A program made the translations under genes and the position numbers. Positions 1-64,000 of a stretch of DNA of 64,000 nt are shown here, in pieces. Source of the DNA: a bacterium (GTDB taxonomy: Bacteria > Patescibacteriota > Microgenomatia > JAMCZE01); the NCBI GenBank assembly GCA_021836035.1, contig JAKBJL010000004.1, forward strand, positions 67,841 to 131,840, in the 5' to 3' direction. The notes beneath the pieces were generated by a model. It was not told the DNA's origin. It saw only the letters and a program-made list of their open reading frames with translations, and made no database searches. How positions within the stretch are numbered: the stretch's first letter is position 1; every line of letters begins with the position of its first letter.

Positions 1-581
1 TTCAGATAATCTAAATCTAACAGTTTCCGGTAAAGGAAAGCAAGTTTTTCTTTACCTAAAAGTAAACTCTGTTTTTTTATCTTACTTTCCTGCCAGGGAG
101 CTAAGCCTACGGGATGAAGCATTAAGCGGAATTGGCGGACGATCATGAGAAAAATCATTTCCGCTTCGTCTTTCTGCAGACATTCCCCATATAAAGTAAG
201 TATTTGCTTAAGGTTTCCAGGGTAAAGACTGTCGGTCAGTTTAAAAATGGTAGTGGCCAGCTTAAATTCTCGTACCCTTGCCTCCTTTACCGCTTTTAAT
301 ACCGCAGGGGTGAGAGTTTTTTCTTCCCAGAATATGATATCTGTGGTTATTCCCGAGAGGTTAGGAATAGCTTTTGTTGCTTGTTTATTTGCAGAAAAAT
401 AATTTTCGATGATAATAATTTTCTTATCTGCCAGGAGCGAAGTAGAGAAAGCTGCCTGGATCAAATCGGTAGAGGTAAGATTTTTCCCGTCTAGCAATAC
501 AATTTCACTCCCCCTCTCTTTAAAGTCATCGAGCGCTTTTCTGCTGGCGGCAATATTTTCACCGTGAAGAATGGTAATCAT
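1..581 (-). CDS. holA: DNA polymerase III delta subunit-like (HolA). The ATG is at 581..579 and the 3' end runs off the window start.
   Basis: Hand translation of the minus strand gives MITILHGENIAASRKALDDFKERGSEIVLLDGKNL..., which resembles HolA N-terminal regions. The feature is not in the ORF track because it is truncated. Confidence 0.5.
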   Translation of the reverse strand, partial: MITILHGENIAASRKALDDFKERGSEIVLLDGKNLTSTDLIQAAFSTSLLADKKIIIIENYFSANKQATKAIPNLSGITTDIIFWEEKTLTPAVLKAVKEARVREFKLATTIFKLTDSLYPGNLKQILTLYGECLQKDEAEMIFLMIVRQFRLMLHPVGLAPWQESKIKKQSLLLGKEKLAFLYRKLLDLDYL

Positions 582-595
582 GGGAAATTTTTACT

Positions 596-991
596 CTAAG
601 CTTTGAGCTTTAGGCTGTATGCTGATTTATATTTCTCATACATTTTTTCCACATTTTTTCTGTTGATATGCGTTCCCCTATTGCGATGCGATACTAAGGC
701 TCCGGAAAAAGTTTTCGGAATATGCATCAATTCATGGATCAGGGTTTTTTCCTTTTCAGTATCCGGGAGTTTATCAAAATGTTCCGCGAGAACCTCAATA
801 ATATACCGGGGCTTAATGTGCAGAGCCAACTGCCAGGGCTTAGGAAGGCTCCATATGCGTGCGATGGCCAGGGAACTGGAACCGAAACCGCGCATAAAAA
901 CCAAATCATTGCTTTTAACATGCGGGAATATTCGCGTTTTTATTATTTTAGTGGCTAATCTCTTAATGTCGGGAGCGTTTTGCCATTGCAT
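596..991 (-). CDS. Small putative zinc metallopeptidase with an HExxH motif.
   Basis: 131-aa ORF carrying the LIHELMHIP (HExxH) motif. The exact family is unclear. Confidence 0.4.
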   Translation of the reverse strand: MQWQNAPDIKRLATKIIKTRIFPHVKSNDLVFMRGFGSSSLAIARIWSLPKPWQLALHIKPRYIIEVLAEHFDKLPDTEKEKTLIHELMHIPKTFSGALVSHRNRGTHINRKNVEKMYEKYKSAYSLKLKA

Positions 992-993
992 GG

Positions 994-2127
994 TTAATTA
1001 GGTAAAAAAGTACGCAACATTGATTCTAGGAGAGAAAAAAGCGAGAGAATTGGCAAATCGGTATTGGCCCTTGCCGCACTTGATTTGTTTCCCGGCCCGA
1101 GATTATAAGAGCGGGTTGGGGTTTTGTCCTGTAGCGGCTGCCCTTTAACCTTGGAAATATTCATGATCTCTCTGGCAAATGTTTTCCAGTTACCGCTGTT
1201 GTCCAGGAAACTAAAATCCCGGAAGGCTCCTTCCTGGGCGTTCAGGATAAAAGGAGTAATTGCGACAATATTGGAATCATTCCAAATATTATTAAAAGAT
1301 TGGAGATAAAATTTATTGCTATATTGATCCCCTATTAAATTAATTTTCCAACCGGCTTCGGTAATAAAGACCGGTAATTTATCCGCTCCCAGTTTTTCCA
1401 GGTAGCGCTCCTCAAAACGATAGCTGGCTACCGAAACGGGGCTATAGATATTGGGGGAGCTGGTAAAAGCGGGATTACCGTAAGCATGAGAGGAAAAACC
1501 GTCAACTTTCTTAAAAATACCCGGGACAGCGGCATTCATCAGACGGAAATAACTATATTCATCCAACGAAGTATCCGAGCTGGGGGCGGAAGCATCCATA
1601 CCGGCGGAAATGACAAAATAATCCGGGTTTTCCTGATGGAATATTTCAATGGCGCGGTCCAGAACTTTAGCATATTCTTCGGGGTAGACGAATCCGCCCC
1701 ACTCGCTATCATGATTAGGTTCGTTATAAACGATAATATAACGATTTTTTACCGGCCAGGGAAGTTCTTCTAAAAAATTGGCAAAATCCACCAGGTCGTA
1801 TTCGTTAGGCGCCATCCAGTGATCATCTACCGGGAAAGAAGCAATCCGTAATATAGGTATAAGATGCAGCCTTTTGGCTTCTTCCATGAACTTGGACCAT
1901 TTTAAAAGATCGCGGTCGTTTGCCCTGATTGGGATGGTCACATAGCCCCAATCGCCGCCACCGGAATTTGCCAACTCTGCGGCTTTTTGTATTTCGGAAG
2001 TATCTAAAATATGAATCCCGAACTTATTGTTGGGAACCGAAAGCGGATCATATATCGCGAAAGTAGGTCTGGGAAGAAAAATAAAAAATGAAAAACAAAG
2101 AACAAAAAATTGCAGGAAATATTTCAC
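994..2127 (-). CDS. Secreted glycoside hydrolase, clan GH-A (GH5-like).
   Basis: N-terminal signal peptide. VYNEPN and ITEAGW motifs are typical of the catalytic glutamates of GH-A enzymes. Confidence 0.5.
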   Translation of the reverse strand: MKYFLQFFVLCFSFFIFLPRPTFAIYDPLSVPNNKFGIHILDTSEIQKAAELANSGGGDWGYVTIPIRANDRDLLKWSKFMEEAKRLHLIPILRIASFPVDDHWMAPNEYDLVDFANFLEELPWPVKNRYIIVYNEPNHDSEWGGFVYPEEYAKVLDRAIEIFHQENPDYFVISAGMDASAPSSDTSLDEYSYFRLMNAAVPGIFKKVDGFSSHAYGNPAFTSSPNIYSPVSVASYRFEERYLEKLGADKLPVFITEAGWKINLIGDQYSNKFYLQSFNNIWNDSNIVAITPFILNAQEGAFRDFSFLDNSGNWKTFAREIMNISKVKGQPLQDKTPTRSYNLGPGNKSSAARANTDLPILSLFSLLESMLRTFLPN

Positions 2128-2134
2128 CAGTGAA

Positions 2135-3958
2135 TTATACTAAACCGCGGGCAATTCTTTTGGCCTCAACTTCGTCCAATATTTTTTTACGAAGACGGAT
2201 ATTTTGCGGTGTAACTTCTACCAGCTCATCATCGGCTATATATTCCAGGGCGTCCTCTAAACCCATAATTTTAGGGCTATTGAAATGTTCACTAACCCCT
2301 TCCCCTTTAGAACGGTGATTAGTTAATTGCTTTTCTTTACACACGTTAATACTGAGATCGCCGGCACGGGAATTTTGACCGACAACCTGTCCTTTATACA
2401 CATTTGTTCCGGGTCCGATAAATAGCTCCCCCCTGTCCTGGACATTAATAAGTCCATATAATAAGCTGGTTCCGGATTCATGGGCCAAAAGAGACCCCTG
2501 CTCCCGTTCGTGCCAGTAATCAAAATCCGGACCGTAATGAGAAAACAGGGTATTTATTATTCCCAGGCCACGGGTATCAGTAATAAATTCGCTGCGGTAG
2601 CCAAAAAGTCCACGAGTAGGAATTATAAATTCCAGATACACGGTCTCATTTTCCGTGCGCATGTCTTTTAGCTCACCATGACGGACACCCATTTTTTGCA
2701 TGATTATGCCGCTATATTCTCGGGGTGCTTCCAGGTATACCAGTTCATAAGGTACCTGCTTTTTGCCGTTTATTTCCTGGGTAATAACCTGCGGACGGGA
2801 AACTTGAAATTCATACCCTTCACGGCGGAGTCTTTCAATAAGGATCGCCAAATGTAATTCTCCTCTTCCGGAAACATTCCAGCTCCCATCGGTATTATCC
2901 ATAACTTTTAAAGCCATATCCGTTTCTAATTCTTTGTATAAACGCTCCCGGATCTGACGGGAAGTGGAAAACTTGCCTTCTTTACCGGCAAAAGGCGAGG
3001 TATTAATACTGAAATTCATTTTTACGGTTGGTTGTTCAACATCAAGTAAGGGTAAAGCTACGGGATTAACCGGATCGGCAATAGTTTCTCCCAGGTTAAT
3101 ATCTGGGATACCGGCTAAGGCCACAATGTCACCGGCACAGGCTTCGGAAATATCCCGGCGCCCCAATCCTTCATAGGTCATCAATGCCGTAAGGCGGTAT
3201 TTTTTTTGTTCCCCCAGGCGATTAATATGCGTTATTTCCTGTCCCGCCTTTATCCTTCCCTGGTAAATTTTTCCGGTAGCGACACGCCCCTTGAAATTAT
3301 CACCCTTAATCGTGGTTACCAAAATTTGTAGAGGTTTCTCGGGGTCTCCGAAGGGTGCGGGAATCTCTTTAACAATAGCGTCAAAAATAGGGGTAATATC
3401 CATCATTTTTTCCGGATCAGCATCTTTATGGGCTTTTCCCTCTTTGCCGACAGCGTAAATTACCGGGAAGAATGCTGTTTCTTCATTAGCTCCCAACTCT
3501 ACAAAAAGATCAAACGTTTTTCCCAGGACATATTCCGGTCGGGCGTCCTTTTTATCCACTTTATTAATCACCACAATGATTTTTAACCCCAACTCCAAAG
3601 CTTTTTTCAAAACAAAGCGGGTTTGTGGCATAGGCCCTTCTTTAGCGTCTACTAAAAGCAAAGCCCCGTCAGCCATCCGAAGAACTCTTTCTACTTCTCC
3701 GCCGAAATCCGCATGTCCGGGGGTATCGATAATATTGATTTTAACCGGAGATCCCGTAGGGGGGGTCCAGATTACGGAAGCATTCTTGGAAAATATGGTA
3801 ATACCCCGTTCCCGCTCCAGCTCATTACTGTCCAGGATCTGATCGGTATTAACCAGATCTTTCCCCAGCTGAGTCTTGGTTTGCCGCAAAAGAGCATCCA
3901 CTAAAGTGGTTTTACCGTGATCGACGTGAGCGATGATTGCCACATTTCTGATGTCCAT
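2135..3958 (-). CDS. typA: Translational GTPase TypA/BipA.
   Basis: AIIAHVDHGKTTLVD G1 motif, DTPGHADF motif, and an EF-G-like domain order. 607 aa. Confidence 0.9.
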   Translation of the reverse strand: MDIRNVAIIAHVDHGKTTLVDALLRQTKTQLGKDLVNTDQILDSNELERERGITIFSKNASVIWTPPTGSPVKINIIDTPGHADFGGEVERVLRMADGALLLVDAKEGPMPQTRFVLKKALELGLKIIVVINKVDKKDARPEYVLGKTFDLFVELGANEETAFFPVIYAVGKEGKAHKDADPEKMMDITPIFDAIVKEIPAPFGDPEKPLQILVTTIKGDNFKGRVATGKIYQGRIKAGQEITHINRLGEQKKYRLTALMTYEGLGRRDISEACAGDIVALAGIPDINLGETIADPVNPVALPLLDVEQPTVKMNFSINTSPFAGKEGKFSTSRQIRERLYKELETDMALKVMDNTDGSWNVSGRGELHLAILIERLRREGYEFQVSRPQVITQEINGKKQVPYELVYLEAPREYSGIIMQKMGVRHGELKDMRTENETVYLEFIIPTRGLFGYRSEFITDTRGLGIINTLFSHYGPDFDYWHEREQGSLLAHESGTSLLYGLINVQDRGELFIGPGTNVYKGQVVGQNSRAGDLSINVCKEKQLTNHRSKGEGVSEHFNSPKIMGLEDALEYIADDELVEVTPQNIRLRKKILDEVEAKRIARGLV

Positions 3959-3997
3959 AAAAGTAGCCCTCCTTCGCGGAAACTACGGAGGGCAAAG

Positions 3998-4071
3998 TAG
4001 CGAGTACGGGATTCGAACCCGTGATCTGGAGAGTGAAAATCTCCTGTCCTGGGCCACTAGACGAACTCGCC
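3998..4071 (-). tRNA. tRNA-Glu (anticodon TTC).
   Basis: Cloverleaf folded by hand on the reverse complement. Acceptor GGCGAGT/ACTCGCT, anticodon loop TTTTCAC, T-arm ACGGG-TTCGAAT-CCCGT. Confidence 0.8.
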
Positions 4072-4484
4072 CTCTTTTTGTTAGATAGCGTTATTTTAGC
4101 ATAAAAAGCCGACCGAAGGTTAATTTATCGGGGAATTGCCAAATTCGGGGGAAATTAAGAAAGGTGTTTATGGTTAGGGGGCTATGAGGCTACGGTCCAG
4201 TTTTACCGCTCCGAATCCGGCGAAAACGATTCCGGGGTTCAAGCTGAAAGCCCGGCGAACGCTGGTTTCCATATCTCCCTCTTCGTATTCTTCCCATTTT
4301 TCTTTCCGCCAGTCTTTCCTCCCTTCCTTTTTTTCCTCCTGGTCCTCCCACCATTCCTTTTCGTGTGTTTGGTTATCGTCATTCATACCTTTTTAGTTAA
4401 GCAAAGGTTTGTATAACATAAATCAGGGCTGGGAAAGAAAAATGTAAACAAATACTAGAAAACTCTAATTTATATAGGTTATAA

Positions 4485-5093
4485 TTGGAATCACGCCCTA
4501 TAGAAAACATGTTATCTAGGGAAAAATTAACCAGGAGACAAAGGTTTAATTTAATTAATCGGTTTAGGTTATTAAAAAATTTGGATAGCCGAACGGCAAT
4601 AGATTTGCCTCGACAAAAAAGAAAATATCTCCGGTTTACCCGCGAATTAGGCGACAGTTCCGAAAGTAGAGTAAAAGGAATATTGGAAAATATTCACGGC
4701 ATTTGTGAAGTGCAATTTACTAAGAGATATAGCCATCGCGATCGCGCGGGTATCGATCTGGTTGCTTTTATGGATCGTACAATTGCCGAGAATGGAATTA
4801 GGGAGGTTAATATCCAGGTGGTATCCAGTTTTTCTGGGGCCGATTATTTTCGCCGGGAAAATTGCGAAGCGCAAAGATATAAGTATCCCCTCAATATGAT
4901 CAATATCGATTATTGGCTTTATATAAATCGAATGATAATTCTAAATGGTCAGGAAAGCCCTGAATATATCCGCAAATGCTTCTGGATAGAATTCGAAAAT
5001 ATTACCAATGCCAAACATTTGACGGAATTTATTGACCGGTTAGAATTTAACGGAGAAAAAACAAGAGAATATAGAGTTAAAACAAATAATTAA
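4485..5093 (+). CDS. Hypothetical protein flanked by two tRNA genes.
   Basis: 202-aa ORF with normal codon usage and no recognisable motifs. Confidence 0.45.
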   Translation: MESRPIENMLSREKLTRRQRFNLINRFRLLKNLDSRTAIDLPRQKRKYLRFTRELGDSSESRVKGILENIHGICEVQFTKRYSHRDRAGIDLVAFMDRTIAENGIREVNIQVVSSFSGADYFRRENCEAQRYKYPLNMINIDYWLYINRMIILNGQESPEYIRKCFWIEFENITNAKHLTEFIDRLEFNGEKTREYRVKTNN

Positions 5094-5143
5094 TCGCCAA
5101 CCGCATGGACAAACTAGGTTTTCCGATATTGAGCTAAACCCGG

Positions 5144-5215
5144 TGACCCGACAGGGATTCGAACCCTGGACCAAGAGCTTAAAAGGCTCCTGCTCTACCA
5201 CTGAGCTATCGGGCC
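5144..5215 (-). tRNA. tRNA-Lys (anticodon TTT).
   Basis: Reverse complement GGCCCGATAGCTCAGTGGTAGAGCAGGAGCCTTTTAAGCTCTTGGTCCAGGGTTCGAATCCCTGTCGGGTCA. Anticodon loop CTTTTAA. Confidence 0.8.
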
Positions 5216-5344
5216 GAGATAACTAAAACCCCAATTGTTTATGGCTTTATTATACGCTACTGCCTAGACCCGATCAACCCAAATATAGTTAAGAAATGAG
5301 GCATCGAATGAACATGACTAAGGAGGCTTTTAGGTAGTTATTAG

Positions 5345-5602
5345 TTAAATTATTCTTCTTCGTTTATCCGCAATCCTATTTTGATTAACGATTGCTTTCA
5401 AACGAACTGTGAGGGCCGCCTCTTTTTTTAAGGGAGTATTAGCAAATTTGGGTCTGCCGGTTCCGTCAGGGAGGAATAATCCCTCCGGGCTCAGAAGATC
5501 TAGTGCTACCTGTCCGGGCGGGTTACGGTAATTCCTGGCGATTTTCAAAATTTCTTCCTGAAAAATGTTTATTGTTTCCCTTCGATTCATTAAGCACATC
5601 AT
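5345..5602 (-). CDS. Small hypothetical protein.
   Basis: 85-aa ORF between tRNA-Lys and rplS. No motif recognised. Confidence 0.25.
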   Translation of the reverse strand: MMCLMNRRETINIFQEEILKIARNYRNPPGQVALDLLSPEGLFLPDGTGRPKFANTPLKKEAALTVRLKAIVNQNRIADKRRRII

Positions 5603-5755
5603 AATCGAAATCGTTTTAAAGTCAAGCCCGGGTAAATTTAAAGGGAAATATTTTCTAAATGCTTAAAAGATTTAAGAGTCTCGTCGGGGGAAAGTGAGAC
5701 AGAAATAAAATCAATTTGTGGTGAAAAAGGGCAAAAAGAAGATTGTTAGTCGCAA

Positions 5756-6082
5756 TTACAACTGGACGCCGCCCGCGGATTTGGCTTTAAGATTGCGCAG
5801 ATAATAGAGTTTTGCTTTTCTGATTTTGGCTGCTTTCCTTTTAACCTCTATTTTTTCAATCCAGGGAGAATTTAAAGGCCAAATACGTTCCACACCGACT
5901 TTATCGGCGGAAATTTTCCGGACCGTAAAACTTTTCCCGTTTCCGCTATTTTTAATAGCGATAACGATCCCTTCAAAAATTTGGGAGCGGGTTTTAACAT
6001 TCTCACCGGCTTTGTCGGCGGCTTCGTCAAGAATTTTTTGATGTACCCGGATGATGTCCCCTACTCGGAATTGCGGTTCCAT
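5756..6082 (-). CDS. rplS: 50S ribosomal protein L19.
   Basis: VGDIIRV...[12 protein letters not shown]...[26 protein letters not shown] is the classic L19 signature. Confidence 0.9.
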
Positions 6083-6091
6083 ATGCGAATT

Positions 6092-9000
6092 TTAACTTAT
6101 TTTACGTGCTTTCTCAACTATTAAGGAAATCCGTTCGTCACGGTTATCGACTTTTCCGGTACAGACAAGAACGCAATTTTCCTGCCAATATTCAGCCTTG
6201 CCGTTTTCTTTATAAAGTTTCGGGAAAATAACGCAGTCTATTTTCGTTCCGTCCTTTCCCTGAATAGTAATAAAAGCCATCTCTTCATTGCTTTTACGGG
6301 TGAATACTTTTCGGATACCGACAACGATTCCGCCGACGGTAACGGTTTTTCCTAGGTGCATTTCTACGTTTAGTTCAGCAATATCATAATCAACTTCAGT
6401 GCTCAATTTTTCTAGAGCCTTTTGGAGCGGATGTTCTGTAAGGTAAAATCCCAAGTATTCACGCTCAAAAGCCAATAACTCCGTTTTTTCCAGTTCGGGC
6501 ATTTCCGGCAGATCAAAAACAGAATATCCTATGGCTTGACTTCCCGCTTCTTCCTCTCCGTTTTCAAAAAGACCAGTCTGGCCGCTGCTGATCTGCTTGG
6601 CTAGTTTGTGTGATTCGATGATCAGTTTGTCCAGAGACGCAAGCATCGCCGACCTTTTACCAAAAGCATCCATGGCCCCAGCCTTGATAAGGCTTTCCAA
6701 GGTTTTACGATTCACTTTCTGTAAATCTACCCGGCGGGCGAAATCGGAAAGTGATCGGAATTTACCACCGGAACTACGTGCCCCCAGTATGCTTTCGATA
6801 GCCGCGGCGCCGACATTTTTTATAGCCGAGAGACCGAAGAGGATGGATTTTCCTTCGATAGTAAATTCTACTGCGGACTTGTTAATATCCGGGGGCATAA
6901 CGGGTATTTCCATCCGTCGGCATTCTTCAATGCACATCTGTATTTTTTCGTCTTTGGTGTCCCCGGTATTTCCTCGGGATTCCGCAGTCAGCATAGCGGT
7001 CATAAATTCGACCGGGAAATGCAATTTCATGTAGGCGGTTTGGTAAGCGATTAAGCCGTATGAAGCGCTATGAGCTTTGTTAAAACCGTAGGAGGCAAAT
7101 TTTTCGATTAAAGCGAAAAGCTTTTCGGATAAGCTTTCGGAGTATCCCCTTTGGGAAAGTCCCTCTTTGAATTTCAGACCTTCCTTTTTCATCAGCTCCG
7201 GAAGCTTTTTTCCCATCGCTTTGCGGAAGCCGTCTGCTTCCGCCATCGTATAACCGGCCATTTGGTGGGCAATTTCCATTACTTGTTCTTGGTAAATAAT
7301 TAAGCCGTAGGTTTCTTCCAGGATAGTTTTAAGGTCCTTATGCAGGTAGATGACCTCTTGCGGATTATTTTTGCGGCGGATGAATTCCGGAATAATTTCC
7401 ATCGGTCCCGGTCGGTAAAGGGCAACCATAGCGCCGAGATCGTAAATTACCGAAGGTTTCAGTTCTTTGGCCAGCTTACGCATCCCTGAGGACTCCAATT
7501 GGAATACTCCCGTGGTGTCCCCTTTGGAAATCATCTTATAAACGGCTTTGTCGTCCAGGGGAATTTTATCCAGGTAGACTTCGATGCTCTGATTTACTTT
7601 AACAAATTTTACGGCTTGTTCTAAGATGGTTAAGTTGCGAAGCCCCAGAAAATCCATTTTTAGAAGTCCCACGGCGTGTTTACTGGCGTTAAGATCCAAA
7701 GAATACATATCGTATTGGGTGATAATTTTTCCTCCCCGGGGATCCCTTTGGAGAGGGGTGTATTCCGTTAGATCTTTATCGGCGATAACAACACCGGCGG
7801 CGTGAACTGAGGCGTGTCGGGCAACGCCTTCCATTTTTTTGGCCAAATCCACAATTTTTTTAGTATCCGGTTCGGCTTCATAAGCAGACGCCAGTTCTGG
7901 ACTTAACTGTAAAGCCTTTTCTAAAGTCATGGGAAAACCCTGACTGCCCTGAGGGATAATTTTAGAGAGGCGATCACCGACGGAATAAGGATATCCCAAG
8001 GCCCGGGCAACATCCCGGACTGCGGCGCGAGCCTCCATTGTTCCGAAAGTAACGATTTGGGCCACCTTGTTTTCACCGTATTTTTGTTTAACATAATCGA
8101 TAACTCTTTCCCGGCTGGCATCTGCTAGATCCATATCAATATCGGGAGGCGATGGTCTTTCGGCATGTAAAAATCTTTCAAAGGGTAATTTATAAACGAG
8201 TGGATCAAGCGTCGATATCCCTAATATGTAAGAAACAATAGAACCGGCGGCAGATCCCCGGGTATTCCGGGTGATGCCGTGATCCAGGGCCCAGTTGGCA
8301 AAATCGGCTACAATCAGGAAATAGGAGGCGTAGCCCATTTTCTTAATGATGCCCAATTCGTGCCGTATCCTTTCCTCAACCTCGGTAGTTTTTGCGGAAT
8401 AACGATTGGGCAGCCTTTCCCAAATCAATTTTTCCAGGTAGCTGTCGGCCGTTTCCCCGTCGGGGAGCGGAAACGGAGGGAAAATGTATTTATCCATCAG
8501 TATGTCAATATCCACCTTTTCGGCTATCCGGAGAGTATTTTCCAAAGCATCCGGATAGCGGGCAAAAGCGCGGGACATTTCCTCGGGGCTTTTAAAATAA
8601 AAATCGGGGAAATCAATCATGGTTAAGGGTCGATTTTTATCCAGCCAGGTTTTTTGGGTCTGAATGCAAAGCAAAGTTTCCTGGGCCTCTGCGTCATCTT
8701 TATTGGTATAGTGGGAATCGTTGGTAGCAATAAGGGGGATACCAAACTCCCGGGACATTTTCGCAATTCCCTCGTAAGTCTCGTTGTCCTGGTCCATTCC
8801 GGGATGGTGCTGAATTTCCAGATAAAAATTATCGTGGCCGAATGTTTCTTCCAAGCGTTTGATTGTTTCCTCGGCCTTTTTCCGTTCCCCCCTTTTTATC
8901 AATTGACCGACCAATCCCCCGACGCAGGCAGTGCTACAGATAATCCCTTCATGGTGCTTTTCTAAAACTTCCCAATCGAGGCGCGGTTTATAATAAAAAC

Positions 9001-9337
9001 CCTCCAGATGGGCAATGGTGGAGATTTTCATCAGGTTTTTATAACCGGTGTAGTTTTTGGCCAAAAGAAGAAGGTGGTATTGATCCTTATCCTGACCGGG
9101 TTGTTTATCATGGCGACTTCTTTCTGCCTGGTAGGCTTCCAGGCCGATTATCGGTTTTATTCCTGCCTCTTTAGCGGCTAAATAGAATTTAATTGCCCCG
9201 TACATCGCTCCATGATCGGTAACGGCTACTGCTGGCATTTCATATTCTTTACATTTGGTCAAGAGGTCTTTAACTCGGGTTAAACCGTCGAGTAAGGAGT
9301 ATTCGGTATGGGTATGCAAAGAGACATAACCGGACAT
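6092..9337 (-). CDS. dnaE: DNA polymerase III alpha subunit, compact form (1081 aa) ending at the OB fold.
   Basis: N-terminal PHP domain HTHTEYSLLDG. Polymerase core and fingers motifs are present. The gene lies directly downstream of lexA. Confidence 0.9.
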   Translation of the reverse strand: MSGYVSLHTHTEYSLLDGLTRVKDLLTKCKEYEMPAVAVTDHGAMYGAIKFYLAAKEAGIKPIIGLEAYQAERSRHDKQPGQDKDQYHLLLLAKNYTGYKNLMKISTIAHLEGFYYKPRLDWEVLEKHHEGIICSTACVGGLVGQLIKRGERKKAEETIKRLEETFGHDNFYLEIQHHPGMDQDNETYEGIAKMSREFGIPLIATNDSHYTNKDDAEAQETLLCIQTQKTWLDKNRPLTMIDFPDFYFKSPEEMSRAFARYPDALENTLRIAEKVDIDILMDKYIFPPFPLPDGETADSYLEKLIWERLPNRYSAKTTEVEERIRHELGIIKKMGYASYFLIVADFANWALDHGITRNTRGSAAGSIVSYILGISTLDPLVYKLPFERFLHAERPSPPDIDMDLADASRERVIDYVKQKYGENKVAQIVTFGTMEARAAVRDVARALGYPYSVGDRLSKIIPQGSQGFPMTLEKALQLSPELASAYEAEPDTKKIVDLAKKMEGVARHASVHAAGVVIADKDLTEYTPLQRDPRGGKIITQYDMYSLDLNASKHAVGLLKMDFLGLRNLTILEQAVKFVKVNQSIEVYLDKIPLDDKAVYKMISKGDTTGVFQLESSGMRKLAKELKPSVIYDLGAMVALYRPGPMEIIPEFIRRKNNPQEVIYLHKDLKTILEETYGLIIYQEQVMEIAHQMAGYTMAEADGFRKAMGKKLPELMKKEGLKFKEGLSQRGYSESLSEKLFALIEKFASYGFNKAHSASYGLIAYQTAYMKLHFPVEFMTAMLTAESRGNTGDTKDEKIQMCIEECRRMEIPVMPPDINKSAVEFTIEGKSILFGLSAIKNVGAAAIESILGARSSGGKFRSLSDFARRVDLQKVNRKTLESLIKAGAMDAFGKRSAMLASLDKLIIESHKLAKQISSGQTGLFENGEEEAGSQAIGYSVFDLPEMPELEKTELLAFEREYLGFYLTEHPLQKALEKLSTEVDYDIAELNVEMHLGKTVTVGGIVVGIRKVFTRKSNEEMAFITIQGKDGTKIDCVIFPKLYKENGKAEYWQENCVLVCTGKVDNRDERISLIVEKARKIS

Positions 9338-9374
9338 CGACTTTTAATTTAACACTTGAGGCAAACCAACTCAA

Positions 9375-10001
9375 CTAGGAGTATTTTCTTATTAAAGCGA
9401 CCATTTTCCCCTGTACCTGGACCTCGTCGGCATAGATCGGCTCCATTTTGGCATTGGCGGGAGCCAGTTTAATCCGACCACCCTCATGAAACAATCTCTT
9501 TAGAGTAGCTAATCCGTTTTCTAATAAAGCCACAACTATTTCTCCGTCGGTAGCCACTTCCTGTTTGACAATAATCACAAAATCACCGTCAAAAATACCG
9601 TCATCGATCATAGAATCCCCCTTAACCTGCAAAACATAAGCACTTTTTCCGTTGGGGAGTAGTGAGCTGGGTACCCGGAAGGTTGCGTGAGGGTCTGTAT
9701 GCGGCTCTAGGGGTTTACCGGCGGCTATATAGCCTAAAAGAGGTAGTTCTTCGGAAATGCCCGGGCTGGCGTCAATAGAGGTAATTTCCTGAGCGATCTC
9801 AATGCCGCGCATTTGCCCTTTGGTTCGGCGCAAAACCCCCTTGCGTTCCAGGATTTCCAAATGTTCATAAATAGTTGCCGGAGAGGTAACGCCCATTGCT
9901 TTGCAGATTTCTCCCAATGTCGGGGAGTAGCCGTAGCGTTTGATAAAATTACTGATGAACTCCAGAATTTGCCTCTGTCTTTTATATAATATAAGAGCCA
10001 T
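9375..10001 (-). CDS. lexA: LexA repressor (S24 peptidase).
   Basis: Winged-helix N-terminus. The cleavage-site region AAGKPLEPH and the S24 catalytic region VKGDSMIDDGIFDGDFVIIVKQ are present. Confidence 0.9.
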   Translation of the reverse strand: MALILYKRQRQILEFISNFIKRYGYSPTLGEICKAMGVTSPATIYEHLEILERKGVLRRTKGQMRGIEIAQEITSIDASPGISEELPLLGYIAAGKPLEPHTDPHATFRVPSSLLPNGKSAYVLQVKGDSMIDDGIFDGDFVIIVKQEVATDGEIVVALLENGLATLKRLFHEGGRIKLAPANAKMEPIYADEVQVQGKMVALIRKYS

Positions 10002-10003
10002 AA

Positions 10004-10020
10004 GTTGATATTATATTAAC
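10004..10020. promoter_or_regulatory. Imperfect palindrome GTTGATATTATATTAAC, a candidate LexA operator in the lexA/uvrB divergent intergenic region.
   Basis: 14 of 17 positions are self-complementary. It sits 3 nt upstream of the lexA ATG, in the 94-bp intergenic region shared with uvrB. Confidence 0.25.
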
Positions 10021-10095
10021 CAAAGAAAAGGCAAATTGTCAACCCCGATCAAATATCATCAAAGTAGATAGGTCCCGATCGTTATTGGGGTAAAA

Positions 10096-12129
10096 GTGGT
10101 AAAATTATCTGTTATGTTTCAGCTTAAATCCGATTATCAACCATCTGGTGACCAGCCTCAGGCAATTGAGAAATTAACGCGGGGGATAAAAAGGGGTTTT
10201 CCCCATCAGGTGCTGCTGGGAGTAACCGGTAGCGGTAAAACTTTTACTATGGCTAATGTTATCCAGGCAGTGCAAAAACCAACCTTGGTTATTTCCCATA
10301 ACAAGACCTTAGCTGCTCAGCTTTACCAGGAATTTAAGGAATATTTCCCGGGAAACGCCGTTTCCTACTTTGTTTCCTATTACGATTTTTACCAACCGGA
10401 GGCCTACATTCCCCAAACTGATACCTATATCGAAAAAGAAACGGAGATCAATGAAGAAATTGATAAATTGCGCTTGCAAACGACCAGCAATCTGCTTACC
10501 CGCCGGGATGTAGTTGTCGTGGCTTCCGTTTCCTGTATTTATAACATCGGTAACCCCGAAGAGTATGGTAACGCCGTTCTTCCCCTTTCTTTAGAAATGC
10601 AAAGTTTAAACCGACGGGAAATTTTGGAAAAGTTGACCGACCTGCAATACCTCCGTAGCGATTACGGTTTTCACCGGGGAACTTTTCGCGTCAAGGGCGA
10701 GATTATTGATATTTTTCCTTCTTATGACGATTATGCCGTGAGAATTGAACTTCTGGGAGAGAAGATCGGGCGCTTGTCTAGGATTGATCCCCTCGTGGGT
10801 ACCCTGATTACGTCTATGGATAAATATACGGTCTATCCGGCCAAGCACTTTATGACTGATCCTAAGAAATATCGGGAAATTTTTGCCCGAATTAGAAAAG
10901 ATACCCAAGAGAGAACGAAAGAGTTGAAGGATGAGGGAAAAGAGTTTGAAGCTAGAAGGCTGGAAAGCCGCGTTCGCTATGATTTGGAAATGATCGGGGA
11001 AATAGGTTATGTTAACGGCATTGAAAATTACAGCCGTTATTTTGACGGCAGAAATCCCGGAGATCCCCCTTACTCCCTGCTGAATTATTTTCCCAAAGAT
11101 TATCTTTTGATTATTGATGAGTCGCATATGACTATTCCCCAAATTAGGGGTATGTATAATGGAGACCGCAGCCGCAAAAAGACGTTGATCGATTATGGTT
11201 TCAGGCTTCCGGCAGCTTTAGATAACCGTCCCTTAAAGTTTGAGGAATTTCAGAGAAGAATGGGACGGACGATTTATACCAGTGCGACTCCGGATGAATG
11301 GGAAAAATCAATATCCGCCGGTCATATTGTGGAACAATTGATTCGTCCGACAGGCATTATCGATCCGGAAATAGAAGTGAGGCCTACCGAAGGACAAATC
11401 CCAGATTTGATTAAGGAAATTTCGCAAAGAATCCAAAAACGGCAAAGAGTGTTGGTGACAACCCTAACCAAGCGCATGGCGGAAGAATTAACGGATTACC
11501 TAAAAGAAAACGCACCGGGAGTAAAAGTGGCCTATTTACATAGCGATATCCAGACGCTCCAAAGAACTGCCATTCTTAAATCTCTCAGGCAGGGCGAATA
11601 TGATGTTTTAGTAGGAATAAATTTGCTCCGGGAGGGCTTAGATCTGCCTGAAGTTTCTTTAGTCGCGATACTTGATGCGGACAAGGAAGGATTTCTCCGG
11701 TCTGAAGTTTCGTTGATCCAAACCATGGGCCGGGGTGCCCGCAATGTTGATTCTTTGGTAATTATGTATGCAGATAACGTTACCGGTTCCATGGAACGGG
11801 CAATTGCTGAAGTTCGGCGTCGTCGCCTAATTCAGTTAGATTTTAACCGCAAAAACAAAATTACTCCCCAAACCATCATTAAACCGCTGAGAGAAACTTT
11901 AGCTGATCTTTGGGTGGACAAAGATGCACCGGGATATAAATCTTCTGCAAATAAATATTTCCTGGTATTGGAAGAAGAATTGGATAATATGGATATCGAC
12001 CAGCTTTTACCGGAAGAAAAAGAAAAGCTGAAGAAGGTATTAAATAGGCGGATGAAAGAAGCGGCTAAGATCCTGGATTTTGAGGGAGCAGCTTTTTACC
12101 GGGATAGGGCTAAAAAATTGGAAGACTAA
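10096..12129 (+). CDS. uvrB: Excinuclease ABC subunit B. The ORF track starts at a GTG; the likely true ATG is at 10114.
   Basis: GDQPQAI, the GVTGSGKT Walker A motif, helicase motifs and a C-terminal UVR domain. Confidence 0.95.
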   Translation: MVKLSVMFQLKSDYQPSGDQPQAIEKLTRGIKRGFPHQVLLGVTGSGKTFTMANVIQAVQKPTLVISHNKTLAAQLYQEFKEYFPGNAVSYFVSYYDFYQPEAYIPQTDTYIEKETEINEEIDKLRLQTTSNLLTRRDVVVVASVSCIYNIGNPEEYGNAVLPLSLEMQSLNRREILEKLTDLQYLRSDYGFHRGTFRVKGEIIDIFPSYDDYAVRIELLGEKIGRLSRIDPLVGTLITSMDKYTVYPAKHFMTDPKKYREIFARIRKDTQERTKELKDEGKEFEARRLESRVRYDLEMIGEIGYVNGIENYSRYFDGRNPGDPPYSLLNYFPKDYLLIIDESHMTIPQIRGMYNGDRSRKKTLIDYGFRLPAALDNRPLKFEEFQRRMGRTIYTSATPDEWEKSISAGHIVEQLIRPTGIIDPEIEVRPTEGQIPDLIKEISQRIQKRQRVLVTTLTKRMAEELTDYLKENAPGVKVAYLHSDIQTLQRTAILKSLRQGEYDVLVGINLLREGLDLPEVSLVAILDADKEGFLRSEVSLIQTMGRGARNVDSLVIMYADNVTGSMERAIAEVRRRRLIQLDFNRKNKITPQTIIKPLRETLADLWVDKDAPGYKSSANKYFLVLEEELDNMDIDQLLPEEKEKLKKVLNRRMKEAAKILDFEGAAFYRDRAKKLED

Positions 12130-12175
12130 GAAAGTTAAACTTAAGATATGTGTTAAAATCCACCTGGCTCGCCTT

Positions 12176-12206
12176 GGGCGGGTCTAGCCCGCTAGGGATT
12201 TGTTTG
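12176..12206 (+). terminator. Possible intrinsic terminator after uvrB.
   Basis: GGGCGGG-tctag-CCCGC hairpin followed by a T-rich stretch (tagggatttgtttg). Confidence 0.3.
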
Positions 12207-12242
12207 TATGTCTTTTTAATTTATTAAGATTATTAAGAGAAA

Positions 12243-15164
12243 ATGGTCGATTCCATTATTATTAAGGGTGCCCGGGAGCACAATTTAAAAAATATTGATA
12301 TTGAAATCCCCAAAAATAAACTGGTGGTATTTACCGGGGTGTCAGGAAGCGGGAAAAGTTCCCTGGCTTTCGATACGATCTATGCAGAAGGACAGCGCCG
12401 TTATGTCGAGTCCTTATCCAGTTATGCGCGGCAATTTTTAGGGGTAATGGATAAACCGGATTTGGATTATATCGAAGGCCTTTCTCCGGCTATCTCTATT
12501 GATCAAAAATCCACCTCCCATAATCCCCGTTCTACCGTAGGAACGATTACGGAAATTTATGACTATTTAAGATTGCTGTACGCCCGGGTTGGTCATCCCC
12601 ATTGTCCTAACTGCGGTCGGGAAATTGCCCATCTTTCCCCCGAACAAATCCTGGAAAGTATTCTTATTCTGGTAAAAAACTCAGCAGAAGGGAAAAAACC
12701 AGTGCGTTTAATCGTTTTAGCTCCGGTGGTCAAAGGGCGTAAGGGTGAGTATACCCAGCTTTTTAACAGCTTGCGCGCTAAAGGCATAAACAGGGTCAGA
12801 ATCGACGGCAAGGTGATCGCTTTAGATGAAGACTTGGTGTTAATCAAAACCAATAAGCACAATATTGAAGCGGTTGTTGACAGGATAAGCGTAGATTCTA
12901 AAAAGCCGGACATTTTAAGAATAAGGGAGTCCCTGGAAACAGCTTTGAAATTATCAGGTGGAGAATTGATAATCGGTCTCGTTTGTGATGCCAGCCTGGA
13001 GTTTCCGGAGAAACCGCAACAAATTACTGACCATTTATTTTCCGAAAGGTTTGCCTGTCCGTTTTGTAATCTCAGCTTCCCGGAAATTGAACCGCGCATC
13101 TTTTCCTTTAATTCCCCGCAGGGGGCTTGTCCGAAATGTACCGGTTTAGGATTTCTGCTTAAAATTGACGAAAAATTAGTGGTTAATCCTGAATTAACGA
13201 TTATGGAAGGCGGAATTTTACCGCTGGGCAGTGAAGTGGAACACGATACTTGGTTTATGCGGATGATCAGAGCGGTAGCCGATGCTTATCATTTTTCGGT
13301 CAGTAAGCCTATTCGGGAATTAACCCGGGAGCATTTAAACCTCATTTTATACGGAACGGGCGAAAGGGAGATCTATGTCCAGGGAACCAACCGACAGGGA
13401 CATATGACTGGCTTCTCTGAGAAGTTTGAAGGCGTAATTCCCCGGCTAGAAAGACTTTACCAGGAAACCGAATCGGAATGGCGACGTTTCGATATCGAAA
13501 AATATATGCGCAGCGACGTATGTCCGGTTTGCCGGGGAACCCGTCTAAAATCAGAGGCCTTGGGAGTAACGGTTAACGATAAAAATATTTACGAAATTAC
13601 GACTATCAGCATCCGAGAAACTTTGACATTTATCGATAAAATTATCACGGGGGATATTCTTAATAGCCGGGAAAAAACAATCGCCCAACCAATTACCAAA
13701 GAATTAAAATCGCGCTTAAAATTTCTTCTGGATGTCGGCTTGGATTATCTTTCGCTCTCCCGGCGGGCTGGAACGTTAGCGGGGGGAGAGGCCCAAAGAA
13801 TCAGGCTAGCGAGTCAAATCGGTTCCGGTTTGTCCGGAGTACTATATGTTCTGGATGAACCCTCGATAGGTTTGCACCAAAGGGATAATAATCGCCTGAT
13901 AACGACCCTAAAATATTTGCGCGACCTGGGAAACAGCGTGATTGTAGTAGAGCACGATCGGGAGATGATGGAAGAAGCAGATTATATTTTTGACTTTGGA
14001 CCCGGCGCAGGTGAACACGGCGGGAAAATTATTGCCGCGGGAACTGTCACGGAAATTAAAAATAATCCGCATTCTTTAACCGGGCAATATCTTTCCCAAA
14101 AGAAAAAGATCGAAATGCAAAAGACGTTGCAGGAAAATTTACCGGCAGTAAAACCCAACGGGCAGGAGAAAAATTTAGTTTTATTAGGTGTAAAGGAACA
14201 CAATTTAAAAAATATTACCGTAGAATTTCCCTTGGGAAAGTTCATTGTCGTAACCGGGGTTTCGGGGAGCGGTAAATCAACCTTGGTTCATGATGTCTTA
14301 TATCAGGCCTTAGCCCGGGAATATTATCCCTGGCATAAAGAACAACCGGGAAAGTTCGAAGGATTGGTTGGCGCGGAAAATTTGGATAAAGTAATCCTGA
14401 TCGATCAATCTCCTATCGGGCGGACGCCGCGTTCTAATCCCGCTACCTATACCGGGGCATTTACCCATATCCGGGAATTATATGCTTTAACCCGTGAAGC
14501 CCGTGTTAGGGGTTATTCCCCGGGAAGATTTAGTTTTAATGTTAAAGGAGGCCGGTGTGAAGCTTGCCAGGGAGAAGGACAGATAAAAATTGAAATGCAG
14601 TTTTTACCGGATGTTTATGTGGATTGCGAAGTCTGCCAAGGAAGAAGATATAACCATGAAGCCTTAGAAATTCTTTATAAAGATAAAAATATCGCCGAAG
14701 TTTTGGAAATGACTATTGAAGAAGCGTTGGCATTTTTCGGAAACATTCCCCAACTACGTGCCAAACTGGAAACTATTGCCGATGTGGGCTTGGGATATAT
14801 ACACTTGGGCCAGCCGGCTCCGACCTTATCCGGCGGGGAAGCTCAGCGGGTGAAATTAGCCACCGAGTTGTCTAAAAGAGCCACAGGTAAAACGGTTTAT
14901 ATTTTAGATGAGCCCACTACCGGTTTACATTTTGCCGATTTGGAAAAATTACTCTGGGTTTTAAAAAGGTTGGTTATTGCTGGTAATACGGTAATTGTTA
15001 TTGAACACAATCTTGATGTTATTAAAAACGCAGATTATATTATTGATTTGGGTCCGGAAGGTGGGGAAGGCGGAGGTTTCGTTGTCGCCCGCGGTACCCC
15101 GTACGAAATTGCCCGCCAGAAAAATTCTTTTACCGGCCAATTCCTGAAACCGGTCTTGGATTAG
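12243..15164 (+). CDS. uvrA: Excinuclease ABC subunit A.
   Basis: Two ABC ATPase modules ([10 protein letters not shown] twice), zinc-finger Cys clusters, 973 aa. Confidence 0.95.
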
Positions 15165-15187
15165 CTTTCTGCTAAACTATTGGTATT

Positions 15188-17026
15188 GTGCGGAAAATTT
15201 TTATTTTAGGCTATTTTCTACCCGTTTTCTTCTTGTTATTTCCTTTTCCCGTAAGAGCAGAAGAAAGTAATAAATTTCGCGTTTCTTATGAACTTTTTTA
15301 CGAGGTCGGAGAAAATGGCCTTACAAAAGTTATCCAAAACGCTCGCCTGACCAATCTGACCTCACAGTATTATGCTAATGAATATATAAACCGGATCGGC
15401 AATTCGCAGATAACGGACCTTCGGGCTTTTGATAAATTCGGGGATTTACCTATCGAAACAAAATTGACAGACGGAGAGGAAGAAATTCATATTCGCTTCC
15501 GGGATAAAGTGGTGGGTTTGGGTAATTCTTTGGATTGGTCGCTTACATACCAAACTAGCGAGATCGCGGTTCAACACGGCCGCGTTTGGCAAATTAATAT
15601 TCCTCGTCCCATCAGCCTGAAGAATGTTGCCGATTATCAGGTAAATTTAAAAGTGCCCCAGTCTTTTGGGACGGCTGTCTATTTAAAACCTCAGCCGGAA
15701 AAAACTGAGGAACATTCCTATATTTGGGACAAAAGCTCGATTGTGTCTTCCGGAATTTCTGCTGCTTTCGGGGAATATCAAATTTATGATTTTTCCCTAC
15801 AGTATCATTTAAAAAATCTGGAGTTTTATCCCCAAACAGCTATAGTGGCTTTACCTCCGGATACCGATTATCAAAAAATCAGGTTGGACAAGATCTATCC
15901 TTCTCCGGCAAAAGTAACCCTTGACCCTGACGGCAATTGGCTGGCGTCTTTTCCCCTATCCCCGCGGGAACAATTAGTAGCTTACGCCAGCGGATCAGCA
16001 TTAGTCTATCCCCGGCCGCAATTTACTGAAGCCGCCGATAAACTTGATAAAACCTCCCTTCTAATGGCCCAAAAATACTGGGAAGTGGACAATCCCGAAA
16101 TCAGCAAGTTGTCAAGTAAACTGGGGAGTGTCGAAAATATCTTTCATTATGTTGTAGACAACCTGCATTACAATACAGCTAAAACCGACCAAAACCAACC
16201 GCGCTTGGGTGCAGTAAAAGTTTTAGAAAATCCCCGGGAAGCGATTTGCATGGAATTCACGGATTTATTTATCGCTCTGACGAGATCCCTGGGAGTACCT
16301 GCCAGAGAAATTGACGGTTTTGCTTATACACAGGATAAAAAGCGGCAACCCGTTTCTCTCCGGCGGGATATTCTACATGCCTGGCCGGAATATTTTGATT
16401 CTCAAACCTCTTCCTGGATAATGGTAGATCCCACCTGGGAAAATACCACCGGGGGGATCGATTATTTTCGGGAGATGGATGTCGATCACCTGGCGCTAGC
16501 CATTCACGGATTTAGCAGCACCCTGCCTTTACCGGCCGGAGAATATAAATTAAAAGAGAGTGATCAGGATATAAATATCGGCTTTAATAAGCAATTGTCC
16601 GCAGAAGATTTTCAACCGGGTAAAGAAGATCTTATTTTGAAATTTGTTCTTCCGGAAAATAATATTTCCGGAAAAAAAGTTAACGGTAAAATTCTCATTA
16701 GGAATACCGGTCCCCTATTGGTTGTGCGTTCGGTGTTAATCGTAAAATCCGATTTTTTGCCGCATAACTCCTCATTTTCTTTTGGAGCTTTACCTCCGGG
16801 CGGAGAAACCAGTGTGGATATCAGCATATCGCCGCTCCCTCTCAATTTTCGCGGAGAAGGTATAATAACGGCAAAAGTTGGAAACAGCCGGATTTCGCAA
16901 AAATTAATTTTTAAACCCTTTTATGTCCAGAAGGCTTTCCTTTTTGCTCTCGCGCTTATCCTCGGTATCCCCGGAGGATTATTCCTTATTGCCCATAAGT
17001 TCCGGCGTTTATTTTTTTCTCAATAA
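15188..17026 (+). CDS. Membrane-anchored transglutaminase-like cysteine protease.
   Basis: Signal peptide. The transglutaminase core CMEFTDLFIALTRSLGVPAREIDGFAY carries the catalytic Cys, with downstream His and Asp. C-terminal TM helix. Confidence 0.55.
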   Translation: MRKIFILGYFLPVFFLLFPFPVRAEESNKFRVSYELFYEVGENGLTKVIQNARLTNLTSQYYANEYINRIGNSQITDLRAFDKFGDLPIETKLTDGEEEIHIRFRDKVVGLGNSLDWSLTYQTSEIAVQHGRVWQINIPRPISLKNVADYQVNLKVPQSFGTAVYLKPQPEKTEEHSYIWDKSSIVSSGISAAFGEYQIYDFSLQYHLKNLEFYPQTAIVALPPDTDYQKIRLDKIYPSPAKVTLDPDGNWLASFPLSPREQLVAYASGSALVYPRPQFTEAADKLDKTSLLMAQKYWEVDNPEISKLSSKLGSVENIFHYVVDNLHYNTAKTDQNQPRLGAVKVLENPREAICMEFTDLFIALTRSLGVPAREIDGFAYTQDKKRQPVSLRRDILHAWPEYFDSQTSSWIMVDPTWENTTGGIDYFREMDVDHLALAIHGFSSTLPLPAGEYKLKESDQDINIGFNKQLSAEDFQPGKEDLILKFVLPENNISGKKVNGKILIRNTGPLLVVRSVLIVKSDFLPHNSSFSFGALPPGGETSVDISISPLPLNFRGEGIITAKVGNSRISQKLIFKPFYVQKAFLFALALILGIPGGLFLIAHKFRRLFFSQ

Positions 17027-18236
17027 AAGGAGGGAGCTATTATATATTGGTAAAGCTAAGTCATTAGCGGAACGGGTTAGTAGTTATTTTCGGGTAGTTA
17101 ATCGAGAACAGCTTCTCCCCCGAACCCGTATCCTCGTTTCTCAGGTTAAGGAAATATTTTACTTACCGGTGGCTTCGGAAGTTGATGCCCTGCTTTTAGA
17201 AGCAAATTTTATCCGAAAGTTTGCCCCCAAATATAATGTCAGCCTGAAGGACGGTAAAAATTATCCCCTAATAGAAATTACTGTAAAAGAAGCTGTACCC
17301 ATGGTTAAGATTGTCCGTCGAGAAGAAAATCCCCGGGCTTTATACTTCGGTCCTTACCCGACGGGTAGCGACATTCGGAGTTTGTTACGATTTCTTCGGC
17401 GCCTCTTTCCTTTTATTTCCGAATATCATTATTCTCAAAAGACCTGCCTGCGTTCCCATTTGGGCCTTTGTCCTTGCCCTCGGGTTTTTAATGATAATAA
17501 AGCCCGTCAAAATTACCGACAGGATATAAACAATCTTATGGATTTTCTTTCCGGCAGGCGGGAGACCGTCCAAAAGCGTCTGCGTCAGGAAATGAATTTG
17601 GCAGCAAAAGATCAGCTTTTTGAGGAGGCGGAGAAAATTAAATGGAAACTCTCCCAAATTAATTTTCTTACCTCGGAAGTACATTCTCCCTGGGACTATG
17701 AATCCAATCCCAATCTTCTGGCTGACTCCCGGGAGAGGGAAATAAAGGGAATTTGTGAGGTTATTCCCGGCGTTAAATATATACCTGATTTCCGTTTGGA
17801 ATGCTATGATATCGCTCATCTTTCCGGAAAGTTGACTACCGGTTCCATGGTAGTTTCCGTCAACGGGGAATTAGAAAACCGTTTATATCGCCATTTCCGC
17901 ATGAAGGTAAATAATGCTGATGATTTTGCGGCGATCACGGAAGTTTTGCAACGCCGCCTGGGCCATCCAGAATGGCCCTTTCCCGACCTAATTATTATTG
18001 ACGGCGGTGCCGGGCAGGTAACGACGGCTGTTAAAGCAGTGCGGGCTTCCAATTTAAACATCCCGGTTATCGGCTTGGCTAAAAGAGCGGAAGAAATTTT
18101 CCGACAAGACGGCCAGATTGTGCGCTTGGACCGCAAGGATCCTGCTTTAAAGCAAATCCAAAGGTTGCGTGACGAAGCTCATCGTTTCAGCAGGCGTTAC
18201 CATTTTCTTTTAAGAAAACGGTCTATGCTAAAATAA
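16923..18236 (+). CDS. uvrC: Excinuclease ABC subunit C, short form without the C-terminal (HhH)2 domain. The start may be the TTG at 16989.
   Basis: GIY-YIG (SGVYFFLNKRRELLYIGKAKSL...R), a UVR domain (QLFEEAEKIKWKL) and an RNase H-like endonuclease domain. The ORF stops right after RDEAHRF, where UvrC normally continues into HhH2. Confidence 0.8.
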   Translation: MSRRLSFLLSRLSSVSPEDYSLLPISSGVYFFLNKRRELLYIGKAKSLAERVSSYFRVVNREQLLPRTRILVSQVKEIFYLPVASEVDALLLEANFIRKFAPKYNVSLKDGKNYPLIEITVKEAVPMVKIVRREENPRALYFGPYPTGSDIRSLLRFLRRLFPFISEYHYSQKTCLRSHLGLCPCPRVFNDNKARQNYRQDINNLMDFLSGRRETVQKRLRQEMNLAAKDQLFEEAEKIKWKLSQINFLTSEVHSPWDYESNPNLLADSREREIKGICEVIPGVKYIPDFRLECYDIAHLSGKLTTGSMVVSVNGELENRLYRHFRMKVNNADDFAAITEVLQRRLGHPEWPFPDLIIIDGGAGQVTTAVKAVRASNLNIPVIGLAKRAEEIFRQDGQIVRLDRKDPALKQIQRLRDEAHRFSRRYHFLLRKRSMLK

Positions 18237-18250
18237 TATGAGAGCCTTTT

Positions 18251-18652
18251 GTGAAGAAATTAATCCGCAATTATCTGATTAATCTCGGTGCTCTTTTAAT
18301 CGTCAGCCGTTATATTACCGGTTTCCATATTGCTCCCGGTTGGCAGTCATTTTTGCTGGTGGGTTTAGGTTTTACTTTAATCCATATGTTTATCAAGCCG
18401 TTTCTAAATATGCTGACAGGTCCTTTAAGTTTCCTGACTTTCGGTCTGATCGGCATAGCTATCGATGCGGCCATTCTTTATGCCTTAACTCTCTTTTTCC
18501 CCCAAGTCTGGATATCTACCTGGAACTTTCCGGGTTTAGACAGCGCCGGGTTAATAATTGCACCGCGGATATTGGGGATAATTGAAGTCACGGTTATTTC
18601 CGCGATAGCCCTTAACATTTTGCGAAGTAGTATAATCCTTCTATGCGATTAG
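18251..18652 (+). CDS. DUF360 / phage_holin_4_2 family membrane protein.
   Basis: Four predicted TM helices. LINLGALLIVS...GFHI...KPFLNMLTGPLSFLTFGL matches the DUF360 pattern. Confidence 0.55.
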   Translation: MKKLIRNYLINLGALLIVSRYITGFHIAPGWQSFLLVGLGFTLIHMFIKPFLNMLTGPLSFLTFGLIGIAIDAAILYALTLFFPQVWISTWNFPGLDSAGLIIAPRILGIIEVTVISAIALNILRSSIILLCD

Positions 18653-18861
18653 CGATTACGATCTTACAATTAGTTATTTCTTTATTGCTTATCGCTGCTA
18701 TTCTTGTCCAGGCTAAAGGTACTGGCTTGGGATCAGCGTGGGGCGGTACCGGGGAGTTTTACCAAAGCAAGCGCGGGGTGGAAAAAATAATTTTTAACTC
18801 TACCATCTTTTTAGTAGTCCTGTTTTTCCTCATCTCTCTGGTCGCCATAATAGTGAAATAA
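18643..18861 (+). CDS. secG: Preprotein translocase subunit SecG.
   Basis: 72 aa, two TM helices, and the central LVQAKGTGLGSAWGG glycine-rich loop. Confidence 0.7.
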   Translation: MRLAITILQLVISLLLIAAILVQAKGTGLGSAWGGTGEFYQSKRGVEKIIFNSTIFLVVLFFLISLVAIIVK

Positions 18862-20132
18862 TGTTGCGCCATTTTCTCAATCTTTTTCTGGCTTATGTAA
18901 ATGCCAATAAAAAACTCTTTTTGGGGGGTTTACTTCTGGGTTTGTTGGCGGCCAACCTGGTTTATTATCTGAAACCGCGCTTGGAAAATATGCCCTCACG
19001 GAAAATTATCGGTATGGCCGGAAACTATACTCTTGCTACCTTACCCCTCTCGATACAGAAGCAATTAAGTTACGGCATGACGGCCATCGGTCCCGACCAG
19101 ACTGCGACGGGAGCCGCGGCTTCTTCCTGGACATCTACTGATTCCGGTAAAACTTTCTATTTTACTTTGGATAACCGTCTCAAATGGCAGGACGGAAAAT
19201 TACTTACTTCCTACGATATAAATTACAATTTGGCTGATGTTAATATTGAAAGACCGGATAGTACGCACATCAATTTTCTGCTACCCGATTCTTTTGCACC
19301 ATTACCTTCCGTTCTTTCCCAACCGCTTTTCCGGACCGGACTCATCGGTCTGGGAGAATATAAATTAAAAAATTATAAAAATATCGGTCGTTTCCTGCAA
19401 TCTATCTTGATCGGAAATAACCATCAGGAGATACTTTATAAATTTTATCCTACTAAAAAGGCGGTTTTATTAGCTCTCAAATTGGGAGAAATCCAAGAAG
19501 TCGAAGGTATGATTGATCCGCGCGGTAAACCGAATTATCAAGAACAGGCTATTGTCGTCTTAAACCTCAAAGTGAACGGTTTGGCAGATAAATCTTTTCG
19601 GCAGGGTTTAGCCTATGCCCTGCCTACTGATTTTCCCCTGGGGGAACGCAGTAACGGTCCCATCGCCCCAACCTCTTGGGCTTATAATCCTAACCTGAAA
19701 AAATATTATTTTGACCTGGAACAAGCTAAAAAATTATTAAATGCGGATAACGCTTCAAAAAGCGCTTCCCTAATACTGGCCACAAACGAAGAACTGAAAT
19801 CGGTAGCTTACGATATCGCCGCCAACTGGGAGAAGGCGGGGGTTAAAACTAGCATTGAAGTTTCGGAAGTTATTCCGAAGAATTTCCAGGCCTACTTAAC
19901 TTTTATTGATTTGCCGCCAGATCCCGACCAATATCAATTATGGCATTCTACTTTAACGGCTTTCGGCTATAAAAGTCCCAAGGTAGATAAATTACTGGAG
20001 GAAGGAAGGCGCACGATAGATCCCGAAATACGTCGCGGTAAATACCTGGATTTCCAGAAGGCAATCACAGAAGATCTACCTGCTCTTTTCCTCTTTTTCC
20101 CCAAAATCTATTCTTTAACTAGACAAGGATAG
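18861..20132 (+). CDS. Membrane-anchored ABC transporter substrate-binding protein (family 5-like).
   Basis: N-terminal TM anchor followed by an SBP_bac_5-like sequence (DGKLLTSYDINYNL, KLGEIQEVEGMIDP). Confidence 0.5.
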   Translation: MLRHFLNLFLAYVNANKKLFLGGLLLGLLAANLVYYLKPRLENMPSRKIIGMAGNYTLATLPLSIQKQLSYGMTAIGPDQTATGAAASSWTSTDSGKTFYFTLDNRLKWQDGKLLTSYDINYNLADVNIERPDSTHINFLLPDSFAPLPSVLSQPLFRTGLIGLGEYKLKNYKNIGRFLQSILIGNNHQEILYKFYPTKKAVLLALKLGEIQEVEGMIDPRGKPNYQEQAIVVLNLKVNGLADKSFRQGLAYALPTDFPLGERSNGPIAPTSWAYNPNLKKYYFDLEQAKKLLNADNASKSASLILATNEELKSVAYDIAANWEKAGVKTSIEVSEVIPKNFQAYLTFIDLPPDPDQYQLWHSTLTAFGYKSPKVDKLLEEGRRTIDPEIRRGKYLDFQKAITEDLPALFLFFPKIYSLTRQG

Positions 20133-20183
20133 CAGATTATTAAAATTAGAGCGAAAACTTGCTATAATTCTTTAGTTTAATCT

Positions 20184-20255
20184 GCGGGAGTAGTTCAGCA
20201 GTAGAATGCTTCCTTGCCAAGGAAGAGGTCGCGGGTGCGAATCCCGTCTCCCGCT
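20184..20255 (+). tRNA. tRNA-Gly (anticodon GCC).
   Basis: GCGGGAGTAGTTCAGCAGTAGAATGCTTCCTTGCCAAGGAAG...CTCCCGC. Anticodon loop TTGCCAA. Confidence 0.85.
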
Positions 20256-20270
20256 CTTCACACTCGTTTA

Positions 20271-20358
20271 GCCGGGGTGGCGAAACGGTATACGCGCAGG
20301 ACTTAAAATCCTGTTCCGCTCAAACGGAGTGCGGGTTCGAGTCCCGCCCTCGGCACCA
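20271..20358 (+). tRNA. tRNA-Leu (anticodon TAA) with a long variable arm and encoded CCA.
   Basis: GCCGGGGTGGCGAAACGG...CAGGACTTAAAATCCTG...variable arm...GCGGGTTCGAGTCCCGCCCTCGGCACCA. Confidence 0.85.
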
Positions 20359-21148
20359 GAGAAGACCAAATGGGTTTCAAACATACGAATAAATCGGTAT
20401 GTTGGGCTAACAGTAGCGATCGTGAACCACGGATATCCCCAAAACCATTCCAAAGGGAATATTAAATAATAAAAGGGCTAGGTTTGGCACAAATTCGACA
20501 GGCCTCCGATAAAAAGGAAAAAGATTCGGGCTGTTTTTTTAAGTCCTTAGAGGAAGACAACCAACACGGCAAACGTTGCTTCGGCAATTGAATTGTCCCG
20601 GACCCCCGTTTACTCTAATGGCCACAAACCGTTTGGCCCAGACGGGGTTCTTTACCAGTAAATTCTTGAGGTTTTAGCCGTTAACCCCGGGTATGGCATT
20701 AGAAGAATTGCCCCGGATCCGGGCCCGGGAAATGGACGAGCCAGACAGGTATAGAAAAAGTACCACCTTAAACACTGCAAAAGCTTGGCCAGATGGCGAA
20801 AAAGACGGAATGAAAGACGGCCACCCCAAGAGTTTGCCAACCTCATCAAAAATAGCCAACCCGCAAGACGGGTCTAGTTTATCTCGGATTTTATCTAACA
20901 GATATATAAAGATAGATACTTGTATTAGGCAACTCTTATGGACCCGTTTACCCGAGAAATTGTAGTCTGGAATGTTTCTGGTAAACAGGCTACCGAACTA
21001 GTCGGTAACGCTTTAATTGATGCCTTAATAACCACGGGCCATCTTCCAAAAACAGTTCCCTAATCGTTCCTTCTGGCCGGGGGTAGAATACACAAATTTA
21101 GGGTTTGTTAACTTAACAAGTTCACTAAAGTAATTGTATCCCGGCGGT

Positions 21149-21275
21149 GCCTTAACCCCTCCGGGCTAAACCGCTTCATAAAATTCTTATATCCCAGAAA
21201 GCAGAAGAAGTCAACCGGGTCGAAGTATGGCAAAGGAATCCCCTTCTAGGGCACCATCTCGCTCCAGGAGTAGAG
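21149..21275. repeat. Copy 1 of a ~127-bp direct repeat with a 113-bp perfect core. It overlaps the last 10 codons of the 909-aa gene and a 23-codon remnant of a lipoprotein N-terminus.
   Basis: Direct comparison with 24818..24944. Identical from gggctaaaccgcttcat... to ...gctccaggagtagag. Confidence 0.85.
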
Positions 21276-23975
21276 GGGGTGCGTCATCTCCGCAGGAGCG
21301 TTTAAAATTAAAGAGGGGTCAAAGGTAAAGACTTCGGAGGGCTGGTTTTTGTTTAAGTTCCCCATATCTCTTTGTAGGAGAAAATTATGGGCGATAAAAA
21401 TCCCTCGGGCCAGAAATTTTTGGGCTCCGGCCCCGCCGTCTGCTGAGCCGGTATCAAAGGTTCCACCGGCAATAAAAACTCCGTCTAAGAGCGGATTGTT
21501 ACCGTTACTTGCTCCGGCGGGTATCAAAATATTGTTCTTGACGATAAAGGCGACAAACGGGGCATTGTTGTCACGGGAAATCCGGGTACTTGACGGGGAC
21601 GGGTTGGAAAGAATTAAGTTGCCGTCTACCAGGAAAATATGCCAATTGCCGGCTCCCTTAAAATCCTGAGCGGCGCTCAAATTCATATCAGTGTCGGCTG
21701 GCGTCCGGTAGATTCCGGAGGATAAACCATCCAAATCTCCGGGAGAGTTCACGGTTCCGCTTATCGGCGTTGCCTGGTTCCAGAAGAGTTGCCGCCAATA
21801 ACTATAGTCGGCAAAGCGTCCGGCTTCCCCGGTACTGCTGTCGGTCTTAACCTGGTATTTAGCGGTGCTTAACTCCCCGCCCCGGTCCCAAAGATTAATT
21901 GTCGGCGTTGCCCCGGAACCGACATTGGTAGAAACGATTGCGGAATGATTTGGCGGATTGTTGCCTAAATCCAGAAGCTTCGAGTTATCCGGCAGACGGC
22001 TCCTAATGTTACTCTGGGCAAAAATATCACCGTAGACGCTTTTGTCGGTAGAAGAGCCGGTTTGCCACCAGGGCCCAAAGTCCTGGACAGGTATCGATAC
22101 GGAGTCTTCGGTGCACGGTGATATAGTATTATGATCAAGTCCCAAGATCTGAGGAAAGTCGGTTACCTTACCGGAGACAGTAAGAATTGCAGTTCCGGGG
22201 CTCCCGGCGGTGATCGTCTGGTTGCTGACGCTGGTAGTCGCAAAAGAAGTAGGCGCCGGAGTCGGAATTGTTACGGGTCGGCTACTATCATAGGTAACAC
22301 TAGCGTTTGTGCCGCTACCATAGATGCCGGGGTTAACGCTAGCCAAGGTTTCGACGGTCAGATCGTCCCCGGTAATAATGCTGTTGGAATCGCCTGAGCC
22401 GCCGGAAACGTTAAGAGTAAAACCGCAGCTAATCGACGGGATCGTAACCCCGACCGGAGCGGTACAAGGACAGGTAATATTACTCCCGTCTAGCCCCTGG
22501 ACGGGAATACTACCCAGAATATTACCGCTTCCTACAGCCTCGGCGTAAACGTTAGCGGAATAAGACGGCGAAGAGCCGGGGGGAGAAATAGAAACCAAAA
22601 CGTATCCGTCAGAAGCCCGGGTAGGAGCCACATAGCTAACCGGTACCGTCGTATAACCGTTGGTAGGATTTCCGGTAACGGAAATTACTCCCTGGTTAGA
22701 CGACGGAGTTCCCCCCAATAGCAAACTGCTGGGATTTACAGCGCAGGCTAGGTTCCCGCAGGTGGGAGGAGGATAAATAACATTTACGGTAGCGGTATCC
22801 CGGCAGGTTGTATTCCCGTCACTCATCGTTCCCACAGCAGTAATAATGGCCGTGCCCGCCATATTCCCGGCAGTAACTCTGGTTATGTAAGGAGCATAAC
22901 TATCACGGCTGGGATTAACGGTCGTCGCGGCAGTATTGGTGTTAGAGGAAAAATCAACATAAGAAATAATGGCATTGTTGGCGGTATAGCTGGCGGTAAG
23001 GTTAACCGTACCGTTGGTGTAAATAGTATTGGTAGCAGGAAGAAGGTCTAAAGTACAACTGGGCGGCGGCGGCACATTAAGGATACAGGTATTGCCGCAT
23101 TGGTAAAGGAAGCTACCGGTACAGCTGTAAAGATTAGCAGCCACCCGGTGGGTACCTGGGGTATAACTGGCGTTAGCTGAAGACCAGGTGATAGTGGAGG
23201 CATAAGGGGATACTCCTCCTCCGTTGGCACTGCCGATCTTTTCCCAGGTAGTATAGCCTCCGCTGGCATTGGTATTAACATAAGTATCGACTCCGTAAAT
23301 TCCACCTCCGCTGCCGTTAGCATTGGTAACAACACTAATCGCATTCGGTGTAGTTCCCGGATTAGGGTTGCAGGAAATAGAACAACTAGGCATAGGCTGT
23401 GCACCGCAAGTAACTTTTTTCTCAGAACCGTCATAAAAAACCCAGGCATGGAGAACGTCATCATAATAGTAAAACTGGGTCAGGTAGATACTAAGCCCGG
23501 TAGGGTTGGGGTAAAAGTAGTAGTCAAAGTTTCCCGAACCGTTGGTAATAGTAATATTCTTTACATCCGTCAGATTGTTATTGGTGCGCACACTAATCTG
23601 CACAGTGTTATTGTTATGTCCTCCCTGGGGGTTGATATAAATTGTTCCCCAGGCATGCATCAGTCCGCAGGTCGTGCAGGAAACCGCATATGTCACGCCA
23701 CCAAACCAAGGTTGGCTACCCCCAGAGGTAGCACATCCCGTCGGAAGACAACCAGTCTCAGGGTTATTGGGATCTACGTGGCATTTCTCATAACCCTGAA
23801 AATCACAGTTTACGCCACAACAGGGAGAAACATCAGTTGTACCCCCGTTAGAACAGGTACAGGTAGAACCTAGACCGTTGTTACATGAGCAGCTCGCCTG
23901 AACCGGTTCCGTCTTAAAAGAAAAAAAGACCAGGGCAAAAACCAACAACAACCAAAAACGCCCAAACCGTCCCAT
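21246..23975 (-). CDS. Large secreted surface protein (909 aa) with a Cys-rich N-terminus and a Ser/Thr/Gly/Asn-rich body.
   Basis: Signal peptide, then a CxC-rich segment (ASCSCNNGLGSTCTCSNGG...CCGVNCDF). Very low complexity with an S/T/G/N bias. No enzymatic motifs. Confidence 0.55.
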   Translation of the reverse strand: MGRFGRFWLLLVFALVFFSFKTEPVQASCSCNNGLGSTCTCSNGGTTDVSPCCGVNCDFQGYEKCHVDPNNPETGCLPTGCATSGGSQPWFGGVTYAVSCTTCGLMHAWGTIYINPQGGHNNNTVQISVRTNNNLTDVKNITITNGSGNFDYYFYPNPTGLSIYLTQFYYYDDVLHAWVFYDGSEKKVTCGAQPMPSCSISCNPNPGTTPNAISVVTNANGSGGGIYGVDTYVNTNASGGYTTWEKIGSANGGGVSPYASTITWSSANASYTPGTHRVAANLYSCTGSFLYQCGNTCILNVPPPPSCTLDLLPATNTIYTNGTVNLTASYTANNAIISYVDFSSNTNTAATTVNPSRDSYAPYITRVTAGNMAGTAIITAVGTMSDGNTTCRDTATVNVIYPPPTCGNLACAVNPSSLLLGGTPSSNQGVISVTGNPTNGYTTVPVSYVAPTRASDGYVLVSISPPGSSPSYSANVYAEAVGSGNILGSIPVQGLDGSNITCPCTAPVGVTIPSISCGFTLNVSGGSGDSNSIITGDDLTVETLASVNPGIYGSGTNASVTYDSSRPVTIPTPAPTSFATTSVSNQTITAGSPGTAILTVSGKVTDFPQILGLDHNTISPCTEDSVSIPVQDFGPWWQTGSSTDKSVYGDIFAQSNIRSRLPDNSKLLDLGNNPPNHSAIVSTNVGSGATPTINLWDRGGELSTAKYQVKTDSSTGEAGRFADYSYWRQLFWNQATPISGTVNSPGDLDGLSSGIYRTPADTDMNLSAAQDFKGAGNWHIFLVDGNLILSNPSPSSTRISRDNNAPFVAFIVKNNILIPAGASNGNNPLLDGVFIAGGTFDTGSADGGAGAQKFLARGIFIAHNFLLQRDMGNLNKNQPSEVFTFDPSLILNAPAEMTHPLYSWSEMVP

Positions 23976-24023
23976 TAATTAAATCTAGCAGGCCATAGAG
24001 TTTCCCGCAAGAGGGATCGGGAT

Positions 24024-24848
24024 CTAGTCCAGAAGAAAACCGATTTCATTGATATGGCGGTACTGACCAGCACCGGTCGACGGAACACCGACGGGGAAAG
24101 AAGTGTCAACGATGATCAGGTCGCCGGAATGGAAATAGTGATTAACCATGTCAACCGTTTCGTCTGCAGAAACCGCCTCTACTCCCGGAACAAAATTTGG
24201 GATTTTCCAGTTCTCCCCGTTCGGTCCGTAAATTTTTGTCCAGGTCGAAACCAGGGAATTAAACATTTTAACCGAATTCTGTCTGTCAACATGCAAATCA
24301 AAAGTGACCGGATCATCCAAATTATTGTCGCGGGTAATATCAATCAGAAAACGCGCCACTCCCGGGGTGGCTTTTTTAATGCCCATAAACTTCCCCACAA
24401 TAGCGTGGTATTCCCCCGTCTTACCCCATTCTTGCCAGTTAACATTTCTTTCCGCCTTGGAAAATACTCCCTTAATTTCCGGCCAAAGACGGCGTGTAGG
24501 TTCAGGAGTATAAGTCCTTGTTGCCGCCGGGGTGGAGGTTTTTGTAGGTGTACTGGTTTTCGTCGGGAAAAGGGTCGCGGTCTCCGTCGGAGTTATCGCC
24601 ACAGTCGCTATCGGTTCGGGTGTTGCCGATGGAGCCGGCCGGGATCTGACCGGGGTCGGAGCAAAAGTTGCAGTTACCTCCGCCGTTTCGCTTGCCGTAG
24701 GAGTCCCAAATCCCCCTGTCACCGCGGGAACGGGCACCATGATGTTTTGCTCCTGTGTCTGACAGCCAACCGATAAACCCAATAACACCAGGAAAGTAAT
24801 TTTATCCCCTTGATACCGCCTTAACCTCTCAGGGCTAAACCGCTTCAT
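24024..24848 (-). CDS. Lipoprotein with a Thr/Pro-rich linker and a C-terminal domain of unknown function. The ATG at 24848 is preferred over the TTG at 24902.
   Basis: MKRFSPERL...LVLLGLSVGC lipobox, then a TPT-rich linker and a ~170-aa globular domain. Confidence 0.5.
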   Translation of the reverse strand: MKRFSPERLRRYQGDKITFLVLLGLSVGCQTQEQNIMVPVPAVTGGFGTPTASETAEVTATFAPTPVRSRPAPSATPEPIATVAITPTETATLFPTKTSTPTKTSTPAATRTYTPEPTRRLWPEIKGVFSKAERNVNWQEWGKTGEYHAIVGKFMGIKKATPGVARFLIDITRDNNLDDPVTFDLHVDRQNSVKMFNSLVSTWTKIYGPNGENWKIPNFVPGVEAVSADETVDMVNHYFHSGDLIIVDTSFPVGVPSTGAGQYRHINEIGFLLD

Positions 24849-24944
24849 AAAATTCTTATATCCCAGAAAGCAGAAGAAGTCAACCGGGTCGAAGTATGGC
24901 AAAGGAATCCCCTTCTAGGGCACCATCTCGCTCCAGGAGTAGAG
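24818..24944. repeat. Copy 2 of the ~127-bp direct repeat. Here it forms the 5' leader and first codons of the lipoprotein gene.
   Basis: See copy 1. 113-bp identical core. Confidence 0.85.
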
Positions 24945-25346
24945 AAAGTATATAATCTTTGTCAAGAGGGTATATATTTACGGGTTTCAAAGAAGATCTT
25001 GCTATAATATTTAAGGAGGCACCGGAAAAACAAGGCCTTACCCAAAAAGCAGTGGCTTAAAAGGCTAAAGTCTCGGTCAACTAAATTGCCCAGTTAGAAA
25101 GGGAAAACCCGGTGGCAGGAGGTGGGGTTTTAAATCAAATTGCTAAGCGTTAGGAGTCGGAATCAAACTTTTGCCTGAGAATTAAAAAGGTTTCGTATAG
25201 TAATAGTAAGCTCTGTAATACGTGACGCACCCACCAATAATTCATTTCGCTTATTGTTGATTTCGTTTTTGTCCTGGTAGGCAAAAATAATCTTGTAAAT
25301 CCAGAGTATAAAGTGTTTAAAGAAAAATGCATCAGGGGCACTTTTT

Positions 25347-25418
25347 CGGAGTGTGGCGCAGCGGTAGCGCGCACGGTTTGGGACCGTGAGGCCGTGAGTT
25401 CAAATCTCACCACTCCGA
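25347..25418 (+). tRNA. tRNA-Pro (anticodon TGG).
   Basis: CGGAGTGTGGCGCAGCGGTAGCGCGCACGGTTTGGGACCGTG...GTGAGTTCAAATCTCACCACTCCGA. Confidence 0.85.
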
Positions 25419-25431
25419 CTAATTATTAACC

Positions 25432-26247
25432 TCAACGCAAGGTGTTTACCCAAAAGCGATGCATGTTCTGCAACACATGGGTGGTTTCGCGGTTGTTAGC
25501 TTCCGGATGGCCGTTGAACTGGCAATAACTTTTAATATTTTTCACTTTTAACGGCTCTGAAAAATGTACTTTGCCTTTGGGAAGCAGTGGACCAATGCTT
25601 TCGCCTATTCCGGGGGTGAAGGCTAAAATGGTTAAAGGGGAATCATTGATATGGCTAAATACAATCATCCAATCATTATCCATATTATTAACCAGTTCAC
25701 CGATACGCCTATTCCAGCGATCTTGGGGATGATAACCCCCGTCCGGAGTGATAGCGACAACCTTTCCCTCTTTAAGCTTTTCTAGCGCTTCTTCATAAGC
25801 TTGAGCGTTTAATTCAACACGTTTCCTAAAATTCGGAGACGAATTTTCCAGATATTTGCGTGTAAATAGCCTTATTGCTTTTGACTTTAAGTCGGGAGCT
25901 TTTTGGTGACTGACACCATGGATATAAATCAGATTTTCCAATTTAACGTTACCCGTCCAGAAGTTCCAGGCGGTGCGATCCACTAAAATTACCGTATCTT
26001 TACGTGGTACGGATGCTAACAGATAAAGAGCTCCTGGATAATGGCCGGTATGGTGACAGATAAGAACGACTTGACCGTCTTCGAATGCTCTCTCCGTTTC
26101 TCTGGGGCAAGAGATTTGCGGTAAAACAGAACATCTATTTAGCTCCGACCAGAGAGACCCGGGAATATTTCCGGACTCTAAAAGAGATTCACGGACACGA
26201 CGGACGGAAGGAACCGCACCAGCAATATTTTCTATTATGCGCTTCAT
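25432..26247 (-). CDS. Hypothetical protein, possibly a lipid acyltransferase-like (LPLAT-type) enzyme.
   Basis: 271 aa. ICHHTGHYPGALYLLA and VVAITPDGGYHPQD loosely resemble acyltransferase H-box and DQ regions. Weak. Confidence 0.3.
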   Translation of the reverse strand: MKRIIENIAGAVPSVRRVRESLLESGNIPGSLWSELNRCSVLPQISCPRETERAFEDGQVVLICHHTGHYPGALYLLASVPRKDTVILVDRTAWNFWTGNVKLENLIYIHGVSHQKAPDLKSKAIRLFTRKYLENSSPNFRKRVELNAQAYEEALEKLKEGKVVAITPDGGYHPQDRWNRRIGELVNNMDNDWMIVFSHINDSPLTILAFTPGIGESIGPLLPKGKVHFSEPLKVKNIKSYCQFNGHPEANNRETTHVLQNMHRFWVNTLR

Positions 26248-26283
26248 TTAGTACCCCCGGGGCAAGTCGAACGCCCAGCCTAT

Positions 26284-26357
26284 CCCGCAATTAGCGCTCC
26301 CAGCAGGACTCGAACCTGCAACCTTATCGTTAGAACCGATTTGCTCTATCCGATTGA
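26284..26357 (-). tRNA. tRNA-Arg (anticodon TCT).
   Basis: Reverse complement GCTCCCATAGCTCAATCGGATAGAGC..GTTCTAA..GGTTGCAGGTTCGAGTCCTGCTGGGAGCG. There is one A-A mismatch at the top of the anticodon stem. Confidence 0.7.
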
Positions 26358-26552
26358 GCTATGGGAGCTCATCCAATATTAACTTTTAAGAACAAATTAC
26401 TCTTATCCCCCAACCCGAATACTGCTCGTGCGCAATCCGCCAAGGACGGACTATCCATTGAACTACCGTTCAATCTATTTCTATTATACCGAAATTGATT
26501 CATTTGCGTATACTTTGAAATATTGTAAGTAAGGGAGTGTTCAGTTAATTTC

Positions 26553-27500
26553 TTGTTGCTGCCCTGCAAAATGCAGGAAAGATTAAAGTTTAATATTACC
26601 AGGGAGCAGTTTGTTGAATATGCTCGTATAGCCGCCAATTTTGACACATGTCTAACAGATTACACTCCGAAATGGAATTACCTTGATCCCCTTGCGGATC
26701 ACTGCGCAATCGCAACCTGCGCCGCGCAGGATATTTTCGGTGGAGATTTATATAGGTTTTCATTAGAAGGGCATGAGGGATTTCGTAAAGGCGATTCGCA
26801 CTATAAATTAATTCATCCGCTTGATAATCCAGATAAGCCCTTTGATCCTACTTTTGAACAGTTTCATGGTCATTACCCCTGGGGTTTAGAAAAAACGGCT
26901 GTTATTCGCGAACGGTCGTACACTCTAAATCCGATTCGTTATCCCGATTCCGTAAGAAGATATAAATTATTTTCTTTACGCTTAGCCAATGTACGCGTCG
27001 AAGGAAATCCTCTTTTTTTGGATACCAGATATCAGGAATGTTTTTTCCAGGCTTTAGATTCTCCTTGTAAAAAGATGCGCTTTGGGTGTAAGGCCATGAG
27101 GGATGGCGAGTTTGTGGCGGGTGAAGCAAATTTTACATTATTGGAACCGGAAAAACGTAACGAATGCAAAGATTGGTGTGTACGTTTGAACATCAGATCA
27201 CGTACCAAGCAACAATTAGGTGCCTGCGGCCATGCTGAGCGGTGGACATGGAAAAGCTTACTTAGAGAGGAAATTGATCCGCACGATTGCGAACTTTTCG
27301 TAGTGGGAATTTATGGCCTGGGAAATGGTTTGCCTTACATTAAAGAAAAAGCACAATTTTCCTGTCCTCAATGTGCGAAACAAATTACGGAAGCAGGCTT
27401 TAAGGCGGTTAACATGCCGGTAGTAAATCGTTGGGTAAGAGTGCCAACATGCGAAATCATGGACCAAGCAAACGAATACATCAAGGAATTAGGTTCCTAG
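26553..27500 (+). CDS. Protein with a C-terminal cytidine/dCMP-deaminase-like zinc-binding domain and a ~220-aa N-terminal region of unknown function.
   Basis: GACGHAERW (H-A-E) followed ~35 aa later by SCPQCAKQITEAGF (PCxxC) gives the CDA-fold zinc triad. The N-terminal part has no recognisable motif. The likely start is the ATG at ~26571. Confidence 0.5.
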   Translation: MLLPCKMQERLKFNITREQFVEYARIAANFDTCLTDYTPKWNYLDPLADHCAIATCAAQDIFGGDLYRFSLEGHEGFRKGDSHYKLIHPLDNPDKPFDPTFEQFHGHYPWGLEKTAVIRERSYTLNPIRYPDSVRRYKLFSLRLANVRVEGNPLFLDTRYQECFFQALDSPCKKMRFGCKAMRDGEFVAGEANFTLLEPEKRNECKDWCVRLNIRSRTKQQLGACGHAERWTWKSLLREEIDPHDCELFVVGIYGLGNGLPYIKEKAQFSCPQCAKQITEAGFKAVNMPVVNRWVRVPTCEIMDQANEYIKELGS

Positions 27501-27517
27501 TTATTTAAGGATATTTA

Positions 27518-27784
27518 TTATTGAGAAGTATCTGTTTTTGGGCGTGCTATATTTACCACAAGCTTCCTTCCTTCAAGGTCCGTTCCGTTTAAAGCTTCCA
27601 TCGCCTTACGGGCATCAGCCTCATTAGCAAAAGTAACAAATCCGAACCCCTTTGACCTCCCGGTAGCCCTATCGGAAATTACGGCGACATCGGTGATTTG
27701 TCCATACTGGGAAAACAAATTCCTGAGCGTATCATTGGTATAAGCCCAGGGAAAACCTGCTACAAATAATTTATTTTTGTCCAT
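27518..27784 (-). CDS. RRM-type RNA-binding protein.
   Basis: RNP-2 LFVAGF and RNP-1 KGFGFVTF motifs. 88 aa. Confidence 0.85.
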   Translation of the reverse strand: MDKNKLFVAGFPWAYTNDTLRNLFSQYGQITDVAVISDRATGRSKGFGFVTFANEADARKAMEALNGTDLEGRKLVVNIARPKTDTSQ

Positions 27785-28201
27785 CTTCTAGAGATTACCT
27801 TTTCTATTACTGAATATTGTATCGCTATTAAAATAAAAATGTAAGAACAATATGTCTTTTAGGGCGCGTTACCACTTGCGCGAAATGAGCGGGAGACGCA
27901 AATTATTTTGAACTCCTCCTCGATAAAATCCTCATACATTTTAACAAGTTAATGGAGACGTATCAATCATTGGAGCGGGAATAATAATTTGGGAATACGT
28001 TTTTACAAACCATGCCGGTTATCGAAAGTGATGAAAGAAAAACTATTAACCGCAGGTGGGAGCCAATAACTCTCGCTTACGATATTTTTGTAGTCCATTA
28101 TCAGCTTATCCTGATGTAAATTGTGCTTGCTTTGGATTTAGGTTTTATATAGAATTGTCCAAATAGTATGATATATAAGGATAATTAAGAGATATATTAA
28201 T

Positions 28202-29278
28202 ATGGGTTATGCATACCATGAATTAATATTGCCAGCAATTGTATTTGAACATCCTGGGAAAAATAAGGAAGAATTGGCAAAGCTACGTGATAGCGTACCA
28301 GAGCCTCCGTTAATTTTCAGGGAAGAAGACCCTTGGAATAAAAGCTGTAATTCCCCTTTTCCTAAAGGGTTTGAGAGGTTAGCACGAGAATTGCGCCTTA
28401 ATCTCTCTCCTCAAACTGAAGAATCAATATTAGATAGTAACGGTATTCCAATCGAACCCGCAGAACCTTATTTTGAAATTGATGATAAGGAAAATCCTTA
28501 TAAAGTATATGTAAATATTTTTAACAAACCCAAGGAAACAAGGCGACTACATGTTGGACTTCTCCCTGGAGAGCGAGAATTTAAAACAGGAGAATTTTTA
28601 AGAAAAAACTGGTTAGATTGGGAAGATCCTTTCGGGCAAGATTATAGTGGAATTTTAATAAAAGACATTGTTAAAAAACTGGAAGTAAGTCGTGGCAGGA
28701 ATAGAAAAGATTTTTGGGCTTGGAATCCAGATTTTAAAAAAGGGTATATCGATTATGAAATTATAGGAACGCTTATCGAACGGTGGTTTTACGAAGAAAA
28801 TTTCCCATCAGAAGAAGAAATGTATTTTGAGTGGCCGGAACTCAGACCCGAAGTGAGGTTCGATTTTAACCAAAGCGAAGGACATTTTGACGTTCTTTAT
28901 AATGCCTTCGACTACGTTTGGGTCAAGAAAGACGGTAAATATTATATAGATGATATAACTTTCCAGAGAATACCGGTAAGTTTACTTTCCAGAAAATGGG
29001 AAGAAAGATCCCCCGGAGATTATTTTCCGGATGAAGCCTATGGTTACGGCTATACAGATTTAATACTTACAACCGAAGCAATAAGAAATAAGGCCTGGAA
29101 AGTATTCTCATATAGAGGAAAAGACGGTTTAGAGAAATTCCTTCAGGATTTCCCGGAATCCAGAGCCCGATATGAAAAAGCAGTAATTGATGCTGAAACG
29201 TCTTTGAATGCTAAACAGCGCGGATTAACAGTAACTGAATTTTTAAGGATGAGAATAAGAGCAGATGTGCTTGCTTAA
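28202..29278 (+). CDS. Hypothetical protein (358 aa) in an AT-rich islet.
   Basis: Long ORF with acidic/aromatic-rich composition and no recognisable domain. Flanked by 415-bp and ~500-bp AT-rich non-coding DNA. Confidence 0.45.
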   Translation: MGYAYHELILPAIVFEHPGKNKEELAKLRDSVPEPPLIFREEDPWNKSCNSPFPKGFERLARELRLNLSPQTEESILDSNGIPIEPAEPYFEIDDKENPYKVYVNIFNKPKETRRLHVGLLPGEREFKTGEFLRKNWLDWEDPFGQDYSGILIKDIVKKLEVSRGRNRKDFWAWNPDFKKGYIDYEIIGTLIERWFYEENFPSEEEMYFEWPELRPEVRFDFNQSEGHFDVLYNAFDYVWVKKDGKYYIDDITFQRIPVSLLSRKWEERSPGDYFPDEAYGYGYTDLILTTEAIRNKAWKVFSYRGKDGLEKFLQDFPESRARYEKAVIDAETSLNAKQRGLTVTEFLRMRIRADVLA

Positions 29279-29639
29279 AATATATTTTCTGTTGACTATA
29301 TTAACCGAATTTTGCGGAGAAAATTAAAGAGCTACTTTATGAAGCACGTTCTTGTTTAAGAATATTTACTGAATATCTTCAACTAAGACAATGTAGAAAG
29401 TAAAATCTTCAGTTTTTACTTATATGCTTCTTAACGAAATTATTAAGATAATATTTCGCCATTATGTAGTAAAAGTTATTATTATGTGCGAAAAGCTATA
29501 TTAATCGATTGATGAAAATGTTCAAAGCCCGTTTCTTTGAATCCAGATTTGAGACAAATCAATTTCAGACGAAACTTTAATATTATTTATGTAAACTAGC
29601 CCGTTGTATCAATACATTCATGCCTTTTTGGTACAACCT

Positions 29640-29788
29640 GTCCCGTCTGGAGCTGGTGACGATACTCAGCTCGAACCTCTTCCCACTTTAGTTATTCGAG
29701 AACATTTTCCGTCTTATAACTCCTGACCTCATTTTAAAACTTAATTTGTTAAAAATTCGAATGGATATTCCAAGTTTTAAGAATTACC
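29640..29788. repeat. Copy A of a ~150-bp paralogous non-coding repeat containing a tRNA-Gly(TCC) 3'-end-like segment.
   Basis: About 75-80 percent identical to 30395..30546. Blocks shared with copy B include ggagctgg.gacg.tactcagctcg.acct and tcttataactcctga.ct.attttaaaact. Confidence 0.55.
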
Positions 29789-30340
29789 CAATGCAAACTT
29801 CTCGTTATCCAAAATCTTTGTCGCGTTATCATCCAGAGTAATTAATTCAAGATTGTCTAACTTAGTCCAATAGTCAAAATCAAGCGATTCAGCTTCCTGT
29901 AAGGCTATTTTGTACTTGTTTTTATCGAGAACTTGCAGCGTTGGATCAGTAACTTTGTAACCAGAGTTTTCTGCAACAAATAAGCCTATTCCAATGTGCG
30001 GAATATAACCCAAATCTTTTTTGAAAAACGGAGCCAAAATACCAGTATAAAGCTTATCGTGAAGCGCAATTACTTCATTATTTCCTTCTTTCAATATCAA
30101 ATTGAGCCAATGATCCCAAGATTTTTCCAATCCGCACAGATGAATCTTAAAAGTCTTTTCGTCTTTTAAAGTATCATTTATATGTTTTTCTAGCGCAGAT
30201 TTATCGATGTTTTTATCACCTACTGGGAAAACTAGAGTAATGTGTGGTTGGATGAAATCAACGTACGGATCATATTTTTGGCGAAACACGTCAATCTTTG
30301 GTGTATCTATCTTTGGTCTGAAAACTAATGCGTATAGCAT
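29777..30340 (-). CDS. Possible 2H phosphoesterase (LigT/ThpR-like) family protein.
   Basis: PHITLVF (H-x-T-x) and a second, degenerate H-box IPHIGIGLF. 187 aa. Weak assignment. Confidence 0.3.
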   Translation of the reverse strand: MLYALVFRPKIDTPKIDVFRQKYDPYVDFIQPHITLVFPVGDKNIDKSALEKHINDTLKDEKTFKIHLCGLEKSWDHWLNLILKEGNNEVIALHDKLYTGILAPFFKKDLGYIPHIGIGLFVAENSGYKVTDPTLQVLDKNKYKIALQEAESLDFDYWTKLDNLELITLDDNATKILDNEKFALGNS

Positions 30341-30394
30341 TTTGTAATAAATTTTAACTGAATTATTAGTTTATGTAAGTTTCTGATGATTTCC

Positions 30395-30546
30395 GTCACA
30401 TACGGAGCTGGGGACGGTACTCAGCTCGGACCTGCTATTACCACTATGGCTTTTTCTTAACTTATACAGTCTTATAACTCCTGATCTTATTTTAAAACTC
30501 AACGCTCTAAAAAGCCATCTTGATATCCCAAGCTTCAAGAGCTATG
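30395..30546. repeat. Copy B of the ~150-bp repeat. cacatacggagctgggg resembles the 3' flank, CCA and acceptor 3' strand of tRNA-Gly(TCC) at 31171-31203.
   Basis: Alignment to the plus strand at 31171-31191 (cacatatggagcgggatacgg) gives 17 of 21 identical positions. Confidence 0.5.
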
Positions 30547-30654
30547 AAAAATGGTATCATAAACGTGCCGAATGATCTCTGCGATAAACGTATCTTTTTT
30601 AGGGAGCTGATGGCACAAATCGTGATCCACCTTAGCCCAGAGACCGAGTTTAGT

Positions 30655-31128
30655 ATGAGAAAACACATAAGAGCAGTCGCTATCATAATAAAAGACAATG
30701 ATGTCCTCTTGATGTGGAGAAAAAATCAAGGAAAAGAATATTATGTTTTTCCTGGTGGAGGAACTGAAGAAAACGAAACAGTGGAGGAAGCCGTACTTCG
30801 TGAAGTCAGAGAAGAAACCACACTTAAAGTACGAATAGAAAAACAACTTTATCATCATCACTATATCAACGATAGTGATCAGTATTTCTATCTTTGTTCT
30901 TATTTGTCTGGTGAACCAACCCTTGGAGAGGCGAACGAAAAAGAAGACATGTTGAAAGATAATGGTAATTTTTATCAACCGGTATGGATGAAAATAGAAG
31001 ATTTAAAAATATTACTGCTTTATCCACTTGAGATTAGAGATTGGTTGCTTGAAGATGTAAAAAATGACTTTAAAAATACTCCGAGAGAAGCATCAATAGA
31101 ACTGAAAGAACTGCGGCAATCTTTATAG
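30655..31128 (+). CDS. NUDIX hydrolase. The ORF track's upstream TTG at 30520 is probably not the real start.
   Basis: Nudix box GGGTEENETVEEAVLREVREETTL (GX5EX7REUXEEXGU). Confidence 0.8.
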   Translation: MRKHIRAVAIIIKDNDVLLMWRKNQGKEYYVFPGGGTEENETVEEAVLREVREETTLKVRIEKQLYHHHYINDSDQYFYLCSYLSGEPTLGEANEKEDMLKDNGNFYQPVWMKIEDLKILLLYPLEIRDWLLEDVKNDFKNTPREASIELKELRQSL

Positions 31129-31176
31129 TACCTTATTGTACTTTCCTAGTAACTTTCTGTTTACATCTGCCACATA

Positions 31177-31250
31177 TGGAGCGGGATACGGGAGTTGAAC
31201 CCGTTTTTATACCTTGGAAGGGTATCGTTGGGCCGATCAACTAATCCCGC
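31177..31250 (-). tRNA. tRNA-Gly (anticodon TCC) with encoded CCA.
   Basis: Reverse complement GCGGGATTAGTTGATCGGCCCAACGATACCCTTCCAAGGTATAAAAACGGGTTCAACTCCCGTATCCCGCTCCA. Confidence 0.85.
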
Positions 31251-31558
31251 GCTGCTGGTAATTATAACAACTGCCCTAATCAAGGTAAAGTTAATATAGC
31301 CAATATACTACCTCTTTACTAAATAAATATAATATCCCGAAAAATGGTAGCTATTATTATGAGATAAGAAAGAAAATCTGCTAACAATTCCCCCCCTTGC
31401 TCCGTGTGCAGACCCTTTATTCCCTGCTGGAAAATGTTTCCGCTGTTTCTTCAAAACATGGCACTCGCATCGAAAGATCGACTGGATCAACGAGATCAAA
31501 TAACCAGAACTAACTACCAGGAAACGCAGGGGTTTTTATCAGACAGATCTGCTAGCGC

Positions 31559-32050
31559 CTAAAGGTACGCATTATAAAGGGCCCCGAATTTAACCATTTG
31601 TTTATCGGATATTGCTGCCATAAAGATTTGTACGGCTGTAATGTTGTCGCAAGGCAGGTTTTGGATTAATGACTCAATCTGACTATCTTCTACAAGCTCG
31701 GAGTAGTAAATCTGGCCCATTTCCTGCTCTTTTTCAGTGGCAATAACTTTCCGGTTAGTTTGGACGCCGGCTTTTGTGATAGGTCTCGGGGTCTCTTTTT
31801 GTTTAACATAAGAAACAATTTCGTTCGGGTCCAGTTGGTACTTCTCTAAAAGTAGGTAGATATTATAAAAGTCATGGTAACGAACCCGATCGCTAATGGC
31901 TCGGATTTTCTCGGCACAGATTTCTTTGATATCCATGACGGCAGCTGAAAAATCCACACCCCAGACGTTGTGGTAAGCAAGGGTGTGGGCCGGGAAAAGG
32001 ATATTTTGCAAGAAATCAATTTCAACTTTCAGTGAGCCTGGCTGAATCAA
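31559..32050 (-). pseudogene. N-terminally truncated AbiEii/AbiGii-like nucleotidyltransferase toxin fragment.
   Basis: The C-terminal motif EKIRAISDRVRYHDFYNIYLLL matches the AbiEii R..RDlYDl..L signature. The N-terminal GS/GGTAL nucleotidyltransferase motif is absent. An in-frame stop lies 8 codons upstream of the TTG start. Confidence 0.4.
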
Positions 32051-32119
32051 TAGCCCTGTATAAGTTAATTCTTACGCGGCATTGTTTACTTTATTACCCT
32101 TAGGCTTTTAAATATTTCT

Positions 32120-32863
32120 ATGAGAACTTGGGCTTTGATTACGGCTTTAATTTTAACGATAAATATTTTCTGGCTATTTCCCGTACCGGTTATGGCGGCT
32201 GGGGGAATACCGGTTTTAATGTACCATTATGTACGTAATTTTACTTATCCCGGAGATCCGGAAGGACATGTACTTTCCGTCTCTCCTGCTAATTTTGACG
32301 CGCAGATGGCTTATCTTTCTTCTCACGGCTATACCCCCATCAGTCTGGATACGGCTTATGCCATAGAAACAGGAGCCTCTCCCTCCCCCGGTAAACCAGT
32401 AGTTTTAACTTTCGATGACGGCACGATCGACTTTTATGCTAACGCTTATCCGATCTTAAAATAATACGGTTTCCGGGCAAACTCTTTCGTTATTACCGGC
32501 TTTGTTGGCGGACCCGCCTTTCTTTCTTGGAATAATATTCATGAGATGGAAAATTCCGGTTTAATTTCTTTTGAAGACCACACCATTAATCACCGTGCTC
32601 TAACCGGACTTTCCTTCGCGACTACTATGTTGGAGCTTAGTAATAGCAAAAAGATGCTAGAGGCTGAGACCGGCAGAACAGTTAATTTTATTGCATACCC
32701 AGACGGCGCTTCTAATTTACGGGTGCAAACCGAAGCTTGGGAAACTGGGTTTGTTTCCGGCTTCGGTACCTGGGGCGGGAAAATGTTTGGACCCGGCATG
32801 AACTTGCCTCGGGTGAGGGTTTACGGCAGTGAATCTTTAGCCGTTTTTGCTTCCCGTCTCTAG
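32120..32863 (+). pseudogene. Polysaccharide deacetylase (NodB/CE4 domain) interrupted by an in-frame TAA at 32462..32464.
   Basis: PVLMYHYV, LTFDDG, then ILK-TAA-YGFRANSFVITGF and HTINH. The two ORF-track ORFs (32120..32464 and 32546..32863) are in the same frame and together form a complete NodB domain. The stop sits where a Lys is expected (ILKKYG). Confidence 0.7.
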
Positions 32864-33042
32864 ATACAGCGTAAAATAATTTTACTGTGCTGAGAGTGTG
32901 AGTTGCACACACATCTGAGCTTTTTCAGAGCCCCGCCGTGACTACCTTGGCTATCTCAGCAAATTCGTTTTCGTTCCCCAACCTTACTTGGAACCTCGTT
33001 TGCTAACTTGGTAGATTATATTATTTTAACAAATTATTTTTG

Positions 33043-33114
33043 TGGGCACTAAGGGATTCGAACCCCTGACAGCTGCGATGTAAACGCAGTGCTCTACCGC
33101 TGAGCTAAGTGCCC
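33043..33114 (-). tRNA. tRNA-Val (anticodon TAC).
   Basis: Reverse complement GGGCACTTAGCTCAGCGGTAGAGCACTGCGTTTACATCGCAGCTGTCAGGGGTTCGAATCCCTTAGTGCCCA. Confidence 0.85.
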
Positions 33115-33118
33115 CCTG

Positions 33119-33201
33119 TGCTCTCGCCGGGACTTGAACCCGGACGCCCTTACGGGCATAGCTCCTCAAGCTATCGCGTATGCCAATTCCGCCACGAGAG
33201 C
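33119..33201 (-). tRNA. tRNA-Leu (anticodon GAG) with a long variable arm.
   Basis: Reverse complement GCTCTCGTGGCGGAATTGGCATACGCGATAGCTTGAGGAGCTATGCCCGTAAGGGCGTCCGGGTTCAAGTCCCGGCGAGAGCA. Confidence 0.85.
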
Positions 33202-33403
33202 ATTCCTACTCATTTCTCGCTCAATGCTACAGCCCATTGGTTATGAATACATTTTGGTGGACTTGGAGCGACTAATGTTGAACTGCTCCAAGAACTAGCT
33301 GATTCGATAACAGCTTACTGGGATTGTAACACTTTCGATCCTAAGATTCTCACCGATAGCTACGCCGGCACAGTGGGTCGACAGCTATTGTATAATCAAC
33401 TTT

Positions 33404-33685
33404 ATGAGTATTAGCCCGCAGCCGTCACCAGCAAATAATCAACCTGTACAGGCTCCAATCAACGCAACACCTGCATCAAGCGTACCCAGCAACCCTCCGG
33501 TTTCATGTAACGCTGCCACCGGCGAACCAATTGTTGAGATGACGAATGTCCTTCATTCAATCGACCTTAAGAGTCCAGACGCAAAGCTTAATGCTACGAG
33601 TATTGTCGGAGCGGACGGCAAACGAATCAAGCTTAATCAAGACCTCACAAACGCCAACGACTTCGAGAAAACTATTAAGAAGTAG
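33404..33685 (+). CDS. Hypothetical Pro/Ser-rich small protein.
   Basis: 93-aa ORF inside the element. Confidence 0.3.
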   Translation: MSISPQPSPANNQPVQAPINATPASSVPSNPPVSCNAATGEPIVEMTNVLHSIDLKSPDAKLNATSIVGADGKRIKLNQDLTNANDFEKTIKK

Positions 33686-33764
33686 ATCATTGAACTTCTA
33701 GCTACAATCACTCCTGCGTAAAGTTTGACAAACTTCAGTTAAAATAGATTTAGGAGGTCAAACT

Positions 33765-34163
33765 ATGGCAGACGAAACTAACGAAACAAGTCTTCTCAAC
33801 GAACTCAACGACTCAAAGTCGCCAGAGCTGGTCAATCTAGTTACCGGTGATCCTGAAGTACCGATCTTTTTTGCTAAGTGGCTTGAAAGCGGTTGTAACG
33901 CCACCGCTGCTTATAAAGCACTTCACCCAAATGTCGCTGATGCTTCGGCCAGAGTGTTGGGCTGCAAGAAATTAACATTGATTAACAAACCGGCAATTCT
34001 GGCTGCCTATGGGCTTGAGTTTGACACTTTCTTCGACCAGCTTAAGAGTGGTTTGCAAGCAGAGAAGTTTAATGAGTTCTCCGGCGAGAAAGTTGCCGAC
34101 CACAAGATCCGACTTGAATACCTCCGGCTGCTCGGTAGACTTCTTGGCATTATTCAGGAGTAA
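33765..34163 (+). CDS. Phage terminase small subunit-like HTH protein.
   Basis: FFAKWLESGCNATAAYKALHPNVADASARVLGCKKL resembles the Terminase_2 N-terminal HTH (FxxEYLxxGxNATxAYxxAGY....A...ASRLL). Confidence 0.45.
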   Translation: MADETNETSLLNELNDSKSPELVNLVTGDPEVPIFFAKWLESGCNATAAYKALHPNVADASARVLGCKKLTLINKPAILAAYGLEFDTFFDQLKSGLQAEKFNEFSGEKVADHKIRLEYLRLLGRLLGIIQE

Positions 34164-34216
34164 ATCACACCCAAAGTTTCTAATATATTAGAGTCTTTGA
34201 TATAATCGCCTCATTA

Positions 34217-34310
34217 AAGGTTGATACGGCGGGCCAACCCAAGTAAGATAATGCTCAAACCGTCCGTTGGCCGTATCCTCGGACGGTTTCGATTGGAGGT
34301 GAATTGATTT
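34217..34310 (+). promoter_or_regulatory. Promoter TTGATA-N17-TAAGATAAT plus a 5'-UTR hairpin (AAACCGTCC...GGACGGTTT) and a GGAGG RBS for the gene at 34311.
   Basis: The same promoter-hairpin-RBS arrangement recurs at 37152..37239. Confidence 0.4.
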
Positions 34311-34601
34311 ATGGCAGCAACTCAAGAACAAGAAAAAGGCAAAGAAAAAGGCGGTACCGAAGTTGGTACAGTCTACCAAGCCACTTTAGGGCATTGGCAC
34401 ATGGGTGTGTGGACAACGGCAGAGGAGGCTGAAGATGAAATCAAGGCTTTCAAACCAGACGCTACACCCTTTCAAGGTCTGCCAACGAATATCGGTGAAG
34501 TGCCTGAAGGGCAATACTACATTCAACCTCGGACACTTTTTACAAAAGACCAAGCCAGAGCAGGAGAGCTAAAAGGCAAATTGGGTAAAACAGGTAAATA
34601 G
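34311..34601 (+). CDS. Hypothetical small protein.
   Basis: 96-aa ORF with a strong RBS. Confidence 0.4.
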   Translation: MAATQEQEKGKEKGGTEVGTVYQATLGHWHMGVWTTAEEAEDEIKAFKPDATPFQGLPTNIGEVPEGQYYIQPRTLFTKDQARAGELKGKLGKTGK

Positions 34602-34673
34602 GCAATTCTTGCGCAAGGATTGTTGAAGTGGCAGGGACAACACCCTGCCATTTTTGTGGTCTATAATGGATCA

Positions 34674-36150
34674 ATGGATACGGCCGAGAAACTTGACATT
34701 ACGAAACTTCGGTATGTTTTGTATGCCCGCAAGTCCACCGACGACCCTAAGAAGCAGGTGCGCTCCATTGAAGACCAGATAGCCGAATGTCGACTGTTCG
34801 CTGCTCGTAATGTGCTCACAATAGTCGGCGATCCGATAATCGAGAAGAAGTCGGCCAAAATACCCGACCAGCGTCCTGCCTTCAAGCAAATCCTTGATGA
34901 CATCCGAGATGGTAAGTATGACGGTATCCTGTCATGGCACCCTGACCGGTTGGCAAGAAACATGAAGGAGGCCGGCGTGATAATAGAAATGCTTGATGAG
35001 GGCGTCATAAAAGACTTAAAGTTCGCTACCCATTACTTCTCAAACGACCCAAGTGGCAAGCTCCTACTTGGCATCCTGTTCACACTATCAAAACATTACT
35101 CTGACAAGCTTTCGGTCGATGCCACCCGTGGGACTAGGAGCAGACTTGCAGAAGGCAAGACGGCCACGCCGAAATACGGATACATTAACGAAGAAGGCAT
35201 TTACAGGCCAGACCCTGAAAACTTCGATTTGATGTGCCAGGCATGGATGATGAGGCGAGACGGTGTCTCGATTGAGGACATCTGCAAATTTCTTAATGAA
35301 AAAGGCTTCTACCGAATGGTCAAGTCCTCCGGCAAGAAACTCTTTGCGACTAAACAGAAACTCAGCGATATATTTCGTGATCCGTTTTACTACGGACTAT
35401 TAATACAGGCTAGTCAATCGGTCGACCTCCGGCAAATGTATAACTTTCAACCGGCTGTCAGTGAAGAAGACTACAACCTGGTACACAACTCACATATCGA
35501 AGATTTAAGCCAGGTAAGGCCCACGGTACCGCCCCCTACCCACTCCGGATCATGGTCTTCTGCTCTTTTTGCAATCGCTCAATGCGAGTCGGCCCATCAA
35601 GAAGCAGTAAGGGTAAACAGTACCTGTACTTCAGGTGCGACAACGAAGAATGTGTCCGCCAGAAACGAAGTATCCGGTCAAAGGTCATCTTTGACTTCGT
35701 GTACGAGTTCCTAACCGGTGGCTCAACTTTACGGAGAAGGAGTACCACAACTACTATGACAAGCTTGTTGAGCTTTCAGACGTTAAACGGGAGACACTCA
35801 AGATCGAACTTCACAGCAAACAGGCAGCACTAAATAGAATCAAAACAGAAATCAATGAGCTGTCAAACGGACTCTTGAAAGCTGGGGTTAGTACCATAGT
35901 CAAAGAAGAAGGTGAGGCAAGTATCGCAAGGCTAGAGCCACAACAGTTTGAGTTACAAGAAGAAATTAACCAAATCAAGGCTAAACTCCCTGATCCTGAC
36001 AAGACCAAATTAAGCTTAGAACAATTCTTGAACCCGTCAATGAACGCAGCACCAAGGCTCAAAGCCGGTAACGCCATCGCCAAAGACGCAATTTGTCGTT
36101 TAGTGTTCTTGAACTTAACAGTTAATGAGGAGAATGTATTGTCCTATTAA
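34674..36150 (+). pseudogene. Large serine recombinase copy 1, disrupted by at least two frameshifts.
   Basis: Resolvase catalytic domain YARKSTDD...QIAEC...ILSWHPDRLARN is intact up to ~35513. The zinc-ribbon segment (CSFCNRSMRVG...YLYFRCDNEEC) continues in ORF 35552..35833 and the coiled-coil C-terminus in ORF 35875..36150, each in a different frame. All segments align colinearly with copy 2. Confidence 0.7.
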
Positions 36151-36301
36151 CTCAAGGAGCCATTCGCTACCTTGCTAAAACAACGCCAAATCCTATCTAG
36201 TGGGCGGTTTGAAAAACCGCTTGAACTGGTTAATTATATCATTGCCAACCTGGACCTGCTGAATGAAACTAAGGACAAGTTGGACGATTGCTTAGCCCCA
36301 A

Positions 36302-36619
36302 GTGAGCCAGCCGGTAGACAAATCGAAAATTTATTGCTATAACACGCTTGTCACAACCAAAATCAATATGGCTGATAATTTGACTGACCTGGTTGATCTT
36401 CTGCTGAAGAATCAGCGCACGATAACAACTACTTCTGGTGAGAATGGACGCGGTGATTCAGACAGCGGATACAATCTTTCTGACGGACAAGGTGTGACCG
36501 CGGGCGGCGTTATTGTTGACCTTCGGCCTGATATTGCCGGTGAGCTGGATAATATATACTCGTCCACTATTAAACTATCTGGTTATCCTCTTACTTTAAC
36601 CACTTCTGCTTCTATCTAA
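36302..36619 (+). CDS. Hypothetical protein.
   Basis: 105-aa ORF. Confidence 0.3.
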   Translation: MSQPVDKSKIYCYNTLVTTKINMADNLTDLVDLLLKNQRTITTTSGENGRGDSDSGYNLSDGQGVTAGGVIVDLRPDIAGELDNIYSSTIKLSGYPLTLTTSASI

Positions 36620-37151
36620 AATTATCCGAAACCATTAACTTATAGTAACCAATCCACGCTCGAAGTTGTTTTTTGTTGGTTCAGCTACGCTCGAAAGTAC
36701 GTCGCTTAATAAACGATTTGCGACGTGGACCGTCAAACTGGGCTGATTCTTAATTGTCACGCCGGCGTTACAATTGCACATATCCGTGGCTTTACCTGGT
36801 AGCTTGTGGTGTCACCGCGTCAAGTGAAGCGAGATAATCCCGGTAATCAAATGCTTGACGATTCTTACTCATATTTGCGAGATAATAAATTTTGATAATT
36901 CGTGCTTAAAAACGAATTGAGAAGTAATAGGATATTACTACTTTACTATCAGTTTTATACATTAAAACCTAAGGCAATTCTTCTTTATGCAGCTTTTTCT
37001 TTAAAAATTGACGCCCGGTTGAGAAATCTACTTGGGGTTGGCTGCTGGCTTACCGACCGCAGTTTTTATGCGGCAAAAAATTAGACCAAAAGTCGCGGTG
37101 TACACAATTTGCTTTTAGGGGGTACTAGCGATAAAATCTGACTATCATAAG

Positions 37152-37239
37152 TTGATATGGCCAACCTGGGTTTGCTAAGATAATCTCAAACCGTCCCGCG
37201 GCCATATCGCTGGGCGGTTTTTGTTTGGGGGTGAGAATT
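37152..37239 (+). promoter_or_regulatory. Second copy of the TTGATA-N18-TAAGATAAT promoter with its 5'-UTR hairpin, upstream of the gene at 37240.
   Basis: Paralogous to 34217..34310. The shared block is gttgata.ggc..ccaacc..taagataat.ctcaaaccgtcc. Confidence 0.4.
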
Positions 37240-37557
37240 ATGGCAGAAAAAATGAGAGTATTTAAGACTGCAGTGCAAGACGTTCTCAATTCAGAAGACG
37301 CTGTACGAGCAGCTATTGAATCTGGGTTACCCCCAGAGGCTTTTGAATCCTTTTCAACGGTTGCTGAATCAACAATCGCTTCTTTCTGTAAGGGGTGTGA
37401 TAATTCAGGTGGCGAATCTAAACCTTGTAAGCTCGTTGGACCGGACGATCAGGCAAGATATGCGATTAGAAATTGGTGTGGTTATGCTGCGGTAAGTGGC
37501 GAGAGAGGTGAAATGACCGCCAAAGGATTTAATCGCTGGGACGCAAAGAAAAGTTAA
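37240..37557 (+). CDS. Hypothetical Cys-containing small protein. The ORF track begins at an upstream TTG.
   Basis: ATG preceded by GGGGGTGAG, CxxC..C pattern, 105 aa. Confidence 0.4.
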   Translation: MAEKMRVFKTAVQDVLNSEDAVRAAIESGLPPEAFESFSTVAESTIASFCKGCDNSGGESKPCKLVGPDDQARYAIRNWCGYAAVSGERGEMTAKGFNRWDAKKS

Positions 37558-37582
37558 TAGTCTTTATAAAAAAGAGTATAAG

Positions 37583-37613
37583 TTGGCGGGTTTAATCAAC
37601 CGCCAATTTTGTT
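37583..37613 (+). terminator. Intrinsic terminator.
   Basis: TTGGCGG-gtttaatcaa-CCGCCAA hairpin followed by TTTTGTT. Confidence 0.5.
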
Positions 37614-37728
37614 GGTCGAGAATAGCCCGTCGGCACACTAAAATGGCTAAAGTAAGCTATCGATATGGCCAACAGCACTCTTTCACCGCAAGACTTGGCT
37701 AAACCTCTTCAGAGTATTCGGTCTTAGC

Positions 37729-39334
37729 CCGAAGAAAAAGATCCCTCGCAATATCGCTATGTCTTTTACGTTCGAAAATCGACCGACGAAGACGATAACC
37801 AAGTTCGATCATTACCGGATCAGATTGTTGAATGTCAAAAGTTTGCCGAGGATAATGGGATAAATTACGACCGGGACAATATAATCCGAGAATCCTGCTC
37901 GGCAAAAGATAGCGGTATTCGTCCTCTTTTTAACAAAATGCTTGAGGATATCCGCCGAGGTAAATACGACGGTATCTTAGCTTGGCACCCGGACAGATTG
38001 GCTCGAAATATGAAAGGGGGCGGCGAGATAATCGATCTGCTGGACAAAGAGATTATCAAAGACCTCAAATTTAAGAGCTTTACTTTTACCAACGATCCTT
38101 CGGGTAAAATGCTGCTTGGGATACCTTCGTTTTGTCCAAAGAGTATTCTGACGCCCTTAGTGAGAATGTAAAGCGGGGTATCCGACGGTCACTTGAAGAA
38201 GGTAAATACGTTGGTAAGAGAAAACACGGCTATTACAAGGATAAAAATCAAATGCTTCGTCCGGATAACGCCGCTAGCTCACCCAACTTTGAATTATTGA
38301 CCAAAGCTTGGGCAATGAGACTTGAAAACAAAACCCTAGTCGAAATTGCCAATTATCTGAACGCAAATGGTTATTCGGTGCCTTTGGACAATATTGGCCG
38401 CAAGCACGAACTATTCAAAATGACGCTAAAAATCTTGTCAGAGATATTTCGGGACCCGCTGTATGCCGGGGTGCTAGTTTACGGCGAAGAGAACAAGCCG
38501 GTGGCTTTACCAGACGCTTATGACTTTATCCGTATGATTTCGGTTGACGATTTCTTACGGGTTAACCATATCGACAATCTAACCCAGATCGTCAGGCAAC
38601 GTTTCAGGGGTGCTCAACCGGGATCGAGAAAGGCAGAACTTATGAATGGATTAGTGCTTTGTCCGAAATGTGGCGAGGATATGGTAGCCGGGATTACACC
38701 TAAAAAGACTGGCCTGCGGACAATAAATTACTACTATTTCAGGTGCGATACCCCCGATTGCGCTAGACGTGGCAAGTCCGTACGAGCCAAGATCCTGCTT
38801 GATTTTATTTACGATTTTCTTGAAAACCACAAACCGAAGTCTAAAGAAGCTTATGATCGGTATCTGACTGAAATGGATAAGGTGATTAAAGAAAAAGCCA
38901 CTGCCCTCGAGAGCCACAAGAGGCGGTTACTGCTTGATAAATCAGCTTTTGACAAGAAGATTGAACGGTATAAAAACTTTCTTACCAGTCAAAAAGACTT
39001 AGACCAGACCACCAAAAAATCATTTCTGGATAGTCTTGAAAGTGCTACAGCAGCTCGTGGGCAGGTTGTCGAGTCGTTGGACGAGATAAATACTGCGATT
39101 GCTAACCAAAACCAGTCAGTTTTGTCTTATCAGAAGTTTATTGAACTATTTGACAATCTGCCTGTTATCTTGCGCCAAACCAAGGTTTTGAAAGAGAAAG
39201 ACGACATAATCAGAAAAATCTTCTTGAACCTCACTTCTGACGAGAAGAAAGTATTGTCCTATCAATTAAATCCACCTTTCGACACCTTGCTCGAAGAAGG
39301 TAGTTTTTCGAATGGTGGGCTGAAGAGGACTTGA
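37729..39334 (+). pseudogene. Large serine recombinase copy 2. It has no start codon upstream of the catalytic region and a frameshift near 38120, and its 3' end overlaps tRNA-Leu(CAG).
   Basis: An in-frame TAG is followed directly by PEEKDPSQYRYVFYVRKSTDED with no start codon between. The frame switches between ORF 37938..38171 and ORF 38132..39334 at ...SGKMLLGIPS / FVLSKEYSDALS. The zinc ribbon CPKCGEDM...YFRCDTPDC is present. Confidence 0.65.
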
Positions 39335-39399
39335 ACCTCCACCGGATTGCTCCGATACGCTCCTGAAGCGTACGCGTATACCAATTCCGCCATCAGCCC
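39313..39399 (-). tRNA. tRNA-Leu (anticodon CAG) with encoded CCA.
   Basis: Reverse complement GGGCTGATGGCGGAATTGGTATACGCGTACGCTTCAGGAGCGTATCGGAGCAATCCGGTGGAGGTTCAAGTCCTCTTCAGCCCACCA. Confidence 0.85.
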
Positions 39400-39738
39400 G
39401 TTCCCACGCAAAATTATACCATTTTAGATATAATTAAAACCAGAAAAATATAGTGCACGGCCGCCTGCTCACCGTGCAAGTCAGCTGGCTGGCGTTACGG
39501 GCAGGTCAAAGATTTTGGGTTTTATAAAAAGTCAAAAATATCGGTAAACTATATCTGGGCAAATGAACGATCTGGGGTCTAGAATAAACGAGCATAACAT
39601 GGGGAAGGTATAATCAACGAAAAACAAGGATACCGTTAATTTTTGTTTATTATGAAGCTAGTTTAAATAGAGATAAAGCGTAAAAAGAGAGAAATATTCC
39701 AAAACTGGTTTCGGTAGAAATTTTAAATTAAGAACATA

Positions 39739-39809
39739 TTGCCCGGTCGTCTAACGGTAGGACAAAGGACTTTGGATCCTTGAATCATGGTTCGAATCCA
39801 TGCTGGGCA
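39739..39809 (+). tRNA. tRNA-Gln (anticodon TTG).
   Basis: TGCCCGGTCGTCTAACGGTAGGACAAAGGACTTTGGATCCTTGAATCATGGTTCGAATCCATGCTGGGCAG. Confidence 0.75.
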
Positions 39810-39918
39810 GCAAATTAGTTTGGCTTCATATTTTCCTCAATGCGGATTTCGAATCGAACCTTTGGATTGTTTTATATAAGTCAGTGGTATGAAGCATAGT
39901 TACATTTACCTTTGGTGG

Positions 39919-40776
39919 TTATTTATAGTCGTTTAGAGCAAAACTAACCCGATACAGTTTTGCCGCAACCTTTTGGTTAATCTGCCGGATGGCATATTCC
40001 AATTTTTTATCCTTCTCCCGGACCACAATCAAAGCTCTAACCTTTTTTCCTTTCGCTAAATTGTCTTCTACCCAAGTGATATACCGGAGCACCTGCCCAA
40101 CAACTTCATCATTCTTCCTTCCTTTCTTAAGTTCTAGGATTACGAAGTTTTTATCCTGATCTGTGGCTAGTATATCAATATAACCCGCATCACCAGCTAA
40201 ATATTGCTAACCAACATTTCCATTTTCATCCTGAAATATCTCCAATTTTTCTCCAAAATCAATTTTTGCCCAATTATCAACAATAAATTCTTCCAGGTAT
40301 TTTTCCAAAGCGAACTCCATTTCTTCCGGCTTAGTAACCGGGCCTTGTTCGCTAACCTGTGCCCCCAATATCGTTAGGAAATCTTTCTCCGAAATTTTGC
40401 TTGAACCACCCTGAGCTGGTCGCCATTCTAAATTTGCAAACTCCTTTCTCGGTTTAGGTTCTGAAAAGACCACTACATCTTCCAAATCAATACGTAAGGT
40501 CTCTGGATCGAGGAACCAATCTTTTGACTCCCCGGACTTATCTTCGTAAGGAGTGGATTTAAGAGTTGCCGCTCCCACAAACACCTGGTTGTCTGGTCCT
40601 GTTAAATAAAATACCACCTTATCCCCAGGTTGAATCGCTTTTCTGTTTGGGGTATTAAAACCAAATCCCCATACAGATTTACCCCGGACCAGGAAATCGA
40701 AAACTTCTTGAGCGATTCTTTGTTTACCGTATTTTGATTGGTCGGCTACCTGAAAAACGTAATAGTTCATAATCAC
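39919..40776 (-). pseudogene. EVE/PUA-like domain fused to a PD-(D/E)xK (NucS/DUF91-like) nuclease, interrupted by an in-frame TAG at plus 40207..40209. Candidate modification-dependent (type IV-like) restriction enzyme.
   Basis: N-terminal EVE-like features YYVFQV....VWGFGFN....GDKVVFY. After the TAG the same frame continues QYLAGDAGYIDILATDQDKNFVILELKKGRKNDEVVGQVLRYITWV (D..D/ELK nuclease core), ending with a TAA at 39919. Confidence 0.6.
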
Positions 40777-40832
40777 TTGTGCTCACATAGATTATAATCC
40801 AGTTTTACTTAATATGTTATATAATTGAAAGT

Positions 40833-41174
40833 ATGTCAGTTGCTCCATTTTCACCAAGTGTAATAAAGGGTAACATGATCTTCACTTCTGGCCAAATTTA
40901 TCTAAAAGATGGAAAGCTTTTAGAAGGAACGATTGAGGAACAAACTCACCAGGTAATGAAAAATCTAAAAGCCGTTTTGGAAAATGCCGGAGTAACCTTT
41001 AATGACGTAGTAAAAACCACGATTTATACGACGGATATGTCTTTATACGGAAAAGTCAATGAAGTTTACGCAACCTACTTTACCGATTCATTCCCCGCTC
41101 GGGAAATGGTTTGTGTCAAAGAATTGCCGCTCGGAGCCCAGCTGGAGATAAGTATGATCGCTGTTAAAAGCTAA
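40833..41174 (+). CDS. ridA: RidA/YjgF family reactive-intermediate deaminase.
   Basis: 113 aa with the characteristic pattern FTSGQI...VVKTTIYTTDMSLYGKVNEVY...PAREMVCVKELPLGAQLEISMIA. Confidence 0.8.
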   Translation: MSVAPFSPSVIKGNMIFTSGQIYLKDGKLLEGTIEEQTHQVMKNLKAVLENAGVTFNDVVKTTIYTTDMSLYGKVNEVYATYFTDSFPAREMVCVKELPLGAQLEISMIAVKS

Positions 41175-41917
41175 TTTACCCCAACTACTTCTTTTCTTAA
41201 TTTTTCGCTCAAGTTAACGTAGCCGTCGTACCAGTGAAGATCTTTGAAAAGCTGGTACAAGGGACCGTTTTGGACAGCACTTAATTCCAAAGCCATGTCC
41301 GTAAAGCAATCTTTGCGGTAGTAATCACTTTTGATTCCATCTTTATCTAGTCGGGACAGTAGCAACTCATAAACATGAACGACTTCACCAAGGAATGTCC
41401 CTTTGGGATCACCACCCCTAACCGCCTGAAAAGCCATGCCAGTAGAGCCAACGTCATTATCAAGTATTTCGATAGCTGTTGGCAGACGTCCAAGTTTTTC
41501 CTGGAGTCTTTTAACGTCTTCGTCCCCTTCTTTCATCTTTTCAGACATAATGTTTAAAGTTTCTGTAAATTTCTGTGCTGTCGGTGTTGCTTCAATTTTC
41601 CCACTCTTAAGAGGAGTATTCCTAAATTCGTCCCTAAATAGAGATAAAATTTCTTCCATGGTAGCCAGATGGGGAGAACTTTCTTTCAAGGCCACGGTGT
41701 TTCTCATCATTTCTTGTTGTTCGGGAGCCAAACTGTCAACTTCTAGGGAGTTAAACTTATTCACAATGTCATTTAAGCCAGAAATTACTAGACTAAAATA
41801 AGCAGGATTCTCTGCTAAAATTTTGTTTGCGGTTTCTAAAGTTGGCCAGCTATCAAACATTGCTGCCATTACTCGACCGGCAGTTCCTACCTCGATTTTG
41901 CTAGATAAGTTTGTCAT
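41171..41917 (-). CDS. Hypothetical protein.
   Basis: 248-aa ORF. Confidence 0.4.
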   Translation of the reverse strand: MTNLSSKIEVGTAGRVMAAMFDSWPTLETANKILAENPAYFSLVISGLNDIVNKFNSLEVDSLAPEQQEMMRNTVALKESSPHLATMEEILSLFRDEFRNTPLKSGKIEATPTAQKFTETLNIMSEKMKEGDEDVKRLQEKLGRLPTAIEILDNDVGSTGMAFQAVRGGDPKGTFLGEVVHVYELLLSRLDKDGIKSDYYRKDCFTDMALELSAVQNGPLYQLFKDLHWYDGYVNLSEKLRKEVVGVN

Positions 41918-41938
41918 TCTTCCTTGTGGATCAATTCG

Positions 41939-43156
41939 TTACAGACTTAACAGCTTTACAATAATATTAATTCCTTCATCTAAAAGTTTCCGATCGATGA
42001 CTAGCGGTGGCATAATTTGAATATTACCGCCGTCACCAATTACAAGGTGTAAACCATTTGCAAAAGCTTGATTAACCAATGTTTTAGCCGCATCTCCATC
42101 CACTAGTTCTAATCCAATCTCCATCCCTATTCCCCGGATATCGTTGACTTTAGGATTATTTACTAATTTGGTTTCCAAGGTTCTTATTAAGTATTGGCCG
42201 TCTTTTTCCGCTTTTTCCCAAACCCTATCTCGTTTGTGAATTTCTAGAGTCTTAAGAGCGGCAGCACAGGAGAGCGGGTTCCAACCAAAGGTTGAGGTTA
42301 AATTTGTCTTTCCCAGAGTCGTCTCAATGATTTCTTTTCTAGTAACCATGGTTCCAATTGTTCCCGCTCCGTTGCATGATGCTTTGGCAAAAGTTACAAT
42401 ATCCGGGACTACATTTTCTAATTCCATACCGAACAATTTCCCCAATCTAGAAAAGCCGGTTCCCACCTCATCGAGAATTAAAAGCGTACCATATTTTTCC
42501 GTAAGTTCACGCACTAGTTTTAGATATCCTTTGGGGGCAACATAAGTTGATCCCCAACCGGTAATAATTCCTGCTTCGGTAACGATTGCCGCTATATCCT
42601 TTTGGGAAAGCAACATCTCTAATTCTTCGGCAAAGTTTTTCAAAACTTCCTCCGGAGTCTTATCTTTTTGTAGTCGAGGAAAATCCATTTGAATGAATTC
42701 GGGGACCAAAGGAGCAATTGCTTCCACATATTCAGGTCGGTAACCAATAGCCATAACCCCAAACGATTGACCATGATATGTATTTTTAAATCCAATAATC
42801 TTTTTCCTGCCAGTAAAAGCTCTAGCTGTTTTCAATGCTTCCTCATTTGCCTCTGTCCCGCCGGTTGCTCGGGAAATAGTGTCTAAAGATTTAGGAAGTG
42901 CTTCTGTTAATGCTTTTGCGTATGCAATCTGGATTTCATCAGAAGACCAGAGGATATTATGAACATTTTTACTCAACTGCCCACTTATTGCTTGATTGAT
43001 TTCTGAATTATTCCATCCCAGGTTAGTAACATTCCAGGCACAGGTAAAATCAATGAGTTTTTTGTCATCTTTTGTCCAGAGATAGCTTCCTTCTGCCTTT
43101 TCTAAGTCAAACGTCCAATCAGTCGCATCATTAAATACAATCCTATTTTTAATCAT
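41939..43156 (-). CDS. Class III (PLP-dependent) aminotransferase.
   Basis: LILDEVGTGFSRLGKLFG...VTFAKASCNG matches the DEVQTGFGRTG / FAK PLP-lysine region. Confidence 0.75.
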   Translation of the reverse strand: MIKNRIVFNDATDWTFDLEKAEGSYLWTKDDKKLIDFTCAWNVTNLGWNNSEINQAISGQLSKNVHNILWSSDEIQIAYAKALTEALPKSLDTISRATGGTEANEEALKTARAFTGRKKIIGFKNTYHGQSFGVMAIGYRPEYVEAIAPLVPEFIQMDFPRLQKDKTPEEVLKNFAEELEMLLSQKDIAAIVTEAGIITGWGSTYVAPKGYLKLVRELTEKYGTLLILDEVGTGFSRLGKLFGMELENVVPDIVTFAKASCNGAGTIGTMVTRKEIIETTLGKTNLTSTFGWNPLSCAAALKTLEIHKRDRVWEKAEKDGQYLIRTLETKLVNNPKVNDIRGIGMEIGLELVDGDAAKTLVNQAFANGLHLVIGDGGNIQIMPPLVIDRKLLDEGINIIVKLLSL

Positions 43157-43195
43157 TACATAGATTATATACTAGTTCGGCTTATAATAAGAATT

Positions 43196-43612
43196 ATGAA
43201 TCATGGAGCTGGGATTGTGGTGGTCAGAGAAGATGGGGCCGTTTTGATGCAGCACCGGGATAATAAACCAGGAATCTTCTATCCTGATCATTGGTGCTAT
43301 CCCGCCGGTTCTGTCGATGAAGGTGAAGATTATAAGGAAGCGGCAAAGCGGGAGCTAAAAGAAGAGACGGGGTATGAACCTAAAGAGCTGTTTGAATTAA
43401 CAGATGAAATTTACACCCGAAGCGATGGCCAGCAAGTCAACCGTCATATCTTCTGGACCCCATACGACAACATACAAGAAATCAAATGTCTTGAAGGTCA
43501 GGAAATGCAATTTATCAAAGCCGAGGAATTTCCGGGTAAAAAATTCCTTCCCGGTCAAGAAAGACTGCTTAACTTAGCAATTCAAAAAGCGAAAGAAATA
43601 AGAAGGTTGTAA
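43196..43612 (+). CDS. NUDIX hydrolase.
   Basis: Nudix box PAGSVDEGEDYKEAAKRELKEETGYE. Confidence 0.8.
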   Translation: MNHGAGIVVVREDGAVLMQHRDNKPGIFYPDHWCYPAGSVDEGEDYKEAAKRELKEETGYEPKELFELTDEIYTRSDGQQVNRHIFWTPYDNIQEIKCLEGQEMQFIKAEEFPGKKFLPGQERLLNLAIQKAKEIRRL

Positions 43613-43943
43613 CTATAGATACATAACTGAAAATATTTCCTGGTAGAAGTTATTGACGCAGTTTATGAATCTCTACTACCCATATCGGCGTAAATCTGCA
43701 AATACTGGCGGCTTAAAGTTATTGGCTCGTAAGGTATAATCCAATCGTAGGTTCTAAACGCATTGGTCAGAGCCAGCAAGATTGGACACCAAGCGACCGT
43801 AAGCCCTAAAAAACCCGATTCTGCTTGCTAAATGTCATTTAATTTTAGGAAGTCTCGGACCGTACTCTTGTTATTCATGGTGAGAAAACGCCTTTGATGG
43901 AGTGTAAAATCTGCTACGATTAAAGCGATATCAAGGAAAATAT

Positions 43944-44396
43944 ATGATGAAAGATAAAATTACTCTCCATGCCAAGTGGCTTATCAAGGCTCCTATAACG
44001 GAGGTGTTTGACATAATAACTGACTTCGAAAAATGGCCCGAGTATTTTCCCAAAGTTGCAGCATCGATACAAGTCATAAGACATGAAGGAAATAACTTGG
44101 AAATGGACGCGACCGTTAAATCATTCGGCCAAAATTTTCCAGTAAAAATGAGAACTCAGATACTCCCCGGAAAGGGGTTCTTTTCGGATAATGAAAGCCC
44201 TAAATTTGGAACTTCCGGCCACGAGGAGTTGTTACTCTCTGAACAAGGTGAAGGAACGGTGATCGATTACACTTATCAAGTTACCATCCATAAATATTGG
44301 CTCCGTATAGTCGCAAAACCACTCATTGGCTGGTTTTCCATGAAATATTGGGAGAAATCTGTCATAGATGAACTTAGAAAAAGGATTGAGAGATAA
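43944..44396 (+). CDS. SRPBCC (polyketide cyclase/START-like) ligand-binding protein.
   Basis: 150 aa. ITDFEKWPEYFP is typical of Polyketide_cyc2/SRPBCC. Confidence 0.55.
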   Translation: MMKDKITLHAKWLIKAPITEVFDIITDFEKWPEYFPKVAASIQVIRHEGNNLEMDATVKSFGQNFPVKMRTQILPGKGFFSDNESPKFGTSGHEELLLSEQGEGTVIDYTYQVTIHKYWLRIVAKPLIGWFSMKYWEKSVIDELRKRIER

Positions 44397-44752
44397 AATC
44401 CTGAGCGTCGTTTAGTCTTTATATGAAGATGTATAAAGCTCTGGACGTTGAGGCTATGGTGAGAATAGTAGCCAGGCAAGGGAATACGGAATGGTGGAAC
44501 CTTAGCTATGGGATCCAGGAGATTAAAAACTCCTTTCAAACTTCTGAGTGTCGAGGCTGGGGTTCTAATTATTTGAGGTAAAAGATGAAAAGCTCAAATT
44601 TGTATAGGGATTAAATTGTGAGATTCAAAATCCCATCTCTTTTCGTTGGGCGTATTCCCGAAGCACTGGAAGCTGGATTTCTTTTAAGCACAAGCCCTGC
44701 TTTTCTTGTTTAAGGGTCGAAACTCGGGTAAGAATAACTGCTTTGGTCATAT

Positions 44753-46225
44753 TCAGGTTTGACTAACAATTTTGAAAGTTCCTTTCTGGCAATCAATTTC
44801 CACTACATCGTCATCGTGCAAAAGTTTTGTAGCTATTTCTGTGCCAACTATGCAAGGTTTTCCCAGTTCTCTTGAAACAATCGCTGCGTGGGAAAGAAGA
44901 CCACCTACATCAGTAATTATTGCTCCCGCCTTTTTCATTCCAATCACATAATCAGGACTTGTCATCGTGGTAACCAAAACATCGCCCTCTTCAAGTTTTA
45001 ATATATCTTTAATTGTTGGCACTAGCTTAACTTTGCCTCTGTAAGTCTCAACATTACCTGTTGAAGCGAGTGTCCCTTTAATAACGGCTTGTCCATTTTT
45101 AACTGTCGTGTCATAACTGTTTGCTATGGCAAGAGCATTTTGCCCAACAATTTGCTCAAGGCCGTTGTCAGAACAAAGGAAAAGCAGACACTCTTTCCTT
45201 TTATTGATATTGCTTTCGCTGAACGAGACAATAGCATCCTTTAATTCGTCTGGTAAAAGTAACTTAATATCTTCAACACTTCTGTTCGTTCGTCTCGCAA
45301 ACTCATTTACAAACTCCTCAAGGTAGTGGTCTCCTATAAAGTTAAACATTTTTCTCTCATCCTGCTTCTGCGCAAATTGGTCAGCTAATTCAATTAAAGA
45401 ACGAAAGTCTTGAGACGCGTTAAGCTCGTCGAGTAAATTATTTTTCTTCTCTAAAGTGGACTTAACATAAGTGTCAATTTCTGCTTTCAGTGCTTGGAAG
45501 TCTTTACTGCCTAATTCCTGTAACTCGTTTTCAAAAAAGTTAATATCCAACACCTTCGCTTCCAGATAACTATTGTGCATCCAAAAGTATATTTTTTGAT
45601 GGTCTTGAAGAGCCTGCTGTCGCTTGTGTAAAGGCATTTCCAACACTCGGATTAAATCCCTTTGCTCTTGGCGGTAGAAAGTTAGGAAAGCTGGAGTTGT
45701 GAGGATTACCATTGATTTATCAAACTCGGTTAAGTTTTTCGCTTTTATATAAGTTTTCAGCTTGTCTGATATTGCTGGTATTAAGCTGGTCGTAACAAGA
45801 TCCAGCGACATGGTAATTGTCCAATAACTCCAATATACTTTTGAGAAGTTTTTATAAGCCCTCGAAAGGCTGTTATCTGGCAGCTTATCGAACTTCAGCT
45901 TTTCCAGCTTTTCGAAAGCGTCTTTTAGGTTTTCAGTTCTCTTTTTCCATAAAGCGAGATATTTCAGCTTTCCTTTATTGTTAAAAACCGTTAACTGGCA
46001 AAACTTCTGGCTCGTCTGGATAAAATCTTCCTCGTCAAGCATCCAAAGAACTTGGTTATTCCGAAAAATTACAACCGAGAGCGGAAAGCACAAGCCCAAC
46101 CCCTTCTTCAGTGGAATAAAGGCAGGTTCCACAGTGAAGTACATAAAAAGTGGACAGGCAGAGATAGGCCCCCAACGAAACAGCTTCCTTTTTGGGTCAA
46201 GTAGTTTAGCCTCTATTTTTTTCAT
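44753..46225 (-). CDS. Protein with a C-terminal PEP-utilising-enzyme mobile (phosphohistidine swivel) domain and a ~400-aa N-terminal region of unknown function.
   Basis: VTTMTSPDYVIGMKKAGAIITDVGGLLSHAAIVSRELGKPCIVG matches the GGxxSHAAIxARE.G.P swivel-His motif. Confidence 0.6.
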   Translation of the reverse strand: MKKIEAKLLDPKRKLFRWGPISACPLFMYFTVEPAFIPLKKGLGLCFPLSVVIFRNNQVLWMLDEEDFIQTSQKFCQLTVFNNKGKLKYLALWKKRTENLKDAFEKLEKLKFDKLPDNSLSRAYKNFSKVYWSYWTITMSLDLVTTSLIPAISDKLKTYIKAKNLTEFDKSMVILTTPAFLTFYRQEQRDLIRVLEMPLHKRQQALQDHQKIYFWMHNSYLEAKVLDINFFENELQELGSKDFQALKAEIDTYVKSTLEKKNNLLDELNASQDFRSLIELADQFAQKQDERKMFNFIGDHYLEEFVNEFARRTNRSVEDIKLLLPDELKDAIVSFSESNINKRKECLLFLCSDNGLEQIVGQNALAIANSYDTTVKNGQAVIKGTLASTGNVETYRGKVKLVPTIKDILKLEEGDVLVTTMTSPDYVIGMKKAGAIITDVGGLLSHAAIVSRELGKPCIVGTEIATKLLHDDDVVEIDCQKGTFKIVSQT

Positions 46226-46395
46226 TTGATTTTTTGACTTTCAATAAAATTATTTAGGTCGCTCGCTTTAACTCTATATTGCTTTTGCATCTGATACGCT
46301 TTCAGCTTTCCCGCTTTAATCCAGCGATAGACTGTCATATAGGCAACTTTCAGGGTTTTGGCAACCTCTTTAGCGGTATAAAATTGATCTTCCAT
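46222..46395 (-). CDS. Excisionase-family helix-turn-helix DNA-binding protein (57 aa). Its TGA stop overlaps the ATG of the downstream gene (ATGA).
   Basis: Hand translation MEDQFYTAKEVAKTLKVAYMTVYRWIKAGKLKAYQMQKQYRVKASDLNNFIESQKIK gives an excisionase/MerR-like HTH. Absent from the ORF track because it is under 60 aa. Confidence 0.55.
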   Translation of the reverse strand: MEDQFYTAKEVAKTLKVAYMTVYRWIKAGKLKAYQMQKQYRVKASDLNNFIESQKIK

Positions 46396-46553
46396 AGTAT
46401 TAACTTACATTGACATTGTTTAACACTGCATCTCGAAAGTCAACTAGCTTGATAGATCTAAACTCATTTATCTTTGCCCTTAAAAGAGCAAACGGGCTTT
46501 CAGGATTTGGATAGGCAAGTTGTCAAGTGCCCCTTTTGTTGCACACGCTTTTT

Positions 46554-46880
46554 CTAAACAAAACGGCTTAGGAATTTAAGTTCGAATTTGGCTGGTGAAG
46601 TTTTGAGTTTGGTATAAATCCTCTCGTTGTTGTAGTAATTGATGGCTTGGTGGCTAGCCTCCACAAACTCACCAATAGTTTCAAACCGTTCAAACTCAAG
46701 TACTAAACCCCTCTTAAAGTTTTTAAATCAATACCAGTTTCACCTAAGACGTAGCCCAAAATTACCACTGAATATTTTTTAACCTTTTCTGCGGAGAGAT
46801 TTCTAAGAAAATAACTAGCTACTATCCCACCCTATGATTTATCAATTAACCTTATGCGATTGTAATCTTCTGCTTTACAA
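46554..46880 (-). mobile_element. Degraded IS-family transposase remnant (integrase-core C-terminal fragment).
   Basis: The minus-strand frame gives ...LEFERFETIGEFVEASHQAINYYNNERIYTKLKTSPAKFEL, the conserved tail of DDE (rve) transposases. Upstream coding is fragmentary. Confidence 0.4.
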
Positions 46881-46909
46881 AAGTCTAAGATTTAATTCAG
46901 GGCTTCCAA

Positions 46910-47203
46910 TTATTCTTTTATTTCTGGGCCGGAAGAATGATCTTCACCGGGATCTAGATAGGGAAAGTTAAAATTAGCTACCGGGTGATTAGCTTTGCGG
47001 CTAGCGTCAATAATTTTGCAAATAAACGGCGAATCCATACTGTATGAACCGCCATGAAGAACAACATCTATAATTTCTGCCTGCTTATTAAAAAAGAATT
47101 TAAAGTCTGACACCCGCAATAATCTTACTATAAATAAGAGTAATGAAGTCACGTCGCTCTTATACTTACCTTTTGTGCTAAAATAATGCGTATTATAGGA
47201 CAT
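46910..47203 (-). CDS. Hypothetical ORF, possibly a gene fragment.
   Basis: 97-aa ORF next to the IS remnant. No motif. Confidence 0.2.
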   Translation of the reverse strand: MSYNTHYFSTKGKYKSDVTSLLLFIVRLLRVSDFKFFFNKQAEIIDVVLHGGSYSMDSPFICKIIDASRKANHPVANFNFPYLDPGEDHSSGPEIKE

Positions 47204-48398
47204 GAAAAGGTTCGAGCAGCAACCAGTTCAAAACATACCGGAAAAACCCGGCAGAATCCATGTTCGCCGAGAGCAGAGTAATTTTGAACAAACTTCAAGA
47301 TATCACTGGGCGGGGTTGGCACAAAATCCAGGAGCGATTGAAAGAGACATTGAAGAGAAAGCGAGATCAATTCTTGAAAATCAAGGACGGATATCGCTAA
47401 GGTTGTTAAATGAAAACGAACCCGGATTAGCCTTTGCCGTTAAGAAGTACTACCCCGGAGGTTTAAGAAAACTAAAGGAAACTGTTGAAGCTGGTAACAA
47501 CCAGATAGAAGCTCCATTAAATGTCATCTTCAACGAAGCGGGTCTGCCCATTAGCAAAAGCGGAAATATTTGGTGGTCGATTTTAGCTAAGGATCAAGAA
47601 AAAGTGACAAGAGTCATTGAAACCGAAGCAAGGAAAATGCTAACTAGCGGTATTAAATTAACCCAGTCTGGAATTACAAAAGCGGGGCAGAGCGGGTTCA
47701 TAGCGGCTATATATCATTACTACCCAGGCGGACTACAAGCCTTAAAAAGGAAATTTGGACAAGAACTTTCCCAACACGAACACGGATATTGGACACCAGA
47801 GAAAATCAAAGACGAAAGCCTAAGGGTACTGGCCACTCATGGTAACTTAACCCAGGGATTACTCACATCTTTAAAGAGAAACGATTTAAGCATTGCTATC
47901 GCCCGAAAGTACCCCGGTGGATTAACACAATTAAAAAGAGACCTGGGCTTGGTAGAATCCACAAAAGAAGACGGCTATTGGAAAAACATTGATACTATTC
48001 GCAGCGAAGCAAAAATTTTCTTCCAAGAAACCGGAAAATTAGATACGGAATCTTTATATTCCGCAGGAAAAAGTAGTTTGGCTAGCGCCATTGTCAAACG
48101 CTATCCCGGCAGTTTTTATCGATTGCGTAAAGACCTTGGTTTAAAAGGCGGGAGAAAGCCCACTGGATTTTGGAGCAGCCAAGAGGGGCTGGATCTCATG
48201 CGGGTCGAAGCGCAAAACTTATTAAAGCAAGAGGGGCATATTACCGTCGAATTATTTAATGAGAGAAGGAAAAGTATGATTGGGTACGCCATCAGGCATT
48301 ACTACCCTGGTGGGATAAAACAACTTAAAGAAGAGTTAGGACATATAAACACTACGAACGAGGCCAATATCCAGATAGAGGCTTTATTAAAAGATTAA
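47202..48398 (+). CDS. Tandem-repeat protein A (398 aa) with five ~62-aa GYWT/YPGG repeats and a C-terminal EANIQIEALLKD tail.
   Basis: Repeats are delimited by YPGG: VKKYYPGGLRKLK, IYHYYPGGLQALK, IARKYPGGLTQLK, VKRYPGSFYRLR, IRHYYPGGIKQLK. Confidence 0.7.
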   Translation: MKRFEQQPVQNIPEKPGRIHVRREQSNFEQTSRYHWAGLAQNPGAIERDIEEKARSILENQGRISLRLLNENEPGLAFAVKKYYPGGLRKLKETVEAGNNQIEAPLNVIFNEAGLPISKSGNIWWSILAKDQEKVTRVIETEARKMLTSGIKLTQSGITKAGQSGFIAAIYHYYPGGLQALKRKFGQELSQHEHGYWTPEKIKDESLRVLATHGNLTQGLLTSLKRNDLSIAIARKYPGGLTQLKRDLGLVESTKEDGYWKNIDTIRSEAKIFFQETGKLDTESLYSAGKSSLASAIVKRYPGSFYRLRKDLGLKGGRKPTGFWSSQEGLDLMRVEAQNLLKQEGHITVELFNERRKSMIGYAIRHYYPGGIKQLKEELGHINTTNEANIQIEALLKD

Positions 48399-48399
48399 T

Positions 48400-57331: not shown

Positions 57332-59167
57332 TCAAGGGGTTTTATTCGGAATCGCTTCCTGAAGATAAAATATCCTAAGTATGTTTAAGAGAACAAGGGC
57401 GGAAGAAATTTCGTGAATAATTGTTGTCTGCACTAAAGATACAGCACCGACCAAAACAAATGATGCCGTAATCACGTGGATAACAGTAGCCAACAATACA
57501 TCTTGTTTTATGATTTGAAATATTTTCTTTGATAGCCCGATTATTGACGAGATCGAGGCAATATTATTATTGAGTAATACAATATCAGCAGCATTAATCG
57601 CTAAATCTACTCCCCTACCTCCCATGGCTATACCCACATCCGCTTTGGCTAACACCGGCGCATCGTTTATGCCGTCACCAACCATAACAGTTGTTTTGCC
57701 CGCCTTGATCTTTTTCTCCATCTCTTCGAGCTTTCCCGTCGGAAGTAAATTCGCAATTACCTGGGTGTAAGGCAAGCCCTTGACAATCGATTCCGCTACT
57801 TCTTGCTTGTCTCCAGTTAAAACAATCGTTTTATAGCCGGAATCGTTTAGATCTACAAAAAGTTTACGAGTTTCTACTCTTAAACTATCAACCAAGATTA
57901 TGACGGCAATAGCCTTGTTGTTTTGACCGACGAAAACCGGTGTAGCTCCCTTTTCCTCCCAATTGGCTACCAACTTTTCGGTGTCCTGATCCAAGCTAAT
58001 CTTTTCCGCCCGTAGTAATTCCAAGTTACCCAAACACACTTTGGTCGTATCTTTGAAGGCTGTTATCCCTTGCCCCACGTGTGTTTCCACATCTTTTAAA
58101 GGTATAATTTCAACGTTCTGCTTTTTTGCTTCCTCCAAAATCGGAATCGCGAGAGGATGATTTGAATAGCTCTCAAGGCTGGCGGCTAACTGCAGGATTT
58201 CTTTTCTTGATCCGTTAAGCTCAATAATTTCCCCAATCCGTGGTTCGCCATATGTGATGGTACCGGTCTTATCAAAAAAGAATATGGGCGCTTTTGTTAG
58301 GTGTTCGAGCGAAGTGCTATTTTTTACTAAAATTCCCTGTTTTGCTAATAAGGCAATTCCGATTGTCGTAGCGACCGGAACGATAATTGCAAAAATGACC
58401 GGGACTACAGCAATCCAAAACGAAAGTGCCTGTAGTATATTTTGGGTCAAGAGATAAATGATGATGACCCCCAACAAAGCAGCCATGGTTGTTATCCATG
58501 CGTACCGACTTACCGCATACGCTAGGGGGGGTTTGTCGTTCTGAGCCTCCGTCACTAGTTTCTGTATTTGAAAGAGAGTCGAACTTTCTGAATCTGATAT
58601 CGCCTTTGCTTCAAAATAATCTCCAACATTAACTGAACCGGCATACAAATTGTCTCCATGCACCTTGGATATTGGTCTTGATTCCCCGGTTACTACAGAC
58701 TCATCTAGGGTTGCCCTGTCTGTCATTAAACACGCGTCGGTTGCTACCCGATCGCCGCTTTTAACAAGCAAAAGATCGTCTATTTTTATATCAGAAATAA
58801 GAATTTCCCTGTCCTCAGAACCCCTTTTTATGTGGGCTGTTTTAGGTAACTTTTTAGAAATTGAGGTAATAGACGATTTAATTCTCTCAAGAATGACACT
58901 CTTAAAAAGATTCCCCAAAAGAATAATTAAAATATAGATTATTGCAATATTTGCTTTCCCTAAGAAAAGCAGCAGATAGATTGTGGCGACTGATGGAAGA
59001 GATAGATCGATTTGTTTTTTCCGTAACCCTTGCCAAATCGAGATATAATAAGGAAATAAAGATAATAATAATCCAACACTAGCAATGGCAGATAAATGGG
59101 GAAACAGAATGTAAATTCCGAAACATACCAATACGATAATAAGAGAAAATAAAGAAGACCTCACCAT
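57332..59167 (-). CDS. P-type ATPase with P1B-like topology. It lacks an N-terminal HMA domain and a canonical CPC motif.
   Basis: DKTGTIT phosphorylation site, TGD, GDGINDAP, and the actuator GDRVATDACL...DESVVTGES. Confidence 0.8.
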   Translation of the reverse strand: MVRSSLFSLIIVLVCFGIYILFPHLSAIASVGLLLSLFPYYISIWQGLRKKQIDLSLPSVATIYLLLFLGKANIAIIYILIILLGNLFKSVILERIKSSITSISKKLPKTAHIKRGSEDREILISDIKIDDLLLVKSGDRVATDACLMTDRATLDESVVTGESRPISKVHGDNLYAGSVNVGDYFEAKAISDSESSTLFQIQKLVTEAQNDKPPLAYAVSRYAWITTMAALLGVIIIYLLTQNILQALSFWIAVVPVIFAIIVPVATTIGIALLAKQGILVKNSTSLEHLTKAPIFFFDKTGTITYGEPRIGEIIELNGSRKEILQLAASLESYSNHPLAIPILEEAKKQNVEIIPLKDVETHVGQGITAFKDTTKVCLGNLELLRAEKISLDQDTEKLVANWEEKGATPVFVGQNNKAIAVIILVDSLRVETRKLFVDLNDSGYKTIVLTGDKQEVAESIVKGLPYTQVIANLLPTGKLEEMEKKIKAGKTTVMVGDGINDAPVLAKADVGIAMGGRGVDLAINAADIVLLNNNIASISSIIGLSKKIFQIIKQDVLLATVIHVITASFVLVGAVSLVQTTIIHEISSALVLLNILRIFYLQEAIPNKTP

Positions 59168-59264
59168 ATACTAAAAGAAAAAGTTAAAGCAAAACGACAT
59201 TTTCAACCAAACAATCCGCCCACCCGTAAGTAGGCGGTGGATTGTTTATCTGTCTTCAATCTCT

Positions 59265-59996
59265 TTATTTTGCAAACAACTTAAACAACCATCCCAACAA
59301 ACTGCCAGACCGTTGTTCAAGATTAATTCTATCGGTGAGTGCAGTGTTTTGTTCGGTTAATGCCTGGATCGTCTCCCGTACTCGGGTGATGTCACCCTGA
59401 TTGGTTAGTTGATTCTGTAAGCGGGCGAGTTGTTGAATACGCAGTTGATTTTGCTCCATTTGTTTCTGCATATTCTTTAACGCTTGAAAATCAGGACCGA
59501 TGATAGACTTAAGTAATCCATCCCGGCTATCAACTTTTTCCAGTTCAACTTGGATTTCTTGTTGGGCAGTTTTTTGTTGTTGAGCAATTTGTCTTACCTG
59601 CTCACCTATCCCATCCGGCTCAGTTTTAGTCGATAACAACTCTTCAACCTCAGAGGCTACATTACTCATGTGTTCTAGTGCTGTCTCGCTGCGGGGCGAG
59701 TTATCCTTTGGCGTATCCTGACCTTGAACTTGCTGATCCTCTCCCTGAGCCTCCTGTTCCTGGGTGTTTGTCTGTATCTCCGAATTTTCACCCTCATTTT
59801 GTGTTTTAACCCGATTTTGATTCTGAATCGTGTTGCCGGTAGGAGATGGGGATATCTGTAATTGCTGTTGCGTTTGAGCTGTTGTTTCCTGTTGGGAACC
59901 CATAGCTTGCGTTACTGCACCATTAGTAGAAGTAAAGACGAGCATAACTATTAATAACAGGGCACAAACTGATATGCTTGATATTATTTTTTTCAT
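59265..59996 (-). CDS. Secreted Gln/Glu-rich coiled-coil protein, with the start taken at MKKIISS.
   Basis: Signal peptide followed by a Q/E-rich low-complexity region and a C-terminal coiled coil. Confidence 0.45.
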   Translation of the reverse strand: MKKIISSISVCALLLIVMLVFTSTNGAVTQAMGSQQETTAQTQQQLQISPSPTGNTIQNQNRVKTQNEGENSEIQTNTQEQEAQGEDQQVQGQDTPKDNSPRSETALEHMSNVASEVEELLSTKTEPDGIGEQVRQIAQQQKTAQQEIQVELEKVDSRDGLLKSIIGPDFQALKNMQKQMEQNQLRIQQLARLQNQLTNQGDITRVRETIQALTEQNTALTDRINLEQRSGSLLGWLFKLFAK

Positions 59997-60128
59997 ATTT
60001 GTATCACCTCCTTTTACGTTAGTGCTACTTAAGTAGTTTAAGTATAGCAAAAATCACCGGCCTTGTTGATAATATCTACCTTGTCCCCAACCTCTAACTT
60101 GTCTCGCATTTCCGTTGGAAAGTTGGGC

Positions 60129-60371
60129 TTATCCTTCAAGCTGTAGACAAAGCCGTATCGTCGGATCCTGACGATAGCTAATATCATTTAGGCCAAGCTG
60201 GTCAATCACATAAGCAACGAGGGTGGTAGAAATAGTAAATTTAAGGATAATCAGCCAATATTTATTCTTGCAATAAAAGTCATATTTTCGAAGCATCCCT
60301 ATTCCATGCACAGTAATAACAAAATCAAAAACTTGTATCCACAACGGGAAACTGATTAATGGTTGTTCCAA
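60129..60371 (-). CDS. Small hypothetical membrane protein.
   Basis: 80 aa with two hydrophobic helices. Confidence 0.25.
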   Translation of the reverse strand: MEQPLISFPLWIQVFDFVITVHGIGMLRKYDFYCKNKYWLIILKFTISTTLVAYVIDQLGLNDISYRQDPTIRLCLQLEG

Positions 60372-60662
60372 CCCTCATTGTCCCACCGCTCCGTGTCTGC
60401 GGAGCAAAAAAGGTGTTAAGTTAGTTGAGAAAATCGCTCCAATGCTGAAACTCACCAACCCTGCGATAGTAAGAAGCGAATTTAGGACAAAGTACCATCT
60501 TGCCAACATGAAAATCTCGTTGGACTTCACTTTTGCCATGATGGCCCGTTCCAAGCCCCGCGAGACGGGCTATCAAGCCTCCAAGATCTGCTTCCCTGAT
60601 TTTGTGAGATGGGGACAATATAGGTCTAAAGTTGGGTGGGAGTTGGATTAAAATATCTGATG

Positions 60663-60962
60663 TTAGAGACAAATGTTTTGAATACAAACAGGTAGATCGC
60701 CATCTAAATACCACTTTCCACGAAACTCAACTAGCTTAATGGTTTGGCCGGAAGACAGTTGGCACAAACCGTATGTGTCTGTTTTCTTAAGTAGATTTTT
60801 ACAATCTCGAAAAGCATAATAATTCTCAAATGTGCTATGCGCTTTCCGAAGCATAATGGTTTGGCTTATTGCCAAATAAACAACACCTACAACAAAAATG
60901 GTTACCGCAAAAAATATAAGGTGTTTACTTTTCATAACTTTATGCTTTTCTGCTTGGTTCAA
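60663..60962 (-). CDS. Small membrane-anchored hypothetical protein.
   Basis: N-terminal TM helix IFFAVTIFVVGVVYLAI. Confidence 0.3.
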   Translation of the reverse strand: MNQAEKHKVMKSKHLIFFAVTIFVVGVVYLAISQTIMLRKAHSTFENYYAFRDCKNLLKKTDTYGLCQLSSGQTIKLVEFRGKWYLDGDLPVCIQNICL

Positions 60963-61159
60963 AAGAATTCGGACAGGGATTAATCATTGCCAGTGATAAA
61001 TTATGTTTTTAGTCGCAGCCAATTACAGCGGTATTTTTTAATCATGTCGTGATAGATTTTATCACAGTCTGGCAGTTTGTGGATTCGTGGTAAAAATGCT
61101 ATAATTTTATGAATTTAGAACGACATAACAGTCTAAATAATAAACTTATTTAAGATAAT

Positions 61160-61996
61160 ATGGCTCGGCTGCGCAGTCCAGAATCTTTTGATGATGAAGT
61201 TCTCACCCGGTTTCCTGAACTGGCTAGGGCCAGAATGCTTTTTGTTGATCTTTTTCAAGATAGAACACCTCTGGTAAATCTTGGTTATTCACCTCGACAA
61301 ATTGAATGGGTAGTTCCCACCCTGAAGTTGATCGAAGGCCCTGGTGAAATAGATACACATCTAAAATTACCCTCCCTTCATTTCTACAGAAATAATGAAG
61401 ATCCCGATTGCGAGAACATGGAAATTTATATGTTGGATAATGGCGGAGGGTATTCAATGAGTGGAGTTCATGATAAGACCATGAGCCGAAGAGAAGTTGA
61501 AAGCGGCAACGATCTTTTATACAGATTTCTTTTTAGCAAAAATCCGGTGCAAATGTATGAGATCTATGGGGGACAAGTGGCAGAGGTAGCTATGTTTAAA
61601 CCCGAAGTGGATACGAACAATTTAAATTATCTGATAGGGGTAGCATTAGCACTAATGTATTACGCTAAACCGGTATTTAAAGACAATGCGTTAGCCAGAT
61701 TGGGTAAAAGAATGAATATAGTGGGTACGTTCTCGGCAACCTGGGTAGATGAGAGAAAAAATGAGTTTGTCATTAAAACAGACATACCTCAAGAACAGTC
61801 TAAACCTGAATATTTTTACTGGAAAAGGTTAAAGTCGTTAATAAACCGAGATGAAGAATTCACACCCTTCGGATCAAAACCCAGTGTTTCTCACCAACAG
61901 GTTGACCGCCTTCTAGCAGCGAAAAAATACAGGATTTTAGAAGGACACCTAGCCCAAGCCGAAAATCGTATCTCTATCGAAGAATACAGAAAATAA
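61160..61996 (+). CDS. Hypothetical protein.
   Basis: 278-aa ORF with no recognised motif. Confidence 0.45.
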   Translation: MARLRSPESFDDEVLTRFPELARARMLFVDLFQDRTPLVNLGYSPRQIEWVVPTLKLIEGPGEIDTHLKLPSLHFYRNNEDPDCENMEIYMLDNGGGYSMSGVHDKTMSRREVESGNDLLYRFLFSKNPVQMYEIYGGQVAEVAMFKPEVDTNNLNYLIGVALALMYYAKPVFKDNALARLGKRMNIVGTFSATWVDERKNEFVIKTDIPQEQSKPEYFYWKRLKSLINRDEEFTPFGSKPSVSHQQVDRLLAAKKYRILEGHLAQAENRISIEEYRK

Positions 61997-62067
61997 TCTT
62001 AAATATCAGCATAAAGCTGAAGGTAATTGACAGATTTCTGGTAAACTAATTTTGGATATTTAACAAT

Positions 62068-63351
62068 TTGAGGCTACTCAGTGGTTCTGAAATCATCAAC
62101 CAGCGCCTGCTTTTAGTGCCCGAGACGGCACAGGATAATCAGAAGAAAGACCCTAAAAAGATCGACTACCAACCTTTCCTAACCAAAAATGAAGTAAAGC
62201 TGAAAAAAATCGGTATTTACGAAATGCTGACTCAATGGGGCTCTGGAGACCTTGCAAAGGCGTTGGATAAAAGAACATACCATCATCATTTTGTAAGCAC
62301 ATTACGGCTAAATGAAGACTTTCAAAAGATTAAGATGTCCAGAATGATGCTCAACCCTCTAACCTCTAATCAGTTGAGTGAATATGGCAAGAAAAGAATG
62401 GCAGAAATTGGCGAAGAATCGTATACGAAATGGAGGCAAGAACTTGTCGACAAACAGCAAGAAATTATCAGCGAAATAGAACAAAACATTGAACAGATTT
62501 CAGAAAAACTTATCAACCATTTCAAAGTTCCAGCAACACCAATACAATCTGCACCAATTGTGAATAAGTACATGGAGTTTTTAGCCTCAATGGATATTCA
62601 TAACGAAGCCAGTATAAGCAAGATTCCTGCTGACTTGAAACCTTTGATTGATGGTTTTCTTGGAATTGCTGCACAGGAAATTGGAGGCACTCTTCATCTC
62701 CCATATTCAGTTTATCTGGTTGGAAGTTGTGCACGAGGAGAGTTTGTCCCTGGTTGTTCTGACATAAACCTTTATTTCATTATTGATGCTGATACAAACA
62801 CAAACCTCTCAAAGAGTAATCCTCTCCTAAATCTTGTCTTTTTATCAAAGAGGCAATTTCTGTCAGATACACACAAAAAAGATCGTTTTATTTGTTGGTC
62901 TGATGGCGTTCTCCTACATGGCGAAGGTTACAAAATGGATAAAAAAGACTTTCCCAAGCCTGGATCATTACTTTGTTTGCTTCTTAACAGAGGATTCGTT
63001 GAATTACTGGAAGAAATACGAGCCGAAGTCGCTGCCCTGAAAAATCCAGATAAAGATACTTTAAGACAATACAGTATAAAGATGGTAAAGACCATGCTGG
63101 ATTTTGATTTTGGAGTTGCAATGTCTAATAAGCCCTTTTACACAGCCAGCAGAAAAGGGAAAATCGCTTATACAAAAGAATCCTGGCCAAACGAACGCAG
63201 AACAAATACTTTTGAACAGATTTACTACAAGGGAATTGTTCGACAAGAGGATTTTCCGATGGTTATTGATACCTTCCTCGAAAATGCCAAGAAGAACTAT
63301 CAGAAATTACTTACCGTTGAGGCGGAAATTATCAAAGATTCAGACAAGTAG
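62068..63351 (+). CDS. Nucleotidyltransferase (Pol-beta superfamily) domain protein.
   Basis: VYLVGSCARGEFVPGCSDINLYFIID matches the minimal nucleotidyltransferase motif G[SG]x9-13DxD. Confidence 0.5.
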   Translation: MRLLSGSEIINQRLLLVPETAQDNQKKDPKKIDYQPFLTKNEVKLKKIGIYEMLTQWGSGDLAKALDKRTYHHHFVSTLRLNEDFQKIKMSRMMLNPLTSNQLSEYGKKRMAEIGEESYTKWRQELVDKQQEIISEIEQNIEQISEKLINHFKVPATPIQSAPIVNKYMEFLASMDIHNEASISKIPADLKPLIDGFLGIAAQEIGGTLHLPYSVYLVGSCARGEFVPGCSDINLYFIIDADTNTNLSKSNPLLNLVFLSKRQFLSDTHKKDRFICWSDGVLLHGEGYKMDKKDFPKPGSLLCLLLNRGFVELLEEIRAEVAALKNPDKDTLRQYSIKMVKTMLDFDFGVAMSNKPFYTASRKGKIAYTKESWPNERRTNTFEQIYYKGIVRQEDFPMVIDTFLENAKKNYQKLLTVEAEIIKDSDK

Positions 63352-63353
63352 AC

Positions 63354-63869
63354 TTACTTTTGAACTCTGTAATGTAGTTCAACAATCCCATCGTTTATTT
63401 TTTCAGCCTCGATAAGTTCAAGTGACAATTCAAAGTCAGTGGGGCTAAATACTGGAATACCCTCTCCTAAAATTGAGGGGTTAACGTCTAGGATAACTTC
63501 ATCAATCAAACCTTTTTCTGCAAACGCACTATTTACGGTTGAACCGCCTGTAATTATTGCTTCTTTGAAACCATCAACTTCGAGCATTTTTAATGCATCT
63601 TCTGGAGAGTTGGCCAACACAAAGCCCTCTTTCAGGTCAAGATTTGATTGAGAAATAATTACTTTTTTTACTCCTTCTAGATCTTTGAGATAATCTCCTT
63701 CCCATTTAATAACTGCTTCATACGTCTTTCTTCCCCACATAAAACATCCAACTCTCTTTGCCAATTTAACAAATTGTAACCAGTTGGTGTGTGAGAGAAA
63801 ATCTTCGCTTCCTGTTGTTGAGGCAATAATGCCATTGGCTGAAACCGCCATTGTTAATATTACTTTCAT
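63354..63869 (-). CDS. RibD C-terminal / DHFR-like reductase domain protein.
   Basis: MKVILTMAVSANGII...MWGRKTYEA...ITGGSTVNSAF...IDEVILDVNPSILGEGIPVF. Confidence 0.65.
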   Translation of the reverse strand: MKVILTMAVSANGIIASTTGSEDFLSHTNWLQFVKLAKRVGCFMWGRKTYEAVIKWEGDYLKDLEGVKKVIISQSNLDLKEGFVLANSPEDALKMLEVDGFKEAIITGGSTVNSAFAEKGLIDEVILDVNPSILGEGIPVFSPTDFELSLELIEAEKINDGIVELHYRVQK

Positions 63870-64000
63870 ACTAAAATCCTTCTTTTAATAAAATCTATAA
63901 TCATTTCCACTAATTCTTTCTCTTTACCAGCAAAAACGTGATTTGTACCGTTAATTATGTTTGCTTCTGCAAGTTCATTTTCTGATATTAACAATTCCAC
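63863..64000 (-). CDS. Partial CDS (C-terminal end only). Its stop overlaps the start of the downstream gene.
   Basis: The minus-strand frame gives ...NGTNHVFAGKEKELVEMIIDFIKRRILV-stop, sharing a GTATGA overlap. Confidence 0.25.

Follow-up and report, generated by a model that had tools for sequence, protein, structure and literature searches.

The segment between the genes for tRNA-Leu(GAG) and tRNA-Leu(CAG) probably consists of two different small integrative elements, here called A and B, that lie fossilised in tandem and belong to a large serine recombinase (LSR) family of CPR/Patescibacteria with tRNA 3' ends as its target. This family is large and undescribed, occurs in ultra-small CPR/Patescibacteria and is mobilised by an LSR aimed at the extreme 3' end of a tRNA gene, in this case tRNA-Leu(CAG).

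In the window (the whole stretch of 64,000 nucleotides analysed), ARAGORN and Rfam confirmed the two flanking tRNA-Leu genes, and Pfam and PHROG the two broken LSR genes between them, as the first-pass annotation had described. Its view of the segment as mobile DNA integrated at a tRNA gene was likewise supported by the core sequences, by collinearity with a related contig (L002) and by the location of related LSR genes at tRNA ends. The segment had been taken for one ~6-kb element; instead, two different ~3-kb elements were found in tandem, with GTGG cores at 33257, 36200 and 39315 (Table 1). Removing A and B would leave tRNA-Leu(CAG) and tRNA-Leu(GAG) ~55 nt apart; for this organism we found neither an empty site nor a circular junction. 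The compositional contrast is weak, with a GC content of 0.46-0.47 at 33-36 kb compared to 0.34-0.52 across the window. Pfam and PHROG scans gave no signal for capsid, portal or TerL in any scanned ORF of the segment, in agreement with the previously noted absence of structural phage genes, and no replication gene was found in these scans.

Table 1. Features of the tandem array and its flanks (window coordinates).
Feature	Position	Strand	Description	Evidence
tRNA-Leu(GAG)	33118-33201	-	Left host flank, outside the element	ARAGORN; Rfam 54.2 bits
Host spacer	33202-33256		Putative B arm of the original attB	Left of L002 homology
Tail frame of A	33247-33411	+	Start-less, ending in GGLGATNVELLQELADSITAYWDCNTFDPKILTDSYAGTVGRQLLYNQLYEY (stop)	Tail HMM E=4.8e-26
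Element A	33257-36199		2943 bp	GTGG core at each end
Left junction of A	33257-33283	+	Putative P' half-site: GTGG core, 17 nt, TTGAAC	Pattern search
ORF93	33404-33685	+	Conserved small protein, first after the tail	Homologues, positional
ORF132	33765-34163	+	Intact predicted TerS homologue	Family-level evidence
Leader of A	34221-34290	+	Promoter-like site TTGATA-N17-TAAGAT, hairpin (about 34257-34289), SD sequence	Promoter scan
ORF96	34311-34601	+	ORFan in variable slot directly 5' of LSR copy 1	ORF list
LSR copy 1	34620-36199	+	Pseudogene, probable start ATG 34674	Pfam Resolvase E=1.1e-22, Recombinase, Zn ribbon
Tail frame of B	36151-36342	+	Ending in GRFEKPLELVNYIIANLDLLNETKDKLDDCLAPSEPAGRQIENLLL (stop)	In-frame in-silico attP(B) joint; copy 1 read-through
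Element B	36200-39314		3115 bp	GTGG core at each end
A/B junction	36200-36226	+	Putative P' half-site of B: GTGG core, 17 nt, TTGAAC	Pattern search
Small ORF	36368-36619	+	83 aa (105 aa from GTG 36302), first gene of B, ORFan	ORF list
ORF-poor stretch of B	36620-37151		24-nt palindrome at 36752-36775	ORF list
Leader of B	37152-37220	+	Second promoter-like site, hairpin, U-tract	Promoter scan, repeat comparison
ORF110	37225-37557	+	ORFan in variable slot upstream of LSR copy 2	ORF list; Pfam, PHROG, locus comparison
LSR copy 2	37666-39334	+	Pseudogene, ATG at 37666	Pfam, tblastn, sequence
B' arm at tRNA-Leu(CAG)	Core 39315-39318		Putative: GTGG core, 12 nt, TTGAAC	Spans discriminator/CCA end
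tRNA-Leu(CAG)	39313-39399	-	Integration target	ARAGORN, Rfam

Element A and contig L002 are collinear, with 75-80% nucleotide identity. There, the order ORF93-TerS-small ORF-LSR is found in an element of ~2.9 kb with an intact LSR (518 aa). The homology begins at window position 33254 (L002 position 22), sequences further left are unrelated, and on the right L002 continues into sequence resembling a tRNA 3' end. Sizes of 3.6-7.7 kb were obtained for other family members that could be delimited. The term 'decaying prophage', as used previously, is unlikely to apply, since L002, although intact, is no larger (~2.9 kb) and has its genes in the same order, which argues against a shrunken prophage.

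The tRNA-end arrangement was common among relatives. A convergent tRNA 3' end lies at most 60 nt from the LSR stop in 20 of 25 evaluable metagenome loci, and counting L063, where the LSR reads through the entire tRNA, the arrangement holds for 21/25 evaluable relatives. All loci of at least 47% identity showed it (12/12), and it was also found in L124 and L001. Tandem arrays recur in L003 and L124.

Recombinase copies, tail frames and putative att sites

Both LSR copies match Resolvase, Recombinase and Zn_ribbon_recom in Pfam as well as the PHROG 'integrase' family phrog_95. In the case of copy 1, lesions were mapped by alignment to the intact 518-aa orthologue of L002: two 1-nt deletions (~35486 and ~35722), consistent with the earlier count of at least two frameshifts, and an in-frame TAA (36148-36150). 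Identity to this orthologue, which comes from another metagenome, was 83-86% over three frames (tblastn). In the case of copy 2, an in-frame TAG (37726-37728) and a frameshift at ~38124 were detected. This copy had been described as frameshifted and lacking a start; the frameshift was recovered, the missing start was not, and because an ATG at 37666 precedes the TAG, 'early nonsense codon' is more exact. Copy 2 ends with a TGA (39332-39334) in the T-loop of tRNA-Leu(CAG), 22 nt into the tRNA gene, close to the ~20-nt overlap estimated before. The two genes had also been called paralogous, and close paralogues they are not: copy 1 is 85% identical to the L002 LSR, copy 2 only 57% in the catalytic domain and 32% in the rest. 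The nearest intact relatives of copy 2 (~50% identical, 547-552 aa) stem from other CPR genomes and assemblies.

The damage is real pseudogenisation, as had been proposed for both genes, because three independent assemblies (ENA ERZ27233560, Logan SRR13170411 and SRR13170412) are 100% identical to the window over this region and neither deletion of copy 1 lies within a long homopolymer.

A, B, L002 and L003 each have a start-less tail frame at the left end. We interpret that of A as the last ~50 codons of the LSR, now detached from the gene. Among the seven sequences on which the tail HMM is based is the tail of B itself, so that its match (E=9.9e-14) arises by construction and is not independent; independent matches were obtained at L124 5109-5252 (E=1.3e-16) and L049 3242-3403 (E=9e-12). 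The same tail peptide is fused in frame to the full LSRs P0063, P0089 and P0129, and the P0089 loci have neither a tRNA nor a second LSR. The frame of copy 1 reads through into the tail frame of B, and the in-silico attP joints of A and B are both in frame. With the start-less frame at the far end encoding what belongs at the C-terminus of the LSR, attP seems to be situated within the 3' end of that gene. The tail is in frame in only 3 of 240 LSR proteins, the HMM detects tails in some family members only, and in L003 the upstream LSR is out of frame with the tail.

The att sites and the crossover position were inferred from sequence alone. Att direct repeats had been suggested as a check: no long repeat was found, and the ends share only a 4-7-nt core and half-site motifs, as expected for a serine recombinase. 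The left-junction arm of A (core, 17 nt, TTGAAC) is conserved in L002. In the putative P' arms, TTGAAC lies 5 bp further from the core (N17) than in the tRNA arm (N12). The pattern core-N17-T[TC]GAAC occurs at seven upstream sites in five loci, with a near-variant in L049, and 13 other spacings gave two chance matches only. In known LSR modules, the outer, zinc-ribbon-domain motif is likewise shifted by 5 bp, being further out in attP than in attB (PMC3783163), and the putative spacings found here match this shift.

Altogether this suggests a mechanism in which attP would be part of the 3'-terminal LSR coding sequence, and the circle would encode a full LSR with a tail of ~45-50 residues. Recombination would occur at the short GTGG core, at the discriminator/CCA end of the tRNA, and therefore the tRNA would stay intact. 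In the sequence, the LSR frame enters the tRNA and stops in the T-loop, and the detached tail frame is found at the far end of the element. A second element would have inserted at one hybrid junction, giving the array. Both LSR genes later gained frameshifts and stops, leaving the array unable to move with its own enzymes.

Gene content of the elements

From family-level evidence, ORF132 is a predicted small terminase (TerS) homologue, and at this level the terS-like gene of the first-pass annotation was borne out. ORF132 itself had no Pfam or PHROG match at E<=0.1 and reached none of the curated thresholds, and AlphaFold modelled it poorly (pLDDT 60). Weak matches to PF03592 Terminase_2 were obtained for 6 of 9 close homologues and 19 of 118 wider relatives (best E=3.9e-9). 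When the family profile was compared to the PDB, only SF6 TerS chains matched (E=0.02-0.07). Additionally, a homologue with 49% identity lies within an HNH-TerS-TerL-portal array on phage contig L021. That ORF132 is intact beside decayed LSRs is not statistically meaningful, because ~0.8 disruptions are expected in 399 nt at the rate of LSR copy 1.

ORF93 has homologues at the same position in L002, L003 and L049 and just upstream of the LSR in L045, L046 and L057, and it matches a 90-aa ORF of L124 element 2 (BLASTP E=9e-8). It has no Pfam or PHROG match, and it may act in excision or regulation. Neither ORF93 nor ORF132 has a second copy in the window (tblastn) or a remnant in the ORF-poor stretch of element B. 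In the case of ORF96, no Pfam match was found, the sole PHROG match was weak and unannotated (phrog_3034, E=0.021), and there was no homologue among the fetched loci; its slot differs in relatives, holding a 70-aa ORF in L002 and a 162-aa ORF in L003. The 83-aa ORF of element B is also gene-called in L005 and had no significant Pfam or PHROG family match. The promoter-like site and hairpin of A sit upstream of the ORF96/LSR operon and are conserved in element B, L002 and L003. Pairing in the hairpin is kept through CG/UA/UG changes, as judged from four sequences only.

Alternative readings of the segment

A single ~6-kb decaying prophage or satellite, with the recombinase duplicated in place, is disfavoured and very unlikely. 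The modules A and B do share their layout and the conserved promoter/hairpin leader, and the catalytic-domain DNA of the two LSRs is 71% identical. However, copy 2 shares only 57%/32% identity with the copy-1-type LSR and has its closest intact relatives (~50%) in other CPR genomes and assemblies, A is found elsewhere by itself, as a separate unit of ~2.9 kb whose left flank differs, an att-like junction (core, P' arm, tail) lies exactly between the modules, tandem arrays exist elsewhere (L003, L124), and Pfam and PHROG revealed no remnants of phage structural genes. We attach next to no weight to the view that the recombinases are functional and the apparent LSR lesions due to programmed recoding or to errors in sequencing or assembly. 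Neighbouring genes are split too (AbiEii is present as a fragment, and the gene for a polysaccharide deacetylase is broken in two), which could hint at a systematic problem; against this, the three identical assemblies are independent short-read assemblies from different runs, the deletions lie outside long homopolymers, the five lesions are of different kinds (two deletions and TAA; TAG and frameshift), and copy 2 has no alternative start codon before the catalytic serine.

It is possible, though we regard it with some doubt, that the elements are plain integrative islands without phage dependence, in which a TerS-like HTH protein was co-opted as a DNA-binding regulator or recombination directionality factor and has no packaging role. 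Only the N-terminal HTH matches Terminase_2 or SF6 TerS (profile positions 8-49 of 141), the segment has no replication or capsid-related genes, and other members carry unrelated cargo (KAP NTPase, SIR2-like protein, beta-eliminating lyase). Moreover, L044 has a MerR/HTH_17 excisionase-like gene directly 5' of the LSR, and TerS is limited to a minority of family loci. Such a co-option fits less well with the alignment of ORF132 residues 22-129, beyond the HTH, to a phage protein in the canonical TerS slot beside TerL, or with relatives of 130-210 aa that match along the whole profile; and the small protein most consistently accompanying the LSR is ORF93, not TerS.

Comparison with known systems and possible lifestyle

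The LSR modules of phages and islands (A118/LI, Bxb1, phiC31, TP901-1) have the same domains, Resolvase, Recombinase and Zn ribbon, and likewise use a short crossover core, not long direct repeats. Unlike them, the elements described here are only 2.9-7.7 kb and target tRNA 3' ends, which tyrosine integrases typically use but LSRs seldom do. Also unlike them, attP here is apparently inside the LSR's own coding sequence, and integration would therefore exchange the enzyme's C-terminus; no earlier description of such an arrangement was found in a non-exhaustive literature search. SSV1-type split integrases have attP inside the element's own coding sequence, and their C-terminus is altered by integration. 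The same principle underlies the integration-dependent immunity of mycobacteriophages (PMC3694055), with attP cutting the repressor gene and not the integrase, whereas here the LSR gene would be cut. Both systems use tyrosine recombinases; here a serine recombinase would be cut.

PLE of Vibrio cholerae are ~18 kb and have their own replication initiator and many interference genes. They are not known to integrate at a tRNA 3' end, in contrast to the elements here, for which no replication gene was found and which are known as sequences only. The likeness lies in the combination of an LSR integrase with a satellite-encoded small terminase, as described for PLE (PMC9638900; bioRxiv 10.1101/2024.04.22.590561) and as seen in element A. 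Tycheposons of Prochlorococcus are tRNA-targeting integrative elements of a streamlined genome; in their PICI-like subset, terS or a capsid gene is accompanied by few other genes, and an LSR is used by 27 of 937 elements (bioRxiv 10.1101/2020.12.28.424599). They differ in having mostly tyrosine recombinases and often replication genes, and in the phylum of the host. We know of no split integrase gene in tycheposons.

A precedent for a very small satellite is given by the phage-inducible chromosomal minimalist islands (PICMI) of Vibrionaceae, which have minimal genes and are packaged as concatemers in full-size capsids (PMC10803314). PICMI115 is 6.1 kb, carries int, alpA and primase, has no terS and integrates beside fis (PMC10803314); compared to it, element A has half the size, a TerS homologue and an LSR, and no primase. 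The satellite-like reading proposed earlier was judged reasonable. Overall, a phage-satellite lifestyle is plausible, and the intact TerS homologue of element A suggests that intact relatives may exploit the packaging machinery of an HNH-TerS-TerL type of phage, whether they live as minute satellites or interfere with that phage.

Two recombinase elements between the tRNA-Leu genes

Between the two tRNA-Leu genes, Pfam identified two sets of ORFs with Resolvase, Recombinase and Zn_ribbon_recom domains, both disrupted, in agreement with the first-pass annotation. Both copies of this large serine recombinase (LSR) matched the PHROG 'integrase' family phrog_95 and contain the YxRKSTD motif, so that an N-terminal resolvase domain with the serine nucleophile is present in each (PF00239, E=1.1e-22 in copy 1 and 6.7e-06 in the copy 2 fragment). 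PF07508 scored 28 bits in either copy (cut-off 21.1), and the zinc ribbon PF13408 scored 24.9 and 23.9 bits, slightly below its cut-off of 25.3. Additionally, both align collinearly and over their full length with the intact 518-aa LSR of L002, a 2961-nt contig (Logan SRR22387830), including the recombinase and zinc-ribbon domains.

In the case of copy 1, alignment to the L002 LSR reveals an in-frame TAA at 36148-36150 as well as single-nucleotide deletions near 35486 and 35722, so that the protein is spread over three frames. In the case of copy 2, the ATG at 37666 is followed by a TAG at 37726-37728 and a frame shift near 38124. Neither copy thus retains the intact frame of a functional LSR. 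Because three independent assemblies (ENA ERZ27233560, Logan SRR13170411 and Logan SRR13170412) are 100% identical to the window across the region, these lesions are real. The stop codon of copy 2 (39332-39334) lies 22 nt into tRNA-Leu(CAG), which confirms the overlap of about 20 nt noted earlier for the second recombinase and the 3' end of this tRNA. The contrast in base composition between the segment and its surroundings is weak.

The segment had been described as a single element of about 6 kb, possibly a defective prophage. Repeat analysis showed a periodicity of about 3 kb, and the catalytic-domain DNA, the recombinase 3' end and the promoter/hairpin region each occur in two copies 2.9-3.1 kb apart. 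Copy 1 is 83-86% identical to the L002 LSR at the protein level, copy 2 only 57% in the catalytic domain and 32% in the remainder; the nearest intact relatives of copy 2 are about 50% identical, with Saccharimonadales, Woesebacteria and Daviesbacteria as named sources. The two recombinases are thus not recent duplicates. L002 is collinear with the first module, encoding a 93-aa ORF, a 133-aa homologue of ORF132, a small ORF and the intact LSR. Its homology starts at window position 33254, the left flanks of L002 and element A are unrelated, and its right end enters a tRNA-like 3' end. Since L002 is collinear and the flanks differ, the first module is a discrete unit of about 2.9 kb found in at least two genomic contexts; together, element A and L002 show what defines a tRNA-targeting island, i.e. 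an att-bounded unit at a tRNA in varied contexts. Tandem arrays of such units recur outside the window: in the homologous locus L003 the 3' end of another LSR lies immediately upstream of the unit, and L124 holds two complete units beside tRNA-Pro(CGG). At the syntenic Daviesbacteria locus L001, a decayed unit is found at tRNA-Pro(CGG), as in L124. The reading as a single element therefore gives way to two small LSR elements in tandem. The prophage reading is unlikely as well, as Pfam and PHROG scans of the ORFs revealed no remnants of capsid, portal, large terminase, tail or lysis genes and the intact L002 is equally small. Altogether, tRNA-Leu(CAG) is the site of two small LSR elements in a tandem array that is fixed and decaying.

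Positions and sizes of the tRNA genes and of the elements delimited here
Feature	Position	Strand	Size	Basis
tRNA-Leu(GAG)	33118-33201	(-)		ARAGORN + Rfam
tRNA-Leu(CAG)	39313-39399	(-)		ARAGORN + Rfam
Window element A	33257-36199		2943 bp	core positions
Window element B	36200-39314		3115 bp	core positions
L124 element 2			3.6 kb	core positions
L054 element			3.9 kb	core positions
L124 element 1			4.4 kb	core positions
L049 element			5.3 kb	core positions
L060 element			6.0 kb	core positions
L044 element			7.7 kb	core positions

Excising both elements in silico places tRNA-Leu(CAG) about 55 nt from tRNA-Leu(GAG), with an attB junction of ...GAATACATTT/TGGTGGGCTGAAGAGG... (slash at the point of joining). 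An empty site was not found: the flanking aminotransferase, searched across genome contigs, gave only relatives of 53-61% identity without synteny, and exact look-up of the flanking EVE protein returned only the occupied configuration. In the distant genome of L053 (7454-7656), tRNA-Leu(GAG) and tRNA-Leu(CAG) lie 33 nt apart, and an LSR of the family is situated at the 3' end of Leu(GAG) rather than of Leu(CAG), which fits with adjacency of the two tRNAs in the window before the elements inserted there. Two Logan contigs from two runs, L007 (window 33144-36231) and L006 (window 33156-39317), end at the A/B junction (36231) and inside the tRNA genes, and these graph break points could be population variants or shared repeats.

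Gene decay extends immediately to the left of the tRNA cluster, where an AbiEii toxin fragment (31559-32050) is N-terminally truncated (Pfam profile positions 99-204 of 238) and a polysaccharide deacetylase (32120-32863) is broken into two ORFs (32120-32464 and 32546-32863). Elsewhere in the window, a direct repeat of about 150 nt, 93% identical (21127-21275 and 24793-24944), surrounds a 3.6-kb segment of higher GC (0.48-0.52) between tRNA-Leu(TAA) and tRNA-Pro(TGG). Its two large ORFan genes (909 aa and 292 aa) have no Pfam match, and the segment may be another inserted element. A second direct repeat of about 135 nt, 73% identical (29649-29782 and 30404-30540), surrounds a 2'-5' RNA ligase-like gene (29777-30340) within a stretch of low GC (0.34-0.36).

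Attachment sites and the recombinase family

Attachment-site direct repeats had been proposed as a check. In 18 of 19 loci, local alignment of the tRNA 3' end with upstream DNA did not outscore shuffled controls; long direct repeats are not to be expected because the integrase is an LSR. The repeat test was consequently replaced by the spacing between a core and a motif. Element junctions have a core of 4-7 nt in common, which is GTGG in the window (33257, 36200 and 39315) and GTCG at tRNA-Pro sites. From the core to the downstream T-loop motif T[TC]GAAC there are 12 nt in the tRNA arm, the half-site inside the tRNA 3' end, and 17 nt in the putative P' arms, the presumed half-sites at the left ends of elements. 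When spacings of 10-23 nt were scanned upstream of 22 loci, seven matches were obtained at 17 nt (window 33257 and 36200, L044 787, L054 2802, L060 2553, L124 5116 and 9520), to which L049 adds a TTGAAT variant at the same spacing. All other spacings together gave only two matches, excluding one genuine tRNA. A motif for the zinc-ribbon domain shifted 5 bp outward in attP relative to attB is a hallmark of LSR att sites (PMC3783163), and the putative att sites described here have this architecture, in which the core is short and the half-site motifs differ in position by 5 bp.

At the left end of element A, a frame without start codon, ending in ..GGLGATNVELLQELADSITAYWDCNTFDPKILTDSYAGTVGRQLLYNQLYEY and a stop, is conserved in L002 and L003. 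This tail peptide corresponds to the C-terminus of three full-length LSRs of 554-558 aa (P0063, P0089 and P0129), P0063 being the upstream LSR of the L124 tandem array. Loci encoding P0089 have neither a tRNA nor a second LSR. In these loci (L126, L127, L128) the LSR has a Replic_Relax protein, a DUF87 ATPase, DNA methyltransferases and a NYN nuclease around it, and they may represent an unintegrated or plasmid-like relative with attP intact. A small tail HMM recovered independent orphan tails at the left ends of L124 (5109-5252, E=1.3e-16) and L049 (3242-3403, E=9e-12) and a weak match in L044; several positions of spacing 17 coincide with these HMM matches. Joining window ..36199 to 33257.. 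through the shared GTGG core produces an in-silico attP(A) with a continuous frame, and the same is true of attP(B), i.e. ..39314 joined to 36200... The tail is in frame in only 3 of 240 relatives of LSR size, as expected if most database copies are integrated.

From these frames, attP appears to lie inside the LSR gene itself. Integration would then swap the last ~45-50 LSR codons for 7-20 codons read from the tRNA, and translation of the integrated LSR would often end at the TGA inside the T-loop sequence TTGAAC. As a structural model derived from sequence comparison, the combination of attB at the tRNA 3' end, a putative attP in the LSR gene and accretion in tandem is well supported.

At least 1620 relatives of the copy 1 type were found at E<=1e-20; where the context was examined, the source was mainly Patescibacteria/CPR assemblies. 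For the window, the best homologues suggest a CPR/Microgenomates-type origin. Adjacency to tRNA was counted in 25 JGI metagenome loci in which the LSR C-terminus and downstream DNA are both present. In 20 of these, the LSR stop and the 3' end of a convergent tRNA are no more than 60 nt apart; including L063, whose LSR frame traverses the entire tRNA, the arrangement is seen in 21, and it is present in all 12 loci of at least 47% identity. The targets include tRNA-Pro, Leu, Val, Gly, Gln and Tyr, and the conserved C-terminal 'SRG' of family LSRs is the translated tRNA-Pro acceptor stem. Among IMG/VR viral contigs only distant LSR relatives were present (at most 37% identical), and terminal overlaps indicative of a circular form were absent in L002, L003, L004, L006 and L007.

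The TerS homologue and other gene content

The small-terminase (TerS) assignment of ORF132 in element A was treated at the levels of the protein, its family and its genomic context. ORF132 has no Pfam or PHROG match of its own, and only nine close homologues were found, of which six match the N-terminal HTH of PF03592 Terminase_2 with 16-20 bits; the curated threshold of 26.1 is reached neither by ORF132 nor by these homologues. A profile of nine sequences gave nothing meaningful against PDB. The AlphaFold model of ORF132 is poor (pLDDT 60), and its top Foldseek match, the SF6 TerS DNA-binding domain 4zc3, is non-significant (E=0.74). An exhaustive profile search yielded 329 cluster representatives, mostly of 130-210 aa and aligned over the whole profile. 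Terminase_2 was matched by 19 of 118 wider relatives (best E=3.9e-9), and a 118-sequence profile hit only SF6 TerS chains in PDB (2cmp, 4zc3 and 3zqp, E=0.02-0.07).

The most persuasive evidence is the genomic context in L021, an IMG/VR contig, where a 49%-identical homologue (residues 22-129) lies between an HNH endonuclease and the large terminase (TerL), followed downstream by portal, MuF-like protein and prohead protease. Because of this packaging-module context, the ORF132 family is by position a genuine small terminase. TerS is thus found beside TerL in L021, and the window itself is without TerL. The earlier terS-like assignment is consequently upheld by family-level profile matches and by L021, but not by any profile match of ORF132 alone. 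A 129-aa ORF of L124 element 2 was considered as a further TerS and discarded, since a weak Sf6_terminase match (E=0.004) was accompanied by an hhalign probability of 0.6% to the ORF132 family. The presence of an intact TerS beside broken LSRs is statistically uninformative with regard to selection.

Of the small proteins, ORF93 shows the most consistent linkage to the LSR and is a reasonable candidate directionality factor. ORF96 and ORF110, both ORFans, occupy the variable slot that directly precedes each LSR, downstream of a promoter-like site and hairpin leader. This conserved non-coding leader of about 120 nt precedes the small-ORF/LSR operon (window 34221-34290 and 37152-37220; L002 ~1010-1089; L003 ~1521-1648) and consists of a promoter-like TTGATA-N17/18-TAAGAT, a 10-13-bp hairpin, a U-run and an SD sequence. 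One stem position changes between CG, UA and UG among four copies, and possible roles of the leader are attenuation, termination or stabilisation of the 5' end. Element B also contains, in its ORF-poor middle, a near-perfect 24-nt palindrome (36752-36775, AATTGTCACGCCGGCGTTACAATT).

Cargo in other members of the family includes a KAP NTPase, a SIR2-like protein, a MerR/HTH_17 protein and a beta-eliminating lyase. Because this cargo is unrelated, the family represents a general small-island platform of which the TerS units are a subset. In L044 (787-8514), the KAP-family P-loop NTPase and the weakly SIR2-like protein may be defence cargo, and a MerR/HTH_17 excisionase-like gene is located immediately upstream of the LSR.

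Relation to satellites and implications

The locus had also been likened to a PICI-like satellite. PICI/SaPI elements are defined by an integrase, a regulator (alpA/stl), a primase-replicase and packaging or capsid-redirection genes in about 10-15 kb. Element A consists of a serine integrase and a TerS homologue in 2.9 kb, without primase/replicase or alpA-like match in Pfam or PHROG, and is thus no PICI by this definition. The initial interpretation is partly right: integrated DNA at a tRNA gene and a real TerS homologue stand, the single element does not, and the prophage is unlikely. Among known systems, PLE share the combination of LSR and TerS, and the PICI-like tycheposons resemble element A in tRNA targeting, a streamlined genome and terS-only cargo. 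The enzyme and att logic of the window elements is of the LSR type, which is used by 27 of 937 tycheposons and related elements (bioRxiv 10.1101/2020.12.28.424599). PICMIs are likewise small; PICMI115, of 6.1 kb, has a primase, lacks terS and is packaged as concatemers (PMC10803314). A recombinase gene split by its own attP is reminiscent of SSV1-type integrases and of integration-dependent immunity in mycobacteriophages, although these systems use tyrosine recombinases and the window elements a serine recombinase. In a limited literature search, neither tRNA-targeting LSR elements of CPR nor an attP-split LSR gene turned up.

We put forward satellite function of the TerS-bearing elements as a hypothesis. 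In its full form, which we consider rather unlikely, the intact relatives of element A, with an LSR, TerS and two small ORFs in about 2.9 kb, would rank as the smallest phage satellites known, residing in CPR and using their own TerS to divert the packaging motor of HNH-TerS-TerL phages, with attP in the LSR gene serving as a state switch. If so, the excised circle would encode the full-length LSR with its tail, and the integrated copy a tRNA-terminated LSR of different activity or stability.

The locus itself is a dead fossil, of value because it reveals a large family of very small integrative elements that has apparently not been described before; its hosts, CPR/Patescibacteria, are a group about whose mobile DNA little is known. 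The family supplies many LSRs with att sites predictable from sequence (attB as the tRNA 3' end, attP as the LSR 3' end plus tail region), and such enzymes are wanted for genome engineering. A serine recombinase gene cut by its own attP would be a new arrangement that bears on directionality control. Finally, the TerS-bearing subset, half as large as the smallest satellite on record, is a candidate for phage-satellite interactions in ultra-small bacteria.

Follow-up and report, generated by a model that had tools for sequence, protein, structure and literature searches.

The window analysed here, a 64-kb stretch of DNA, carries on its minus strand, at 39919-40776, a frame of 286 codons with a single internal stop and a terminal TAA. 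Around the interruption the translation reads ...IFQDENGNVG-stop-QYLAGDAGYIDILATDQDKNFVILELKKGRKNDEVVGQVLRYITWV...NDYK-stop, the internal stop being a TAG at codon 188 counted from the ATG. A preliminary description of the same DNA had reported one in-frame TAG at plus coordinates 40207-40209 and a frame continuing to NDYK and a stop; our translation reproduced both, as well as the motifs YYVFQV, VWGFGFN and GDKVVFY, with the amendment that the gene lies on the minus strand. The 189-aa product ending in IFQDENGNVG that it had quoted is present in the list of open reading frames (40207-40776, with a GTG start at 40776), but its start had to be moved: since all homologues begin MNYY and the truncated product found in the databases is 187 aa long, the ATG at 40770 is, by this comparison, almost certainly the true start. 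The sole ORF listed behind the stop is a 57-aa piece starting from a GTG at 40092. Nonetheless, the 95 codons following the stop cannot be taken for a chance frame, because 74-80% of the residues they encode are shared with the C-termini of P0001-P0004, the nearest intact homologues. The features of the locus are collected in Table 1; promoter-like sites of the kind listed there are no more numerous in the sequence than in shuffled controls.

Table 1. Features of the interrupted EVE-nuclease gene and its immediate surroundings (coordinates of the window)
Feature	Position	Strand	Remarks
Whole EVE-nuclease frame, a pseudogene	39919..40770	-	283 sense codons, 1 internal TAG; terminal TAA at 39919-39921
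Truncated translated ORF, 187 aa	40207..40770	-	EVE, linker, and first helix and hairpin of the nuclease fold; equals database protein P0055
In-frame TAG, codon 188	40207..40209	-	Column in intact homologues: K, Q, E, R or S
Promoter-like site, ATAACA-18 nt-TATAAT	40791..40820	-	10/12 matches; ~20 nt upstream of the ATG; consensus match only
Pfam EVE PF01878 match	40366..40656	-	Residues 39-135 from the ATG; fold of the homologue model agrees
NucS_C/YhcG_C-type PD-(D/E)xK nuclease module	39922..40329	-	About residues 148-283, split by the TAG
Catalytic core	40081..40176	-	Wholly behind the stop; aligned to NucS/EndoMS GxxD...LELK...QxxxY
D199	40174-40176	-	Catalytic residue
E213	40132-40134	-	Catalytic residue
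K215	40126-40128	-	Catalytic residue, ExK
Q226	40093-40095	-	Catalytic residue, QxxxY
Y230	40081-40083	-	Catalytic residue, QxxxY
tRNA-Gln(UUG)	39740..39811	+	108 bp beyond the 3' end of the gene; context only, no suppressor
tRNA-Leu(CAG)	39313..39399	-	3' end overlaps the end of a frameshifted serine-recombinase gene; border of decayed integrated elements

On one side the gene is bordered by tRNA-Gln and tRNA-Leu(CAG), followed by two tandem remnants of small integrated elements, which agrees with its earlier placement beside an integrated element and a tRNA cluster. On the other side lie RidA, a 248-aa protein of no known function, an aminotransferase and a NUDIX gene; with RidA, the aminotransferase and the tRNAs for neighbours, the window copy stands outside any defence island. 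The two remnants (33118-39399) occupy the interval between tRNA-Leu(GAG), at 33118-33201, and tRNA-Leu(CAG), and diverged direct repeats separate them; in both, the large serine recombinase is frameshifted, the pieces lying at 34620-35714, 35552-35833 and 35875-36150 in one and at 37938-38171 and 38132-39334 in the other. The window holds 12 tRNA genes altogether, and its left part includes dnaE, lexA, uvrB, uvrA and uvrC; a small, reduced genome is in keeping with this tRNA and gene content and with homologues of the Saccharimonadales type.

The N-terminal part of the protein was recognized by the Pfam EVE profile (PF01878) with 35.9 bits against a cut-off of 23 (E value 8.9e-9, residues 41-137 of the 189-aa ORF), while the half behind the stop exceeded the curated thresholds of both NucS_C (30.1 vs 24) and YhcG_C (34.6 vs 32.5); the assignments made in the preliminary description, EVE followed by a NucS-type nuclease, are thus borne out by profile searches. 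An alignment to the PADLOC profile PDC-S02 (E value 3.9e-36, residues 151-282) crosses the stop, which places the TAG within the nuclease module and not between the domains; this match covers only positions 175-306 of the 308 in the profile, corresponding to the nuclease module, the N-domain being different. Comparisons with PDB sequences using phmmer and the family profile aligned GYIDIL...ELKKGR...GQVLRY with the catalytic core of NucS (2vld) and EndoMS (5gke). As D199, E213, K215, Q226 and Y230 are all encoded behind the TAG, the catalytic residues are left untranslated. The NucS equivalog of NCBIfam (NF003270) scored 38.7 bits, its match restricted to residues 196-252, a catalytic core of ~57 residues; because its cut-off of 216 is missed by such a wide margin, the C-terminal half is best regarded as a predicted NucS-like nuclease domain and not as a NucS orthologue.

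An AlphaFold (AF2) model was obtained for P0001, the closest intact homologue (79% identical), using an 81-sequence alignment. The model, with a mean pLDDT of 85.6, comprises a beta-rich N-domain (residues 1-135), a disordered linker (138-150) and an alpha/beta C-domain, and Foldseek matched it to three groups of PDB structures, all with a probability of about 1: EndoMS/NucS, EVE proteins and YTH domains. The top match was NucS/EndoMS (2vld, 5gke), whereas the EVE structures 1wmm, 5j3e (THYN1 with 5mC DNA), 2eve and 2ar1 were matched with probability 1.0 and TM(target) values of 0.55-0.61. The model therefore supports a PUA-like reader joined to a NucS-like nuclease, again in keeping with both domain calls made earlier. 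YTH domains scored much as the EVE structures did; Foldseek on this model does not separate EVE-like (5mC/5hmC) from YTH-like (6mA) readers, so the fold would not indicate which modification is read. In the modelled nuclease fold the TAG position falls after the helix 148-165 and ahead of the catalytic strands.

A search of 5.8 billion proteins retrieved 366 homologues, and among the best 120 of them nearly all are ~281-289 aa long, contain both Pfam domains and share 57-80% identity with the window copy, the best full-length match being only 80% identical. Intact orthologues, which the preliminary description had left to be sought, number more than 100 in Patescibacteria, with a length of ~284 aa and both domains present; in these, reader and nuclease form one uninterrupted polypeptide, a continuity that the window copy loses at codon 188. 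In a distribution scan comprising one genome per species, the full-length matches with both domains came mostly from MAGs labelled Saccharibacteria, Gottesman-, Kaiser-, Harrison- and Uhrbacteria, Minisyncoccota or Patescibacteria, and four bore the labels Gammaproteobacteria or Pseudomonadales. These four (L010-L012 and L022) are full-length members with 59-68% identity, labelled 'uncultured Gammaproteobacteria' or 'Pseudomonadales' where the other full-length members carry labels of Patescibacteria groups; these MAGs may have been misassigned taxonomically.

The column corresponding to the TAG is occupied in the alignment of 81 sequences by K (38), Q (34), E (4), R (4) and S (1), and in no case by a stop. 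Relatives use CAA, CAG, GAA and AGA codons at this position, and TAG is a single substitution away from CAG, AAG or GAG. No intact allele from the same species was found, either by protein search or by a search of JGI metagenome contigs with a degenerate 26-mer around the TAG.

Sequence conservation was then compared on both sides of the stop. Of the alignment columns with 90% conservation or more, the window copy matches all 65 ahead of the stop and 39 of the 41 behind it; the two exceptions, V to I and G to A, both occur in intact members, and the frame of the pseudogene contains no second stop and no frameshift. Since the conserved residues behind the stop have been retained, the nonsense mutation appears to have arisen recently compared with the divergence of this lineage from its nearest known relatives, and the recent inactivation proposed in the preliminary description holds on this count. 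Lineage-specific amino acid changes number 6 in 187 positions of the N-terminal part and 9 in 94 of the C-terminal part (Fisher p about 0.045-0.06), which is at most a weak hint of relaxed selection behind the stop, all of those changes being to residues that intact members also show, with dS saturated in comparisons with the nearest relatives.

Proteins combining an EVE domain with a PD-(D/E)xK nuclease have been published as a predicted class of type IV restriction enzymes, EVE-PD(D/E)XK, defined by bioinformatics only (Bell, Wolf, Koonin 2020, PMC7641849), so the earlier remark that fusions of PUA-like readers to nucleases are predicted type IV systems has a basis in the literature; the main text of that study does not mention Patescibacteria or Saccharibacteria. 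The present family shares with this class the EVE modified-base reader and the PD-(D/E)xK domain in one polypeptide, solitary or in restriction-modification (R-M) neighbourhoods, but its nuclease is of the NucS_C/YhcG_C-like kind in particular, and the copy in the window is disrupted. VcaM4I and TspA15I (PMC7897488, PMC6765204) also place an N-terminal EVE sensor and a linker ahead of a C-terminal nuclease, which in their case is HNH and not PD-(D/E)xK, sequence similarity being limited to the EVE fold. For VcaM4I (EVE-HNH), experiments have demonstrated flipping of 5mC/5hmC by the EVE domain, whose hydrophobic pocket, formed by P24, W82 and Y130, receives the base (PMC7897488), and by analogy this enzyme would be the best experimental model for the working of the intact family. 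The N-domain of the family has invariant aromatic residues at W34, F36, F54, Y55 and W116. NucS/EndoMS (2vld, 5gke), whose catalytic core GxxD...(L)ELK...QxxxY aligns with that of the family and which is the top Foldseek match, is a mismatch endonuclease that differs in its N-terminal domain, and its equivalog cut-off was not reached here. Finally, the PADLOC candidate defence family PDC-S02 has in common with the family the linker helix and the nuclease module (E value 3.9e-36), although only the C-terminal ~132 of the 308 profile positions match, its N-domains gave no Pfam match to EVE, and it is an unvalidated candidate family; when one PDC-S02 representative with this nuclease module was challenged in E. 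coli with T4, T5 or T7, no protection was seen.

Taken together, the window copy is in our judgement very probably a recently inactivated single-polypeptide enzyme of the predicted modification-dependent (type IV-like) restriction endonucleases. In intact members the N-terminal EVE (PUA-like) domain would flip a modified base into a pocket, and a flexible linker would join it to a minimal NucS/RecB-like PD-(D/E)xK domain (D...ExK...QxxxY) that would cut the DNA; both the restriction function and the kind of modification targeted we infer. In the window genome a point mutation would have converted codon 188, which is Q, K or E in relatives, into TAG, and translation would end after the EVE domain and the first nuclease helix, with the loss of every catalytic residue.

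The surroundings of intact and broken relatives bear on whether the family serves in defence or in repair. Across 16 family loci no neighbouring gene is conserved, and the gene is non-syntenic between genomes; nevertheless, R-M genes are adjacent or nearby in six of the 16 (L018, L019, L013, L021, L023 and L011). In three of them (L018, L019, L013) a gene of ~1026 aa encoding an N6-MTase with Type_ISP_C (type IIG/ISP-like, with TRD) lies directly upstream of the intact family member, and in L021 this position is taken by a type I HsdR; an N6_N4 DNA methylase lies directly downstream of the copy in L023, and an Eco57I-type methylase 1.2 kb upstream of the one in L011. The intervals concerned are L018:1924-5855, L019:1797-5859, L013:1088-5855 and L021:20-3347, with a gap of 2 bp between the two genes in L018, and such arrangements may be operons or defence islands; the L013 methyltransferase gene itself seems frameshifted. 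Two further copies are broken, L022:5001-5842 by a frameshift near codon 105 and a TGG to TAG change at the invariant W167, and L023:5001-5839 by a frameshift in a poly-A run at the W167 codon. At least two other lineages, represented by species-level genomes, have broken the family gene independently. An apparent truncation in L019 was discarded as a lesion, being a run of 10 N that marks a scaffold gap.

The nuclease module alone, at 40-55% identity, is met again in many phyla beyond these, among them Planctomycetota, Chloroflexota and Acidobacteriota, where it is fused to N-domains without a Pfam match. A linker helix and NucS-like module are joined to at least three other N-domains in L081:4470-5396, L089:1497-2432, L026, L049, L033 and L079; these N-domains, likewise without a Pfam match, are of the types MPRYWVIAP..., MKYYRIILG...GFVGADF... 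and helical, and two of the fusions are found in Saccharibacteria. Such alternative N-domains may be unannotated sensor domains.

It could be argued that the family is instead a DNA-repair or damage-sensing endonuclease of the NucS/EndoMS kind, and the window copy a lost repair gene, given that the best sequence and fold matches of its nuclease half are NucS/EndoMS, that it is well conserved (57-80% identity) across Saccharimonadales and that several of its copies are found among housekeeping genes. We consider this unlikely: the NucS equivalog score stays at 38.7 of the 216 bits needed and reflects the ~57-residue core only, the N-domain is EVE and not that of NucS, the position is non-syntenic with copies often adjoining R-M genes, the nuclease module is fused to several unrelated N-domains across many phyla, and pseudogenisation has happened repeatedly, all of which is typical of accessory defence genes. 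The shuffled sensor domain, the patchy mobile distribution, the R-M neighbours and the repeated loss point to an accessory defence nuclease more readily than to a repair enzyme.

An inactivated defence nuclease presupposes that the stop is real. P0055, the exact 187-aa truncated product, is encoded on six contigs of differing size from NCBI, ENA and Logan assemblies, which may come from the same or related samples or population; the two contigs whose DNA was read, from ENA and Logan, match the window at 100% identity across 6,564 and 4,483 bases. An assembler artefact behind the TAG is unlikely for this reason. The preliminary description had raised the alternative of a sequencing error; an intact gene hidden by such an error, or by one of assembly, agrees with the single base separating the TAG from the CAG, AAG or GAA/GAG-type codons of relatives, but the same product on six contigs of different lengths, the identity of the two that were read and the different assemblers make such an error very unlikely.

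A further alternative is that a genuine TAG is read through, by a programmed mechanism, a suppressor tRNA or recoding, yielding a full-length nuclease, perhaps conditionally. Genome-wide recoding of TAG was rejected, as TAG ends 13 of the 45 long ORFs in the window and reading it as a sense codon lengthens the ORFs no more than does the same treatment of TGA. TAG terminates lexA, uvrA and a solute-binding-protein gene, and in uvrA and the latter it has the same TAG-C context as the internal stop; the C after the stop, which might otherwise speak for read-through, is thus shared with ordinary terminators. A CUA anticodon is absent from all 12 tRNAs of the window, and no stop is found at this column in the 81 aligned homologues. 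The undecayed frame behind the stop would be expected under read-through, but a recent mutation explains it equally well, and read-through, which had been left standing alongside sequencing error, now seems highly improbable.

The two halves could also act as separate polypeptides, since stand-alone EVE proteins exist in nature (PMC7641849) and the 187-aa product holds a complete EVE domain; this split gene is scarcely credible, as the first in-frame start after the TAG (GTG 40092) would yield a 57-aa peptide devoid of D199, E213 and K215, and the stop lies inside the nuclease fold, between the helix 148-165 and the catalytic strands. Equally far-fetched is a conditional switch, in which a toxic full-length nuclease would be made only under UAG suppression, for instance by a suppressor tRNA from a TAG-recoded phage, so that infection itself would arm the enzyme; the undecayed frame is compatible with it, but nothing speaks positively for it: among the 81 aligned homologues the stop belongs to this strain alone, and genes here commonly end in TAG.

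A simple nonsense inactivation is therefore the reading we retain, and the reason for the loss can only be surmised. The suggestion that the gene was inactivated to tolerate an acquired modification system found no backing, as motif scanning and Pfam analysis of 20 window proteins revealed no DNA methyltransferase next to the gene or within the neighbouring element remnants. The sole methyltransferase-domain protein in the window, a helicase-methyltransferase of 1273 aa, is encoded 11 kb away; it does not have the appearance of a DNA methyltransferase, resembling small-molecule methyltransferases at best.

This 1273-aa protein combines a DEAD-type helicase domain with one of the class I SAM methyltransferase type and weakly matches PADLOC mad2 (E value 6e-6); its gene belongs to a block of four co-directional genes at 47202-55512 on the plus strand, a region with raised GC and a strong AT skew. 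The other three products, of 398, 611 and 403 aa, gave no confident Pfam, PADLOC or NCBIfam match, the 611-aa protein having only a sub-threshold match to HAMP_2. The block may be an uncharacterised defence or modification module.

The locus represents ordinary gene decay of a known predicted kind of enzyme and no new system; it illustrates clearly how an accessory defence gene of a reduced candidate-phyla genome can be silenced by a nonsense mutation, and holds little mechanistic lesson. Its value lies at the level of the family: a well-conserved predicted EVE-NucS-like nuclease is widespread in Patescibacteria, often beside R-M genes, and has been repeatedly pseudogenised, and its nuclease module is common to other unannotated sensor domains in many phyla. 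One of the intact homologues might reasonably be put forward as a candidate new modification-dependent endonuclease.
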